Of a DNA stretch of 49,664 nucleotides, positions 1 through 49,664 are shown piece by piece; position 1 is the first letter of the stretch, and the number at the start of each line of letters is the position of its first letter. The translations under genes and the position numbers were made by a program. This stretch comes from an uncultured Lautropia sp. GTDB lineage: Bacteria; Pseudomonadota; Gammaproteobacteria; Burkholderiales; Burkholderiaceae_E. The notes under the pieces are model-generated. The model saw nothing but the letters and a program-made list of their open reading frames with translations. It searched no databases and was not told the origin of the DNA. The stretch lies in the NCBI GenBank assembly GCA_938046755.1, contig CALIXC010000260.1, positions 1 to 49,664 of the forward strand, given 5' to 3'.

Positions 1-480
1 ATCTTTCTGCATCACCACACCCATGGCATCGCCCAGAATCTGTGCCATCTGTGGATGTGCATACATTTCCACGGTGCCATGAGCCCCCCCTGTGCGGGTC
101 AAGCTCACGCCATTGAAGGTGACGCTGTCATGCAGGATACGTACATCCTTGAAGCCCTGCGTGCGAAGCATCCCGGCGTCGCTCTCATGTTGCACAAAGA
201 TTGGAAGGTTCTTGGGAACTGCCTGTTGTGCGGTTTCGTCCCAGTGATCTTCGTGTGTGTGGGTCACGATGACGGCGTCCACGCCTTCCATGATCTTCTC
301 GACAGGCATCGGAAGATCCACTAGCGGCATGCGCTGCTGGCTGTTGTGGGTGCCCGGAAAACCGGCCATGGATTCTTTGGGTGCTAGAAAGGGGTCTACC
401 AGAAAGGTCTGATTGGCATACGTGATCCTGGCCGTGGCGTTGCGGATGTGCTGATACTGGTCCGTAGACTTGCAGTTCAT
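1..480 (-). CDS. MBL-fold metallo-hydrolase (runs off window start; absent from ORF track)
   Basis: Manual minus-strand translation from ATG at 480: MNCKSTDQYQHIRNATARITYANQTFLVDPFLAPK...VIVTHTHEDHWDE...RTGGAHGT. HxHxDH metal motif, open to base 1, divergent from a GlxA-type regulator. Confidence 0.88.
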   Translation of the reverse strand, partial: MNCKSTDQYQHIRNATARITYANQTFLVDPFLAPKESMAGFPGTHNSQQRMPLVDLPMPVEKIMEGVDAVIVTHTHEDHWDETAQQAVPKNLPIFVQHESDAGMLRTQGFKDVRILHDSVTFNGVSLTRTGGAHGTVEMYAHPQMAQILGDAMGVVMQKD

Positions 481-512
481 GGGTCTGTCCCTGAAGAGAT
501 CGGAGAGGAAGG

Positions 513-579
513 ATTCTAGGAAGGCTTCAGACCGACTAGAATGGGCGACATTGCCAACCTCCGAAAGAATCGGGCCAAC
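513..579 (-). promoter_or_regulatory. Candidate AraC-activated promoter of the MBL gene
   Basis: Minus-strand TAGAAT -10 at 513-518. GCCAAC direct repeats at 553-558 and 574-579 are 21 bp apart, a spacing typical of AraC-family sites. Confidence 0.4.
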
Positions 580-1536
580 ATGACGACTGAAGAAAAACTG
601 AGGACGGTCGCACTGTATGCCCAGCCCGGGATGAATGACTTCGTCTTCAACATCCCTTTCTGCCTGTTTCAGTCTTCCTTTCGAAGTAGTCCATTGTTCA
701 GGCTACGGGTGTTTTCCGACAATGGCCAGGATGTCGCCACCCACCTGGGGGCCCGTATCCCGGTGCTTTCGTCCATGGATCGTGCCGATGTCATCGTCAT
801 CAGTGGGTGGCGTGACGTGGACGAGGCGCCATCACCGGAGTTCAATCGACACCTGAGGAAGGCGGCTAAACGAGGAGCACAGATTGTTGCGCTGTGCTAT
901 GGAACCTATGCCGTTGCCTATGCCGGCCTGCTGGATGGAAAGAACGCAGCCACGCACTGGATGGCGGAGAACGACTTTCGCCAGCGTTTTCCGAAAATCA
1001 TGCTTGATGACAATCGGCTGTATGTTGAGGATGGCAACATTCTCACGTCGGCTGGCGCTGCAGGAGGGCTGGACTGCTGTCTACACCTGTTGCGACGGAT
1101 GCATGGTGTCACGGTGGCCAACGAAGTGGCTAGAACCTTCGTGACCGCACCGCATCGAGAAGGTGGGCAGGCTCAGTTCATCCGTCAGCCGGCTACACGC
1201 CACACACGGGACGATCGGATAAACAGCTTGTTGGTTTTTTTGCGACAGGATCTGGGTAGTCCGCATCGGCTGGATGATCTGGCCAAGCGACTGAATATGT
1301 CACGTCGCACGTTCTCTCGGCATTTTTCCAGGGCCACAGGTATGGCGCTGGGAGAATGGCTGCAGACAGAACGCCTGTGGCAGGCTCAGAACCTGCTGGA
1401 AAATAGTGACATGCCTATTGAGCATGTGGCTGAAAAGGCGGGCTTTGGTAGTGCCACAAATTTACGTGTGCAGTTCCGCCAGCGTTTCCACGTCAGCCCC
1501 AGCGTATGGCGGCGGATGTTTCGAAGCGAAAGCTGA
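580..1536 (+). CDS. GlxA/FtrA-family transcriptional regulator (DJ-1/PfpI + AraC HTH)
   Basis: ALCYG, ATHW, LYVEDGNILTSAG, REGGQAQFI and C-terminal VAEKAGFGSATNLR HTH. ORF opens at 541; ATG 580 preferred. Confidence 0.9.
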   Translation: MTTEEKLRTVALYAQPGMNDFVFNIPFCLFQSSFRSSPLFRLRVFSDNGQDVATHLGARIPVLSSMDRADVIVISGWRDVDEAPSPEFNRHLRKAAKRGAQIVALCYGTYAVAYAGLLDGKNAATHWMAENDFRQRFPKIMLDDNRLYVEDGNILTSAGAAGGLDCCLHLLRRMHGVTVANEVARTFVTAPHREGGQAQFIRQPATRHTRDDRINSLLVFLRQDLGSPHRLDDLAKRLNMSRRTFSRHFSRATGMALGEWLQTERLWQAQNLLENSDMPIEHVAEKAGFGSATNLRVQFRQRFHVSPSVWRRMFRSES

Positions 1537-1700
1537 AGGCGGCTGATGCCGCTTCAACGGTCGAACGCCTCCCGCGGTATGTCCATCATCCAGTCGAGAA
1601 TAGTCAATGCACGACGGGATGACGGCTCTGTACCTATCTCAGAGGCCCGCGGATTCTCTCCGGCCCGGGTCGGCGCACGGGAGGATCACATGGGTGCAGC

Positions 1701-1744
1701 GTGCACCATGGATGCCGTGCAGCCACGTGGCATCCATGATGCGC
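1701..1744. terminator. Hairpin between convergent genes
   Basis: CATGGATGCC (1707-1716) / GGCATCCATG (1729-1738), perfect 10-bp inverted repeat, imperfectly extendable. Confidence 0.45.
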
Positions 1745-1764
1745 ATATCAGCCTTGCTGACGAA

Positions 1765-3705
1765 TCACTTCGGCGCGGCCGGATTGCTGCGCCAGGTGCG
1801 TGTCACCGGCTGGCCGTTGTCTCCGGGGCGCGTATCCGTCACGTAGGAACTCACGCGTTCCAGCGCCTGGCCATGCTGCCATCCGGAAGGCACCACGAAA
1901 GTCGAGCAGATATCGCGGTTCAGGTCACGGGTAAGGCTGGGCAGGGCTGCCGTCCAGCAGCGAGTCACCTGATTGGCCTCGGGACCGGGTTTCAGGGACA
2001 TCTTCACGGTCAGCGGTTTGCCATCCTTCTGGCCCTTCCAGGTCATCAACGTCCCGAAGGGAACCAGCGAGTCATGGTGAAAGCCCTTCTGCCCGTCAAC
2101 CGATGCCAGCACGCCCTCGATGCGATTGCTGGGGCTGTGGTCGTCGGGCTTGTCCGCGGGAGGGACATCGATGTATGTCTTCAGTTCGTTGGGCAGGAAG
2201 ATCACCTGCTTGCCGCTTTGCGTGCCGGCGCGTAGCTTCAGCGACATCTCCAGGTGCTCGAATGAGGGTGTCGCGTTGTACCAATTACCAACGCCTGCCT
2301 TCAGTTCGTGATAATAGGTTCCTTCTGCGGGGACATAGTTGTCGGCGGCGGGACGGGGACCGAAATTATCGGCCTGGCTGTTTTCCCAGAGCTTGAGGCT
2401 GTCCGGATCAGGGGCCTTTTCGATGAAGGCGCCGGTGGGGCTGCTGGCAGCCTTCAGACGACCGTTGTCATCATTGAAGCCGTAGTCCTCGTCCGGCAGG
2501 GAGTCGAAGGAGGCAGACAACAGTGCACCACTGATGCCTCGTTCGTTCAGCGGTACATCCGTGGTTCCGTCGACAATCCCTTCGGCGCGGTAGTTGGCGG
2601 TGCTCCAGGTGTTGGTGCTGCTGGATGTACCGGAAATGACGCCATCGCCGTTGTATGCCGGCTCGCGTGTTTCATGAACCACCTGTTCACCCAGCTTGAC
2701 GAGCGCATCGCCGGATTTCCAGTTTGCCGGAATGCGCCACGCGCTGTGGATTTCCATGGATTCCGAACCGCCTGCCTTGAAGACATTCAGCGTCAGCAGG
2801 AAGGTGTTCGGCCCATCAAGAAGACTCATGTCAAGTTCGGCTCTATATTCCTTGTCTTCGGACTCCCATTGCTTGAAGCTCCCGTCTCGGTAGATCCGCT
2901 TCTCTGCAGAAAACTGCGTGACGGAACTGTCCGGACTGCCCCAGGAAATCACGGAATTCAATACGATAGGTTTCCCCTCGTTGAGACCCGCCTGTGTGAA
3001 TCGCAGGATATTGCCGATCGTCACCGCCTGTCCGGCTGCGAACTGGTCACTGGACAGACCTAGCTCCCATGTGGCGGCATTGAAAGCGGCCTTGCCGGTC
3101 TGGCCGGGCTGGGCTTCAGCATGTGCACGATAGGTGTACGGTTGCTGGAATACACTGTCGGTCGACGGCTGAATGCCCACATCCAGCTTCAGCAGGGGCT
3201 GCGGGTCCTCGCTGGCCAGTTTGGGTTTCGTGAGTTCAATGCCACCCTTTTCCGTGGGAATCAGCTTGCGGGTCGCATCCTGGGCATTGCCCTGGGCAGC
3301 CCCCGTTGCATGTCCGACCAGGGCTGCCATGACCACGTCCGAACGAATCTCCTTGTCATCGACCAGCTCACTGGGTACAGCGGCGGGTGCAGCGTCAGCT
3401 GTGGCTGCGGGTGTGGTGTTGGCTGCAGCCGAAGTGCTCGAGGTGGTGTTCTCGGTGCCTGATGTCGTGCTGGAGGGGCTGCTGGACAGGACGGGCGTTT
3501 CGGCTTTCTGCGTCAGCTGGGCAGACTGTCCGGCATCATCCGAGCCGCTGCCACCGCAGGCTGCCAGGGACAGCATCATCAGCAGCGCCAGCGGGCGGCC
3601 GGGGTGATGGCGTGCAGCTGATTCAAGGCGCTTCTCAGCGCGCGTATGGGGCGTACTGGGAGAAGCTGCGCTGGATGAAGATGGAAGGTGGGTGCGTATG
3701 GACAT
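1765..3705 (-). CDS. Hypothetical lipoprotein with Ser/Thr/Ala linker and an apparently duplicated domain
   Basis: 646-aa ORF; hydrophobic stretch plus lipobox LAAC-GG; S/T/A-rich linker; no recognisable family. Confidence 0.75.
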   Translation of the reverse strand: MSIRTHLPSSSSAASPSTPHTRAEKRLESAARHHPGRPLALLMMLSLAACGGSGSDDAGQSAQLTQKAETPVLSSSPSSTTSGTENTTSSTSAAANTTPAATADAAPAAVPSELVDDKEIRSDVVMAALVGHATGAAQGNAQDATRKLIPTEKGGIELTKPKLASEDPQPLLKLDVGIQPSTDSVFQQPYTYRAHAEAQPGQTGKAAFNAATWELGLSSDQFAAGQAVTIGNILRFTQAGLNEGKPIVLNSVISWGSPDSSVTQFSAEKRIYRDGSFKQWESEDKEYRAELDMSLLDGPNTFLLTLNVFKAGGSESMEIHSAWRIPANWKSGDALVKLGEQVVHETREPAYNGDGVISGTSSSTNTWSTANYRAEGIVDGTTDVPLNERGISGALLSASFDSLPDEDYGFNDDNGRLKAASSPTGAFIEKAPDPDSLKLWENSQADNFGPRPAADNYVPAEGTYYHELKAGVGNWYNATPSFEHLEMSLKLRAGTQSGKQVIFLPNELKTYIDVPPADKPDDHSPSNRIEGVLASVDGQKGFHHDSLVPFGTLMTWKGQKDGKPLTVKMSLKPGPEANQVTRCWTAALPSLTRDLNRDICSTFVVPSGWQHGQALERVSSYVTDTRPGDNGQPVTRTWRSNPAAPK

Positions 3706-4204
3706 GAGTGATCCTTGGCGGCTGTTGACAGAGTTAGCGATAGACAGCGTGGCGGATGGTCGCCAGCGCCAAGGGCACTGTAGAGCGTTGTGTCAGGATG
3801 CTTTTCAGAACTTGGAATGGTTGAATGTATTTATCGGACAACGTTTCCATTCAGGCGTGTGTGTGTATGCATACGCTCCGTGAGCACGCTTGCACGAAAG
3901 GGTCTGAATGTATTTCACATGGGCGAGATCCTGCATGATGTCTGTCTGGCGGACGGCAGATTGTTGGTCATGCTTTGCAACGACGATTGCAAAGAATTGC
4001 ATCCGTATGCCTGAAGGCTCGTGGCGATGTCATTGCTGCATGAGCGATGGGAGCAAATTTGGGGCTGGAGCCTGAAGAGACTGGCCTGCTCAGAAGGCTG
4101 GTCGTGCTTTCCTGATAGCAAGGAGTCTTTCATGGTCGCAGCGCGCGTCAGGCAAGCGTGAAGGCCTGACAGAGGGCGTCGGGCAGATTGTGTCCCGCCA
4201 AACG

Positions 4205-4239
4205 GAAAAGGGCTGATCCTGTCGCCAGAATCAGCTCTG
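4205..4239 (-). terminator. Rho-independent terminator of dalD
   Basis: Minus strand AGAGCTGAT-loop-ATCAGCCCT followed by TTT, just after the stop at 4266. Confidence 0.6.
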
Positions 4240-4265
4240 TCCGGATATGGCTCGCTGCTTGTGTC

Positions 4266-5678
4266 TCAGCCCGGAATCACATCCTTCCGGACACGTGCCA
4301 GTGCCTTGCGCACGGCAGTTTCCAGGCGGGCGTCGCCGGCCAGTTCCTGCCACAGCATGCGGTCGGCGCACAGGGCCTTCACCGGATCGTCAGCCTGCAC
4401 GATGGCGTGCGCCGCCTTCGGGTCCATGCTCTGGTCGTGGTACTGGAAGGGCAGCTTTTCTGCATGCCAGCGCTTCAGGAATTCCAGGAAGAGGGCGGGC
4501 AGCACGGCCACCGAATCGATGCTCTCGTTGCGGGCCAGACGGTCGCGGATGGTGGGCAGGATGAAGCCCGGGATCTTCGAGAAGCTGTCGGCGGTGACGC
4601 GCTGGTTGGTGTCGCGGATGGCGTCGTTGCCGAAGCGCTCCAGCACCATGTCGCGGTAGGCCGGCAGGTCCACGGGATTGTTGGGGCCGGACAGGCAGGG
4701 AATCACGTCGTCGGTGGCGTAGTCGTAGGCCAGCTTGCGCACCACGGCATCACGGGCCCCTTCATGGATGTACGCGTGCCCGCGCAGTGTGCCGCCCCAG
4801 GCAATGCAGCTGTGGGTGGCATTGAGCAGACGGATCTTCGCTTCCTCGTAGGGATCAACGGAGGCAACCAGTTCGGCGCCTACCTTTTCCCAGGCAGGGC
4901 GGCCGGCAGCGAAATTGTCCTCGATGACCCATTGCAGATAGCTCTCGGAGCCCAGGGCGGCATGGTCGTCGCGTCCGGTGGCGGCCTTGACGCGTGCCTT
5001 CAGCTCCGCCGGCGGGCGCGGCGTGATGCGGTCGACCATGGCGTTGGGGAAGCGCACGTTGGCGTCGATCCAGCTCAGGATGTCGGTGTCACCGATCTTC
5101 TGGGCGAAGTCGCGCAGTCCGCCACGCACCCGGTCGCCGTTGTGGCGCAGGTTGTCGCAGTTCTGCAGCGTGATGGGGCCGCCACCGGCCCTCTTGCGGG
5201 CGCGCAGCAGCGTGATGAGGGCGCCGTACAGCGTCTGGCCTGGCTCGCCTTGCTTCACGCGCTCCAGGTCGGCCTTCAGGTCGGGGAAGCTGGTGTCCAG
5301 TTCGCCGTTTTCCAGCAGGTAGTAGCCGGCTTCGGTGACGGTGAAGGAGATGATGCGGGTGATCGGGTCGGTGGCCAGCTCGGTGATGGTCTTCAGGCTG
5401 GCATCGTAGGGAATCACCTGGTCGATGGCGGTGATCCAGTGGTATTCCACCTTGCCGTGCGGATCGATGGTTTCCAGCGTGAAATTGCCGTCCTGGGCGG
5501 CCAGGGCTTCCAGCAGCGGGTTGGCGTCGGGACGGATGTTGGTGCCGGCCAGCAACCAGCCGGTCTCGCCCTGATCCTTCAGGCGTTGCAGGTAGACCAC
5601 CTGGTGGGCGCGGTGGAAGTTGCTGAGCCCCTGGTGCAGGATGCGGCCGATGATGGGTCGGGAGGGGGACGCGGTCAT
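4266..5678 (-). CDS. dalD: D-arabinitol 4-dehydrogenase (mannitol dehydrogenase family)
   Basis: FHRAHQ, ISFTVTEAGY, CDNLRHNG, PNAMVDRITP, QWVIED, YEEAKIRLLN, DTNQRV..DSFSKIPGF motifs of the DalD subgroup. Confidence 0.85.
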   Translation of the reverse strand: MTASPSRPIIGRILHQGLSNFHRAHQVVYLQRLKDQGETGWLLAGTNIRPDANPLLEALAAQDGNFTLETIDPHGKVEYHWITAIDQVIPYDASLKTITELATDPITRIISFTVTEAGYYLLENGELDTSFPDLKADLERVKQGEPGQTLYGALITLLRARKRAGGGPITLQNCDNLRHNGDRVRGGLRDFAQKIGDTDILSWIDANVRFPNAMVDRITPRPPAELKARVKAATGRDDHAALGSESYLQWVIEDNFAAGRPAWEKVGAELVASVDPYEEAKIRLLNATHSCIAWGGTLRGHAYIHEGARDAVVRKLAYDYATDDVIPCLSGPNNPVDLPAYRDMVLERFGNDAIRDTNQRVTADSFSKIPGFILPTIRDRLARNESIDSVAVLPALFLEFLKRWHAEKLPFQYHDQSMDPKAAHAIVQADDPVKALCADRMLWQELAGDARLETAVRKALARVRKDVIPG

Positions 5679-5813
5679 GATGCGGCTCCTCGTTCAAGGC
5701 GATGGAATCTCGGACAGCAGCGTGTCAGGCAGCGCAATGCGTCGCGTCAGTTTAACCATATGACACGAATGAGGCGGCCTATACCTGAGCCGTCGTCAAG
5801 GCCGATCTCAGCG

Positions 5814-6086
5814 TTACAGGCAGCCCCAGGCGCGCTGGAATTCCATCCGGATCTGGAATTCGTGGTCAGCAAAGCCCAGTTCCTGCAGATGGTGCTTGAT
5901 GTCCTGGGCGTCGATGTCGTGCGAGGTGGCGCGCCAGCGGGGCTTCTGGCTGGCCTTGCGGCCGGTCTGTTCGGTGTCGATGGAAAATCCCTGGGCCAGC
6001 AGCGCGGCCTGCAGCAGCAGGTCGCGGTGGCCCTCATGGGTGGCGCTGTTGACGGTGGTCCGCAGGTTGACGAGCGTGGTGTTCAT
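5814..6086 (-). CDS. Small hypothetical protein (90 aa) coupled to the YeiH-type exporter
   Basis: ATG at 6086, 2 bp after the exporter stop. MNTTLVNLR...MEFQRAWGCL is the tail of track ORF 5814..6449, with host-like codon usage. Confidence 0.6.
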   Translation of the reverse strand: MNTTLVNLRTTVNSATHEGHRDLLLQAALLAQGFSIDTEQTGRKASQKPRWRATSHDIDAQDIKHHLQELGFADHEFQIRMEFQRAWGCL

Positions 6087-6088
6087 GA

Positions 6089-7540
6089 TCAGAGCGCGTT
6101 CCAGAAGTCGGCAAACACGTGGACCGACAGGAAGTAGCCCACCGGCACGTTGATGGCCACACCCACGGCAAAGGCCAGGAAGGGCTTGATGCCGACGGCC
6201 GTCAGTTCCCGAAAGCGCGTGGTCAGGCCGATGGCCAGGAAGGTGAGGGTGAAGAACCAGCCGCGCAGCGACTTGAGCGTACCCAGCACATCCTTGCTGT
6301 AGGCGGTGGCCTGGGCGCCGTCCAGCAGCGTGAGTGCTGCCGTGGTCAGCAGTGAGGCCACGAAAAAGCCCAGGATGAATTTCGGGAAGCGCCGCCAGAT
6401 CTCGCGACGGTCGATGCGTTCGGCGCTGTCGCGCGACTGGCGTTCCCATACCGTGACCGACAGGATGGCCACCAGGAAGGCCCAGACGCCCACGAACATG
6501 TCGCGGCCCACCACCTTCATCAGTGTGAAGGCCTGCACGGCAGATTCGTGGCCGATGGCTTCGGCGGCGGCAAAGCCGGCGGCATCGGCAAATTCCGAGG
6601 TGCCGATCCAGGCGCCGGCGATGCCGGGTTCAAGGCCCAGCGCACGGGCTGCCGAGGGGAGGATGAAGATCATGGCCACGGCCCAGACGATGACCAGCGA
6701 GATAGCCACCGAGACGTGCTGGGGTCGGGCACGGCAGGCGCCGCCAATGGCGATGGCGCCGGAGACGCCGCAGATCGATCCGCCGGCGGCCAGGGTGGCG
6801 CCGAAGCGTCGATCCAGCCCGAAGATTCGGGTCGCGGCGAAATAGATGCTGCCGAAGGTGACGAAGGAGACGATGAGCGCCTGGCTGATGGCGGCCGGGC
6901 CGGCCTGCATGATGATCGTGAAGGGCAGGGTGGCGCCCATCAGCACGATGCCGGTCTTGACGAAGTATTCGGTGCGCAATGCCTCGTGCAGCCAGGCGGG
7001 AAGGCGAACGGTGTTGCCGATGGCCAGGCCGACGAAGAGAGCCACCAGCGGGCCTTCCAGCTGGGCAGCCTTGAACCAGGTGTTGCTGGCCAGCAGCGTG
7101 ACCAGCACGGCCAGCCCATACAGCGCCAGCAGGCCCTTGCCGAATTTCGTGACGTTGTAGCCGATGCGGGCGGCGCCGATGGACAGCGGTACCAGCAGCA
7201 GCGCATACAGGTAGATGAGCGAGGGCAGCGCCTTGCCGAGGGCGGCCAGCCCTTCGCCGGGCGTGCGCCAGCTGCCGAACTTGACGGTGACGAGCTTGAG
7301 CGCACCGGATTCGCCTGCCAGCAGCGCCAGACTGGCTAGCGCCACCATGCCCAGGCCGATGAAGATGGCCCAGCCGTCTTCCTGACGGTACCAGGGCGGA
7401 CGCGCTGCCGGCGGCTGCGTGTCCGCGGGTGCCGGGTTGCGCTGGACGGGCGTGTATGATTCGCGACCGAATCGTGTCTGGCTGCCCCGGGAGCCCGGGG
7501 CGTCGATGGCCAGCGAAGAGGACAGGGTATGGGGTTGCAT
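6089..7540 (-). CDS. Putative sulfate exporter family (YeiH/UPF0324) membrane protein
   Basis: Multiple TM helices; EYFVKTGIVLMG, GGSICGVSGAIA, GAWIGTSE, RFPKFILGF, FLAIGLTT motifs. Confidence 0.85.
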   Translation of the reverse strand: MQPHTLSSSLAIDAPGSRGSQTRFGRESYTPVQRNPAPADTQPPAARPPWYRQEDGWAIFIGLGMVALASLALLAGESGALKLVTVKFGSWRTPGEGLAALGKALPSLIYLYALLLVPLSIGAARIGYNVTKFGKGLLALYGLAVLVTLLASNTWFKAAQLEGPLVALFVGLAIGNTVRLPAWLHEALRTEYFVKTGIVLMGATLPFTIIMQAGPAAISQALIVSFVTFGSIYFAATRIFGLDRRFGATLAAGGSICGVSGAIAIGGACRARPQHVSVAISLVIVWAVAMIFILPSAARALGLEPGIAGAWIGTSEFADAAGFAAAEAIGHESAVQAFTLMKVVGRDMFVGVWAFLVAILSVTVWERQSRDSAERIDRREIWRRFPKFILGFFVASLLTTAALTLLDGAQATAYSKDVLGTLKSLRGWFFTLTFLAIGLTTRFRELTAVGIKPFLAFAVGVAINVPVGYFLSVHVFADFWNAL

Positions 7541-7657
7541 GATGTTGTCCCTGGGGGTGCGATGGCAGGGACGTTACCGGCGCGCCGTACCGGTATCAAT
7601 GTGCGTTTTTGTAGTTAGACGCTGCCCTCATGCCGTCATGCGCGGCATGCATGAGCG

Positions 7658-8977
7658 TCAGTCGCTGATGTCTTCCAGCGAGCGGCCGCGGGTCTCCTCG
7701 CCCAGCACCAGAATGGTCACGACCACGGCCAGCAGCACGGCGGTGAACATGCCGAAGATGTGGGCAAAGCCGTTGGTGCCACCCACCAGTGCAGCCACGG
7801 CCAGCGGTGCGACAATGCCGCCGATGCGGCCGATGGCGCCTGCCCAGCCGGAGCCGAAGGCCCGGAAGCGCACCGGGTACAGCTCGGGGGTATAGGTGTA
7901 CAGCACGCCCCAGGCCCCCAGGTTGAAGAAGGACATGAGGGACCCCCACAGCAGGATGGCGGTGGGGGTGGCGGCCTGACCGAAGAACCAGGCGCATGCG
8001 GCGCAGGCAAACAGGAACGAGGCCAGCGTGGCCTTGCGGCCGATCCGTTCCACCAGCACGGCTGCCGAGAAATAGCCGGGCAGCTGGGCCAGGATCATCA
8101 CCAGCATGTACTCGAAGGTCTTGACCACGGTGTGTCCCTGCTCCACCAGCAGCTTGGGCAGCCAGGTGAAGATGCCGTAGTACGAGAACACGATGCCGAA
8201 CCAGATCAGCCACAGCATGAGGGTGCGGCGGGCAAAGGGCGGCTTCCAGAGCTGTCCGAAACGGATGGGCTCATGGGTGGCGGTGGCGGCCACGACAGCT
8301 TCTGTCTCGACGGGCAGGCCGGCCTGGGCTTCAAGGCGTGAGACCAGGGCGTGGGCTTCGTCCACCCGGCCCCGGGCCAGGAGGTAGGGCACGGATTCCG
8401 GCAGCTTTTTCCAGACCCAGAGGGCATAGAAGATGGGCAGCGCACCGATCCAGAACGCACTGTGCCAGCCAAAGTGCGGAATGAAGCCCCACGAGGCCAG
8501 CGCGGCGGCCAGCCAGCCCAGGCCCCAGAAGCTTTCCAGCAGCACGATCAGCCGGCCGCGCACCGCAGGGGGCGCAAATTCGCTGACCAGCGAGACGGCC
8601 ACCGGCAGCTGGCCACCCAGCCCGAAGCCCACCCAGAAACGGCAGAACAGCAGGATGGGCAGACTGGGCGAGAGGGCGCACAGGCCGGTGGCGATGCTGT
8701 AGAGCACCATGGTGCCCACGAAGACATTGCGGCGGCCGAAGCGGTCAGCGGCCCAGCCGCTGGCCACGGCGCCCAGCGCCATGCCCACGAAGGCGACACT
8801 GACGATCCACCCCGACTGCGCCGGTGTGAGCTGCCACTGCTGACTGAGCGTGGGCAGCACGAAGGACACGAGACCCGTGTCCATGGCGTCGAACAGCCAG
8901 CCGACGCCGATGAGTCCCAGCAGCGTGTAATGGAAACGCCCCGTGGGCAGGCGATAAAGGCGGGAGAGGATATCCAT
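7658..8977 (-). CDS. MFS transporter, NiaP/YceI-like
   Basis: GWLFDAMD, GWAADRFGRR (motif A), SEFAPPAVRGR, PESVPYL, YTPELYP..R, ETRGRSLE. ATG 8977 preferred over 9034. Confidence 0.85.
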   Translation of the reverse strand: MDILSRLYRLPTGRFHYTLLGLIGVGWLFDAMDTGLVSFVLPTLSQQWQLTPAQSGWIVSVAFVGMALGAVASGWAADRFGRRNVFVGTMVLYSIATGLCALSPSLPILLFCRFWVGFGLGGQLPVAVSLVSEFAPPAVRGRLIVLLESFWGLGWLAAALASWGFIPHFGWHSAFWIGALPIFYALWVWKKLPESVPYLLARGRVDEAHALVSRLEAQAGLPVETEAVVAATATHEPIRFGQLWKPPFARRTLMLWLIWFGIVFSYYGIFTWLPKLLVEQGHTVVKTFEYMLVMILAQLPGYFSAAVLVERIGRKATLASFLFACAACAWFFGQAATPTAILLWGSLMSFFNLGAWGVLYTYTPELYPVRFRAFGSGWAGAIGRIGGIVAPLAVAALVGGTNGFAHIFGMFTAVLLAVVVTILVLGEETRGRSLEDISD

Positions 8978-9042
8978 GGGTCGGTCGAGGATGAGGGATG
9001 ACGAGTCTGATAGAGGATACAGCGACTGCATCATCCCTCATG

Positions 9043-9072
9043 GCCTCGGGGGCGTGTCAGGCTCCCCGAGGC
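9043..9072 (-). terminator. Hairpin after lldP
   Basis: GCCTCGGGG (9043-9051) / CCCCGAGGC (9064-9072), about 10 bp after the lldP stop; no U-tract. Confidence 0.45.
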
Positions 9073-9081
9073 GTGGGAGGG

Positions 9082-10725
9082 TCATTTCTGGAAGAAATGC
9101 AGGGACCAGGGCAGCACGTACGCCTGCAGCACCGTGAGCAGACCCACGAAGGCGCAGAAGATGAGGCTGTGCTTGACCGTGAAGCGGAACAGGTTCGATT
9201 CCTTGCCTTCCAGACCCACCGAGGCGCAGGCGATGGCGATGGACTGCGGCGAGATCATCTTGCCGGTGACGCCACCCGTGGTGTTGGCCGCCACGGTGAG
9301 TTCAGGCGTGACGCCGATCTGGTGTGCCGTGCTGGCCTGCAGCGAGCCGAACAGGGCGTTGGCCGAGGTGTCGGAACCGGTGAGGAAGACGCCAATCCAG
9401 CCCAGGAAGGGCGAGAAGAACGGGAAGGCCGCACCGGTGCCAGCCAGCACCAGGGCCAGCGTGGACGACAGGCCCGAGTAGTTGGCCACGAAGGCAAAGC
9501 CCAGCACCAGGCCGATGGAGAGGATGGACATGCGCAGTTCGAGCAGCGTCTCGAAGAAGGTCTTGATGACGTTGGGAATGCGCATGTGCAGCAGGGCGGC
9601 GGAGATGAGGGCGGCCAGCAGGATGGAGGTGCCGACGGCGCCGAGCAGGTTCAGCTTGAATTCTGCGGCGTAGGCCGTGGGTTCGGCCACGATCGGGGCA
9701 GCCTTCATGACCAGATTGTGCAGGCCGGGCCACTGGATCTTGATGGTGGCTGCGTCGAGCACGTTCTGCAGGCCCTTCAGCGTCCAGAGGCTGACGCAGA
9801 CGGTGAGGATGGCGAACGGCGACCAGGCCTTCAGGATCTGGCTCGTGGTGTATTCGGCCTCATGGCGCTTCGTGGGCTTCTTCATGCCGTCGAAGGTGAA
9901 GATCTCCTCGGGCTGCCACTTCTTCAGGAACAGCGACAGGCAGACCAGGCTGACCAGTGCGGAGGTGACATCGGGCAGTTCGGGGCCGATGAAGTTGGCG
10001 GTGAGGAACTGGGTGACGGCAAACGAGACGCCTGCCACCAGCACGGCGGGCCAGGTCTGGCGGATGCCGCGCATGCCGTCCATCATGGCCACCAGCCAGA
10101 AGGGCACGATGATGGAGAGGATGGGCAGCTGACGACCGGCTACCTGACCGATGTGATAGGGATCCAGTGCGGAAACCTTGCCGGCCACCAGGATGGGGAT
10201 ACCCATGGCGCCAAAGGCCACCGGAGCGGTATTGGCGATGAGGCACAGGCCGGCGGCGTAGAGCGGGTTGAAGCCCAGTCCCACCAGCAGCGAGGCGGTG
10301 ATGGCCACCGGTGCGCCAAAGCCTGCGGCGCCCTCCAGGAAGGCACCAAACGAAAAACCGACCAGCAGCATCTGCAGGCGTTGGTCTTCCGTGATGGAGA
10401 TGACCGATGCGCGGATGATGTTGAACTGGCCGGTCTTGACGGTGATCTTGTAGAGGAATACTGCCGTGATGATGATCCAGGCAATGGGCCATAGACCGTA
10501 GGCAAAGCCGTAGAGGGCGGAGGAGATGGCCATGCCGGCCGGCATGCCGAAGGCCAGGATGGCCACGCCCAGCGCGATCAGCAGGGTGCAGAAGCCTGCC
10601 ACGTAGCCTTTCATCTTCAGGACGGTGAGCGCGACAAAGAAGAAGATGATGGGTAGCAGCGCCACGGCGGCCGTCAGCATCAGGCTATCGCCAACGGCCG
10701 AATAGTTCTGGATCCACGTTTCCAT
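9082..10725 (-). CDS. lldP: L-lactate permease
   Basis: [51 protein letters not shown] motifs of the LctP family. Confidence 0.93.
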
Positions 10726-11090
10726 TGAAGGAATATCTCCGGGGTACGGGGTTGTGCGGCGTGGCGGGCATGGCCGGTTGGGCTGTTTCCCGAACTCGCG
10801 CCGTCAATGGGTTCGGGGGTCGGAAACCTGCTGTCGGGGCTGCGCATCCGGGTCAGTGGATGTCTCCTCAGGCTGTCCTTCTCCCGGGACTGGGTGCCGC
10901 TAATTTACAGAACCGGAGAAAGGCGAGCAATGAAACCCATTTATCGCTGTTCTATAAAATTTCCTTATGAATCAATGGTTAAGACATTCCGTTCTGATGT
11001 TCAGGGTTATCCCTAGTCAGAAATCCGGAGGCTGTCGGGGCTGGGGCACGATGACTTCATGGATGGATCGCGCTGCCTCATAATCGCGGG

Positions 11091-11906
11091 ATGCCTGCAG
11101 CCATCAATCTCGGTCCTCTTTCGTTGCCACTTTCGGTCCTGGTGCCGATGGTGGCGGTCTTTCTTGGTCTCTGGCTGGGCAACCGCCAGGTGAAGCGACA
11201 GGGTACGGCGCCGGTGGAGCCGTTCTTCTGGCGCATCGTGTTCTGGGCGCTGGCGGTGGCGCGGCTGGCCTATGTGCTGCGCCACCATGAGGCCTACCTG
11301 GAAGACCCGTGGACGGCGCTGGACGTGCGCGATGGCGGCTTCGATCCATGGGCCGGGTTGGTGTGGGCCTGGCTGCTGGCGTGGCGATATGGCTGGCGGG
11401 GGCCGGCACCGCGTCAGCCGCTGCTGGCGGCCATGGTGGGCATGACGGTGATCGGCGTGGCGGGGCTTCTAGCGTTGCAGAATGCAGCGACGCGGGTGCA
11501 GCCGTTGCCGGCATTGCAGCTGCAGACGCTGGATGGGCAGCCGGTGCCGCTACAGCGCTTCGGTGAGGGTCGCCCGGCCATCGTGAACCTGTGGGCCACG
11601 TGGTGTCCGCACTGCGTGCGGGAGATGCCGGTGCTGGCCGAGGCGCAGCGGCAGTATCCGGACCTGGACATCGTGTTTCTGGACCAGGGCGAGGACGGTG
11701 CGCGGGTGAGTCGCTTCCTGCAGCGACGCGGACTTGCGCTGGACAATGTGCTGCTGGATGCGAAGGGCGAGGTGGGCCGGCATTTCGGGCTGCGGGCGCT
11801 GCCGGCCACGCTGTTCTATGGCCGTGACGGGAGCCTGCAGGACATTCGCATCGGGGCGCTGTCCAAGGCGACATTGCAGGAGCGCATCGAGCGGCTTCGG
11901 CGCTGA
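11091..11906 (+). CDS. TlpA-family disulfide reductase with N-terminal Lgt-like membrane domain
   Basis: NLWATWCPHCVREMP thioredoxin motif; ARLAYV...DGGF membrane domain. CATAAT 6 nt before the ATG suggests a leaderless mRNA. Confidence 0.85.
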   Translation: MPAAINLGPLSLPLSVLVPMVAVFLGLWLGNRQVKRQGTAPVEPFFWRIVFWALAVARLAYVLRHHEAYLEDPWTALDVRDGGFDPWAGLVWAWLLAWRYGWRGPAPRQPLLAAMVGMTVIGVAGLLALQNAATRVQPLPALQLQTLDGQPVPLQRFGEGRPAIVNLWATWCPHCVREMPVLAEAQRQYPDLDIVFLDQGEDGARVSRFLQRRGLALDNVLLDAKGEVGRHFGLRALPATLFYGRDGSLQDIRIGALSKATLQERIERLRR

Positions 11907-11923
11907 ATCGGTGGCTGGCTGTG

Positions 11924-12598
11924 TCAGCCGCCCGATTCCGGTGCTTCCGAGCGATTGGTGTGGCGCTCCAGCCGGGCCTGCAGGGCAGACAGGATGCTGG
12001 CGATGGCCCAGTAGATGAGGGCGGCGCTGATGTACATCGCAAACACCTCGAAGGTGCGGGCCGTGATGAGCTGGGACTGACGCAGCAGCTCCGGCACCTG
12101 GATGGTGGCGGCCAGCGAGGTGTCTTTCACCAGGGCGATGAAGCTGTTGCCCAGCGGCGGCAGGGCCGTGCGGGCGGCCTGGGGCACGATGATGCGACGC
12201 AGGGTCTGGCGGCGATTCATGCCCAGGCTGGCGGCGGCCTCCCACTGGCCGGCATCGATCTGGGCGATGGCGGCGCGCAGCGTCTCGCAGGTGTAGGCGG
12301 CCGTGTTGAGCGAGAACCCGACGATGGCGGCGGGCAGGGGATCAAGCTGCAGGCCGATCTCGGGCAGGCCGTAGTAGATGATGAAGAGCTGCACCAGCAG
12401 CGGCGTGCCACGAAAGAACGAGACGTAGAAGCGCACCAGCCACTGGATGGGACGGCGCGCATACAGCCGACCCAGGGCCAGCAGAAATCCCAGCAGCAGG
12501 CCGAAGAACATGCCACCCAGGCTGAGCAGCACGGTGAAGCGTGCGCCGCTCAGCAGATCGGGCAGGGATTCGAGGACGAGAGACAGGGTTTCGGACAT
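11924..12598 (-). CDS. Polar amino-acid (cystine) ABC transporter permease, YecS/TcyL-like
   Basis: FRGTPLLVQL, GQWEAAASLGM (EAA loop), LVKDTSLA. Confidence 0.88.
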   Translation of the reverse strand: MSETLSLVLESLPDLLSGARFTVLLSLGGMFFGLLLGFLLALGRLYARRPIQWLVRFYVSFFRGTPLLVQLFIIYYGLPEIGLQLDPLPAAIVGFSLNTAAYTCETLRAAIAQIDAGQWEAAASLGMNRRQTLRRIIVPQAARTALPPLGNSFIALVKDTSLAATIQVPELLRQSQLITARTFEVFAMYISAALIYWAIASILSALQARLERHTNRSEAPESGG

Positions 12599-12611
12599 GC
12601 CGGGGGGCGGG

Positions 12612-13427
12612 TCAGCGTGCGTTGGTCACGTCGGTGTCGAACCACTTGTTGGACAGCTTGGTCAGGGTGCCGTCGGCACGCAGCTTCTCCAGCGCCTGGT
12701 CGATGGCCTGGTGCAGGCTTTCATCGGACTTGCGGGTGGGAATGCCGGAGGTCTGGCGCGAGAAGGCCGGGCCACCCAGGGCAAAGCGGTTCTTGCTCTG
12801 CTTGACCTGGTAGAGCGCGGCCAGCCGGTCCACCAGCACGGCATCCAGGCGGCCCACGGCCAGGTCCTGGTTCTTGGTGGGGTCGTCTTCGTAGGTGCGC
12901 ACTTCAGCCGATGGCACGGTGCGACGGGCCCATTCCTCGTAGCTGGTGCCCAGACCCACGCCCACTTTCTTGCCGGCCAGCGCGTTGGGGGATTGCAGCG
13001 TGTCCGCATCCTTCGCGCGGGTGACAGCCTGGATGCCCGAGACGGTGTAGGGCTGGCTGAAGCGGTATTTCTTCTGGCGTGCGTCGGTGATGGTGACCTG
13101 GTTGATGATCACGTCGATGCGGCCGGAGTCCAGGGCGGCCAGCAGGCCGTCCCACTTGGTGGGCTGGAACTGCGCCTTCACGCCCAGGGTCTCGGCCAGG
13201 GCATTGCCCAGGTCGATCTCGAAGCCGACGAACTGGCCTTTCTCGTCCTGGTAATTGAAGGGCGGATAGGTGCCCTCGATGCCGATGCGCAGCGTGCCGC
13301 GCTGCTGGATGGCGTTCAGGGCGTCGTCGGCCGCTGAGGCGGGCGGCGCGGCAGCCAGCAGAGTGGTGCCGGCCAGCAAGGCGGAGGCGCTCGCCAGCAG
13401 GCGGCGGCGCAGGACGTCAGGTTTCAT
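12612..13427 (-). CDS. Cystine ABC transporter substrate-binding protein, FliY/TcyJ-like
   Basis: GIEGTYPPFN, KWDGLLAALDSGRIDVIINQV, PYTVSG, KVGVGLGTSYE; signal peptide containing RRR. ATG 13427 preferred. Confidence 0.88.
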   Translation of the reverse strand: MKPDVLRRRLLASASALLAGTTLLAAAPPASAADDALNAIQQRGTLRIGIEGTYPPFNYQDEKGQFVGFEIDLGNALAETLGVKAQFQPTKWDGLLAALDSGRIDVIINQVTITDARQKKYRFSQPYTVSGIQAVTRAKDADTLQSPNALAGKKVGVGLGTSYEEWARRTVPSAEVRTYEDDPTKNQDLAVGRLDAVLVDRLAALYQVKQSKNRFALGGPAFSRQTSGIPTRKSDESLHQAIDQALEKLRADGTLTKLSNKWFDTDVTNAR

Positions 13428-13496
13428 GGTGGAGTTTCCGGGAATGGGTTTTGGGGGAGGGCTGCATGCTTGCAGAGGTCGGCGCATTTGCATGGG

Positions 13497-14555
13497 TCAG
13501 CGTACCCGCACGCGGCCCGGACCGGCTTCCAGGTGTCCGATGGCGGTGGCCTGCGCGAAGCCAAACCGGTTGAAGCACTTCAGCACGTCGTCGGCCGCTT
13601 CGGGGGCGCAGGCCACCAGCAGCCCGCCGGCTGTCTGCGGGTCGGTCAGCAGGTCCTGCAGGAAGGGCGGTGCATCGGGGGTCATGTCGACATCGGCGCC
13701 ATAGGAAGCCCAGTTGCGGCTCGATGCTCCCGTACGGATGCCGGCCGAGGCCAGGTCGATGACATCCTTCAGAAAAGGCACGGCGCGCCCGTTGATGCGG
13801 GCCGTCAGGCCCGAACCCCGGGCCATTTCCAGCGTGTGGCCCAGCAGGCCGAAGCCGGTGACATCGGTCATGGCATGCACGCCGGGCAGACGCGCCAGCT
13901 CGGGGCCGGGCCGGTTGAGCCGCGTGGTGGCGTCGATCATCGTGGCATAGTCGCTTTCGTCGAGCTGGCCTTTCTTGAGGGCGGCCGAATAGATGCCCAC
14001 GCCCAGCGGCTTGCCGAGAATGAGGACATCGCCTGCCTGGGCACCGCTGTTGCGCTTGAGATCCTTCGGATCGACCGTGCCGATGGCCACCAGGCCGTAG
14101 ATGGGTTCCACCGAGTCGATGGAGTGGCCGCCCGCCAGGGGCACGCCGGCGTCACGGCAGACTGACTGACCGCCTTCCAGGATGCGGGCGATGACATCGT
14201 GCGGCAGCACGTTGATGGGCATGCCGACGACGGCCAGCGCCATGATGGGCTGCCCCCCCATGGCGTAGACATCGGACAGTGCGTTGGTGGCCGCAATCCG
14301 CCCGAAGTCGTAGGGGTCGTCGACGATGGGCATGAAGAAATCGGTGGTGGCCACGATGGCCTGGTGCTCGTTGATGCGGTAGACGGCGGCATCATCGGCA
14401 GTTTCGGAGCCCACCAGCAGGTCGGGGAACAGCTGGGGCGGCACGCTGCTTCTGGCCAGCAGGTCAGTCAGCACGCCCGGGGCGATCTTGCAGCCGCAGC
14501 CGCCGCCGTGCGAGAGAGAGGTGAGGCGCGGGGTGTCGGGGGTGGAAGCGGTCAT
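13497..14555 (-). CDS. selD: Selenide, water dikinase (Cys-containing form)
   Basis: SHGGGCGCKI, DDAAVY, TTDFFMPIVDDP, NALSDVYAMGG, GGHSI, TDVTGFGLLGH, DPQTAGGLL. Confidence 0.95.
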   Translation of the reverse strand: MTASTPDTPRLTSLSHGGGCGCKIAPGVLTDLLARSSVPPQLFPDLLVGSETADDAAVYRINEHQAIVATTDFFMPIVDDPYDFGRIAATNALSDVYAMGGQPIMALAVVGMPINVLPHDVIARILEGGQSVCRDAGVPLAGGHSIDSVEPIYGLVAIGTVDPKDLKRNSGAQAGDVLILGKPLGVGIYSAALKKGQLDESDYATMIDATTRLNRPGPELARLPGVHAMTDVTGFGLLGHTLEMARGSGLTARINGRAVPFLKDVIDLASAGIRTGASSRNWASYGADVDMTPDAPPFLQDLLTDPQTAGGLLVACAPEAADDVLKCFNRFGFAQATAIGHLEAGPGRVRVR

Positions 14556-14884
14556 GGCATGTGTCCTGGTTGACAGGGGATATGCTCATTCTATAGCGCG
14601 CGCCTGGGGAGGCGCGGGCTCCATCCGGATGTTTATGCGGACGGTCTGTCGGATGGGCGGGTATGGCCGTGACAGCGCTCTCCATTCTAGGAATCCTTGA
14701 ATCGTTGATGCCTGCCGACCTAGTGCATCAGGCGGCTGTGACTGAGCTGTCAGGCTATCACCGAGCTGTCTGCGGTGAGGGTGCGGTCAGTGCGTCTGGT
14801 GGTGTTGCCGCTGGGGCTTGTTCCGATTTCTCGGGCAGCCGTGGAACATGATGGTGATCGCTGGTGTGGCGAGGGGGGATGCAC

Positions 14885-15796
14885 TCAGATCAGAATGCTG
14901 TCGATGACTTCCGGCCGGGGGGTGCGGGGCGGTTCGTGGATCATTTCCAGTAGCGATGTCTCCACTTGATGGGAAAGCGCCTGCAGGGGCAGGTCGTTGG
15001 GGTCGCGGCCGAAGGGGTTTTCCAGTTCGGCGCCCAGGGCTTCCAGGGCCAGGAAGGTGTAGGCGATGAAGCAGACGATGACCGGGGTCATCAGGCCGAT
15101 GCCGTCGAGCAGGCCGAAGGGCAGCCAGAAGCAGTACAGGTAGGCGCAGCGGTGGATGATGACCGAGTAGGGGAAGGGCAGCGGGGTGTCGGCGATGCGT
15201 TCGCAGCCGGACAGGGCGGTGCTCAGTTCATGCAGGTTGCGCTCGAAGGCGGTGGCGATGGGCGGGGTGACCTCCCCGGCCTTCAGGCGTTCGCCCAGCC
15301 ATTCGCTGGCCAGCAGCAGGGCCATGGCGGGCCGGTGTTCGGCCTGCAGCACACGTTGGCTGTCGGCTTCGTCCAGGAACAGGTGGATGTCGGTGCTGGG
15401 GTCGGTGCGGGCCAGCTGGTGCTTCAGCAGGTGGGCGAAGGCGCACAGATGCAGGATCATCGGCCGGGCAAGCGGCCGGTTGCTGGACAGGGTGAGTGCC
15501 TGGCGGCCGAGTGATCGGGTGGCGGCCAGGACCTGTCCCCACAGGGTGCGGGCTTCCCAGTAGCGGGCGTAGCTGGTGCTGTTGCGAAAGCCCAGGAAGA
15601 TGGCCAGCGACACGCCGATGAGGGAGAAGGGCACGAAGTTGAGTGAGACCTTCCAGTCCAGGATCTGGCCATGCAGTGCCGTGACCAGCGTGGCAAACAG
15701 CGTGATGATGATGAGCTGCGGGCTGATGGTGGGCAGGATGGAGCCGCGCAGCACGAAGAGCATGCGCAGCCAATGAGGGCGGGAGCGGACGATCAT
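14885..15796 (-). CDS. Bestrophin-family anion channel (YneE-like)
   Basis: IFLGFRNSTSYARYWEARTLWG, CERIADTPLPFPY, ELENPFG.DPNDLPL. Confidence 0.9.
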   Translation of the reverse strand: MIVRSRPHWLRMLFVLRGSILPTISPQLIIITLFATLVTALHGQILDWKVSLNFVPFSLIGVSLAIFLGFRNSTSYARYWEARTLWGQVLAATRSLGRQALTLSSNRPLARPMILHLCAFAHLLKHQLARTDPSTDIHLFLDEADSQRVLQAEHRPAMALLLASEWLGERLKAGEVTPPIATAFERNLHELSTALSGCERIADTPLPFPYSVIIHRCAYLYCFWLPFGLLDGIGLMTPVIVCFIAYTFLALEALGAELENPFGRDPNDLPLQALSHQVETSLLEMIHEPPRTPRPEVIDSILI

Positions 15797-16084
15797 GGCG
15801 CAGGGGCAGGTCGGAGCAGGTCCGTGCTGGAGTCGTGTTCACCCGGGGTGGTGGTCGCGCAGACCTGCACGGCGTTTGCCGGGGGCGAAGGGCAGGATTC
15901 TACGTGCCGCTGATGGGCGGCTGGGGCGCGGGCTGACGGAAGGAGACGCTGGCCGGCTTTCCCGTATGATTGTGGGATCACGGGCAAGGCGTTCGTGGGG
16001 CCTGACCGGTTGCGTGACCGCGGCTGGACGGTTTCCTGGCCTTGCCATCGGAGCATTCTTGGCCATTCTTTCAGAGGAGCGTCG

Positions 16085-16624
16085 ATGAGACGGATGAGAA
16101 AGGCGTGGGGATACCGGTCGGTGCTGGCCGGGTTGGCTGTGGGCCTGATGATGACGGGAGGATCTGTGATGGCGGCCGATGAGGCAATGCCGGCGGCGGG
16201 ACAGGCTGCCGGGCAGGGCGGGGCGGCGGCTCCGGCCCAGGTGGATGGGCTTCTGACGATCCGGAGCCGGTATTCGGTGTCTGATTCGATCAAGCGGGTG
16301 CAGGAGGCACTGCTGGCCAAGGGGCTGACGGTGTTCACCGTCATCGATCACCAGAAGGCGGCGCAGCAGCATTCGCTGGAGATGCCGGCCGCCAGCGTGA
16401 TCGTTTTTGGCAATCCCAAGGTGGGCACGCCGATGATGGTGCAGTCGCCGACGCTGGCGATCGACCTGCCGTCGAAGGTGCTGGTGTGGGAAGACAGTCA
16501 GGGCAACGTGTATGCGTCGATGAACACGGCGGCGTGGCTGGCGCAGCGTCATCATCTGTCACCCGAGGTTCTGGCACCGCTAGCCGGGCTGGAGAAGCTG
16601 ATTCCGGCCACGCTGGGACAGTGA
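16085..16624 (+). CDS. DUF302-domain protein, probably secreted
   Basis: VFTVIDH, IVFGNPKVGTPMM, AIDLPSKVLVWED; GAGGAG RBS before ATG 16085; signal-peptide-like N-terminus. Confidence 0.85.
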   Translation: MRRMRKAWGYRSVLAGLAVGLMMTGGSVMAADEAMPAAGQAAGQGGAAAPAQVDGLLTIRSRYSVSDSIKRVQEALLAKGLTVFTVIDHQKAAQQHSLEMPAASVIVFGNPKVGTPMMVQSPTLAIDLPSKVLVWEDSQGNVYASMNTAAWLAQRHHLSPEVLAPLAGLEKLIPATLGQ

Positions 16625-16690
16625 GGGCGTGATCCGAAGCGTCCCGTGAGCGGCCTCATCGGGCCGTCATGGGGCCGGGCAGGTGCCCGG

Positions 16691-16729
16691 AAAAGAAAAC
16701 CGGATCCGGCACGCGGTGTGCACGGATCC
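16691..16729 (-). terminator. Rho-independent terminator
   Basis: Minus strand GGATCCGTGCAC-loop-GTGCCGGATCC then GGTTTTCTTTT. Confidence 0.6.
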
Positions 16730-16837
16730 AGTTCTGGGTGTGGCCTGAATCGGGGGGCCTGCATGGGCCGGGGACTGCGTCCCCGGCCGTTCCGTGGTGG
16801 CCACGGTAGCCGGGCCTTGATGAAGGCAGATGGTGGA

Positions 16838-17373
16838 CTAAGCCGCCCCCTGGATGAAGGTGCTCTCGATGAGCCAGACCGTGTAGCCGATGTAGCCGGC
16901 CAGCAGCAGGCACCCTTCCAGCCGGTTGATGCGCCCCGGGCGGGACTTGCCGAAGTTGTAGCCCAGGACGAACAGCGCCAGGGTCAGCACGCACATGACC
17001 GGGATGTCGCGGCTCAGCAGTTGGGTTTCAACGGACATGGGCTGGATGACGGCTGCCAGGCCAACGACGCCCAGGGTGTTGAAGAGGTTGGAGCCGATGA
17101 CGTTGCCCAGCGCCAGGTCGATGGCCAGCCAGAAGATGATGGGGCGGATGGCGGCGGCCTCGTCGTCGAGGGAGGGGCGGTGGCGCCTTCCTGCGTGGCG
17201 GGGCCGCCGGCAGATGGGCCTTCTGCTCGGCGCGCACTGTCCAGCCCACCAGCGCGGCCAGCATGCCGATCAGTATCGGGGGCACCTTGAAGTAGCTGGC
17301 CGTTCGTGCGGCCCCGTCGACGAACCGGTCTGCGCTCCAGACCAGCATGACGAGGCCGCAGAGCCAGGATCAT
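16838..17373 (-). pseudogene. Calcium/sodium antiporter (YrbG-like) pseudogene
   Basis: Fragments in three frames: MILAL / CGLVMLVWSADRFVDGAARTASYFKVPPILIGM / IFWLAIDLALGNVIGSNLFNTLGVVG...GRINRLEG. About 0.54 kb, far shorter than intact members; both GTSxPE motifs are absent. Confidence 0.85.
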
Positions 17374-18704
17374 GCCTTGATGACCTGCTCTTCGCGCTTG
17401 GCCAGGATCAGGTAGCCGATGGCGGCAAAGACCGACAGGCCTGCCACCACGACATAGGACCAGAACCAGCCGAAGTTGTCAGCCAGGATGGGCATGACCC
17501 AGTTGGCGCCCATGTTGCCGATGAGATAGGCGGTGACGCCCACGAAGCCGATGGCGGTGCCGGCGACGTTGAGCGGTACGAAGTTGATGGTCAGGATGTT
17601 GACGATGAGCTGAGGCCCGTAGATGAGGGCGCCGAGGATGCCGCAGACCACCAGCATGAGCGCGTAGTTGGGCGCACCCGATGCCGTGATGGTCTCATAG
17701 ACGAAGACGATGCCAGCCATGATGAACAGGCCGATGGCACCGATGCGGGCCATCTTGTTGGGGTACTTGGCAGCCAGCCAGGCAAACAGCAGTGAGCCGG
17801 GGATGGCGACCCATTCCAGCGTGGAGATGGCCATCTGGGCATGGGCGTCTTCCATCTTGGCCACTTCGTGCAGGTAGATGGGCATCCAGTCCTCGACGCC
17901 GAAGCGGATGAAGTAGAGCGCCACGTTGACGGAGGCCACCAGCAGCAGCGCCGGATTGCAGAACACGTATCTCCAGATGAGCTGCCAGTAGGTGAGGCTG
18001 CTCTTTTCTTCTTCGCTGGCCACGTTGGATTCACCGGCTTCGCCGTACATGGTGCGCAGCGAGTCCAGGTCTTCGGCTTCGGGCTTGTCGCCGCCATGCT
18101 TCCAGCAGAAGACGGCCACGGCCAGCACCAGCACGGCGGGCACGACGAAGGCGTACAGTACGTCGCCCGTTTTGGGCATGATCCAGCCCAGCGTGGTCAT
18201 GAAGGCGATCGTCATGGGCAGCATGGCCGAGCCCAGGTTCTGCGAGATGTTCCAGCCCGCGATGGCCGCCCCGCGCGTGCGATTGGGGAAGTAGTTGGCG
18301 ATCATGTTCTGCGAGGCGGGGGCCAGTGCGCCCTGCACGACGCCGCACAGTACCAGCAGCACGGCCAGGGCCGCGATGGAGGTGTGATAGAAGCCGATGA
18401 TGATGCAGATGACCGCGCTGGCGGCCAGGCAGGTGGCGAAGAGCTTGCGCAGGCTCATCTTGTCGCCCAGGGCGCCCATGTAGAACTTGGCCAGGCCGTA
18501 GGAGACGGTCAGGCATGACAGCAGCATGGCGATGTCGTCCTTGTTCCAGTCATTGGCCACCATGATGGACTTGGACATGAGCTTGAAGTTGTTGCGCACC
18601 AGATAGGCGCAGACATAGCCCAGGAAGGCGACGATGAAGACCATCCGTTGCCGTTTCAGGAAGGCCGTGAACTTCTCGGGTGGCGTCTTGTACTCAGTTT
18701 CCAT
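17370..18704 (-). CDS. MFS organophosphate:Pi antiporter (GlpT/UhpT/PgtP family)
   Basis: GYVCAYLVRNNF, YGLAKF.MG.L.DK, RG...WNISQNLG, LYFIRFG..DW.P.YL, IYGPQ, AGTA.GFVG. ATG 18704 preferred. Confidence 0.88.
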   Translation of the reverse strand: METEYKTPPEKFTAFLKRQRMVFIVAFLGYVCAYLVRNNFKLMSKSIMVANDWNKDDIAMLLSCLTVSYGLAKFYMGALGDKMSLRKLFATCLAASAVICIIIGFYHTSIAALAVLLVLCGVVQGALAPASQNMIANYFPNRTRGAAIAGWNISQNLGSAMLPMTIAFMTTLGWIMPKTGDVLYAFVVPAVLVLAVAVFCWKHGGDKPEAEDLDSLRTMYGEAGESNVASEEEKSSLTYWQLIWRYVFCNPALLLVASVNVALYFIRFGVEDWMPIYLHEVAKMEDAHAQMAISTLEWVAIPGSLLFAWLAAKYPNKMARIGAIGLFIMAGIVFVYETITASGAPNYALMLVVCGILGALIYGPQLIVNILTINFVPLNVAGTAIGFVGVTAYLIGNMGANWVMPILADNFGWFWSYVVVAGLSVFAAIGYLILAKREEQVIKA

Positions 18705-18892
18705 GCTGTTGTCCCTTGGGTGGAGTGTGGCGGCCATTGCGGGCCGGGCTGCAGGCGGTGTTGCCGGCAGGGCCCGGGTCCGTGATCCGTGTGCAGAGGT
18801 GTCTGCCAGGGGTGCGGACCCGAGCCTGCCGGGGCGCGGCGGGCTCCGGCTGCAAGGCCCGTTGCTGCGCCCCCTTATTATCTCCTGCCCAC

Positions 18893-18919
18893 AAAAAAGC
18901 CAACCCGCAAAGGGTTGGC
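18893..18919 (-). terminator. Rho-independent terminator of fruBKA
   Basis: Minus strand GCCAACCC-TTTGC-GGGTTGGC-TTTTTT. Confidence 0.85.
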
Positions 18920-18973
18920 CTTGGGTGGGGAACCTGATAGGTGACGTCTCGTTCCCGATGCGGCTCTGGCGGT

Positions 18974-20758
18974 TTATGCCGTTGCGGCCTGTGCCTGGGT
19001 GGTCATGGGCTTCTTGAAGATGCCCAGACCCAGTGCGGTGACGACGGCACCGGCAGCGATAGCTGCGCAGTACATCGGCACGTTGCTGATGGCGCCGGGG
19101 ATCAGCATCACGAATACGCCACCGTGAGGGGCGGCCAGTTCGATGTGCATCAGGCCCACCAGGGCACCGGTGATGGCTGCCCCGATCATGCAGGCCGGGA
19201 TGACGCGCAGCGGGTCGCGGGCGACGAAGGGAATGGCGCCTTCGGTGATGAAGGCCAGACCCAGCACGGCGGCTGCCTTGGAGGCATCACGCTCTTCGTT
19301 GCTGAAGCGGTTGCGGAAGATCCAGCAGGCCACGGCGATGCCCAGCGGGGGCACCATGCCGGCTGCCATGACGGCGGCCATCGGGATCTTGATGTTGCTG
19401 GCCAGCAGCGTGGTGCCGAAGACATAGGCCGCCTTGTTGACCGGGCCGCCCAGGTCGAAGGCCATCATGGCCCCGAGGATGGCGCCGAGCAGCGCGATGT
19501 CCTGACCCTGCATGCCCTGCAGCCAGTGGGTCAGCCCTTCCATGGCGGCGACCATGGGCTTGCCGAGCACGCTCAGCATCAGCACGCCGATGATGCCGGT
19601 GGACAGCAGCGGCAGGATCAGCACGGGCTTGAGGCTTTCCAGGGTGCGCGGCAGCTTGATGGTCTTGGCCAGGAACTGCGTGAGGTAGCCGGCCAGAAAG
19701 CCGGCCAGGATGCCGCCGAGGAAGCCGGCGCCGATGGCCGAGGAGATCATGCCGCCCACCATGCCGGGCGCCAGACCCGGACGGTCGGCGATGGAGAACG
19801 AGATGTAGCCGGCCAGGATGGGCACCATCAGGGCGAAGGCGTACTTGGCGCCGACCTGGAACAGGTACCAGCCCAGCGTGCCTTCCAGCTTGGGATCGGA
19901 CGGAACGTCCAGACCGCCGATGGCAAAGGCCAGCGCGATGAGCAGACCGCCCGCGACCACGAAGGGCAGCATAAACGAGACGCCCGTCATCAGGTGCTTG
20001 TAGGGGCCACTGCGACCGCTGCTGCTGCCTGCCTTGGCCTCTTCCTTGGCGCCTGCGGCAGCGGCCTTGCCATCCCCCCAGGGGGTGGCTTCGGCCCAGG
20101 CCGTATCGAACACCTTGCCGGCGTCATGAATGGCGGCCTTGGTGCTGGTGCTGTAGAGCCGTTTGCCCAAGAAGCGGGACTTGTCGACCTGGGTGTCGGC
20201 GGCGATCACCACCAGGTCGGCGGCGGCGATCTCCTCGGGGGTGAGGGTGTTCTGCGCACCGACCGAGCCACGGGTCTCGACCTTAATCTTGTAGCCCGCG
20301 GTCTCGGCGCCTTCCTCCAGGGCCTCGGCGGCCATGAAGGTGTGGGCCACGCCGGTGGGGCACGAGGTGATGGCAACGACCTTCATGCCGGCCGGGGGCT
20401 TGCCCCCCGGGGTGGCGGCCTTGGCGGCAGGGGCAGCCTTGGCGGCTCCGCCACTGCCGGCCAGGGCCTGACCGAGCACGCCATCGGCGTCATCGAAGAC
20501 GGCCTGCGGGGTGCTCTCGAAGATGCGCAGTGCCTTGGGAAGGCTGGACAGTTCGACGGGGCCATCGGCCACGACGATGGCCACGTCGGCCTTGGCCAGC
20601 TCGTCGTCCGAGAAACTGCCCTGCTCACCCAGATGGCTGATGACCTTCAGGCCGAGCGTATGTCCGGCCCGGGCGGCGGCAGACTTCAGGGCCTCGCCGA
20701 CGATGAAGCTGTGGGCGGGCCCGGATTGGCTGGCGGAAATCGCCAAGATGCTTGCCAC
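18974..20758 (-). CDS. fruA: PTS fructose-specific EIIB'BC
   Basis: Inactive EIIB' (no Cys), active EIIB TSCPTGVAHTFMAAE, EIIC HLMTGVSFMLP, FDLGGPVNK, ITEGAIPF, PHGG. Confidence 0.95.
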   Translation of the reverse strand: MASILAISASQSGPAHSFIVGEALKSAAARAGHTLGLKVISHLGEQGSFSDDELAKADVAIVVADGPVELSSLPKALRIFESTPQAVFDDADGVLGQALAGSGGAAKAAPAAKAATPGGKPPAGMKVVAITSCPTGVAHTFMAAEALEEGAETAGYKIKVETRGSVGAQNTLTPEEIAAADLVVIAADTQVDKSRFLGKRLYSTSTKAAIHDAGKVFDTAWAEATPWGDGKAAAAGAKEEAKAGSSSGRSGPYKHLMTGVSFMLPFVVAGGLLIALAFAIGGLDVPSDPKLEGTLGWYLFQVGAKYAFALMVPILAGYISFSIADRPGLAPGMVGGMISSAIGAGFLGGILAGFLAGYLTQFLAKTIKLPRTLESLKPVLILPLLSTGIIGVLMLSVLGKPMVAAMEGLTHWLQGMQGQDIALLGAILGAMMAFDLGGPVNKAAYVFGTTLLASNIKIPMAAVMAAGMVPPLGIAVACWIFRNRFSNEERDASKAAAVLGLAFITEGAIPFVARDPLRVIPACMIGAAITGALVGLMHIELAAPHGGVFVMLIPGAISNVPMYCAAIAAGAVVTALGLGIFKKPMTTQAQAATA

Positions 20759-20791
20759 GGGGACTCTCCTCTAGGGGGTTCTTGGGGATGA

Positions 20792-21769
20792 TCAGCGCGG
20801 GGAGACGTTGATCTGCTTGACCAGTGCCTCGACCTGCTGCACCGGCGGAAGCCCGAACTCGATCTGCTGAATGCGGGCAGCGGCGCAGGCCATGCCGAAG
20901 ACGGCAGCATCGGGGAAGGGGCTGCCCTGCAGCAACCGGGCAATGGTGCCGGCCACCAGGGTATCGCCTGCGCCGACAGTGGTTGCGACCTGAACCTTGG
21001 GCGGGGTGGCCAGCCAGCGGCCCTCGGGGCCGATGATCAGCGCGCCTTCGGCACCCATCGAGACAACCACGCGCTGCACGCCACCGGCACGCAGTTCTTC
21101 AGCGGCCTTGATCACTTCGTTGTGGTCGTGCTTGAGCGGGCGGCCGACCAGCTCTTCCAGTTCGGGCCGGTTGGGCTTGATCATGACCGGTCCGATGGTG
21201 GAGGACACCTCCTTGGGCCAGCGCTTGAGGATCTGGCCCAGCTGGGAGCCGGCCACGTCGATGACGATGTTGACGCCCTTGTTCACCAGCATCTTGGCCA
21301 GACGCAGCCAGATGTCGACGGTGATGCCGGGCGGCAGGCTGCCGCCGAACTCGCACCAGTCGCCGGGCCGGACCAAGGCTTCGATGCGCTCGGCCAGGAT
21401 CAGCTCGTCCTTGGCCTGCTCGCCGGCGTCCAGCTTGATGCCGGGCAGGTTCACGTCGGTGGATTCACCGGCCTCGTTGTCGACGATCTTCACGTTCGTC
21501 CGGGTATTGCCGGGTAGTCGCACCATGGCATCCTTGATGCCGTTGCGCTCGAAGGCCTGGACGAACAGGCTGTCGTTGTCGGCGCCAAGCCAGCCGGTGG
21601 CGGTGGTGCGCACACCCAGCGAGGCCAAGATGATGGAGACGCCGATGCCCTTGCCGCCTGGCGTGCTGCTGTGGCCGGTGGCGCGATGCACTTCGCCCGG
21701 GATCAGTTTCTGGACGGGAATGGTCTGATCGATGGCCGGGTTCAGAGTGATGGTCAGGACTTGGGTCAT
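20792..21769 (-). CDS. fruK: 1-phosphofructokinase
   Basis: TLNPAID, GGKG, TRTNVKI, GSLPPG, KPNRPEL, TVGAGD; lies between fruB and fruA. Confidence 0.92.
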   Translation of the reverse strand: MTQVLTITLNPAIDQTIPVQKLIPGEVHRATGHSSTPGGKGIGVSIILASLGVRTTATGWLGADNDSLFVQAFERNGIKDAMVRLPGNTRTNVKIVDNEAGESTDVNLPGIKLDAGEQAKDELILAERIEALVRPGDWCEFGGSLPPGITVDIWLRLAKMLVNKGVNIVIDVAGSQLGQILKRWPKEVSSTIGPVMIKPNRPELEELVGRPLKHDHNEVIKAAEELRAGGVQRVVVSMGAEGALIIGPEGRWLATPPKVQVATTVGAGDTLVAGTIARLLQGSPFPDAAVFGMACAAARIQQIEFGLPPVQQVEALVKQINVSPR

Positions 21770-24351
21770 GCTGCATCTCCTGCAGTTGGGGAAGAAGCTG
21801 ATTTGAGGGCGGCGCCCAGCGCGCGGACTTCCTGGACGGTCTCGACCTCCAGGGCCTTGCGGGCCAGCGCCTGCAGATCGCTGAGCGACTGGCGACGTAG
21901 CAGGGCCTTGATGGTGCCCAGGTCGCTGGCGCTCATGCTCAGTTCATCGACACCCAGGCCGACCAGCAGCGCGGCGCCCAGCGGGTCGCCGGCCAGGCCG
22001 CCGCAGACGCCCACGTGGCGCTTGTACGGGCGGGCACCGGCCACGGTCTGGGCGATCAGGCGCAGCACGGCGGGGTGCAGCGCGTCGGCCAGGCTCGCCA
22101 ATTCGGGGTGCTGGCGGTCGATGGCCAGCGCGTACTGGGTCAGGTCATTGGTGCCGATCGAGAAGAAGTCGACGTACTTGGCGAACTGGTCGGCCATGAC
22201 GGCCGCGGACGGCACCTCGATCATGATGCCCAGTGGCACGTTCGGGGCATCCAGTTCGGCGCGGATGGTCTCCAGCCGCTCGCGCAGCAGCTGCACTTCC
22301 TCGATGCTGCTGATCATGGGGAACATGATCGACAGCGGGCCGTGCTTGGCGGCGCGGTACAGGGCACGCATCTGGGGCACCAGCAGTTCCTCGCGGCGCA
22401 GCTGCAGGCGGGCGCCACGCACGCCCAGGAAGGGGTTGTCCTCGTGCGGCAGTGCCAGGTGCGGCACCTGCTTGTCACCACCAATGTCGAGCGTGCGCAC
22501 GATCAGCGGCCGGCCGGCCAGCACGTTCACCATTGAATGGTAGACCTCGTACTGCTCGTCCTCGTCCGGCACGTGGTCACGCTCCAGGAAGAGGAACTCG
22601 GTCCGCATCAGGCCCACGCCCTCGGCGCCCGATTCCAGCGCGCGGCGCGCCTGGTCAGCCCGGTTGGCGTTGGCGCCGATCTCGACGCGGTGACCGTCGG
22701 TGGTGGTGGCCGGCTGCGTCCGGGTCTTGGTTTCCTCGGCCTGCAACTGGGTCAGGCGTTCGATGCGCTGCTGGGCCTCGGCCAGGGCGGCTTCGGTGGG
22801 GGCCACATACAGTTTGCCCCGGTAGCCGTCCAGGATGGCCTTGGTGCTGCCCTGGGACAGGGTCGGCGCCAGGACGCCGGGGCCGGCAGCCACGACAGCA
22901 GGCATGCCCAGCGCGCGGGCCAGGATGGCGGTGTGAGCGGTGGGGCCCCCCTTGGCGGTGCAGAAGCCTTTCACGCGGGTGGTGTCGATCTGGGCGGTGA
23001 CCGACGGCGCCAGGTCATCGGCCAGCAGGATGGCGTCATCGGGCCAGCCCTGGGAGAGGTTGGCGCCCTCGTTGCCCTTGCCCAGCAGGTGGCGCAGCAC
23101 GCGCAGGCCCACGTCCTCTAGGTCGGCCGAACGGGCGGCCAGGGTGGCGTCCTGCAGCTTGCGCTGGGCTTCGATGCGGTTGGTCAGGCAGTGCTTCCAG
23201 GCCCAGGCGGCGCCGTGACCGTCGACGATGCAGCGGGTGACGTCACCCAGCCAGCTCGGGTCGCGCAGCAGCTCCAGGTGGGCCTTGAAGATGTTGGCCT
23301 GTTCGGCCTGGCCCTGGCGCTCGGCGTTGGAGATGAGCGTGGCCAGCTGGCGCTGGGCATTGGCCAGGGCATGGTCCAGGTCGGCAGCCGCCTTGGCTAC
23401 GCCTTCGGCGTTGTCTTCGACTTCCAGTTCCTGCGATTCGGCCAGCACCAGGGTGCCGATGACCAGGCCGGGGGCGGCCGCGATGCCGCTGAAGGTGTTG
23501 CGGGCCTCGGGTTCCCAGTTGCCCAGCTCGCGGCCCAGGCCTTGGGCCTGCGCCTGCTTGTCGGCGGCCAGACGGGCCTGACGGGTCTCTTCGTCACCCA
23601 GCAGCTTGATGGTGCCCAGCAGGGCGCTGATGGCGTCCTGGGCGTCGTCACCCTGGGCCGAGATGCGCAGGCGCGCGTTGTTGCCGGCACCCAGGCTCAG
23701 CAGCGAAGCCACGCTGCGGGCATCGGCCACGATGTCGCCGCAGCGCACGCGCACCTGCGACTTGAAGCGGCGGATGCTCTCGACCCACTGGCCGGCCGGG
23801 CGGGCGTGCAGGCCGTTGGGGTAGCCCAGGGTGATTTCCTTGCCGACGGGGAAGTCGGTCATGGCCGGGGTGCTGGGAGAAGCGGCCGGGGCCTCGCCGG
23901 TCAGCGCCTGGACGAGTTCGGCGGCATTCATGGTGGTGAAGAGCTTCTTCAGCCGGGCGTCGTCACGCATCAGGCGGGTGAGGCGACGCAGCACCTTGAT
24001 GTGCTCGTCGGAGGCGGCCGCGATGCCCACGACCAGGTTGACGATCTGGGGCTTGCCTTCGGCGTCCTTGCCCCACATGACGCCGTTGGGCACCTGCAGC
24101 ACGGCCAGGCCGGTGCGCTTGACGAGGTGCTTGTCGTCGATCATGCCGTGTGGAATGGCGACGCCCTGTCCCAGGAAGGTGGTGGCGGTCTGCTCACGCT
24201 TGAGCAGGCTGTCGGTGAAGCCGTCAGCGGCAAAGCCGGCCTGGATCAGCAGACTGCCTGCAGCCCGCACGGCGTCGTCACGGTTCTGGGGCGCAGCCGC
24301 CAGCTGGACTTCGACAGGGGTGTTTTCCGGGGATTGCGTAGTCGTGTTCAT
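21766..24351 (-). CDS. fruB: Multiphosphoryl transfer protein EIIA(Fru)-HPr-EI
   Basis: GVAIPHG (EIIA), GLHARPA (HPr), TAHTAILAR, GVGLMRTEF, RTLDIGGDK, SIGTNDL, GVCGG (EI). ATG 24351 preferred. Confidence 0.93.
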   Translation of the reverse strand: MNTTTQSPENTPVEVQLAAAPQNRDDAVRAAGSLLIQAGFAADGFTDSLLKREQTATTFLGQGVAIPHGMIDDKHLVKRTGLAVLQVPNGVMWGKDAEGKPQIVNLVVGIAAASDEHIKVLRRLTRLMRDDARLKKLFTTMNAAELVQALTGEAPAASPSTPAMTDFPVGKEITLGYPNGLHARPAGQWVESIRRFKSQVRVRCGDIVADARSVASLLSLGAGNNARLRISAQGDDAQDAISALLGTIKLLGDEETRQARLAADKQAQAQGLGRELGNWEPEARNTFSGIAAAPGLVIGTLVLAESQELEVEDNAEGVAKAAADLDHALANAQRQLATLISNAERQGQAEQANIFKAHLELLRDPSWLGDVTRCIVDGHGAAWAWKHCLTNRIEAQRKLQDATLAARSADLEDVGLRVLRHLLGKGNEGANLSQGWPDDAILLADDLAPSVTAQIDTTRVKGFCTAKGGPTAHTAILARALGMPAVVAAGPGVLAPTLSQGSTKAILDGYRGKLYVAPTEAALAEAQQRIERLTQLQAEETKTRTQPATTTDGHRVEIGANANRADQARRALESGAEGVGLMRTEFLFLERDHVPDEDEQYEVYHSMVNVLAGRPLIVRTLDIGGDKQVPHLALPHEDNPFLGVRGARLQLRREELLVPQMRALYRAAKHGPLSIMFPMISSIEEVQLLRERLETIRAELDAPNVPLGIMIEVPSAAVMADQFAKYVDFFSIGTNDLTQYALAIDRQHPELASLADALHPAVLRLIAQTVAGARPYKRHVGVCGGLAGDPLGAALLVGLGVDELSMSASDLGTIKALLRRQSLSDLQALARKALEVETVQEVRALGAALKSASSPTAGDAA

Positions 24352-24511
24352 GAAGGTTCTTCCAGCCTGAGAAGGGTCCAGCCGGTCCGAACGACCCGGC
24401 AGCGATGTCGGTGTGGTCAGCGATACTGTCCTCGCCACGCTCCTGTCATGTCCGGCCAGCACCGCGAACGGGGGCCGGGCAACAGGGGCTGCCTGTGGTC
24501 TGGGCAGGATT

Positions 24512-24937
24512 TCATTTGATCAGGGTGACCGGGATGTCCACCAGGTGCAGCACACCGGTGGCCACGGAACCGAGCAGCAGGCCGCTGACACGATTCAGAC
24601 CCCGGGTGCCCATCACGATCTGGTCGAATTCTTCCTTCTTGGCGTGGTCGGCGATGACCATGGGGGCATGGCCCCGCTCGAAGGAGGATTCGTAGGGGAT
24701 GTTCGCCTCGGTGAGCAGGCGCTGGGCGGGCGCCAGCTGTTCCTGAGCCTGTTCCGCCATGAAGGCGTCGAGGTCGGTCTTGGTGAAGTAGGCTCGGGCG
24801 TGGCCGGAGAGGATTTCCGGCTGCACGTTGAGGAGCGAGACCTGGTGGTTGACACCGGCACGAATCTGTTCGATGACCCATTGCACCGCACGCAATGCGG
24901 TCTCGGAACCGTCGATCGGGATGAGTATTCTGGCCAT
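24512..24937 (-). CDS. Universal stress protein
   Basis: ILIPIDGSE, IVMGTRG...LLLGSVA..VL....PV. ATG 24937. Confidence 0.92.
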   Translation of the reverse strand: MARILIPIDGSETALRAVQWVIEQIRAGVNHQVSLLNVQPEILSGHARAYFTKTDLDAFMAEQAQEQLAPAQRLLTEANIPYESSFERGHAPMVIADHAKKEEFDQIVMGTRGLNRVSGLLLGSVATGVLHLVDIPVTLIK

Positions 24938-25365
24938 GGTTGGTCGCCTCTTGTTGGATTGGGCTGCACACATGTCCCCCGGGCCCCAGCGGGGACCGTG
25001 ACACGGATGTTAACCATCTTGAACTCCGATGTTACTCGTTTGGTGCCGCCTGCGGGACAGGGGTGGAGAATGGGGTGTGGGTAAGTGGCAATGCTGCGGT
25101 GCGGGGTGCGCGTTGGTTAGAATGCCCGTTTTTGCGCCGAGCGCGGCCATGGGGCCAATGCTGGTGCGCCCGGGTGGGTGAAGGTGCGGCTGATATAGCC
25201 GCCGGGCGATGGATTCCGGGAGTTACTGATGAGGCTTGCCGACAAATGACCCGGCAGATTGCATGGCTTCTTAGGCCACCGCCGGTGACTGAGCCGGCGA
25301 GTGCGTTACCTGAACATGGGCTGCTGGAGTGTGTCTTGGCCGGGCGCGTACCGCTGCGGGACGTG

Positions 25366-26241
25366 ATGCCAGAGCGGGGGGCACCCGAACCCGAGGCCGT
25401 GCCGGTACGGGAACCTGTTCCTGTACAGGAGATCAGGCCTGTGCAGAAGAACAACCCGGTGCCCAGAAGCGCACCCGTGGCGGAGCACGCCTTAGGACGC
25501 CTTCCCCGGGCCCGGCGGGGTGCCGGGCCGCATCTGCTGCCGTCGCCCGAGGCCGTGCGGGCGCTGCCTTCCTTCGAGCGGCTGCCCGACGAGGCCATTG
25601 TGATGGTGGGGCCGGAGCTGGCGCAGCAGGCTGCCGACGAGATCGGAGCGCTTTCGGTGGTGGGCTTCGATACCGAGTCGAAACCGGTGTTCGTGCGGGG
25701 GCAGGCACAGGATGGCCCGCATCTGGTGCAGTTTGCCTCGGCAGAGCGCGCGTGGCTGTTCCCGCTGCAGGATCCGGCCTGTGCCCAGGCGGTAGTCGGA
25801 CTGCTGGCGCAGCCTGCGCTACTGAAGGTGGGTTTCGGCCTGGCGGGTGATCGGGCCCAGCTGCTGGCGCGCTTTGGCGTGGCTCCGCAGGGGCTGGTGG
25901 ATCTGGACCAGACCTATCGGGCGCTGGGCTATCGGGCCTCGCTGGGCATCCGCATGGCCATGGCCGTCACCTTCGGGCGGTATTTCGAGAAATCCAAGTC
26001 CATCGGCACATCGGACTGGTCGCGGCAGCCGCTTTCGGTCGCCCAGTGCCGCTATGCTGCCCACGACGCCTGGGGCGCCCTCCGGATCTACGAGGCTCTG
26101 TGCGCGCAGGGCATCGATGTGGTGCCGCCGCCTGTCGTGGCCAAGGGTGGGGCGCTCAGACGCCCCAGGTCACGTCCACGTCCGCAGCCTTCGCTTCTCG
26201 CATCAGCTCGATCAGCGGATAGACGCGCTGACGCAGGCTGA
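25366..26241 (+). CDS. 3'-5' exonuclease (DEDDy, WRN/RNase D-like); start uncertain
   Basis: GFDTES (ExoI), LVDL, SDWS..PLS..Q..YAAHDA (ExoIII). ORF is open from 24940. Confidence 0.8.
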   Translation: MPERGAPEPEAVPVREPVPVQEIRPVQKNNPVPRSAPVAEHALGRLPRARRGAGPHLLPSPEAVRALPSFERLPDEAIVMVGPELAQQAADEIGALSVVGFDTESKPVFVRGQAQDGPHLVQFASAERAWLFPLQDPACAQAVVGLLAQPALLKVGFGLAGDRAQLLARFGVAPQGLVDLDQTYRALGYRASLGIRMAMAVTFGRYFEKSKSIGTSDWSRQPLSVAQCRYAAHDAWGALRIYEALCAQGIDVVPPPVVAKGGALRRPRSRPRPQPSLLASARSADRRADAG

Positions 26242-26479
26242 CGAAGCGCTCACGGGCGTCTTCCCGGAGGTTCTCGTCATCGGCCTCCTGCGGCTGGTCG
26301 GCGGGCGTCTGCTCGCGTTCGGCCGCCTGTTCCAGGGCGGCGATGGCTGCCGGGATCTGGGCTACGGTGATGATGCCGGTGGCGTCCGGACTCTTGCCGA
26401 TGATTTCCAGCACCTGTTCGGCAGCCTTGCCGACCATGGTGACACTGCCGGTGGCGCGGCTGCGGAATTCGTACAGCAT
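26156..26479 (-). CDS. DUF1840-domain protein
   Basis: MLYEFRSRA.G.V.M, IIGK...GII, VSLRQR..PLIELM, V.WGV terminus; AGGAGA RBS. Confidence 0.82.
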   Translation of the reverse strand: MLYEFRSRATGSVTMVGKAAEQVLEIIGKSPDATGIITVAQIPAAIAALEQAAEREQTPADQPQEADDENLREDARERFVSLRQRVYPLIELMREAKAADVDVTWGV

Positions 26480-26549
26480 GTCGTCTCTCCTCTTGGGATG
26501 CACCGCCGCCGACGCCGGGAAGGCCGTCGGGCGAGCGGGGGTGCGTCGA

Positions 26550-28091
26550 TTATGCCGGGTTTGCCTCGGGACTGGCCAAATGGTCCAGTGGTCGGCGCAG
26601 GGCCATGGCCTCAGCCAGATGGGCGGGGGTGACGGTGGTGCTGTCGGCCAGGTCGGCTACGGTGCGCGCCACCCGCATTACGCGGTGCTGGCTGCGCCAT
26701 GACCAGCCGAAACGGTCGGCGGCCTGGGTCAGCAGCGCGCGGGCGTCGGGTTGCAGTGCCAGGCAGTCCTCGAAGCGCCCGACGGGCAGGTAGGCATTGG
26801 TGCAGGCCTGTCGGGTCAGCTGCCGTTGGCGGGCGGACTGCACGCGCCGGGCCACGGTGGTGCTGTCTTCCGGGGCCGGGGCTTTGTCGGGCACGTTCCT
26901 GGCCGGTTCGCGCATCATCTCGATGCCCAGGTCGAAGCGCTCCAGCAGGGGGCCGGAGAGTCGGGCCTGGTAGCGGCGGATCTGCGCGGGCGTGCAGCGG
27001 CAGGCCCGTGCCGGATCGCCCAGATTGCCGCAGGGGCAGGGATTCATGGTGGCCACCAGCAGGAAGCGCGCCGGGAAGGTCTCGCTGTAGGGGCCGCGGC
27101 TGAGCGTGATGCGCCCGGTTTCCAGTGGCTCGCGCAGCGATTCGATGACAGTGCGCCGGAATTCGGTCAGCTCATCCATCATCAGCACGCCATGGTGGGC
27201 CAGGCTGATGTTGCCGGGCCGCGGCGGCTGACCGCCGCCGAGCAACCCTGCGGGGCTGGTGCTGGCATGGCAGGATAGAAAGGGCGCGCGCCGCGAACGC
27301 GTGGCCGGCTGGCCGCTGGCCGAGCGGATGGCGGCGATCTCCAGCGCCTCGGTTGACGTGAGTGGCGGCAGGATGCCGGGCAGGCGCTGGGCCAGCATGC
27401 TCTTGCCGGTGCCAGGCGACCCACACAGCAGCAGCGGGTGCAGGCCGGCTGCCGAGATTTCCAGCGCCCGACGGGCCAGCGGCTGGCCGCGCACATCGGC
27501 CAGATCAGGCGGTGCCTCGATGTCGGGCTCGTCCGGAACGGAATCGTTGTCCGTGGGGTGCGACAGCAGCGTCTGGCCGCGCAGGTGGGCGATGACCGCC
27601 GCCAGGTTGGGGGCGCCATGCAGGGTCTGCAGGCCACTCTGTCGTGCCTCGGCCAGGTTGTCGCGGGGCAGGATGAGCGTGCGGCCTGGGGCGTCGGCTT
27701 TCACACCGGCCGCGACGGCCAGTGCGGCGCGGATCGGTCGCAGTTCGCCCGACAGGGACAGTTCGCCCACCAGTTCCAGGTCCTGCAGCGCCTGGAGGGG
27801 TACCAGGCCCGCTGCAGCGGCGATGCCGATGGCGATAGGCAGGTCGAAGCGGCCGGATTCCTTGGGCAGGTCGGCCGGAGCCAGGTTGACGGTGATGCGG
27901 CGGTTGGGAAACTCCAGTCCGCTCTGCAGCAGGGCGGCTCGCACCCGTTCGCGGCTTTCGCGTACCGATGTCTCAGGCAGGCCCACGATGCTGAAGGCGG
28001 GCAGGCCGTTGGCCAGATGCACCTCGACGGAAACCGGAGGTGCCGACAGGCCCAGCAGGGCCCGCGAATGGACCACTGCCAGGGTGTTCAT
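26550..28091 (-). CDS. comM: ComM/YifB Mg-chelatase-like AAA+ ATPase
   Basis: VEVHLANGLP, ITVNLAPADLPKE, GSPGTGKS Walker A, MNPCPCG, RLSGPLLERFD. Confidence 0.92.
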   Translation of the reverse strand: MNTLAVVHSRALLGLSAPPVSVEVHLANGLPAFSIVGLPETSVRESRERVRAALLQSGLEFPNRRITVNLAPADLPKESGRFDLPIAIGIAAAAGLVPLQALQDLELVGELSLSGELRPIRAALAVAAGVKADAPGRTLILPRDNLAEARQSGLQTLHGAPNLAAVIAHLRGQTLLSHPTDNDSVPDEPDIEAPPDLADVRGQPLARRALEISAAGLHPLLLCGSPGTGKSMLAQRLPGILPPLTSTEALEIAAIRSASGQPATRSRRAPFLSCHASTSPAGLLGGGQPPRPGNISLAHHGVLMMDELTEFRRTVIESLREPLETGRITLSRGPYSETFPARFLLVATMNPCPCGNLGDPARACRCTPAQIRRYQARLSGPLLERFDLGIEMMREPARNVPDKAPAPEDSTTVARRVQSARQRQLTRQACTNAYLPVGRFEDCLALQPDARALLTQAADRFGWSWRSQHRVMRVARTVADLADSTTVTPAHLAEAMALRRPLDHLASPEANPA

Positions 28092-28345
28092 CAGGCATTC
28101 GGCTGGCCGCCGTCCCGTTTGTCGGCCTGCTGGGCCAGGCGGGCTTCCAGGGCATCCACCCGGGCCTGCAGCGACTGCAGCAGGGCGGCCTGGATATCGA
28201 ATTCCTCGCGGCTGACCAGTTCCAGCTTGTTGAAGGTCTGGCCCATCAGCGCCTTGATGTTGCGCTCGATGTCGGCGGCGGGGCTGGCCTTGATCAGGTC
28301 CATGACCTTCTGCTGAAAGTCCTGGAAGAAAGCCTGTTTTTCCAT
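28091..28345 (-). CDS. ubiK: Accessory factor UbiK (YqiC/BMFP)
   Basis: LELVSREEFDIQ coiled coil; usual position upstream of comM. Confidence 0.88.
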   Translation of the reverse strand: MEKQAFFQDFQQKVMDLIKASPAADIERNIKALMGQTFNKLELVSREEFDIQAALLQSLQARVDALEARLAQQADKRDGGQPNA

Positions 28346-28595
28346 GAGATGGGAACTCCTATCGGTAGGAAAGAATGTGAGGAGGGTTCAAGGCCTCCGA
28401 TGGTACGCAATCCGCGTCCGATCATCACGATTCCTGTCCGAAAGGCTTAGACTGGAAGCGGGAATCAAGAATTCATGATGCAGAATTCATTCAAGGATGG
28501 GTGGGCAGGCGGGGCAGGATGCCAAAACGGCGGACACGCTCTAGAATGGGCCGATTGACCGGCATCCGGCCGGCCTGTCCCTTTTCGGGTGGCGC

Positions 28596-29561
28596 ATGGA
28601 CATTCTTTTCATCCTCGATCCCTTCGATTCCCTCAAGCCCAAGAAAGAGACCAGCATCGCCATGATGCGGGCTGCCGTAGCGCGCGGCCACCGGGTCTTT
28701 GGCTGCCTGCAGGGTGACATCAGTCTGGATCAGGGCAAGGTCACGGCCCGGGTGACCCCGCTGGAGCTGACCGGCGAGCTCTCCCCCTGGTACAAGGCCG
28801 GCGAGGTGCGCACCGAGCCGCTGTCGGTCTTCGATGCCGTGCTGATGCGCAAGGATCCGCCCTTCGACATGGAATATGTCTATTCCACCTACATGCTGGA
28901 GCGGGCGGTCGAGCAGGGGGCCCGGGTCTACAACAATCCGGCCGCCATTCGCGACCATAATGAGAAATTCTCCATTACGGCCTATCCGCAGCTGACCACC
29001 GACGTGATGGTCACGCGCGATCCCGCACGGCTGCGCGAGTTCGTCGCCCGCCATGGCGAGGCGGTGCTGAAGCTGCTGGACGGCATGGGCGGGGCGTCCA
29101 TCTTCCGGGCACGTCAGGATGACCCCAACCTGTCGGTCATTCTGGAAACGATGAACCGCTTTGGCACGCGCACCGTGATGGCGCAGCGCTACCTGCCGGC
29201 CATCGCGCAGGGCGACAAGCGCATCCTGCTCATCGACGGCGAAGTGGTGCCGCATGCGCTGGCGCGCATTCCGCAGGCTGGCGAGGCTCGGGGCAACATG
29301 GCGGCCGGCGGCAAGCCGGTGGCGCGGCAGCCGTCGGCGCGTGATGAAGAGATCGCCCGCTATCTGGGCCCGCGCCTGGCAGCCAAGGGACTTTTCCTGG
29401 TGGGTCTGGACGTGATCGGCGACAGCCTCACCGAGATCAACGTCACCAGTCCCACCGGGTTCATGGAGATCACTGCACAGACCGGCTTCGACGTGCCCGA
29501 TTTCTTCATCGCACAGCTGGAAAGGCGTGTGGCGGCCGATCGTTCCGCCGCTGGGGCCTGA
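28596..29561 (+). CDS. gshB: Glutathione synthetase
   Basis: LMRKDPPFDMEY, NEK, LDGMGG, GDKRILL, RGNMAAGG, GLDVIG, EINVTSPTG. Confidence 0.95.
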   Translation: MDILFILDPFDSLKPKKETSIAMMRAAVARGHRVFGCLQGDISLDQGKVTARVTPLELTGELSPWYKAGEVRTEPLSVFDAVLMRKDPPFDMEYVYSTYMLERAVEQGARVYNNPAAIRDHNEKFSITAYPQLTTDVMVTRDPARLREFVARHGEAVLKLLDGMGGASIFRARQDDPNLSVILETMNRFGTRTVMAQRYLPAIAQGDKRILLIDGEVVPHALARIPQAGEARGNMAAGGKPVARQPSARDEEIARYLGPRLAAKGLFLVGLDVIGDSLTEINVTSPTGFMEITAQTGFDVPDFFIAQLERRVAADRSAAGA

Positions 29562-29573
29562 GCGGGAACATCC

Positions 29574-30104
29574 ATGATTTCGGTGCTGATCATCGCGCAT
29601 CAGCCCCTGGCCACGGCGCTCCTGGGGTGCTGTCGGCACGTCTATCGTGGCCTGCCGATGCAGGCGGCTGCGCTGGATATCATTCCCGACGAGGATCCCG
29701 ATCAGGCACTGCGCGAGGCGCGGGCGCTGGCCAGTCGCATCAATGACGGCAGCGGCCAGGTGGTGCTGACCGATCTGTACGGTGCCACGCCGTCGCGCAT
29801 TGCCATGCAGATGGCCGTGCCGGGCCGGGTCAGTGTCCTCTACGGCGTCAACCTGCCCATCCTGCTGAAAGTGTTCAACTATCGGGCGCGCCTGCCCCTG
29901 GTCGAGCTGGAGTCGTTGGTGCTGCGTGATGCGGTCGACGGCATCGGGCGGGTCGATACCGGATATCCCGGGCGTCGGCTGGACAGGGCGCAGCAACCCG
30001 ATGGCGCGTCTGACCCGGAAGCGCCCTCCACATCGTCAACCTCCGTGCGAAACGGCTGCTCCCCACTGTCCGACACCCCACCCTCCAACCCCTCGCATTC
30101 ATGA
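29574..30104 (+). CDS. PTS EIIA component, mannose/fructose type
   Basis: LIIAH, LTDLYGATPS, GVNLP; low-complexity C-terminal tail overlapping ptsH. Confidence 0.85.
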   Translation: MISVLIIAHQPLATALLGCCRHVYRGLPMQAAALDIIPDEDPDQALREARALASRINDGSGQVVLTDLYGATPSRIAMQMAVPGRVSVLYGVNLPILLKVFNYRARLPLVELESLVLRDAVDGIGRVDTGYPGRRLDRAQQPDGASDPEAPSTSSTSVRNGCSPLSDTPPSNPSHS

Positions 30105-30382
30105 AAGAAGCCGAAGTCAGGATCGTCAACCGCCTCGGGATCCATGCCCGCCCGTCTGCTGCGCTCACGCAGCTGGCCGGCAAGTTCCAGTCGGGCGTGT
30201 GGTTCACCAAGGGCGCGCGGCGCGTCAATGGCAAGAGCATCATGGGGGTGATGATGCTGGCGGCTGCCTGCGGCACCGTACTCAAGATCGAGGTGGATGG
30301 CGAAGACGAGGATGCCGCACTGAAGGCACTGGTCGAGCTGATCGCGTCAGGCTTCGGTGAAGAACTTGGGGCCGGCGCATGA
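30101..30382 (+). CDS. ptsH: Phosphocarrier protein HPr
   Basis: GIHARPS (His15) and NGKSIMGVMML (Ser46). Confidence 0.93.
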   Translation: MKEAEVRIVNRLGIHARPSAALTQLAGKFQSGVWFTKGARRVNGKSIMGVMMLAAACGTVLKIEVDGEDEDAALKALVELIASGFGEELGAGA

Positions 30383-32145
30383 TGCAGACACTGGTCGGCG
30401 CGCCCATCGGTGGTGGCATCGTGCTGGGGCAGGCCTGTGTGCTGGATACTGCGCTCATCGACGTACCGCGCTACTACATCACCTCCGAGGAGGTGGCGGG
30501 CGAATGGGCCAGACTGGGCGAGGGCTGTGCCGCGGTCGAGGCCGAGCTGCAGGGCGTGGCTTCCCAGCTGCCGGCTGATGCGCCGACCGAGGCCCGGGCG
30601 CTCCTGGACGTGCAGCTGATGCTGCTGAACGATCCGGCGCTGATTGAAGCCGCCAAGTCTCGGGTCGAGAACGAGCGGCTCAACATCGAATGGGCGATTT
30701 CCGAGACAGCCGAGGAACTGATGGCACAATTCCGCGCCATCGAGGATCCCTACCTGAAAGAGCGTGGCCGTGACGTGGAACAGGTGGCTGACCGGCTGCT
30801 GAAGGCGCTGTCGGGCGCCAGCCAGCTGGGCGTTGGCCGTAACGGCGGTGGGGAGCCGTTGATCTACGTGGCCCAGGATCTGCAACCGGCCGATATGCTG
30901 CAGCTGCGCGGGGTGCTGGGCTTCGTGTTCGAGCAGGGTGGCATCCATTCGCACACGGCCATTCTGGCGCGCAGCCTGCGCGTGGCGGCCGTCACCGGCG
31001 TGGATGATGCGACCGGACGCATCCGAGATGGCGACTTCCTCATTCTGGACGGTGACGCCGGGAAGGTGATCGTCCGGCCCGACGAGGCGCTGCTGGTGCA
31101 GTATCGCGAACGCCAGCGTCAGGCGGCCGAGCGGGAGCGCCTGCTGGCGCGGCTGGCCGATGTGGCCTGCGTCACCCAGGATGGTTGCCGCGTCACCATG
31201 CTGGCCAACATCGAGCGGCCCGAAGAGGCCGAGGATGCCATGCACGTGGGGGCCGAGGGCATCGGGCTCTTCCGGTCCGAGTTCCTCTTCCTGAACCGCT
31301 GCCAGCTGCCTGACGAGGAAGAACAGTACCGGGCCTACCGCCAGGTGCTGGAGATCCTGCAGGGCCGTCCCGTCACCATCCGCACCATCGATGTGGGTGC
31401 CGACAAGATCCTGCCTGCCCAGGCGCTGATTCCCGGTGCCACATCGGCCCTGGGGCGGCGCGCCATCCGCTACAGCCTGGCCGAGCCCGAGATGTTCCTG
31501 GTGCAGTTGCGGGCGCTCCTGCGGGCCTCAGTTCATGGCAACCTGCAGATCCTGCTGCCGATGCTGACGCAGCCCCATGAGGTGGACGAGGCCATGCTGC
31601 TGCTGGCCCAGGCCCGCCAGGAGCTGGCCAGCCGTGGCGAACCGGTGGCCGAACACATCCCGGTGGGCGGCATGATCGAGGTGCCGGCTGCGGCGCTGTC
31701 GGCCGGCATCTTCGCCAGCAAGCTGGATTTCCTGGCCATCGGCACCAACGATCTGGTGCAGTACACCCTGGCCATCGACCGCACCGACCAGCGCATCGCT
31801 CACCTCTATGACGAGCTGCATCCGGCCGTACTGCGCCTGATCGCGCTGACCATCCGCGCCGCGCGCAAGGCCTCCAAACCTGTCTGTGTCTGCGGCGAGA
31901 TGGCCGGCGAGCACAGGGTGGCGCCGCTGCTGCTCGGCATGGGGCTACGATCCTTTTCCATCCTTCCGTCGCGCCTTCTGCGCGTCAAAAACGAAGTGCT
32001 CAAGGTCGATACCCGCCAGCTCACGCCGCTGGTGCGTCGCATGCTGGTGCAGGACGACCTGGGCAGCATCCGCCGCGGTCTGGCCTGCTTGGGCATCGAG
32101 GATGCCTCGACCATGCCCTCATTTTCTGGAGCCGTCAACGCATGA
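30379..32145 (+). CDS. ptsI: PEP-protein phosphotransferase (EI)
   Basis: [41 protein letters not shown]. Confidence 0.93.
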
Positions 32146-33266
32146 GTCTGCTGGTCACGCCCGTCCGGCATCGCTTCGAGGAACCGCTGCCGCTGACCAG
32201 CGGCGGACAGTTCGGGCCGTATGAGCTGGTCTACGAGACCTACGGTACCCTCAACGCGCAGCGCAGCAATGCTGTCCTCATCTGCCATGCCCTCAACGCC
32301 TCGCACCACGTGGCCGGCCTCACGGCCGGCACGGCCGACGAGCATGGGTGGTGGTCCAACATGGTCGGCCCGGGCAAGCCGGTCGATACCGACCGCTTCT
32401 TCGTCATCGGCGTCAACAACCTGGGCAGCTGCTTCGGCTCCACGGGGCCCAAGTCCGCCGATCCGGCCACCGGCCGGCCCTATGGCCCGAGCTTCCCGGT
32501 CATCACCGTCGAGGACTGGGTGCACAGCCAGGCACGCCTGGCCGATGCGCTGGGCATCGAGCGCTTCGCCGCCGTCATGGGCGGTTCGCTGGGGGGTATG
32601 CAGGCCCTGGCCTGGAGCTACCTCTATCCTGAGCGCCTGGCCCACTGCGTGGCCATTGCTACGGCACCGCGCCTGTCGGCCCAGAACATCGCGTTCAACG
32701 AAGTGGCGCGCCGCGCCATCGTCACCGATCCCGACTTTCACGGCGGACGGTACTACGACCACGACACCGTGCCCGCCCATGGCCTGCAGGTGGCGCGGAT
32801 GATCGGCCACATCACCTATCTGTCCGATGACACCATGGCCGAGAAGTTCGGCCGGATGCTCAAGCACGGACACTACGGATTTTCCTTTGACGTCGAATTC
32901 GAGATCGAGAGCTATCTTCGCTATCAGGGTGAAAAATTCTCGCGCTACTTCGACGCCAACACCTATCTGCTGTTCACCCGTGCGCTGGACTACTTCGATC
33001 CGGCCCGTGCCACCGGCGGTGACCTGGTCAAGGCGCTCTCACCGGCCCAGTGTGCTTTTCTGGTGGCTTCGTTCACCACCGACTGGCGCTTCTCGCCGGC
33101 GCGCAGCCACGAGATCGTCAAGGCGCTGCTGGCCAACCGTTCGCCTGTCACCTATGCTGAGATCGACGCGCCCCACGGCCACGACGCCTTCCTGCTGGAC
33201 GACGCCCGTTACCACAGCCTTGTACGCAGCTACTTCGACCGCATCCATTCGGGGGTAAACGCCTGA
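32142..33266 (+). CDS. metX: Homoserine O-acyltransferase MetX
   Basis: [20 protein letters not shown] nucleophile elbow, [14 protein letters not shown]. Confidence 0.93.
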
Positions 33267-33874
33267 TGTCTGCTGAAACCCCAGAACTGCGGGCCGACCT
33301 GGCCGTCATTGCCGACTGGATCCGTCCCTATGCCAACGTGCTCGACCTGGGCTGCGGCGATGGCGCCCTGCTAGCCTACCTCTCCCAGGTCAAGCATTGT
33401 CACGGCTACGGTGTCGAGATCGACGATGCTGAGGTGCTGGCCTGTGCCCGACGTGGCGTGGACGTGATCCAGCGCAACATCGAGGACGGCCTGGGCATGT
33501 TCCGCGGCGGCGACAAGTTCGACGTGGTGGTGCTGTCCATGGCCCTGCAGGCCACCAAGCGTACCGAGAAGGTGCTCGACGACATGAGCCACGTGGCGCG
33601 CGAGGGCATTGTCTCATTCCCCAACTTCGGCCACTGGTTCCACGTTTGGTCCATCCTGCGCGGGCGCATGCCCATCACGCGTGAGATGCCCTACGAGTGG
33701 TTCGACACCCCAAACCTGCACCTCACCACGCCACATGACTTCGAGGATCTGGCCGAGCGGCTGGGTCTGGTGATCATGGAACGCATCTTCCTAGCCGAGG
33801 GGCGGCCGGTGCGCTGGTTCCCGGTCAAGCGAGCCACCCAGGCCATCTATCGCTTCCGCCGGCATGGCGACTGA
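33266..33874 (+). CDS. metW: Methionine biosynthesis protein MetW
   Basis: VLDLGCGDG, IVSFPNFGHW, WFDTPNLH; coupled to metX. Confidence 0.92.
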   Translation: MSAETPELRADLAVIADWIRPYANVLDLGCGDGALLAYLSQVKHCHGYGVEIDDAEVLACARRGVDVIQRNIEDGLGMFRGGDKFDVVVLSMALQATKRTEKVLDDMSHVAREGIVSFPNFGHWFHVWSILRGRMPITREMPYEWFDTPNLHLTTPHDFEDLAERLGLVIMERIFLAEGRPVRWFPVKRATQAIYRFRRHGD

Positions 33875-34442
33875 CGGTAGGGCGGACTGAAGGCGAGGTA
33901 TTTTCGAGGGCCTACCGTCCGAGTTGCACGGGGGACCGACCGAGCGGCCCCAGCGTGCCTACTGGGCTGGCAGACGCACGATGTCGGAGCCAATCTCTCG
34001 GCCGGGTACGGCCCTATTCCCGGTGTCCGTCAGGGAGAACGTCGCCCACAAACCACACCGACTCCCGAATGCGTTGTTGTTGAATGACAAAAATTTGCTT
34101 TTGAATGGTTTCTCGTAACGCAATACCGATGCAGATGAATGCCAATGTTGCGTGAGATACCGTTTGTAATCGTTGTACGCAGAACAGCCAGATAATGCGT
34201 TAATTGCAGCTGCGGCGTCTGATCGCGCTGTCCGGAAAAAACGCCGGGCGGGGCCTTCGGAACCGCACTCAACGCAACCAGCCAGGGACCGCCTTCACCT
34301 CTTCCGTACCCGTCTTTCCCGCCCGGACCGGCAAGTCCGGACACGCCGCCCGATAGCCCATGGCGCCAGGCAGAAGGGGAAGGCCCAGCCCACAGGGACA
34401 GGCAGAAGCGCACCCAGGCAACGGGATCAGAGGAGTGATTAG

Positions 34443-34871
34443 ATGCCACAAGTCGACAGAAGCGCACGGTATTCCGAGTACCGGGTATGGGGATTGGGCC
34501 AACGCGGAACACCGCTTGAAATCTATGATCCCGCCCGCTTCCCAGCCATCGCTCAGGTCATCGAGCACTTGGGGGGGCGCTTGCTGGAAATCCGCGGCGA
34601 AGGCGAGCCCATCCAGATCGCCCTGGCCGAAGGCCGTCGCACCGATGATCCCGACGCCGTCAATCGTCGCTTCACGCCGTTCTTCTCGTCCCTCACCTCG
34701 CTGGACTTCTTCTGCAAGCTGAACCTGCAGACCTACCTGTCGGTGGACTCTGACACCGCACCGCGTCGCTGGTTCTGGCAGGAAGAGACCCAGGCCGGCT
34801 ATCGTTCTTCGGGTGTCGGCTCCATCGTCAACGAGACCTCGGTCAGCATCGCCCGCAGCGCTGGGCACTGA
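34443..34871 (+). CDS. Hypothetical protein (142 aa)
   Basis: GAGGAG RBS, host-like GC3 usage, no recognisable domain. Confidence 0.65.
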   Translation: MPQVDRSARYSEYRVWGLGQRGTPLEIYDPARFPAIAQVIEHLGGRLLEIRGEGEPIQIALAEGRRTDDPDAVNRRFTPFFSSLTSLDFFCKLNLQTYLSVDSDTAPRRWFWQEETQAGYRSSGVGSIVNETSVSIARSAGH

Positions 34872-35011
34872 AGTCGTCTTGATCGTCTCGCGGTTCCGTC
34901 CACCACGGGGCGGGGTTGCCTCCCTGATGGCCTTGTCGGCATGAGGCATCGATTTTCGCTTTTCAAAAAACGGCAAAGCGCCGACACAGCGGCAAGGTAC
35001 CGTCCGGATCT

Positions 35012-35299
35012 TCAGTGCAGCTTGTGCAGCCGGATCTCGTTGTAGCCGAACGTGCTGCGCAGCGATTGCGCCGCATAGGCCTGGCACAGTTCGCGGGCAG
35101 CGGTCTGCACGTCTTCCGGCACCGCTTCGCACAGGATCACTCGAAGCAGGCCTTCCGCGATCAGATCAAAATCGGCGTGCCGCCCCTGGCTTGGGGCCTC
35201 GTTCATCAGCCGCCAGAGATCGGCTACCACCGTCGTGGGATGCTCATCGACGAACAGTCGCAGTTCCGATGGATTGTCCTGGGACATCTGTGCGCTCAT
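35012..35299 (-). CDS. Hypothetical protein (95 aa)
   Basis: Helical-looking ORF with host-like codons, convergent on 34443..34871; no recognisable domain. Confidence 0.55.
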   Translation of the reverse strand: MSAQMSQDNPSELRLFVDEHPTTVVADLWRLMNEAPSQGRHADFDLIAEGLLRVILCEAVPEDVQTAARELCQAYAAQSLRSTFGYNEIRLHKLH

Positions 35300-35736
35300 G
35301 AGAGAAAGGCGGCTACAAATCGTAGAGGCAAGAATGCTACGGTATTTGCCAATACCGCATTCGCAGCATAGTTATCTGCCGCAACACGATCATCTGAACG
35401 GTTTCGAACAGGCCACGAACGGCGGGTAAGAGCAGGATTTTCCATCATCCCGGTTTTTCACGGACAGCGTGTGGGTTAATCCCCTTGCTCATGGGGTTTT
35501 AGGAAATGAGAGAGGGAACGATTCCTGTCAGTGTTCTGAACTGAGCCGCGTGTTCCGCATTACCCCGGACTGGCGGGTGGAGGATGTCCATGGCGCGTAA
35601 AATCCGGGGGCGAACCTGAAGCATTTCTGAGCTTGCCGCCTTCCCGGCGCATGGCCGCGCCGGGGTCATCCCGGCATCTTCTGCGCGCCATGACCCGGCT
35701 CGTATCCGGCGTCAGCCTCCATCGGGCACCACCATC

Positions 35737-36966
35737 ATGTCAGATCAAGCAACCGCCGCCGATGTGCTGGTCATCGGCATGGGGCCCGTGGGCCTCTATC
35801 AGATCTTCCAGCTGGGACTCCTGGGCTTGCGCGTGGCCGCCGTCGAGTCGTTGCCGGAACCGGGCGGCCAGTGTCGTGCGCTCTATGCCGACAAGCTGAT
35901 CCATGACATTCCGGGCCTACCGATGGTCTCGGCACAGCAGCTGTCCGACACCCTGTTTCAGCAGATCCAGCCCCTGTACCCTGAACTGCACTTCGGGCAG
36001 GTGGCGCAGGCACTGCGCCCCTGGCAGGAGGACGGCGTGCGACGGGGCTTCGAGCTGACGACCCATACGGGTCTGTGCCTGCGTGCCCGTGCCGTGGTGC
36101 TGGCGGCGGGTGCCGGTGCCTATCAGCGCCGCCCGCTGGACCTGCCGGGGGCCAGGCAATGGCGGGGTACGCAGATCTTCGGGGAGCCCATGCCGGCCGA
36201 GCGCTTTGCCGGCCAGCATGTGGCGGTGATGGGGGGCGGCAACGAGGCCATCGACCAGTGCCTGGCGCTGGTGGCTGCCGGTGCGGCCGGCGTCAGCCTG
36301 GTGCATCGCCGTGCCCGTTTCAGCCGCTTCACCACGGATGCGGCGCGAGTGCAGGCCATCGAGGAGCAGACTGCCGTCGGCCGTGTCCGGCTCGTGGTCG
36401 GCCAGCCGGTGCGGCTGGTGGGCGAGCCTGAGTCCGGCGCCACACCCCGCCGGGACGAGTGCGATGCCGACGAGGGCGGGAAGGATCCCGGCAGAACGGA
36501 AAAAGAAGGGTCGGGCGCTGGTGTCGCACAGGACGGTGTGCCGGCCGGCCGCCTGCGCGCCCTGGTCGTGGCCGATGCCGACGATGGCCACGAGATCGAG
36601 GTGCCGCTGGATGCGTTGATTCTCTGCCAGGGCCTCAATCCTACACTGGCGCCGCTGGAGAGCTGGCAGTTGCCCATGGAAGGACGCTACCTGCCGGTGG
36701 ACCCGGCCACCATGGCCAGTGCCATCCCCGGCATCTATGCCGTGGGAGACATTTGCACCTATCCGGGCAAGCTCAAGCTCATCGTCAGTGGCTTTGCCGA
36801 GGCCGCTCGCGCCGCCCAGAGCGTGGCGCAGTTCATCGCAGGCAAGCCGTCGCTCTTCGAGTACACTGCCATCAGCCTGCGACAGCAGCGTCGGTTGGGC
36901 GTGCTGACCGAAGAGACGCTGGCCACCCGGCTGCGACCGCACCTGCATTTCCCCGAAGGACTCTGA
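35737..36966 (+). CDS. Ferredoxin-NADP+ reductase, TrxB-like (YumC type)
   Basis: IGMGPVG, GGQC.ALYADK.IHDIPG, GGGNEA, HRR, GIYAVGDI.TYPGKLKLI. Confidence 0.85.
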   Translation: MSDQATAADVLVIGMGPVGLYQIFQLGLLGLRVAAVESLPEPGGQCRALYADKLIHDIPGLPMVSAQQLSDTLFQQIQPLYPELHFGQVAQALRPWQEDGVRRGFELTTHTGLCLRARAVVLAAGAGAYQRRPLDLPGARQWRGTQIFGEPMPAERFAGQHVAVMGGGNEAIDQCLALVAAGAAGVSLVHRRARFSRFTTDAARVQAIEEQTAVGRVRLVVGQPVRLVGEPESGATPRRDECDADEGGKDPGRTEKEGSGAGVAQDGVPAGRLRALVVADADDGHEIEVPLDALILCQGLNPTLAPLESWQLPMEGRYLPVDPATMASAIPGIYAVGDICTYPGKLKLIVSGFAEAARAAQSVAQFIAGKPSLFEYTAISLRQQRRLGVLTEETLATRLRPHLHFPEGL

Positions 36967-36973
36967 ACACCGG

Positions 36974-38797
<1,824 letters not shown>

Positions 38798-38909
38798 GTG
38801 CCGGGGCCGCATGAGGCCTGATGGCCCAGGGGCTACATGTCAAGGAATTGACCCTGAAAGGGATGTCCAGGGGCTACCATGAACACCTTTGCATGATTTC
38901 CTGTCCGAC

Positions 38910-39497
38910 ATGACTCAGCCCTTCGCCCCGGTTCCGCTCAGCAAGGCCTTTCGTCTCATCAACCACGGTCCCGCCGTTCTCGTCTCTGCCCGCCACCAGG
39001 GTGTCTCCAACGTCATGGCGGCAGCCTGGGCCTGTGCGCTGGACTATGCGCCGCCCAAGCTCACCGTCGTTCTGGACAAGTCAGCCCGCACGCGGGAACT
39101 CATCGAGAAGAGCGGGCATTTCGTCATCCAGATTCCCACGGTCGCCCAGATCGAGCTGACCTACGAAGTGGGGCATCGCAGCCTGAGCAACGATCCAGAC
39201 AAGCTGGCGCATTGCGGTGTGACGCTGTTCGACATGGCCGGGTACGACCTGCCTTTCGTGCGCGGCTGCAGTGCCTGGATGGCCTGCCGACTGGTGCCTG
39301 AGTCGCACAACCAGCAGACCTATGATCTGTTCATTGGCGAAGTGGTGGGCGCCTGGGCCGACACGCGCGTCTTTCGGGATGGCCACTGGCATTTCGAGAC
39401 AGCGGATCCGTCACTGCGCAGCCTGCACTATGTGGCCGGTGGCCATTTCTATGCCATTGGCGAAGCGCTGGATGTGGCGGAAGGAAAGGCAGGGTAG
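38910..39497 (+). CDS. Flavin reductase family protein
   Basis: RLINHGP, NVMAAAW, YDLFIGEVV.AWAD, LHYVAGG. ATG 38910. Confidence 0.85.
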   Translation: MTQPFAPVPLSKAFRLINHGPAVLVSARHQGVSNVMAAAWACALDYAPPKLTVVLDKSARTRELIEKSGHFVIQIPTVAQIELTYEVGHRSLSNDPDKLAHCGVTLFDMAGYDLPFVRGCSAWMACRLVPESHNQQTYDLFIGEVVGAWADTRVFRDGHWHFETADPSLRSLHYVAGGHFYAIGEALDVAEGKAG

Positions 39498-39555
39498 GCG
39501 GCTGCGTGTCAGCGCTCAACGAAGCTGCCCTTCGGGGCAGCGGGCAGGGGCGACA

Positions 39556-42117
39556 TCACACCGGAATCATCACTCCCGCAGGCAGCAGTCCCTCGTCCTC
39601 ACGGCCGGCCAGTACGTCGCCCAGCGGGCGAACCGCGGCCAGGGCGCTACCCTGCACCAGGTCGATGCCCAGATCTTTCAGTGGCCGCAGGTCCAGCGGA
39701 TTGTTCACCTGATCCAGCAGGCATTCGATGCCCATGGATTCGCACAGCGCACGGATGGCGGTGATTTCGCGCTGGGCGTGCGTGTTGGTGGCCAGATCGG
39801 CAAAGCGGCGGCCGTCTAGACGGATATGGCGCACCGACAGCTGGGCCAGCATGTGGATCGGAATCTGGCTCGATTCCGAATCCGTCAGGTCGATGCCGGA
39901 ATGGACCGACATCAGGCGCAGATCCTTCAGGAAGGCCTGCGATCCTTCCGGATCGTAGATCAGCGATTGCGACGACAGCTCGATGCATAGCCGGCTGTTG
40001 ATGGCGGCGTTGCGTTCGTCGGCGGCACCCAGTAGGCGGATCAGGTTGCCGGTGAAGCCCGGCTCGGCCAGCGACAGCGGACTGAGGCGGAAGATCACCA
40101 CACCGTCCTCGGGTAGCGTGTTGCGCTGGGTGTTCAGCGTATGCAGGATCTGCGTGAGCAGCATCCGGTCCAGCATGCCGGAAGCACCCTGCTGGGCCGC
40201 GGCCTGTAGCAGGCGGTTGGGCAGTTGCAATTGCCCGTTGCTGGTCAGCAGACGTGGCAGCACCGTCAGCGACTGCACGGCGTCGCGGCGCAGTGAGGTG
40301 ACGGCCTGGCCATGCAGGCGGATCTGGGCCTCGGGCAGTTTCTGCCGCAGCTGGTGGCCGAACTGGCGCGAGGGATCAGCATCGGCCAGGGCCGGGCTGT
40401 CGGCCATCACCGCATAGGGGTGCGGTGCGCCTTCCTGTCGTGATAGCTGGCAGGCCAGCCGGGCCGATTCGATCAGCTGCTCGGCGTTCATGCCGCTCAC
40501 GCATTCCACCGCCCCGATCGAGACCTGCAGCGGGATCGACATGCCTCGATATTCCACCGGGGTGCGCGAGAGCATTGTCAGCAGCAGTGTGGCCTGGGAG
40601 CGGGTCAGTGTCAGCTCGTTGCCGGGCAGCACCAACAGGAACTGGTCGTCCCGCACGCGACCTACTGCAGCCGGTGGCGATATCTGCTTGCTCAGATGCT
40701 CGGCCACGGTGCGCAGCACGGCATCGCCGGCATCCCGCCCGAACACGTGGTTGATGTCGCCGAACTCCAGAATGTCGACGTACACGCAGCTGAGCGGGCT
40801 GCTGGCCCGCAGCTGCGAAAGCTGTTTGCCCAGGATCCGGCGTAGCCCTACCAGGTTGGGCAGGCCGGTCATGTCGTCGCGTTCGGCAATCTCCTGGAAG
40901 GTGGCGGCGCGCCGTGCGTGGGCCGTCACCTCGTGCATGCCGATCTCGAAGCCGCCGCCGTCGCGGATGCCGGCTTCCAGAACCCACACCCGTTCCTGAC
41001 CGGCGCGGCTCAGCGTCAGCTCGCTGTGGTGATGGCCGCTCTTGTTCAGGTCTGCCAGCAGCTGCTGGGATACCGACCCGCCCAGAAGTGCCGTGATGTG
41101 AGGCGCCGGCTGGCGGGCCAGGTCACCTCCGAAGGCATCGGCGGCACGCTGGTTCCAACGCTGCAGGGTGCCGTCGTTGTTGATGCTCAGCAGGGCCACG
41201 GGCGAGGTGTTGTAGATGCGATGCAGTGCGCGCGCCGCGGTATCCATCTGAACCAGGTTGGTCTTGAGCCGGTTCTCGCGCAGGGCGGCCTGCCTGAAGA
41301 AGCCGGCCATCCAGACCATCAGCCCCGTACCCGTCATCATCTGGAGCCAGGAGGTGTCCAGGAGCGGATATGCCCAGGTGCGCTGAACGAAGCCGATGTC
41401 CAGGACCAGCCCGCACAGCAGTGCTCCGGTGACGCCCAAGCGGCTTTCCAGACCTGGATGCTTGCGCAGCGTGACGACAATCTCGACCATCAGCATCACC
41501 AGCAGCAGGCCGGCAATGGCAGTGGCCAGCACGTGTGCCCAGCGTTCGGACAGGAACGGCAGCGCACAGCCCAGGACAATGGACAGCGGGGGCAGATAGC
41601 GGATGAGCCAGGTGTGTTCTCTCTTCCGGCTTGCCGTGCTCGAATTCTGGGGTGCGACATCCGCATGGGGGTTGATGAACATCCAGTGCAGCAGCCCGGT
41701 CACGGGCAGCAGAGCCAGTGACTGCACCAGCAGGATGGCCGTGTTCATCATTCCGTCGTGCTGGGGGGACAGGTTGCTCTCGCGCAGGGCCAGCATCAGC
41801 AGCGCCAGCACACAGAAGCTCCATGTGGTCAGCAGCGCGTGCCGGGACCACTTGGCCAGGGGTTTGAAGGTCAGGCCGGCGATTTGCACGGTAGAGATGC
41901 CCAAAGGTTCAGAGTGGGATGAGCCAGCATGCGCCGGCGCTCTCCGATCAGCCAGCGATGCGATGCCGGCTGGCTGACGATGGACGATGGCCGGTCGGGG
42001 CCCTGCGTTTTCCAAGTGTCGGTTTTCTGCATCGTTTAGTCGTTTGCAAGCAAGGGAAACGTGGCGCTGGGCCGGACGGGCGGTAGTATCCGGCTGGATC
42101 GGGTGAGGGCAGCGCAA
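39556..42117 (-). CDS. Membrane-bound PAS-GGDEF-EAL protein with both domains degenerate; start uncertain
   Basis: Multi-TM N-terminus, PAS (IYNTSP...WN), DDMTGLPN, FG.DAGD.VL. RDDQF at the GGDEF site, TVL at the EAL site, QG near the C-terminus. Confidence 0.82.
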   Translation of the reverse strand: MRCPHPIQPDTTARPAQRHVSLACKRLNDAENRHLENAGPRPAIVHRQPAGIASLADRRAPAHAGSSHSEPLGISTVQIAGLTFKPLAKWSRHALLTTWSFCVLALLMLALRESNLSPQHDGMMNTAILLVQSLALLPVTGLLHWMFINPHADVAPQNSSTASRKREHTWLIRYLPPLSIVLGCALPFLSERWAHVLATAIAGLLLVMLMVEIVVTLRKHPGLESRLGVTGALLCGLVLDIGFVQRTWAYPLLDTSWLQMMTGTGLMVWMAGFFRQAALRENRLKTNLVQMDTAARALHRIYNTSPVALLSINNDGTLQRWNQRAADAFGGDLARQPAPHITALLGGSVSQQLLADLNKSGHHHSELTLSRAGQERVWVLEAGIRDGGGFEIGMHEVTAHARRAATFQEIAERDDMTGLPNLVGLRRILGKQLSQLRASSPLSCVYVDILEFGDINHVFGRDAGDAVLRTVAEHLSKQISPPAAVGRVRDDQFLLVLPGNELTLTRSQATLLLTMLSRTPVEYRGMSIPLQVSIGAVECVSGMNAEQLIESARLACQLSRQEGAPHPYAVMADSPALADADPSRQFGHQLRQKLPEAQIRLHGQAVTSLRRDAVQSLTVLPRLLTSNGQLQLPNRLLQAAAQQGASGMLDRMLLTQILHTLNTQRNTLPEDGVVIFRLSPLSLAEPGFTGNLIRLLGAADERNAAINSRLCIELSSQSLIYDPEGSQAFLKDLRLMSVHSGIDLTDSESSQIPIHMLAQLSVRHIRLDGRRFADLATNTHAQREITAIRALCESMGIECLLDQVNNPLDLRPLKDLGIDLVQGSALAAVRPLGDVLAGREDEGLLPAGVMIPV

Positions 42118-42311
42118 GTGCCGGCCAGCGGGTCGTGGCGTCCGTCCAGCGCCCCGCGGTGCTCTGGCCGCAGGGGCTGCCCGTGCCAGGGGAGGGTGCG
42201 TCCAGGCCGTCTTCCCCGGGGTTTCGTTTATTGTTCTGATCGTTTCACGGGCACTTCATTGCCGCCGCTCTGGCGCGGGCCGGGAACTGTCACCGAGGAG
42301 AGGGGGTTCGC

Positions 42312-42764
42312 ATGGCCCAGACTGATGCCGCCAATGTCCCACAACCGCTGATCCTGCGGGACGATCACCGTACCGAGACGGGTATCGAGCCAGGGTGCTT
42401 CCTGACGGACTGGCTCAATGATCCGGGCGATCCGGACCTGTCGATTGCCCGCATCCGCGTGGCACCGGGTGCCGAGACCCGGCTGCGCCGCTTCGAGAAC
42501 ATCCAGGAACGCTACGTAGTGCTGGATGGCCAGGGGCGTATCGAACTGGTGGGGCCCAATCGGGCTTTTGCTGAGGGTGATCACACACTTTCTGCATTGG
42601 AACCGGGCGACGTGGTGGTGATTCCGGCCGGCTATTCACGCCGCATCACCAACATCGGTGATTTTGACCTGGTCTTCCTGGCCATCTGCACGCCGCGCTT
42701 CCGGCCTGCTGCCCTGCCGGATGTGCCGGCTCCCAGCGCCGCGCCGCCCAAGCCCGGTCCTTGA
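42312..42764 (+). CDS. Cupin-domain protein
   Basis: SIARIRVAPG, ERYVVLDGQG, PGDVVVIPAG, ITN.G, LVFLAICTPRF. Confidence 0.8.
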   Translation: MAQTDAANVPQPLILRDDHRTETGIEPGCFLTDWLNDPGDPDLSIARIRVAPGAETRLRRFENIQERYVVLDGQGRIELVGPNRAFAEGDHTLSALEPGDVVVIPAGYSRRITNIGDFDLVFLAICTPRFRPAALPDVPAPSAAPPKPGP

Positions 42765-42862
42765 CCCGGCCCTGCGCCCGGGTACCGAGAGCATCCACAA
42801 CGCCCGTCCTGGCAGTAACATCGCCGGTTTTCCACTGCCGGCCTGTGACGGGCCGCCTGCCC

Positions 42863-43735
42863 ATGCCCAACCTGCATACGCTTACTCAATACCTGTTGCC
42901 CAAGCAGGCGCTCACCCGGCTGGTCGGGGCTGGGGCCCGCTGTGAAGGCGGTGCGCTCACCCAGTGGGCTATCCGTCGCTTCATTCGGCGGTATCAGGTG
43001 AATATGCAGGAGGCCGTCGAGCCCGATCCGTCTGCCTACACCAGCTTCAATGCCTTCTTCACCCGGGCACTGCATCCGGATGCAAGGCAGCTGGCCAACA
43101 GCGATCTGATCTGCCCGGTGGATGGTGCTGTCAGCCAGCTGGGGAACATCGACGCTGGTCGCATCTTCCAGGCCAAGGGGCACGACTACACGGCCACGGC
43201 CCTGCTGGCCGGTGACAGCAAGCTGGCCGAGCACTTTGTCGACGGCCAGTTCGCCACCATCTACCTGAGCCCGCGCGACTATCACCGCATCCACATGCCC
43301 TGCGCAGGCCGCCTGCGACAGATGGTCTACGTGCCGGGCGACCTGTTCTCCGTCAGCCCGGCCACCGTGGCTGCCATTCCGGGTCTCTTTGCCCGCAACG
43401 AAAGGGTTGTCTGCGTCTTTGAGGCGCCGTGGGGGCCGTGGGTGCTGGTGCTGGTGGGCGCTGCCATCGTGGGCAGCATGGCCACCGTCTGGCACGGTAC
43501 CGTCAATCCGCCCCGACCTGGCCACATCCAGCGCTGGGACTATCCGGCGCAAGACGCTACGGATGGCGCACAGGCCACGGAAACCGCCATCTTTCTGGAC
43601 CGTGGGGCCGAGATGGGCCGCTTCATGCTGGGGTCCACCGTGGTGGTGCTCTTCCCCGCCGGGGCGCCCAAGCTCACTACGGCGTGGAGGCCTGGCCAGT
43701 CGGTGCGCATGGGCGAGCCGATGTCGCAGGCGTGA
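42863..43735 (+). CDS. psd: Phosphatidylserine decarboxylase proenzyme
   Basis: FNAFFTR, PVDG, YLSPRDYHRIHMP, RNER, LGST self-cleavage motif. ATG 42863. Confidence 0.93.
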   Translation: MPNLHTLTQYLLPKQALTRLVGAGARCEGGALTQWAIRRFIRRYQVNMQEAVEPDPSAYTSFNAFFTRALHPDARQLANSDLICPVDGAVSQLGNIDAGRIFQAKGHDYTATALLAGDSKLAEHFVDGQFATIYLSPRDYHRIHMPCAGRLRQMVYVPGDLFSVSPATVAAIPGLFARNERVVCVFEAPWGPWVLVLVGAAIVGSMATVWHGTVNPPRPGHIQRWDYPAQDATDGAQATETAIFLDRGAEMGRFMLGSTVVVLFPAGAPKLTTAWRPGQSVRMGEPMSQA

Positions 43736-43860
43736 GTCGGGATGCCGTGCAGTGACACGGTATTCGGCATGGGGGGGCTGGGGCGGTCCGGTCTGGCCGC
43801 GCAGTCTGTCGGGGTGTGGTAGCTTGCAGGGATCAAATCACTCAGGATAAGGACCCTGCC

Positions 43861-44214
43861 ATGACGTCTGCGGACACCATCACCATCTATCACAACCCCC
43901 GCTGCAGCACTTCCCGCAAGGTGCTGGATGCCATCCGCGCCGCCGGCCATGAGCCGGTGGTGGTGGACTACCTGAAGACCGGCTGGCAGCGTCCGCAGCT
44001 GACGGCGCTGCTCAAGGAAGCGGGCCTGACACCCCGCCAGGCGCTGCGCACCAAGCAGGAAGAGGCCAAGGCACTGCTGGCCGAGGAGGCCTCCGACGAG
44101 CGGATTCTGGACGCCATGCTGGAATTGCCCGTGCTGGTCGAGCGCCCCATCGTGCAGACGCCCAAGGGTGTGCGGCTGGTGCGTCCGCTGGAAAAGCTGG
44201 ACGAGATTCTCTGA
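43861..44214 (+). CDS. arsC: ArsC-family reductase (glutaredoxin type)
   Basis: YHNPRCSTSR, LVERPIV, RP. ATG 43861. Confidence 0.82.
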   Translation: MTSADTITIYHNPRCSTSRKVLDAIRAAGHEPVVVDYLKTGWQRPQLTALLKEAGLTPRQALRTKQEEAKALLAEEASDERILDAMLELPVLVERPIVQTPKGVRLVRPLEKLDEIL

Positions 44215-44325
44215 GCGCCTGGCGCGCATGCTGGGCGAGGCACCGGCCGGGGACGGAGATGCTCCCGCAGGCCGGGTGTGTGCCCGGTGCGGAAGACTGT
44301 CGATGCCGGCCTGTTCCTCAGTCGT

Positions 44326-45006
44326 TCACGGCTGGGGCTCGCCTGACCGCAGCGCCGTCAGCCGCCGTGTCAGCACGTTCAGCAGCACCCCATAGGCCGG
44401 CACGAACATCAGCGTGCAGATGACCAGCTTGAACAGATAGTCCACCAGCGCAATGTGCGGCCAGTTCTCGGCCATGAACGGGTCGGAGCTGGCGTGGAAC
44501 GCGATCGAGAAGAACAGTACCGTATCCAGGGCATTGCCGGCGAAGGTGGAGGCTGTGGGTGCCACCCACCATGCCTTCATCTGCCGCAGCCGGTTGAACA
44601 CGAAGATGTCCATCACCTGCCCGAACGCATAGGCGGCGAAGCTGGCCAGCGCAATGCGGAAGACAAGGGGCTGGAAATCGGTCAGGCTGCCCCAGCCGGT
44701 CCAGGTGCCGTCATGGAACAGCACCGAGATCACGTAGGACAGCAGCAGGGCCGGGAACATCACCCGGAAGATGATCCGGCGCGCCAGCCGCTGCCCGAAG
44801 ATCCGCACCGTCAGGTCGGTGGCCAGGAAGATGAACGGAAAGCTCAGCGCCCCCCAGGTGGAGTGCACGGCAAAACCGTTGGGCAGCGTGATGGTGAACG
44901 GGAACTGCACCAGGTAGTTGCTGGAGGCGATGACAGCAATGTGAAAGAGGACCAGCCACCGCAGGGCCTTGTGCTGCTGGGCCGGGGTGAAGGAGAAGTC
45001 GTTCAT
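44326..45006 (-). CDS. yhhQ: Queuosine precursor (preQ0/preQ1) transporter
   Basis: SNYLVQ, TWGA.SFPFIFLATDLTVR, RIALASF.AY..GQ, DT..FF, VDYLFK; adjacent to queF. Confidence 0.92.
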   Translation of the reverse strand: MNDFSFTPAQQHKALRWLVLFHIAVIASSNYLVQFPFTITLPNGFAVHSTWGALSFPFIFLATDLTVRIFGQRLARRIIFRVMFPALLLSYVISVLFHDGTWTGWGSLTDFQPLVFRIALASFAAYAFGQVMDIFVFNRLRQMKAWWVAPTASTFAGNALDTVLFFSIAFHASSDPFMAENWPHIALVDYLFKLVICTLMFVPAYGVLLNVLTRRLTALRSGEPQP

Positions 45007-45008
45007 GC

Positions 45009-45479
45009 TCAGGGGCGGTCGTAGGCAAACAGCCGCTCGCGCGCCAGCTGCTCGAAGGGGGTACCCGGCTGGCCGTGGTTGGCAAACGGATGGATGGCAA
45101 TGCCGCCGCGCGGCGTGAACTCGCCGAAGACCTCGATGTACTTGGGCTGCATCAGCTTGATCAGGTCCTTCATGATGACGTTGACGCAGTCCTCATGGAA
45201 GTCGCCATGGTTGCGGAAGCTGAACAGATAGAGCTTGAGCGACTTGCTCTCCACCATCTTCTGGCCGGGAATGTAGCGGATGACGATGGTGGCGAAGTCC
45301 GGCTGGCCGGTGATCGGGCACAGGCTGGTGAACTCCGGACAGACGAACTTCACGAAGTAGTCGTTGTCCGGGTGCTTATTGTCGAAGGCTTCCAGCACTT
45401 CCGGGGCGTAGTCGGACCGGTACTGGGTCTTCTGGCTGCCCAGGTGGGTGATGCCTTGCAGGTCTTCTGGGGTTCTCAT
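45009..45479 (-). CDS. queF: NADPH-dependent preQ0 reductase, type I (unimodular)
   Basis: [35 protein letters not shown]; 156 aa. Confidence 0.95.
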
Positions 45480-45501
45480 GATCTTCTCGTGGGTCGTCTG
45501 G

Positions 45502-45867
45502 TCATTGATGTTCGGTATTGCTCCTGATCAGAGCCGGTTCCATGGCGTCATGGACCACCCGAAGGATGACCAGCGGTGATGTGCCTGACATGTACAGCAG
45601 TGTGTGCCGGGGTGAGTGGACGGCTTCCGTGGGCGATGGAATGTGGTGGCGACTCAGGCGCAGGTGCCATGAGCGGATATGGGTGCCCAGTTCTGGTCGG
45701 GGCTGGCTGCCTGCACGGCAAGGGTCGGAGGCCACGTCGCGCAGTGCGGTGCTCAGCAGCAGCTGGTAGCGCTGGCGGGCAGCCAGGCCGAAATGCCGCT
45801 CGCTCCAGACCAACAGGTTGCGGATGTCAGCCTGGGCTGCGCGGGTCAGCCGGTATTGTGGCTTCAA
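45502..45867 (-). CDS. Type II TA toxin, RelE/ParE family
   Basis: YRLT..A.AD...FG...[18 protein letters not shown] start overlaps the antitoxin stop. Confidence 0.85.
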
Positions 45868-46172
45868 TGGCCTGTCCGTCTGGCTGCTGAGTCTTGAAGG
45901 CTTGCGGATGCCGCATCGCCCAGGTCGGCGATGAAGGCGTCAAGTCCTGCATCATCGACATCCGTGTAGCGGCCGGCTGCCAGGTCGTCCATGCCTTCCT
46001 GAACGGCGCGCTTCAGCGCCTCCAGTTTCAAGGCCTGTTCCTGTTCCTGTCGTTCCACCAGCCGCAGGCCTTCGCGCAGTACCTCACTGGCATTCTGGTA
46101 ACGGCCGGACTGCACCAGTTCTTCCACGAAGTGGTGGTGATGTTCGCTGAGAACGACGTTTCGGGTGGGCAT
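45864..46172 (-). CDS. Type II TA antitoxin, ParD family
   Basis: MPTRNVVL...LVQSGRYQNASEVLREGLRL...L...VQEG.DD. ATG 46172. Confidence 0.88.
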   Translation of the reverse strand: MPTRNVVLSEHHHHFVEELVQSGRYQNASEVLREGLRLVERQEQEQALKLEALKRAVQEGMDDLAAGRYTDVDDAGLDAFIADLGDAASASLQDSAARRTGH

Positions 46173-46217
46173 GGGCGCAAGGGAAGTCCTGGACGGAACA
46201 CGACGGCATGCTACCAA

Positions 46218-46238
46218 CATTGGCATAATATGCCAATG
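46218..46238. promoter_or_regulatory. Palindromic operator, probably bound by ParD
   Basis: Perfect CATTGGCATA-A-TATGCCAATG about 45 bp upstream of the antitoxin ATG. Confidence 0.65.
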
Positions 46239-46359
46239 CTCGGGGTTTTGGTGTGTCTACCAGTGTTGTTGATGCCCGGCCCGGCAGGTCCCCGGCCTGT
46301 TTCCATGGCCCCATCGGAAACTGCGGGAACGCCTCCGTTTGCCGATAGAATCCACCCCC

Positions 46360-47967
46360 ATGACCACACAGCAAGACGAGGTGCGCCGCCGCCGCACCTT
46401 TGCCATCATCTCCCACCCCGACGCGGGCAAGACCACCCTCACCGAGAAGCTGCTGCTCTACGCAGGTGCCATCCAGATCGCGGGCAGCGTCAAGGCGCGC
46501 AAGGCGTCGCGCCATGCCACGTCCGACTGGATGGAGATCGAGAAGCAGCGCGGCATCTCGGTGGCCAGCTCGGTGATGCAGATGGAGTACCGCGACTGCG
46601 TCATCAACCTGCTGGACACCCCGGGCCACAAGGACTTCTCGGAAGACACCTATCGGGTGCTGACGGCCGTGGATGCCGCCCTGATGGTCATCGATGCCGC
46701 CAACGGCGTCGAGCCGCAGACGCTGCGCCTTCTGGAGGTGTGCCGGGCACGCAATACGCCCATCATCACCTTCATCAACAAGATGGACCGCGAGGTGCGC
46801 GAGCCGCTGGAGATCCTCGACGAGATCGAGAGCACGCTGGGCATGCCCACGGCGCCCTTCACCTGGCCGGTGGGCATGGGCAAGAACTTCGGCGGCGTCA
46901 TCGACCTGAAGAAGGAACAGATGCGCGTCTTCCGCGCCGGGCAGGACCGTGCCGGCGCCGAGGACGACGAGATTCTGGCCGGCCTGGACAATGACGAGGC
47001 CCGCAAGCGCTTCGGCATGTACTACGAGCAGGCCCAGGGCGAGATCGAGCTGGTCAGCGGTGCCTCCGAGCCCTTCGACCGTGACGCCTTCCTGGCCGGC
47101 AAGCAGACGCCAGTGTTCTTCGGTTCGGCCATCAACAACTTCGGCGTGCGCGAGGTGCTGGACGCGCTGGTGGATCTGGCGCCGCCGCCGGGGGCCCGGC
47201 CGGCCCTGCAGCGCACGGTCGATCCGTCGGAAGAGAAGTTCTCGGGCGTGGTGTTCAAGATCCAGGCCAACATGGATCCGGCCCACCGCGACCGCATTGC
47301 CTTCCTGCGCATCTCGTCCGGCCGCTTCGAGCGCGGCATGAAGCTGAAGGTGGTGCGCAGCGGCAAGGAGTTCCGCACCACCAACGTGATGTCCTTCCTG
47401 TCGCAGCGCCGCGAGCTGGTGGAGGACGCCTGGCCGGGCGACATCATCGGTCTGCCCAACCACGGCGTGCTGCAGCTGGGTGACACGCTGACCGAAGGCG
47501 AGGAGCTGCAGTTCACCGGGCTGCCCTTCTTTGCGCCCGAGCTCTTCCAGATTGTCGAGCTGGCTGACCCGATGAAGAGCAAGCAGCTGCGCACCGGCCT
47601 CACCCAGCTAGGCGAGGAAGGCGCCATTCAGGTCTTCCGACCGCATCTGGGCGGATCGCTGCTGCTGGGCGCCATCGGCCAGCTGCAGTTCGAGGTGGTG
47701 GCCCACCGGCTGAAGACCGAATATGGCGTGGAGACGCGCTTCCTGCCGGCCCGCTACCAGATGGCCCGCTGGGTCACCTCTGAAGATCCGAACGAGCTGA
47801 AGAAGTTCATCGAGGCCAACGCTGCCCGCATTGCCTGGGACACGGTCGAAGCCCCCACCTTCATGGTGACCTACCGCAGCGACCTGACGGTGGCCGAGGA
47901 GCGCTGGAAGAAGATTCGCTTCCACGCCATGCGTGAGCACGCGGGGCTGGTGTTTCAGTCGGCGTGA
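46360..47967 (+). CDS. prfC: Peptide chain release factor 3
   Basis: RRRTFAIISHPDAGKTT, SDWMEIEKQRGISV, DTPGH, NKMD, HRDRIAF, EEGAIQ. ATG 46360. Confidence 0.97.
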   Translation: MTTQQDEVRRRRTFAIISHPDAGKTTLTEKLLLYAGAIQIAGSVKARKASRHATSDWMEIEKQRGISVASSVMQMEYRDCVINLLDTPGHKDFSEDTYRVLTAVDAALMVIDAANGVEPQTLRLLEVCRARNTPIITFINKMDREVREPLEILDEIESTLGMPTAPFTWPVGMGKNFGGVIDLKKEQMRVFRAGQDRAGAEDDEILAGLDNDEARKRFGMYYEQAQGEIELVSGASEPFDRDAFLAGKQTPVFFGSAINNFGVREVLDALVDLAPPPGARPALQRTVDPSEEKFSGVVFKIQANMDPAHRDRIAFLRISSGRFERGMKLKVVRSGKEFRTTNVMSFLSQRRELVEDAWPGDIIGLPNHGVLQLGDTLTEGEELQFTGLPFFAPELFQIVELADPMKSKQLRTGLTQLGEEGAIQVFRPHLGGSLLLGAIGQLQFEVVAHRLKTEYGVETRFLPARYQMARWVTSEDPNELKKFIEANAARIAWDTVEAPTFMVTYRSDLTVAEERWKKIRFHAMREHAGLVFQSA

Positions 47968-47971
47968 GGGT
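47906..47971 (+). repeat. Direct repeat copy 1 (attL-like), 3' end of prfC
   Basis: 64/66 identical to 49594-49659. Confidence 0.95.
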
Positions 47972-48129
47972 GGTATCGAGACACTGCCTGATGGTGAGCC
48001 TCAAGATCAGGCCCATCTCAGGCAGGCAGCATTGAGGGCTTCATCGGGCTTCTGGCCGGCCAGACAGACCAGATCGCTACACTGGATAAGACAAACAATG
48101 CCATTGAGGAAGGCTGGTCTGGAATGAAG
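47972..48129 (+). pseudogene. Probable relic of an AbrB/MazE-type (VapB-like) antitoxin C-terminus
   Basis: Start-less frame from 48025 reads GSIEGFIGLLAGQTDQIATLDKTNNAIEEGWSG, preceded by frameshifted IETLPDGE. Resemblance is recalled from memory, not searched. Confidence 0.45.
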
Positions 48130-48197
48130 GCTTGCCTAGGGGGCATAATATCCGGTAGCTACAGTTCAGGTAGCAGCAGCTATCGGGAAGCGGGGCA

Positions 48198-49160
48198 TCA
48201 GCACCAAGCCTTCATATTTTCCCAGTCTTCTGGAAAGCCCATGGCTTCCTGATGAGGCCGGTGAGCTTCATGATAGTGCTGAGGGCCCGCTTGGATATGT
48301 TCCTTTAGCCGACGGCGCCAACTACTCTTCGGGCTGACGTGGCGCATCATGTGTGCTATGACTAGCAGGTAGTTGTAGATCTGTTTGGCTGCCTGCCTCT
48401 GTTGCGATCCGTCTTCTTTCGTGATGAGCTCAGTGACCATCTGTTGGTTAAGGCGCTTGATGATGGGTAGTGACAGCGTGAGCTGGCGGTTCCATAGGCG
48501 TCCATGGTGTGCGCAGATGTTTCTGACGGGGGTCAGTGCGTGTAGAACCTTCTGGGTGATATCGACGCTGGGCATGCCAAGGTCTTGAGATACGGCACTC
48601 TTGGCCGAATTGTCCTTGGTGGCCTCAAACCATCTTGATAGTGAGCCAAAGCTCAATGTCTCCACCACCGCCCAGATGGGCGGTAGGAAAGGATCGTCAT
48701 AGTGGTCCAGGTAATGTTTTATGAAGGTCTCTCGACTGCCTTTCAGTTCCCTGGCCATGCGCGCGATGTCGCTGGCATGATCCCATGGGCTGTTGAACAG
48801 GCTGGCTTGAAGATGGGCATGAGACCCGTGGCGCATGGCGAGTGCATGGGCCCAGTGTGTCCGTACCGAGATTTCGATGCGCTCGATGGCCTCCATGACC
48901 AGCAGTCGCAGCTTACGGTCAAAGATGTACAGGGAGAGGACCTGATCGAACGTCGTTCCCGGCTGAAACTGATGCAGGCGGGACTGGCCGGTTTGGCAGC
49001 AGGGCTCGAAAGGTAGCCAGTAGGCGCTGAGGCGGTAGTAGCCTATGTTGGTCAGGTAGCGCTTTGCCCGGGCAGCGTCATCGATACGCATGCCGCGATC
49101 TTGAAGCCTCTTGATCTGCTCGTCGATCGAGAGAGGTTGCTTGTTATAGCGGCAGCGCAT
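48198..49160 (-). CDS. Abi-family (AbiF/AbiD, Abi_2) HEPN ribonuclease
   Basis: K.PLS..EQ...L..RG, IGYYRLSAY, LY.FDRKLR, IERIEISVR, PIW...E..SFG.LS, HEPN RxxxxH motif RNICAH, MGFP..W. Confidence 0.92.
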   Translation of the reverse strand: MRCRYNKQPLSIDEQIKRLQDRGMRIDDAARAKRYLTNIGYYRLSAYWLPFEPCCQTGQSRLHQFQPGTTFDQVLSLYIFDRKLRLLVMEAIERIEISVRTHWAHALAMRHGSHAHLQASLFNSPWDHASDIARMARELKGSRETFIKHYLDHYDDPFLPPIWAVVETLSFGSLSRWFEATKDNSAKSAVSQDLGMPSVDITQKVLHALTPVRNICAHHGRLWNRQLTLSLPIIKRLNQQMVTELITKEDGSQQRQAAKQIYNYLLVIAHMMRHVSPKSSWRRRLKEHIQAGPQHYHEAHRPHQEAMGFPEDWENMKAWC

Positions 49161-49174
49161 ATTTCCTACGCTAC

Positions 49175-49243
49175 AAAAAAGTAACCCCCGCGGTATTGAG
49201 CGTCACCGCAGCGAGCTGCAGGAGAGGCCTGGGGGGTGTTGTT
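49175..49243 (-). ncRNA. abiF-type RNA (candidate antitoxin), unit 1
   Basis: AACAACACCCCCCAGGCCUCUCCUGCAGCUCGCUGCGGUGACGCUCAAUACCGCGGGGGUUACUUUUUU: ACCCCC/GGGGGU outer stem, inner hairpin, U6 tract, between promoter and Abi start. Confidence 0.7.
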
Positions 49244-49250
49244 GAGGAGC

Positions 49251-49278
49251 ATTCTAGGCGAACATGGCCGAAAGTCAA
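49251..49278 (-). promoter_or_regulatory. Sigma70 promoter for RNA unit 1 and the Abi gene
   Basis: TTGACT (49278-49273), 16-bp spacer, TAGAAT (49256-49251). Confidence 0.75.
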
Positions 49279-49403
49279 GGGGCGTGAGGCCTTTGCCACG
49301 GTATGGTTGAAGATGTGGTCTTGGTGACCTGATGAGCGGGGGATGATGGGGTGTTGCGGTTGAAAGTTGGGCCCAAGAAGTTGCGGAAATGGTGATGGGT
49401 AAG

Positions 49404-49459
49404 AAAAAACCCCTTAGCAGCCATCCCGGTGATCTGGGACGACCGAAAGGGGCCGTGTT
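49404..49459 (-). ncRNA. Second small hairpin RNA of the same layout, unit 2 (orphan)
   Basis: AACACGGCCCCUUUCGGUCGUCCCAGAUCACCGGGAUGGCUGCUAAGGGGUUUUUU: GGCCCCUU/AAGGGGUU outer stem, CGGUCGUCCC/GGGAUGGCUG inner stem, U-tract. Confidence 0.6.
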
Positions 49460-49466
49460 GAGAACG

Positions 49467-49495
49467 ACTCTATACGGAAAGGCATGAGTTATCAA
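49467..49495 (-). promoter_or_regulatory. Sigma70 promoter for RNA unit 2
   Basis: TTGATA (49495-49490), 17-bp spacer, TAGAGT (49472-49467). Confidence 0.65.
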
Positions 49496-49593
49496 TGCGG
49501 TACAAGCATGCCTGGCCGCCATTTATTGGTAAGACACATTGATTAACAGTATTGCTGAAGGAAGGTGTTTGGTGACCGATGGAGGCAGAGACA

Positions 49594-49659
49594 GGAAGAA
49601 GATCCGCTTCCACGCCATGCGCGAGCACGCGGGGCTGGTGTTTCAGTCGGCGTGAGGGT
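49594..49659 (+). repeat. Direct repeat copy 2 (attR-like), duplicate of the prfC 3' end
   Basis: Encodes KKIRFHAMREHAGLVFQSA*; two synonymous differences from copy 1. Confidence 0.95.
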
Positions 49660-49664
49660 AACGC

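Follow-up and report, generated by a model that had tools for sequence, protein, structure and literature searches.

A predicted orphan small RNA in a Lautropia prfC cassette belongs to a candidate antitoxin RNA family associated with a distant clade of AbiF proteins

Introduction

Two predicted small-RNA units stand one above the other on the minus strand near the end of a 49,664-nucleotide stretch of DNA from an uncultured Lautropia sp. (referred to here as the window, which is the entire contig C260 of the 96%-complete assembly G000). The lower one, unit 1, leads into an Abi_2 (AbiF) gene; the upper one, unit 2, raises the question of what it is, which protein it serves or once served, and why it is still present. 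The nearest described relatives are the AbiF type III systems, namely PbAbiF with AbiFr (PDB 8VZ6) and C. difficile AbiF with RCd22. According to the available text of these reports, the leader RNA RCd22 neutralises its protein by binding, in trans as well as in cis (10.1101/2025.04.15.648962), each PbAbiF monomer binds one RNA (PMC12737573, PMC13064643), and AbiF is an RNA toxin-antitoxin ancestor of Cas13 (PMC12737573).

Results

Both units lie in a cassette bounded by copies of the prfC 3' end

The two-unit layout given in the initial annotation was borne out, while a boundary around it had been overlooked: both units are inside a cassette of approximately 1.6-1.7 kb, delimited by 66-nt copies of the prfC 3' end, the minus strand of which carries unit 2, unit 1 and the Abi_2 gene (Table 1). 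The right-hand copy is likely an attachment site. The window prfC protein is 99.8% identical to its counterpart in genome G017, the Abi protein of which is assigned to Lautropia mirabilis, which places the host as a Lautropia near that species. The prfC site is empty in G017, while it holds one cassette in the sister genome G005 (the same cassette, at 94% identity, joined directly to the chromosome with no further cassette) and at least two in metagenome contig L369. In assembly G000 a third copy of the repeat was found at C148:1-55 and contig C260 stops 5 nt beyond the right repeat, which together indicate that another cassette is unassembled.

At the prfC 3' end (in the window, at C148:1-55 and at L369:1279-2816) small Abi cassettes of approximately 1.5-1.7 kb were seen to accrete in tandem, each closing with a 65-66-nt copy of the prfC tail and with no integrase inside. 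A ParD-ParE toxin-antitoxin pair (45502-46226, minus strand) lies immediately upstream of prfC in the window; this position upstream of prfC is taken by a clade-A Abi_2 gene in G013 and G015. A start-less reading frame at 48001-48150 (plus strand), the DNA of which is 72% identical to a short ORF of G015 (L030:7457-7648), had no match in a Pfam search; we take it to resemble the C-terminal end of AbrB-type antitoxins.

Table 1. Features of the window and of related loci (positions without a prefix are those of the window)
Feature	Position	Strand	Basis or remark
Left repeat copy, prfC 3' end	47906..47971	+	prfC gene 46339-47967
Abi_2/AbiF gene, clade A, 320 aa, HEPN motif RNICAH intact	48198..49160	-	PF07751, E 4e-56
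Unit 1: abiF-type leader RNA with terminator, and its promoter (49278-49251)	49176..49278	-	weak match to RF03085
124-nt spacer	49279..49402	.	match in G005 alone among loci compared
Unit 2, predicted 58-nt small RNA	49403..49460	-	fold, model R1 score, twin in L369
Unit 2 promoter (predicted sigma70)	-35 TTGATA 49495-49490; -10 TAGAGT 49472-49467	-	homology to twin promoter
Cassette tail, unit 2 promoter to right repeat	49496..49593	.	homologous to tail of clade-B cassette in L369
Right copy of 66-nt prfC 3'-end repeat	49594..49659	+	97% identical to 47906-47971; cassette boundary
Third RNA type	L261:1349-1395, L306:524-574, L307:504-549, L382:243-291, L383:2501-2551, L390:2459-2504
Marinobacter-type stacks (third RNA type over clade-B RNA)	L161:2393-2557, L184, L360, L362, L364-L366, L375, L377, L380, L381

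Unit 2 has the predicted parts of a separately promoted small RNA

The promoter boxes claimed for unit 2, TTGATA-17-TAGAGT, are present on the minus strand at 49495-49467, and the distance from unit 2 to the -35 box of the first promoter is 124 nt, in agreement with the 125 bp originally given. Two promoter-like sites were found at unit 2 against 0.9 +/- 0.9 in shuffled sequence, a count which alone is not above chance; the promoter is supported because members of the RNA family described below carry promoter boxes, and not by the site count alone. It is also homologous to the promoter of a twin RNA in L369 (25/35 positions identical). The RNA consists of a CAACAC leader, an 8-bp basal stem, a U/CU internal loop, an upper stem and a U tract. 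The two-tier hairpin with U tract described in the initial annotation was recovered at -29.1 kcal/mol (z -4.3 to -5.2), with 0/200 shuffles as good.

Both units contain the motifs said to be common to them (CTCAACA after the -10 box, CAACAC, a C-rich 5' arm and GGGG-UU), but the family conserves (C/T)AACAC only and not the leading CT, the sharing of which is likely due to chance. The two units also share a 24-nt repeat (D7) at 71% identity. That no credible ORF follows unit 2 was upheld, the 118-aa ORF at 49166-49522 being without a Pfam match, and a Pfam search of the small ORFs across unit 2 gave no match; what had been missed is the partner gene of the family, which lies downstream on the opposite strand.

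Unit 2 had no match in Rfam 15, RF03085 (abiF) included, at E-values up to 10. Against the family model R1, from the training set of which it was absent, it scored 59.7 bits, and R1 finds one copy in G000. An IS or MITE end was considered and rejected, as the short matches elsewhere in the same genome (C122, C321) have neither the 3' arm nor the U tract. A metatranscriptome contig (X13, depth 4) spans the unit 2 RNA with no differences, but gives neither strand nor ends and carries no weight as evidence here; the contigs of four further public runs did not reach the unit.

The unit 2 family is linked to a separate clade of Abi_2 proteins

A 20-nt match of unit 2 in G017 led to two similar units there, one of which immediately follows another Abi_2 gene and is encoded on the strand opposite to it. 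Relatives were collected RNA-first, by scanning the GTDB genomes with a pattern (at least 119 stretches; of the 119 listed, 80 have flanks of up to 2.5 kb and 39 have 300 nt or less), and protein-first, by a search with an alignment of clade B, as the Abi_2/AbiF group partnered with the family was named; the latter set, for which the best 80 out of 551 metagenome loci were kept, is free of pattern bias. An Abi_2 gene converges on the RNA 3' end in 92 of the 119 listed genome matches (91 by tblastn), while 26 have no Abi_2 gene and one is ambiguous. The ambiguous match (L225) is a pair split by an IS insertion at the U tract, and L173, counted among the 26, was picked up falsely by the pattern and lacks a U tract, so that 25 of the listed matches are genuine orphans. 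Five of the best 80 protein-first loci end at the gene; among the 75 with downstream DNA, 73 have a convergent RNA within 150 nt, with RNA and toxin on opposite strands in all 73, and the remaining two have a related RNA as an upstream leader. Plasmid matches at 50% identity or more also have the RNA (five matched by coordinates; one of four near-identical Xanthomonas plasmids was checked). The initial annotation had looked to homologues followed by Abi_2 genes as support: the cellular homologues are indeed tightly linked to such genes, and are not unlinked terminators, but the gene is convergent with the RNA and not in the leader arrangement.

The partner proteins share 50-64% identity with the G017 protein but about 30-31% with the window AbiF; when 76 proteins were placed on a quick tree, the partners fell into a single group (SH-aLRT 89) at a great distance from the window AbiF, which groups with proteins having abiF-type leaders. 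They are HEPN proteins of 330-360 aa (Pfam Abi_2, PADLOC AbiD), homologous to 8VZ6 (E 5e-30), and their RxxxxH motif, RNVCAH, is invariant in 20/20 aligned sequences. None of the leader RNA types searched for was found upstream of clade-B genes, which often closely follow the type I restriction-modification gene hsdS (seen for 14 of the 32 upstream ORFs that were scanned in 42 loci).

Covariation was 0.376 in the 53 training copies compared to 0.188 when shuffled, and 0.363 compared to 0.168 in the protein-first matches, where the alignment was fitted to the model and related copies do not count as independent (in both cases 0/500 shuffles scored as high, and all slid controls were lower). Hardly any variation was seen among 64 distinct protein-first copies in the unpaired AAYA of the leader, in the basal stem or in the C of the CU bulge; the unpaired bases among these were not selected by a pattern, and their constancy is what a protein-bound surface would show. 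A -10-like box precedes 68/70 family members and a -35-like box 58/70 (loose patterns, counted without a shuffle control). The RF03085 model found no match in 20 family loci, nor in L130 and L161, and the family patterns used for the RNA types gave 0 matches in 460 kb of shuffled DNA.

In sister clades, related RNAs are found as same-strand upstream leaders, which is the position of the proven AbiF antitoxins. A third RNA type, with the same leader and a CCUCU...UACG interior, accompanies sister Abi_2 proteins, upstream or convergent depending on the locus (Table 1); the copies in L306 and L383 had no Rfam match, and similar lone copies occur in viral contigs L042 and L093. Three class-level proteins are 50-52% identical, and a related RNA lies upstream of two of them while none was found for the third; three Lautropia genes at about 45% identity to the L369 toxin had no R1 match; these exceptions argue against a strict RNA-clade rule.

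Judged on sequence and predicted fold, the family is an RNA type outside RF03085 with a convergent layout. Unit 2 almost certainly belongs to it, and is of clade-B origin.

Unit 2 matches the right end of a clade-B cassette

Contig L369, from the same species, carries a prfC gene which is 97.5% identical to that of the window. Its order is prfC, repeat, an intact clade-B gene (plus strand), the convergent RNA, tail, repeat and then a window-type cassette (95%). Unit 2 is identical to this twin RNA at 53/58 positions, the cassette tails at 57/101 columns and the repeats at 65/65, and RNA, promoter, tail and repeat together are 77% identical over 270 nt; unit 2, along with the promoter, tail and repeat next to it, is thus the right end of a clade-B cassette. 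Two of the 5/58 differences close the upper internal loop, and the differences could alter binding. The clade-A module would then stand where the B gene was, an order of events which we infer from this comparison.

Protein and DNA profile searches for a clade-B gene or remnant in the 124-nt spacer were negative, no clade-B gene was found in the window or in the assembly, and in G005 a clade-B query found only the clade-A gene. The suggestion that unit 2 is left over from a lost Abi gene is therefore supported as to its origin, by the clade-B linkage and by the parent cassette in L369. It is likely an orphan antitoxin RNA, its own clade-B toxin gene being absent from the assembly.

Unit 2 is unchanged in a sister genome, and orphan and stacked units recur

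That origin leaves two readings. Unit 2 may be kept as immunity to clade-B toxins which circulate in the species, the reading moderately favoured here and one that the initial annotation had put forward in general form, or it may be a former antitoxin gene left behind by the cassette swap, useless now and not yet decayed, which we consider unlikely while counting it the most serious of the alternatives. No change was observed between G000 and G005 over the 93 nt of the unit 2 interval, compared to 26/445 (5.8%) in the other non-coding DNA of the cassette (Fisher P = 0.013) and a synonymous divergence (Nei-Gojobori) of 0.116 for the Abi gene and 0.081 for prfC, a comparison which comes from one genome pair and which recent recombination could mimic. 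The same tendency is seen against L369, where the RNA has kept many more of its positions than has the tail, and lone copies of the RNA recur in unrelated phage contexts (see below), all of which speaks against a neutral remnant. On the other side, the B-cassette origin is clear from L369, and deletions and insertions do make orphans: two retain the stump of a deleted gene (L140, L226) and in two cases (G076, G328) an RNA has been parted from its toxin gene at the U tract, so that neutral persistence does occur. Only one of the 25 orphan genomes (G328) has an intact clade-B gene elsewhere with the query used, as a useless remnant would allow, a finding which fits decay or immunity alike.

The likely target toxins are common. 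The cluster of the L369 toxin has 23 members, two of which are on 137 and 93 contigs, and that of the G017 toxin has members on 800 and 219 contigs. Stacked units were also found elsewhere: among 15 Marinobacter-type loci, 11 carry an RNA of a sister type which has no gene of its own and stands some 60 nt upstream of the B RNA; it has its own -10 box and is conserved while its upstream flank varies. The 11 loci are probably one lineage, and in the two such genomes searched no toxin closer than their own B gene was found. L355 and G017 have two B units each. Retention for cross-immunity is preferred because of the unchanged interval, the presence of B toxins on hundreds of contigs and these stacks.

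The Marinobacter-type stacks have the layout of the window with other partners. Further Lautropia orphans are present at L294:1501-1560 (G740) and L027:10744-10798 (G017), the former about 20 kb from an Abi_2 gene which has no adjoining R1 match.

Lone copies are found in viral contigs

A looser family pattern matched 85 viral stretches, compared to 4 for a control with a permuted leader. At 30 bits or more there were 63 viral matches (42 distinct cores), of which only one (L084) has an Abi_2 gene beside it within the retrieved stretches. With the strict pattern the toxin was linked in 1/35 viral matches versus 92/118 listed genome matches (Fisher P = 1.6e-16, a value which is overstated as the rows are related). 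The neighbours of the viral copies are unrelated to one another and include DNA polymerase, primase-helicase, terminase, major head protein, endolysin, tape measure and tRNAs. Several copies are within about 20 nt of the stop codon of an upstream ORF, and some may double as terminators. Viral searches with single proteins gave 1 and 0 loci, and BLAST of unit 2 against cultured phages gave chance matches in coding DNA only.

Viral copies within or directly adjoining tRNA clusters were observed at L064:2424-2550 and L079:2496-2636 and in L069, L107, L450 and L472.

RNAs of the abiF type are likewise present in viral contigs (L447-L524; 78 matches, 46 distinct), with an Abi_2 gene within 1.5 kb in 3/78; 7 of the 10 scanned passed the RF03085 cut-off. 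The abiF-type pattern had 0/401 matches in cellular genomes, so the 3/78 figure stands without a matched comparison. These abiF-type viral RNAs are candidate decoys of known AbiF systems. Taken from sequence context, the lone viral copies of both the unit 2 family and the abiF RNA are likely phage decoys against AbiF defence.

The convergent layout raises another possibility, which is that the family RNA is an antisense RNA or a two-way terminator on the 3' end of the clade-B mRNA, and that the orphan and phage copies are plain terminators. The median gap between the toxin stop codon and the RNA end is 12 nt, with overlap in 20/80 rows (17 of them by 3 nt), and the closeness of several phage copies to an upstream stop codon agrees with termination. 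Type I toxin-antitoxin systems with a convergent antisense RNA have a long complementary overlap with the toxin mRNA, and the toxin is a small hydrophobic peptide; the partner here is a HEPN protein of 330-360 aa. Antisense action is less likely because the RNA overlaps the coding sequence by no more than 3 nt in 77/80 rows (20-22 nt in three) and the sister-clade RNAs, as same-strand leaders, cannot be antisense. In addition, the family members have promoter boxes of their own, neither pairing nor termination needs invariant unpaired bases, and permuting the leader removed nearly all of the viral matches. Such a role is considered improbable, and the antitoxin reading is retained.

Unit 1 and the adjacent AbiF gene

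The window AbiF (PADLOC call AbiD) is homologous to 8VZ6 (E 1e-41) and has a dN/dS of 0.34 compared to G005; unit 1 is likely its cognate antitoxin. Unit 1 scored 19.9 bits against RF03085 at 49186-49236, below the cut-off of 37, where the congeneric copies scored 35.6-35.7 bits. Its fold has a z-score of -0.4 to -1.3 in the window and -2.5 in G005, from which it differs by 9 changes in 71 nt. At 49176-49246 it has diverged from its congeneric homologues, with two inserted bases, a changed bulge and a poor predicted fold, although the AbiF gene itself is intact.

The initial annotation had also offered, as one option, that unit 2 serves the adjacent nuclease as a further ligand, in a two-unit array; on that reading it could perhaps offset a degenerate unit 1. 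The two units are indeed adjacent, co-oriented and built on a common leader and stem plan, and unit 1 has diverged as described. However, the RNA type of unit 2 follows clade B, far from the window protein on the tree; the congeneric clade-A loci in G013, G015 and G018 are without unit 2; 0/119 listed genome matches have a same-strand Abi_2 gene in the stretch examined; and G005, with the better-folding unit 1, has the same unit 2. Nor are there repeats as in a CRISPR-like or ToxI-like array, since what the units share is one 24-nt stretch at 71% identity, with separate promoters and membership of different families. The proposal was discarded as very improbable.

Least credible of all is that a clade-B gene sits in an unassembled next cassette, which would make unit 2 a working second antitoxin copy, as suggested by the third repeat copy, the contig break just past the right repeat and the tandem cassettes of L369, for the 5 nt past the repeat mismatch the start of the L369 B cassette, no such gene was found in the 96%-complete assembly and G005 has the same unit 2 with no further cassette.

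Discussion

On balance, the sequence comparisons moderately favour the reading that unit 2 is a clade-B orphan, likely a type III antitoxin and likely kept to neutralise B toxins. For the family as a whole, an antitoxin role towards clade-B toxins can be proposed with good confidence. Unit 2 RNA would be transcribed from its own sigma70 promoter and end at its own U tract; the family RNA would bind the clade-B HEPN RNase and block it, as abiF RNAs do, and a separately promoted RNA behind the clade-B gene would supply the antitoxin. At the prfC site a clade-A AbiF module would have replaced the B gene while the right end of the B cassette (RNA, promoter, tail and repeat) stayed. Selection may then keep unit 2 as anti-addiction immunity to B cassettes, in which case it would neutralise clade-B toxins arriving at, or beside, the same prfC site.

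The clade-B partner resembles those of PbAbiF/AbiFr and AbiF/RCd22 in being an Abi_2 HEPN RNase whose RxxxxH motif is intact and, on sequence evidence, the family RNA resembles the AbiF type III RNAs in being short, structured, equipped with its own promoter and terminator and co-inherited with the toxin. The described AbiF RNAs, in contrast, are upstream co-transcribed leaders which also attenuate the toxin gene, whereas the unit 2 family is downstream and on the opposite strand; co-transcription with a terminator between RNA and toxin, as in type III systems, is accordingly absent. The family further differs from these systems in its internal loop, its single motif and the lack of an RF03085 match, and unit 2 in the window differs in being without a cognate toxin gene. 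With RF03085 unit 2 shares the CAACAC leader, the C-rich/G-rich basal stem running into a U tract and the Abi_2 association, but the family has a 1x2 U/CU loop instead of the abiF bulges, and a convergent position. Unit 2 is not a co-oriented leader of the window Abi_2 gene either, from which it is separated by a second promoter and unit 1.

The viral copies are reminiscent of pseudo-ToxI of phage phiTE, an antitoxin-like phage RNA without a toxin, which has been proposed to disarm a type III system; as far as the available text of that report goes, the toxin in that case is of another family (ToxN), and pseudo-ToxI arose through repeat expansion in escape mutants of one phage (PMC3475682). 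The copies described here are, in contrast, single full units in dozens of unrelated viral contigs, and there is also an orphan on a bacterial cassette. The DUF3800, drum and skipping-rope RNA motifs concern a different protein family, judging from the accessible part of their description (PMC5737381), and the unit 2 family gave no Rfam match to any of these motifs. An abiF RNA has been noted in a lytic cyanophage, and the portion of that article available offers no decoy reading (PMC9964418). In the literature covered, AbiF RNAs were of the leader type only, and a literature search found no report of the unit 2 RNA, of a convergent AbiF RNA or of AbiF decoys (Zilberzwige-Tal 2025 and the Weinberg 2017 supplement may mention them).

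We lean, if only slightly, towards a general picture in which several subfamily-specific RNAs, one of them encoded tail-to-tail with the toxin gene, hold AbiF toxins in check and have become detached from their toxins on a large scale: bacteria would stack non-cognate units at cassette sites, as at this locus and the Marinobacter-type loci, and many unrelated phages would carry lone decoys. AbiF is widespread, and the convergent RNA family provides matched toxin clades and RNA folds with which the evolution of RNA-protein specificity can be followed. If the immunity reading is true, bacterial cassettes with orphan units would offer a clear-cut example of RNA-mediated anti-addiction. The lone copies (about 45-60 nt) on dozens of unrelated viral contigs would predict a common RNA-based counter-defence.
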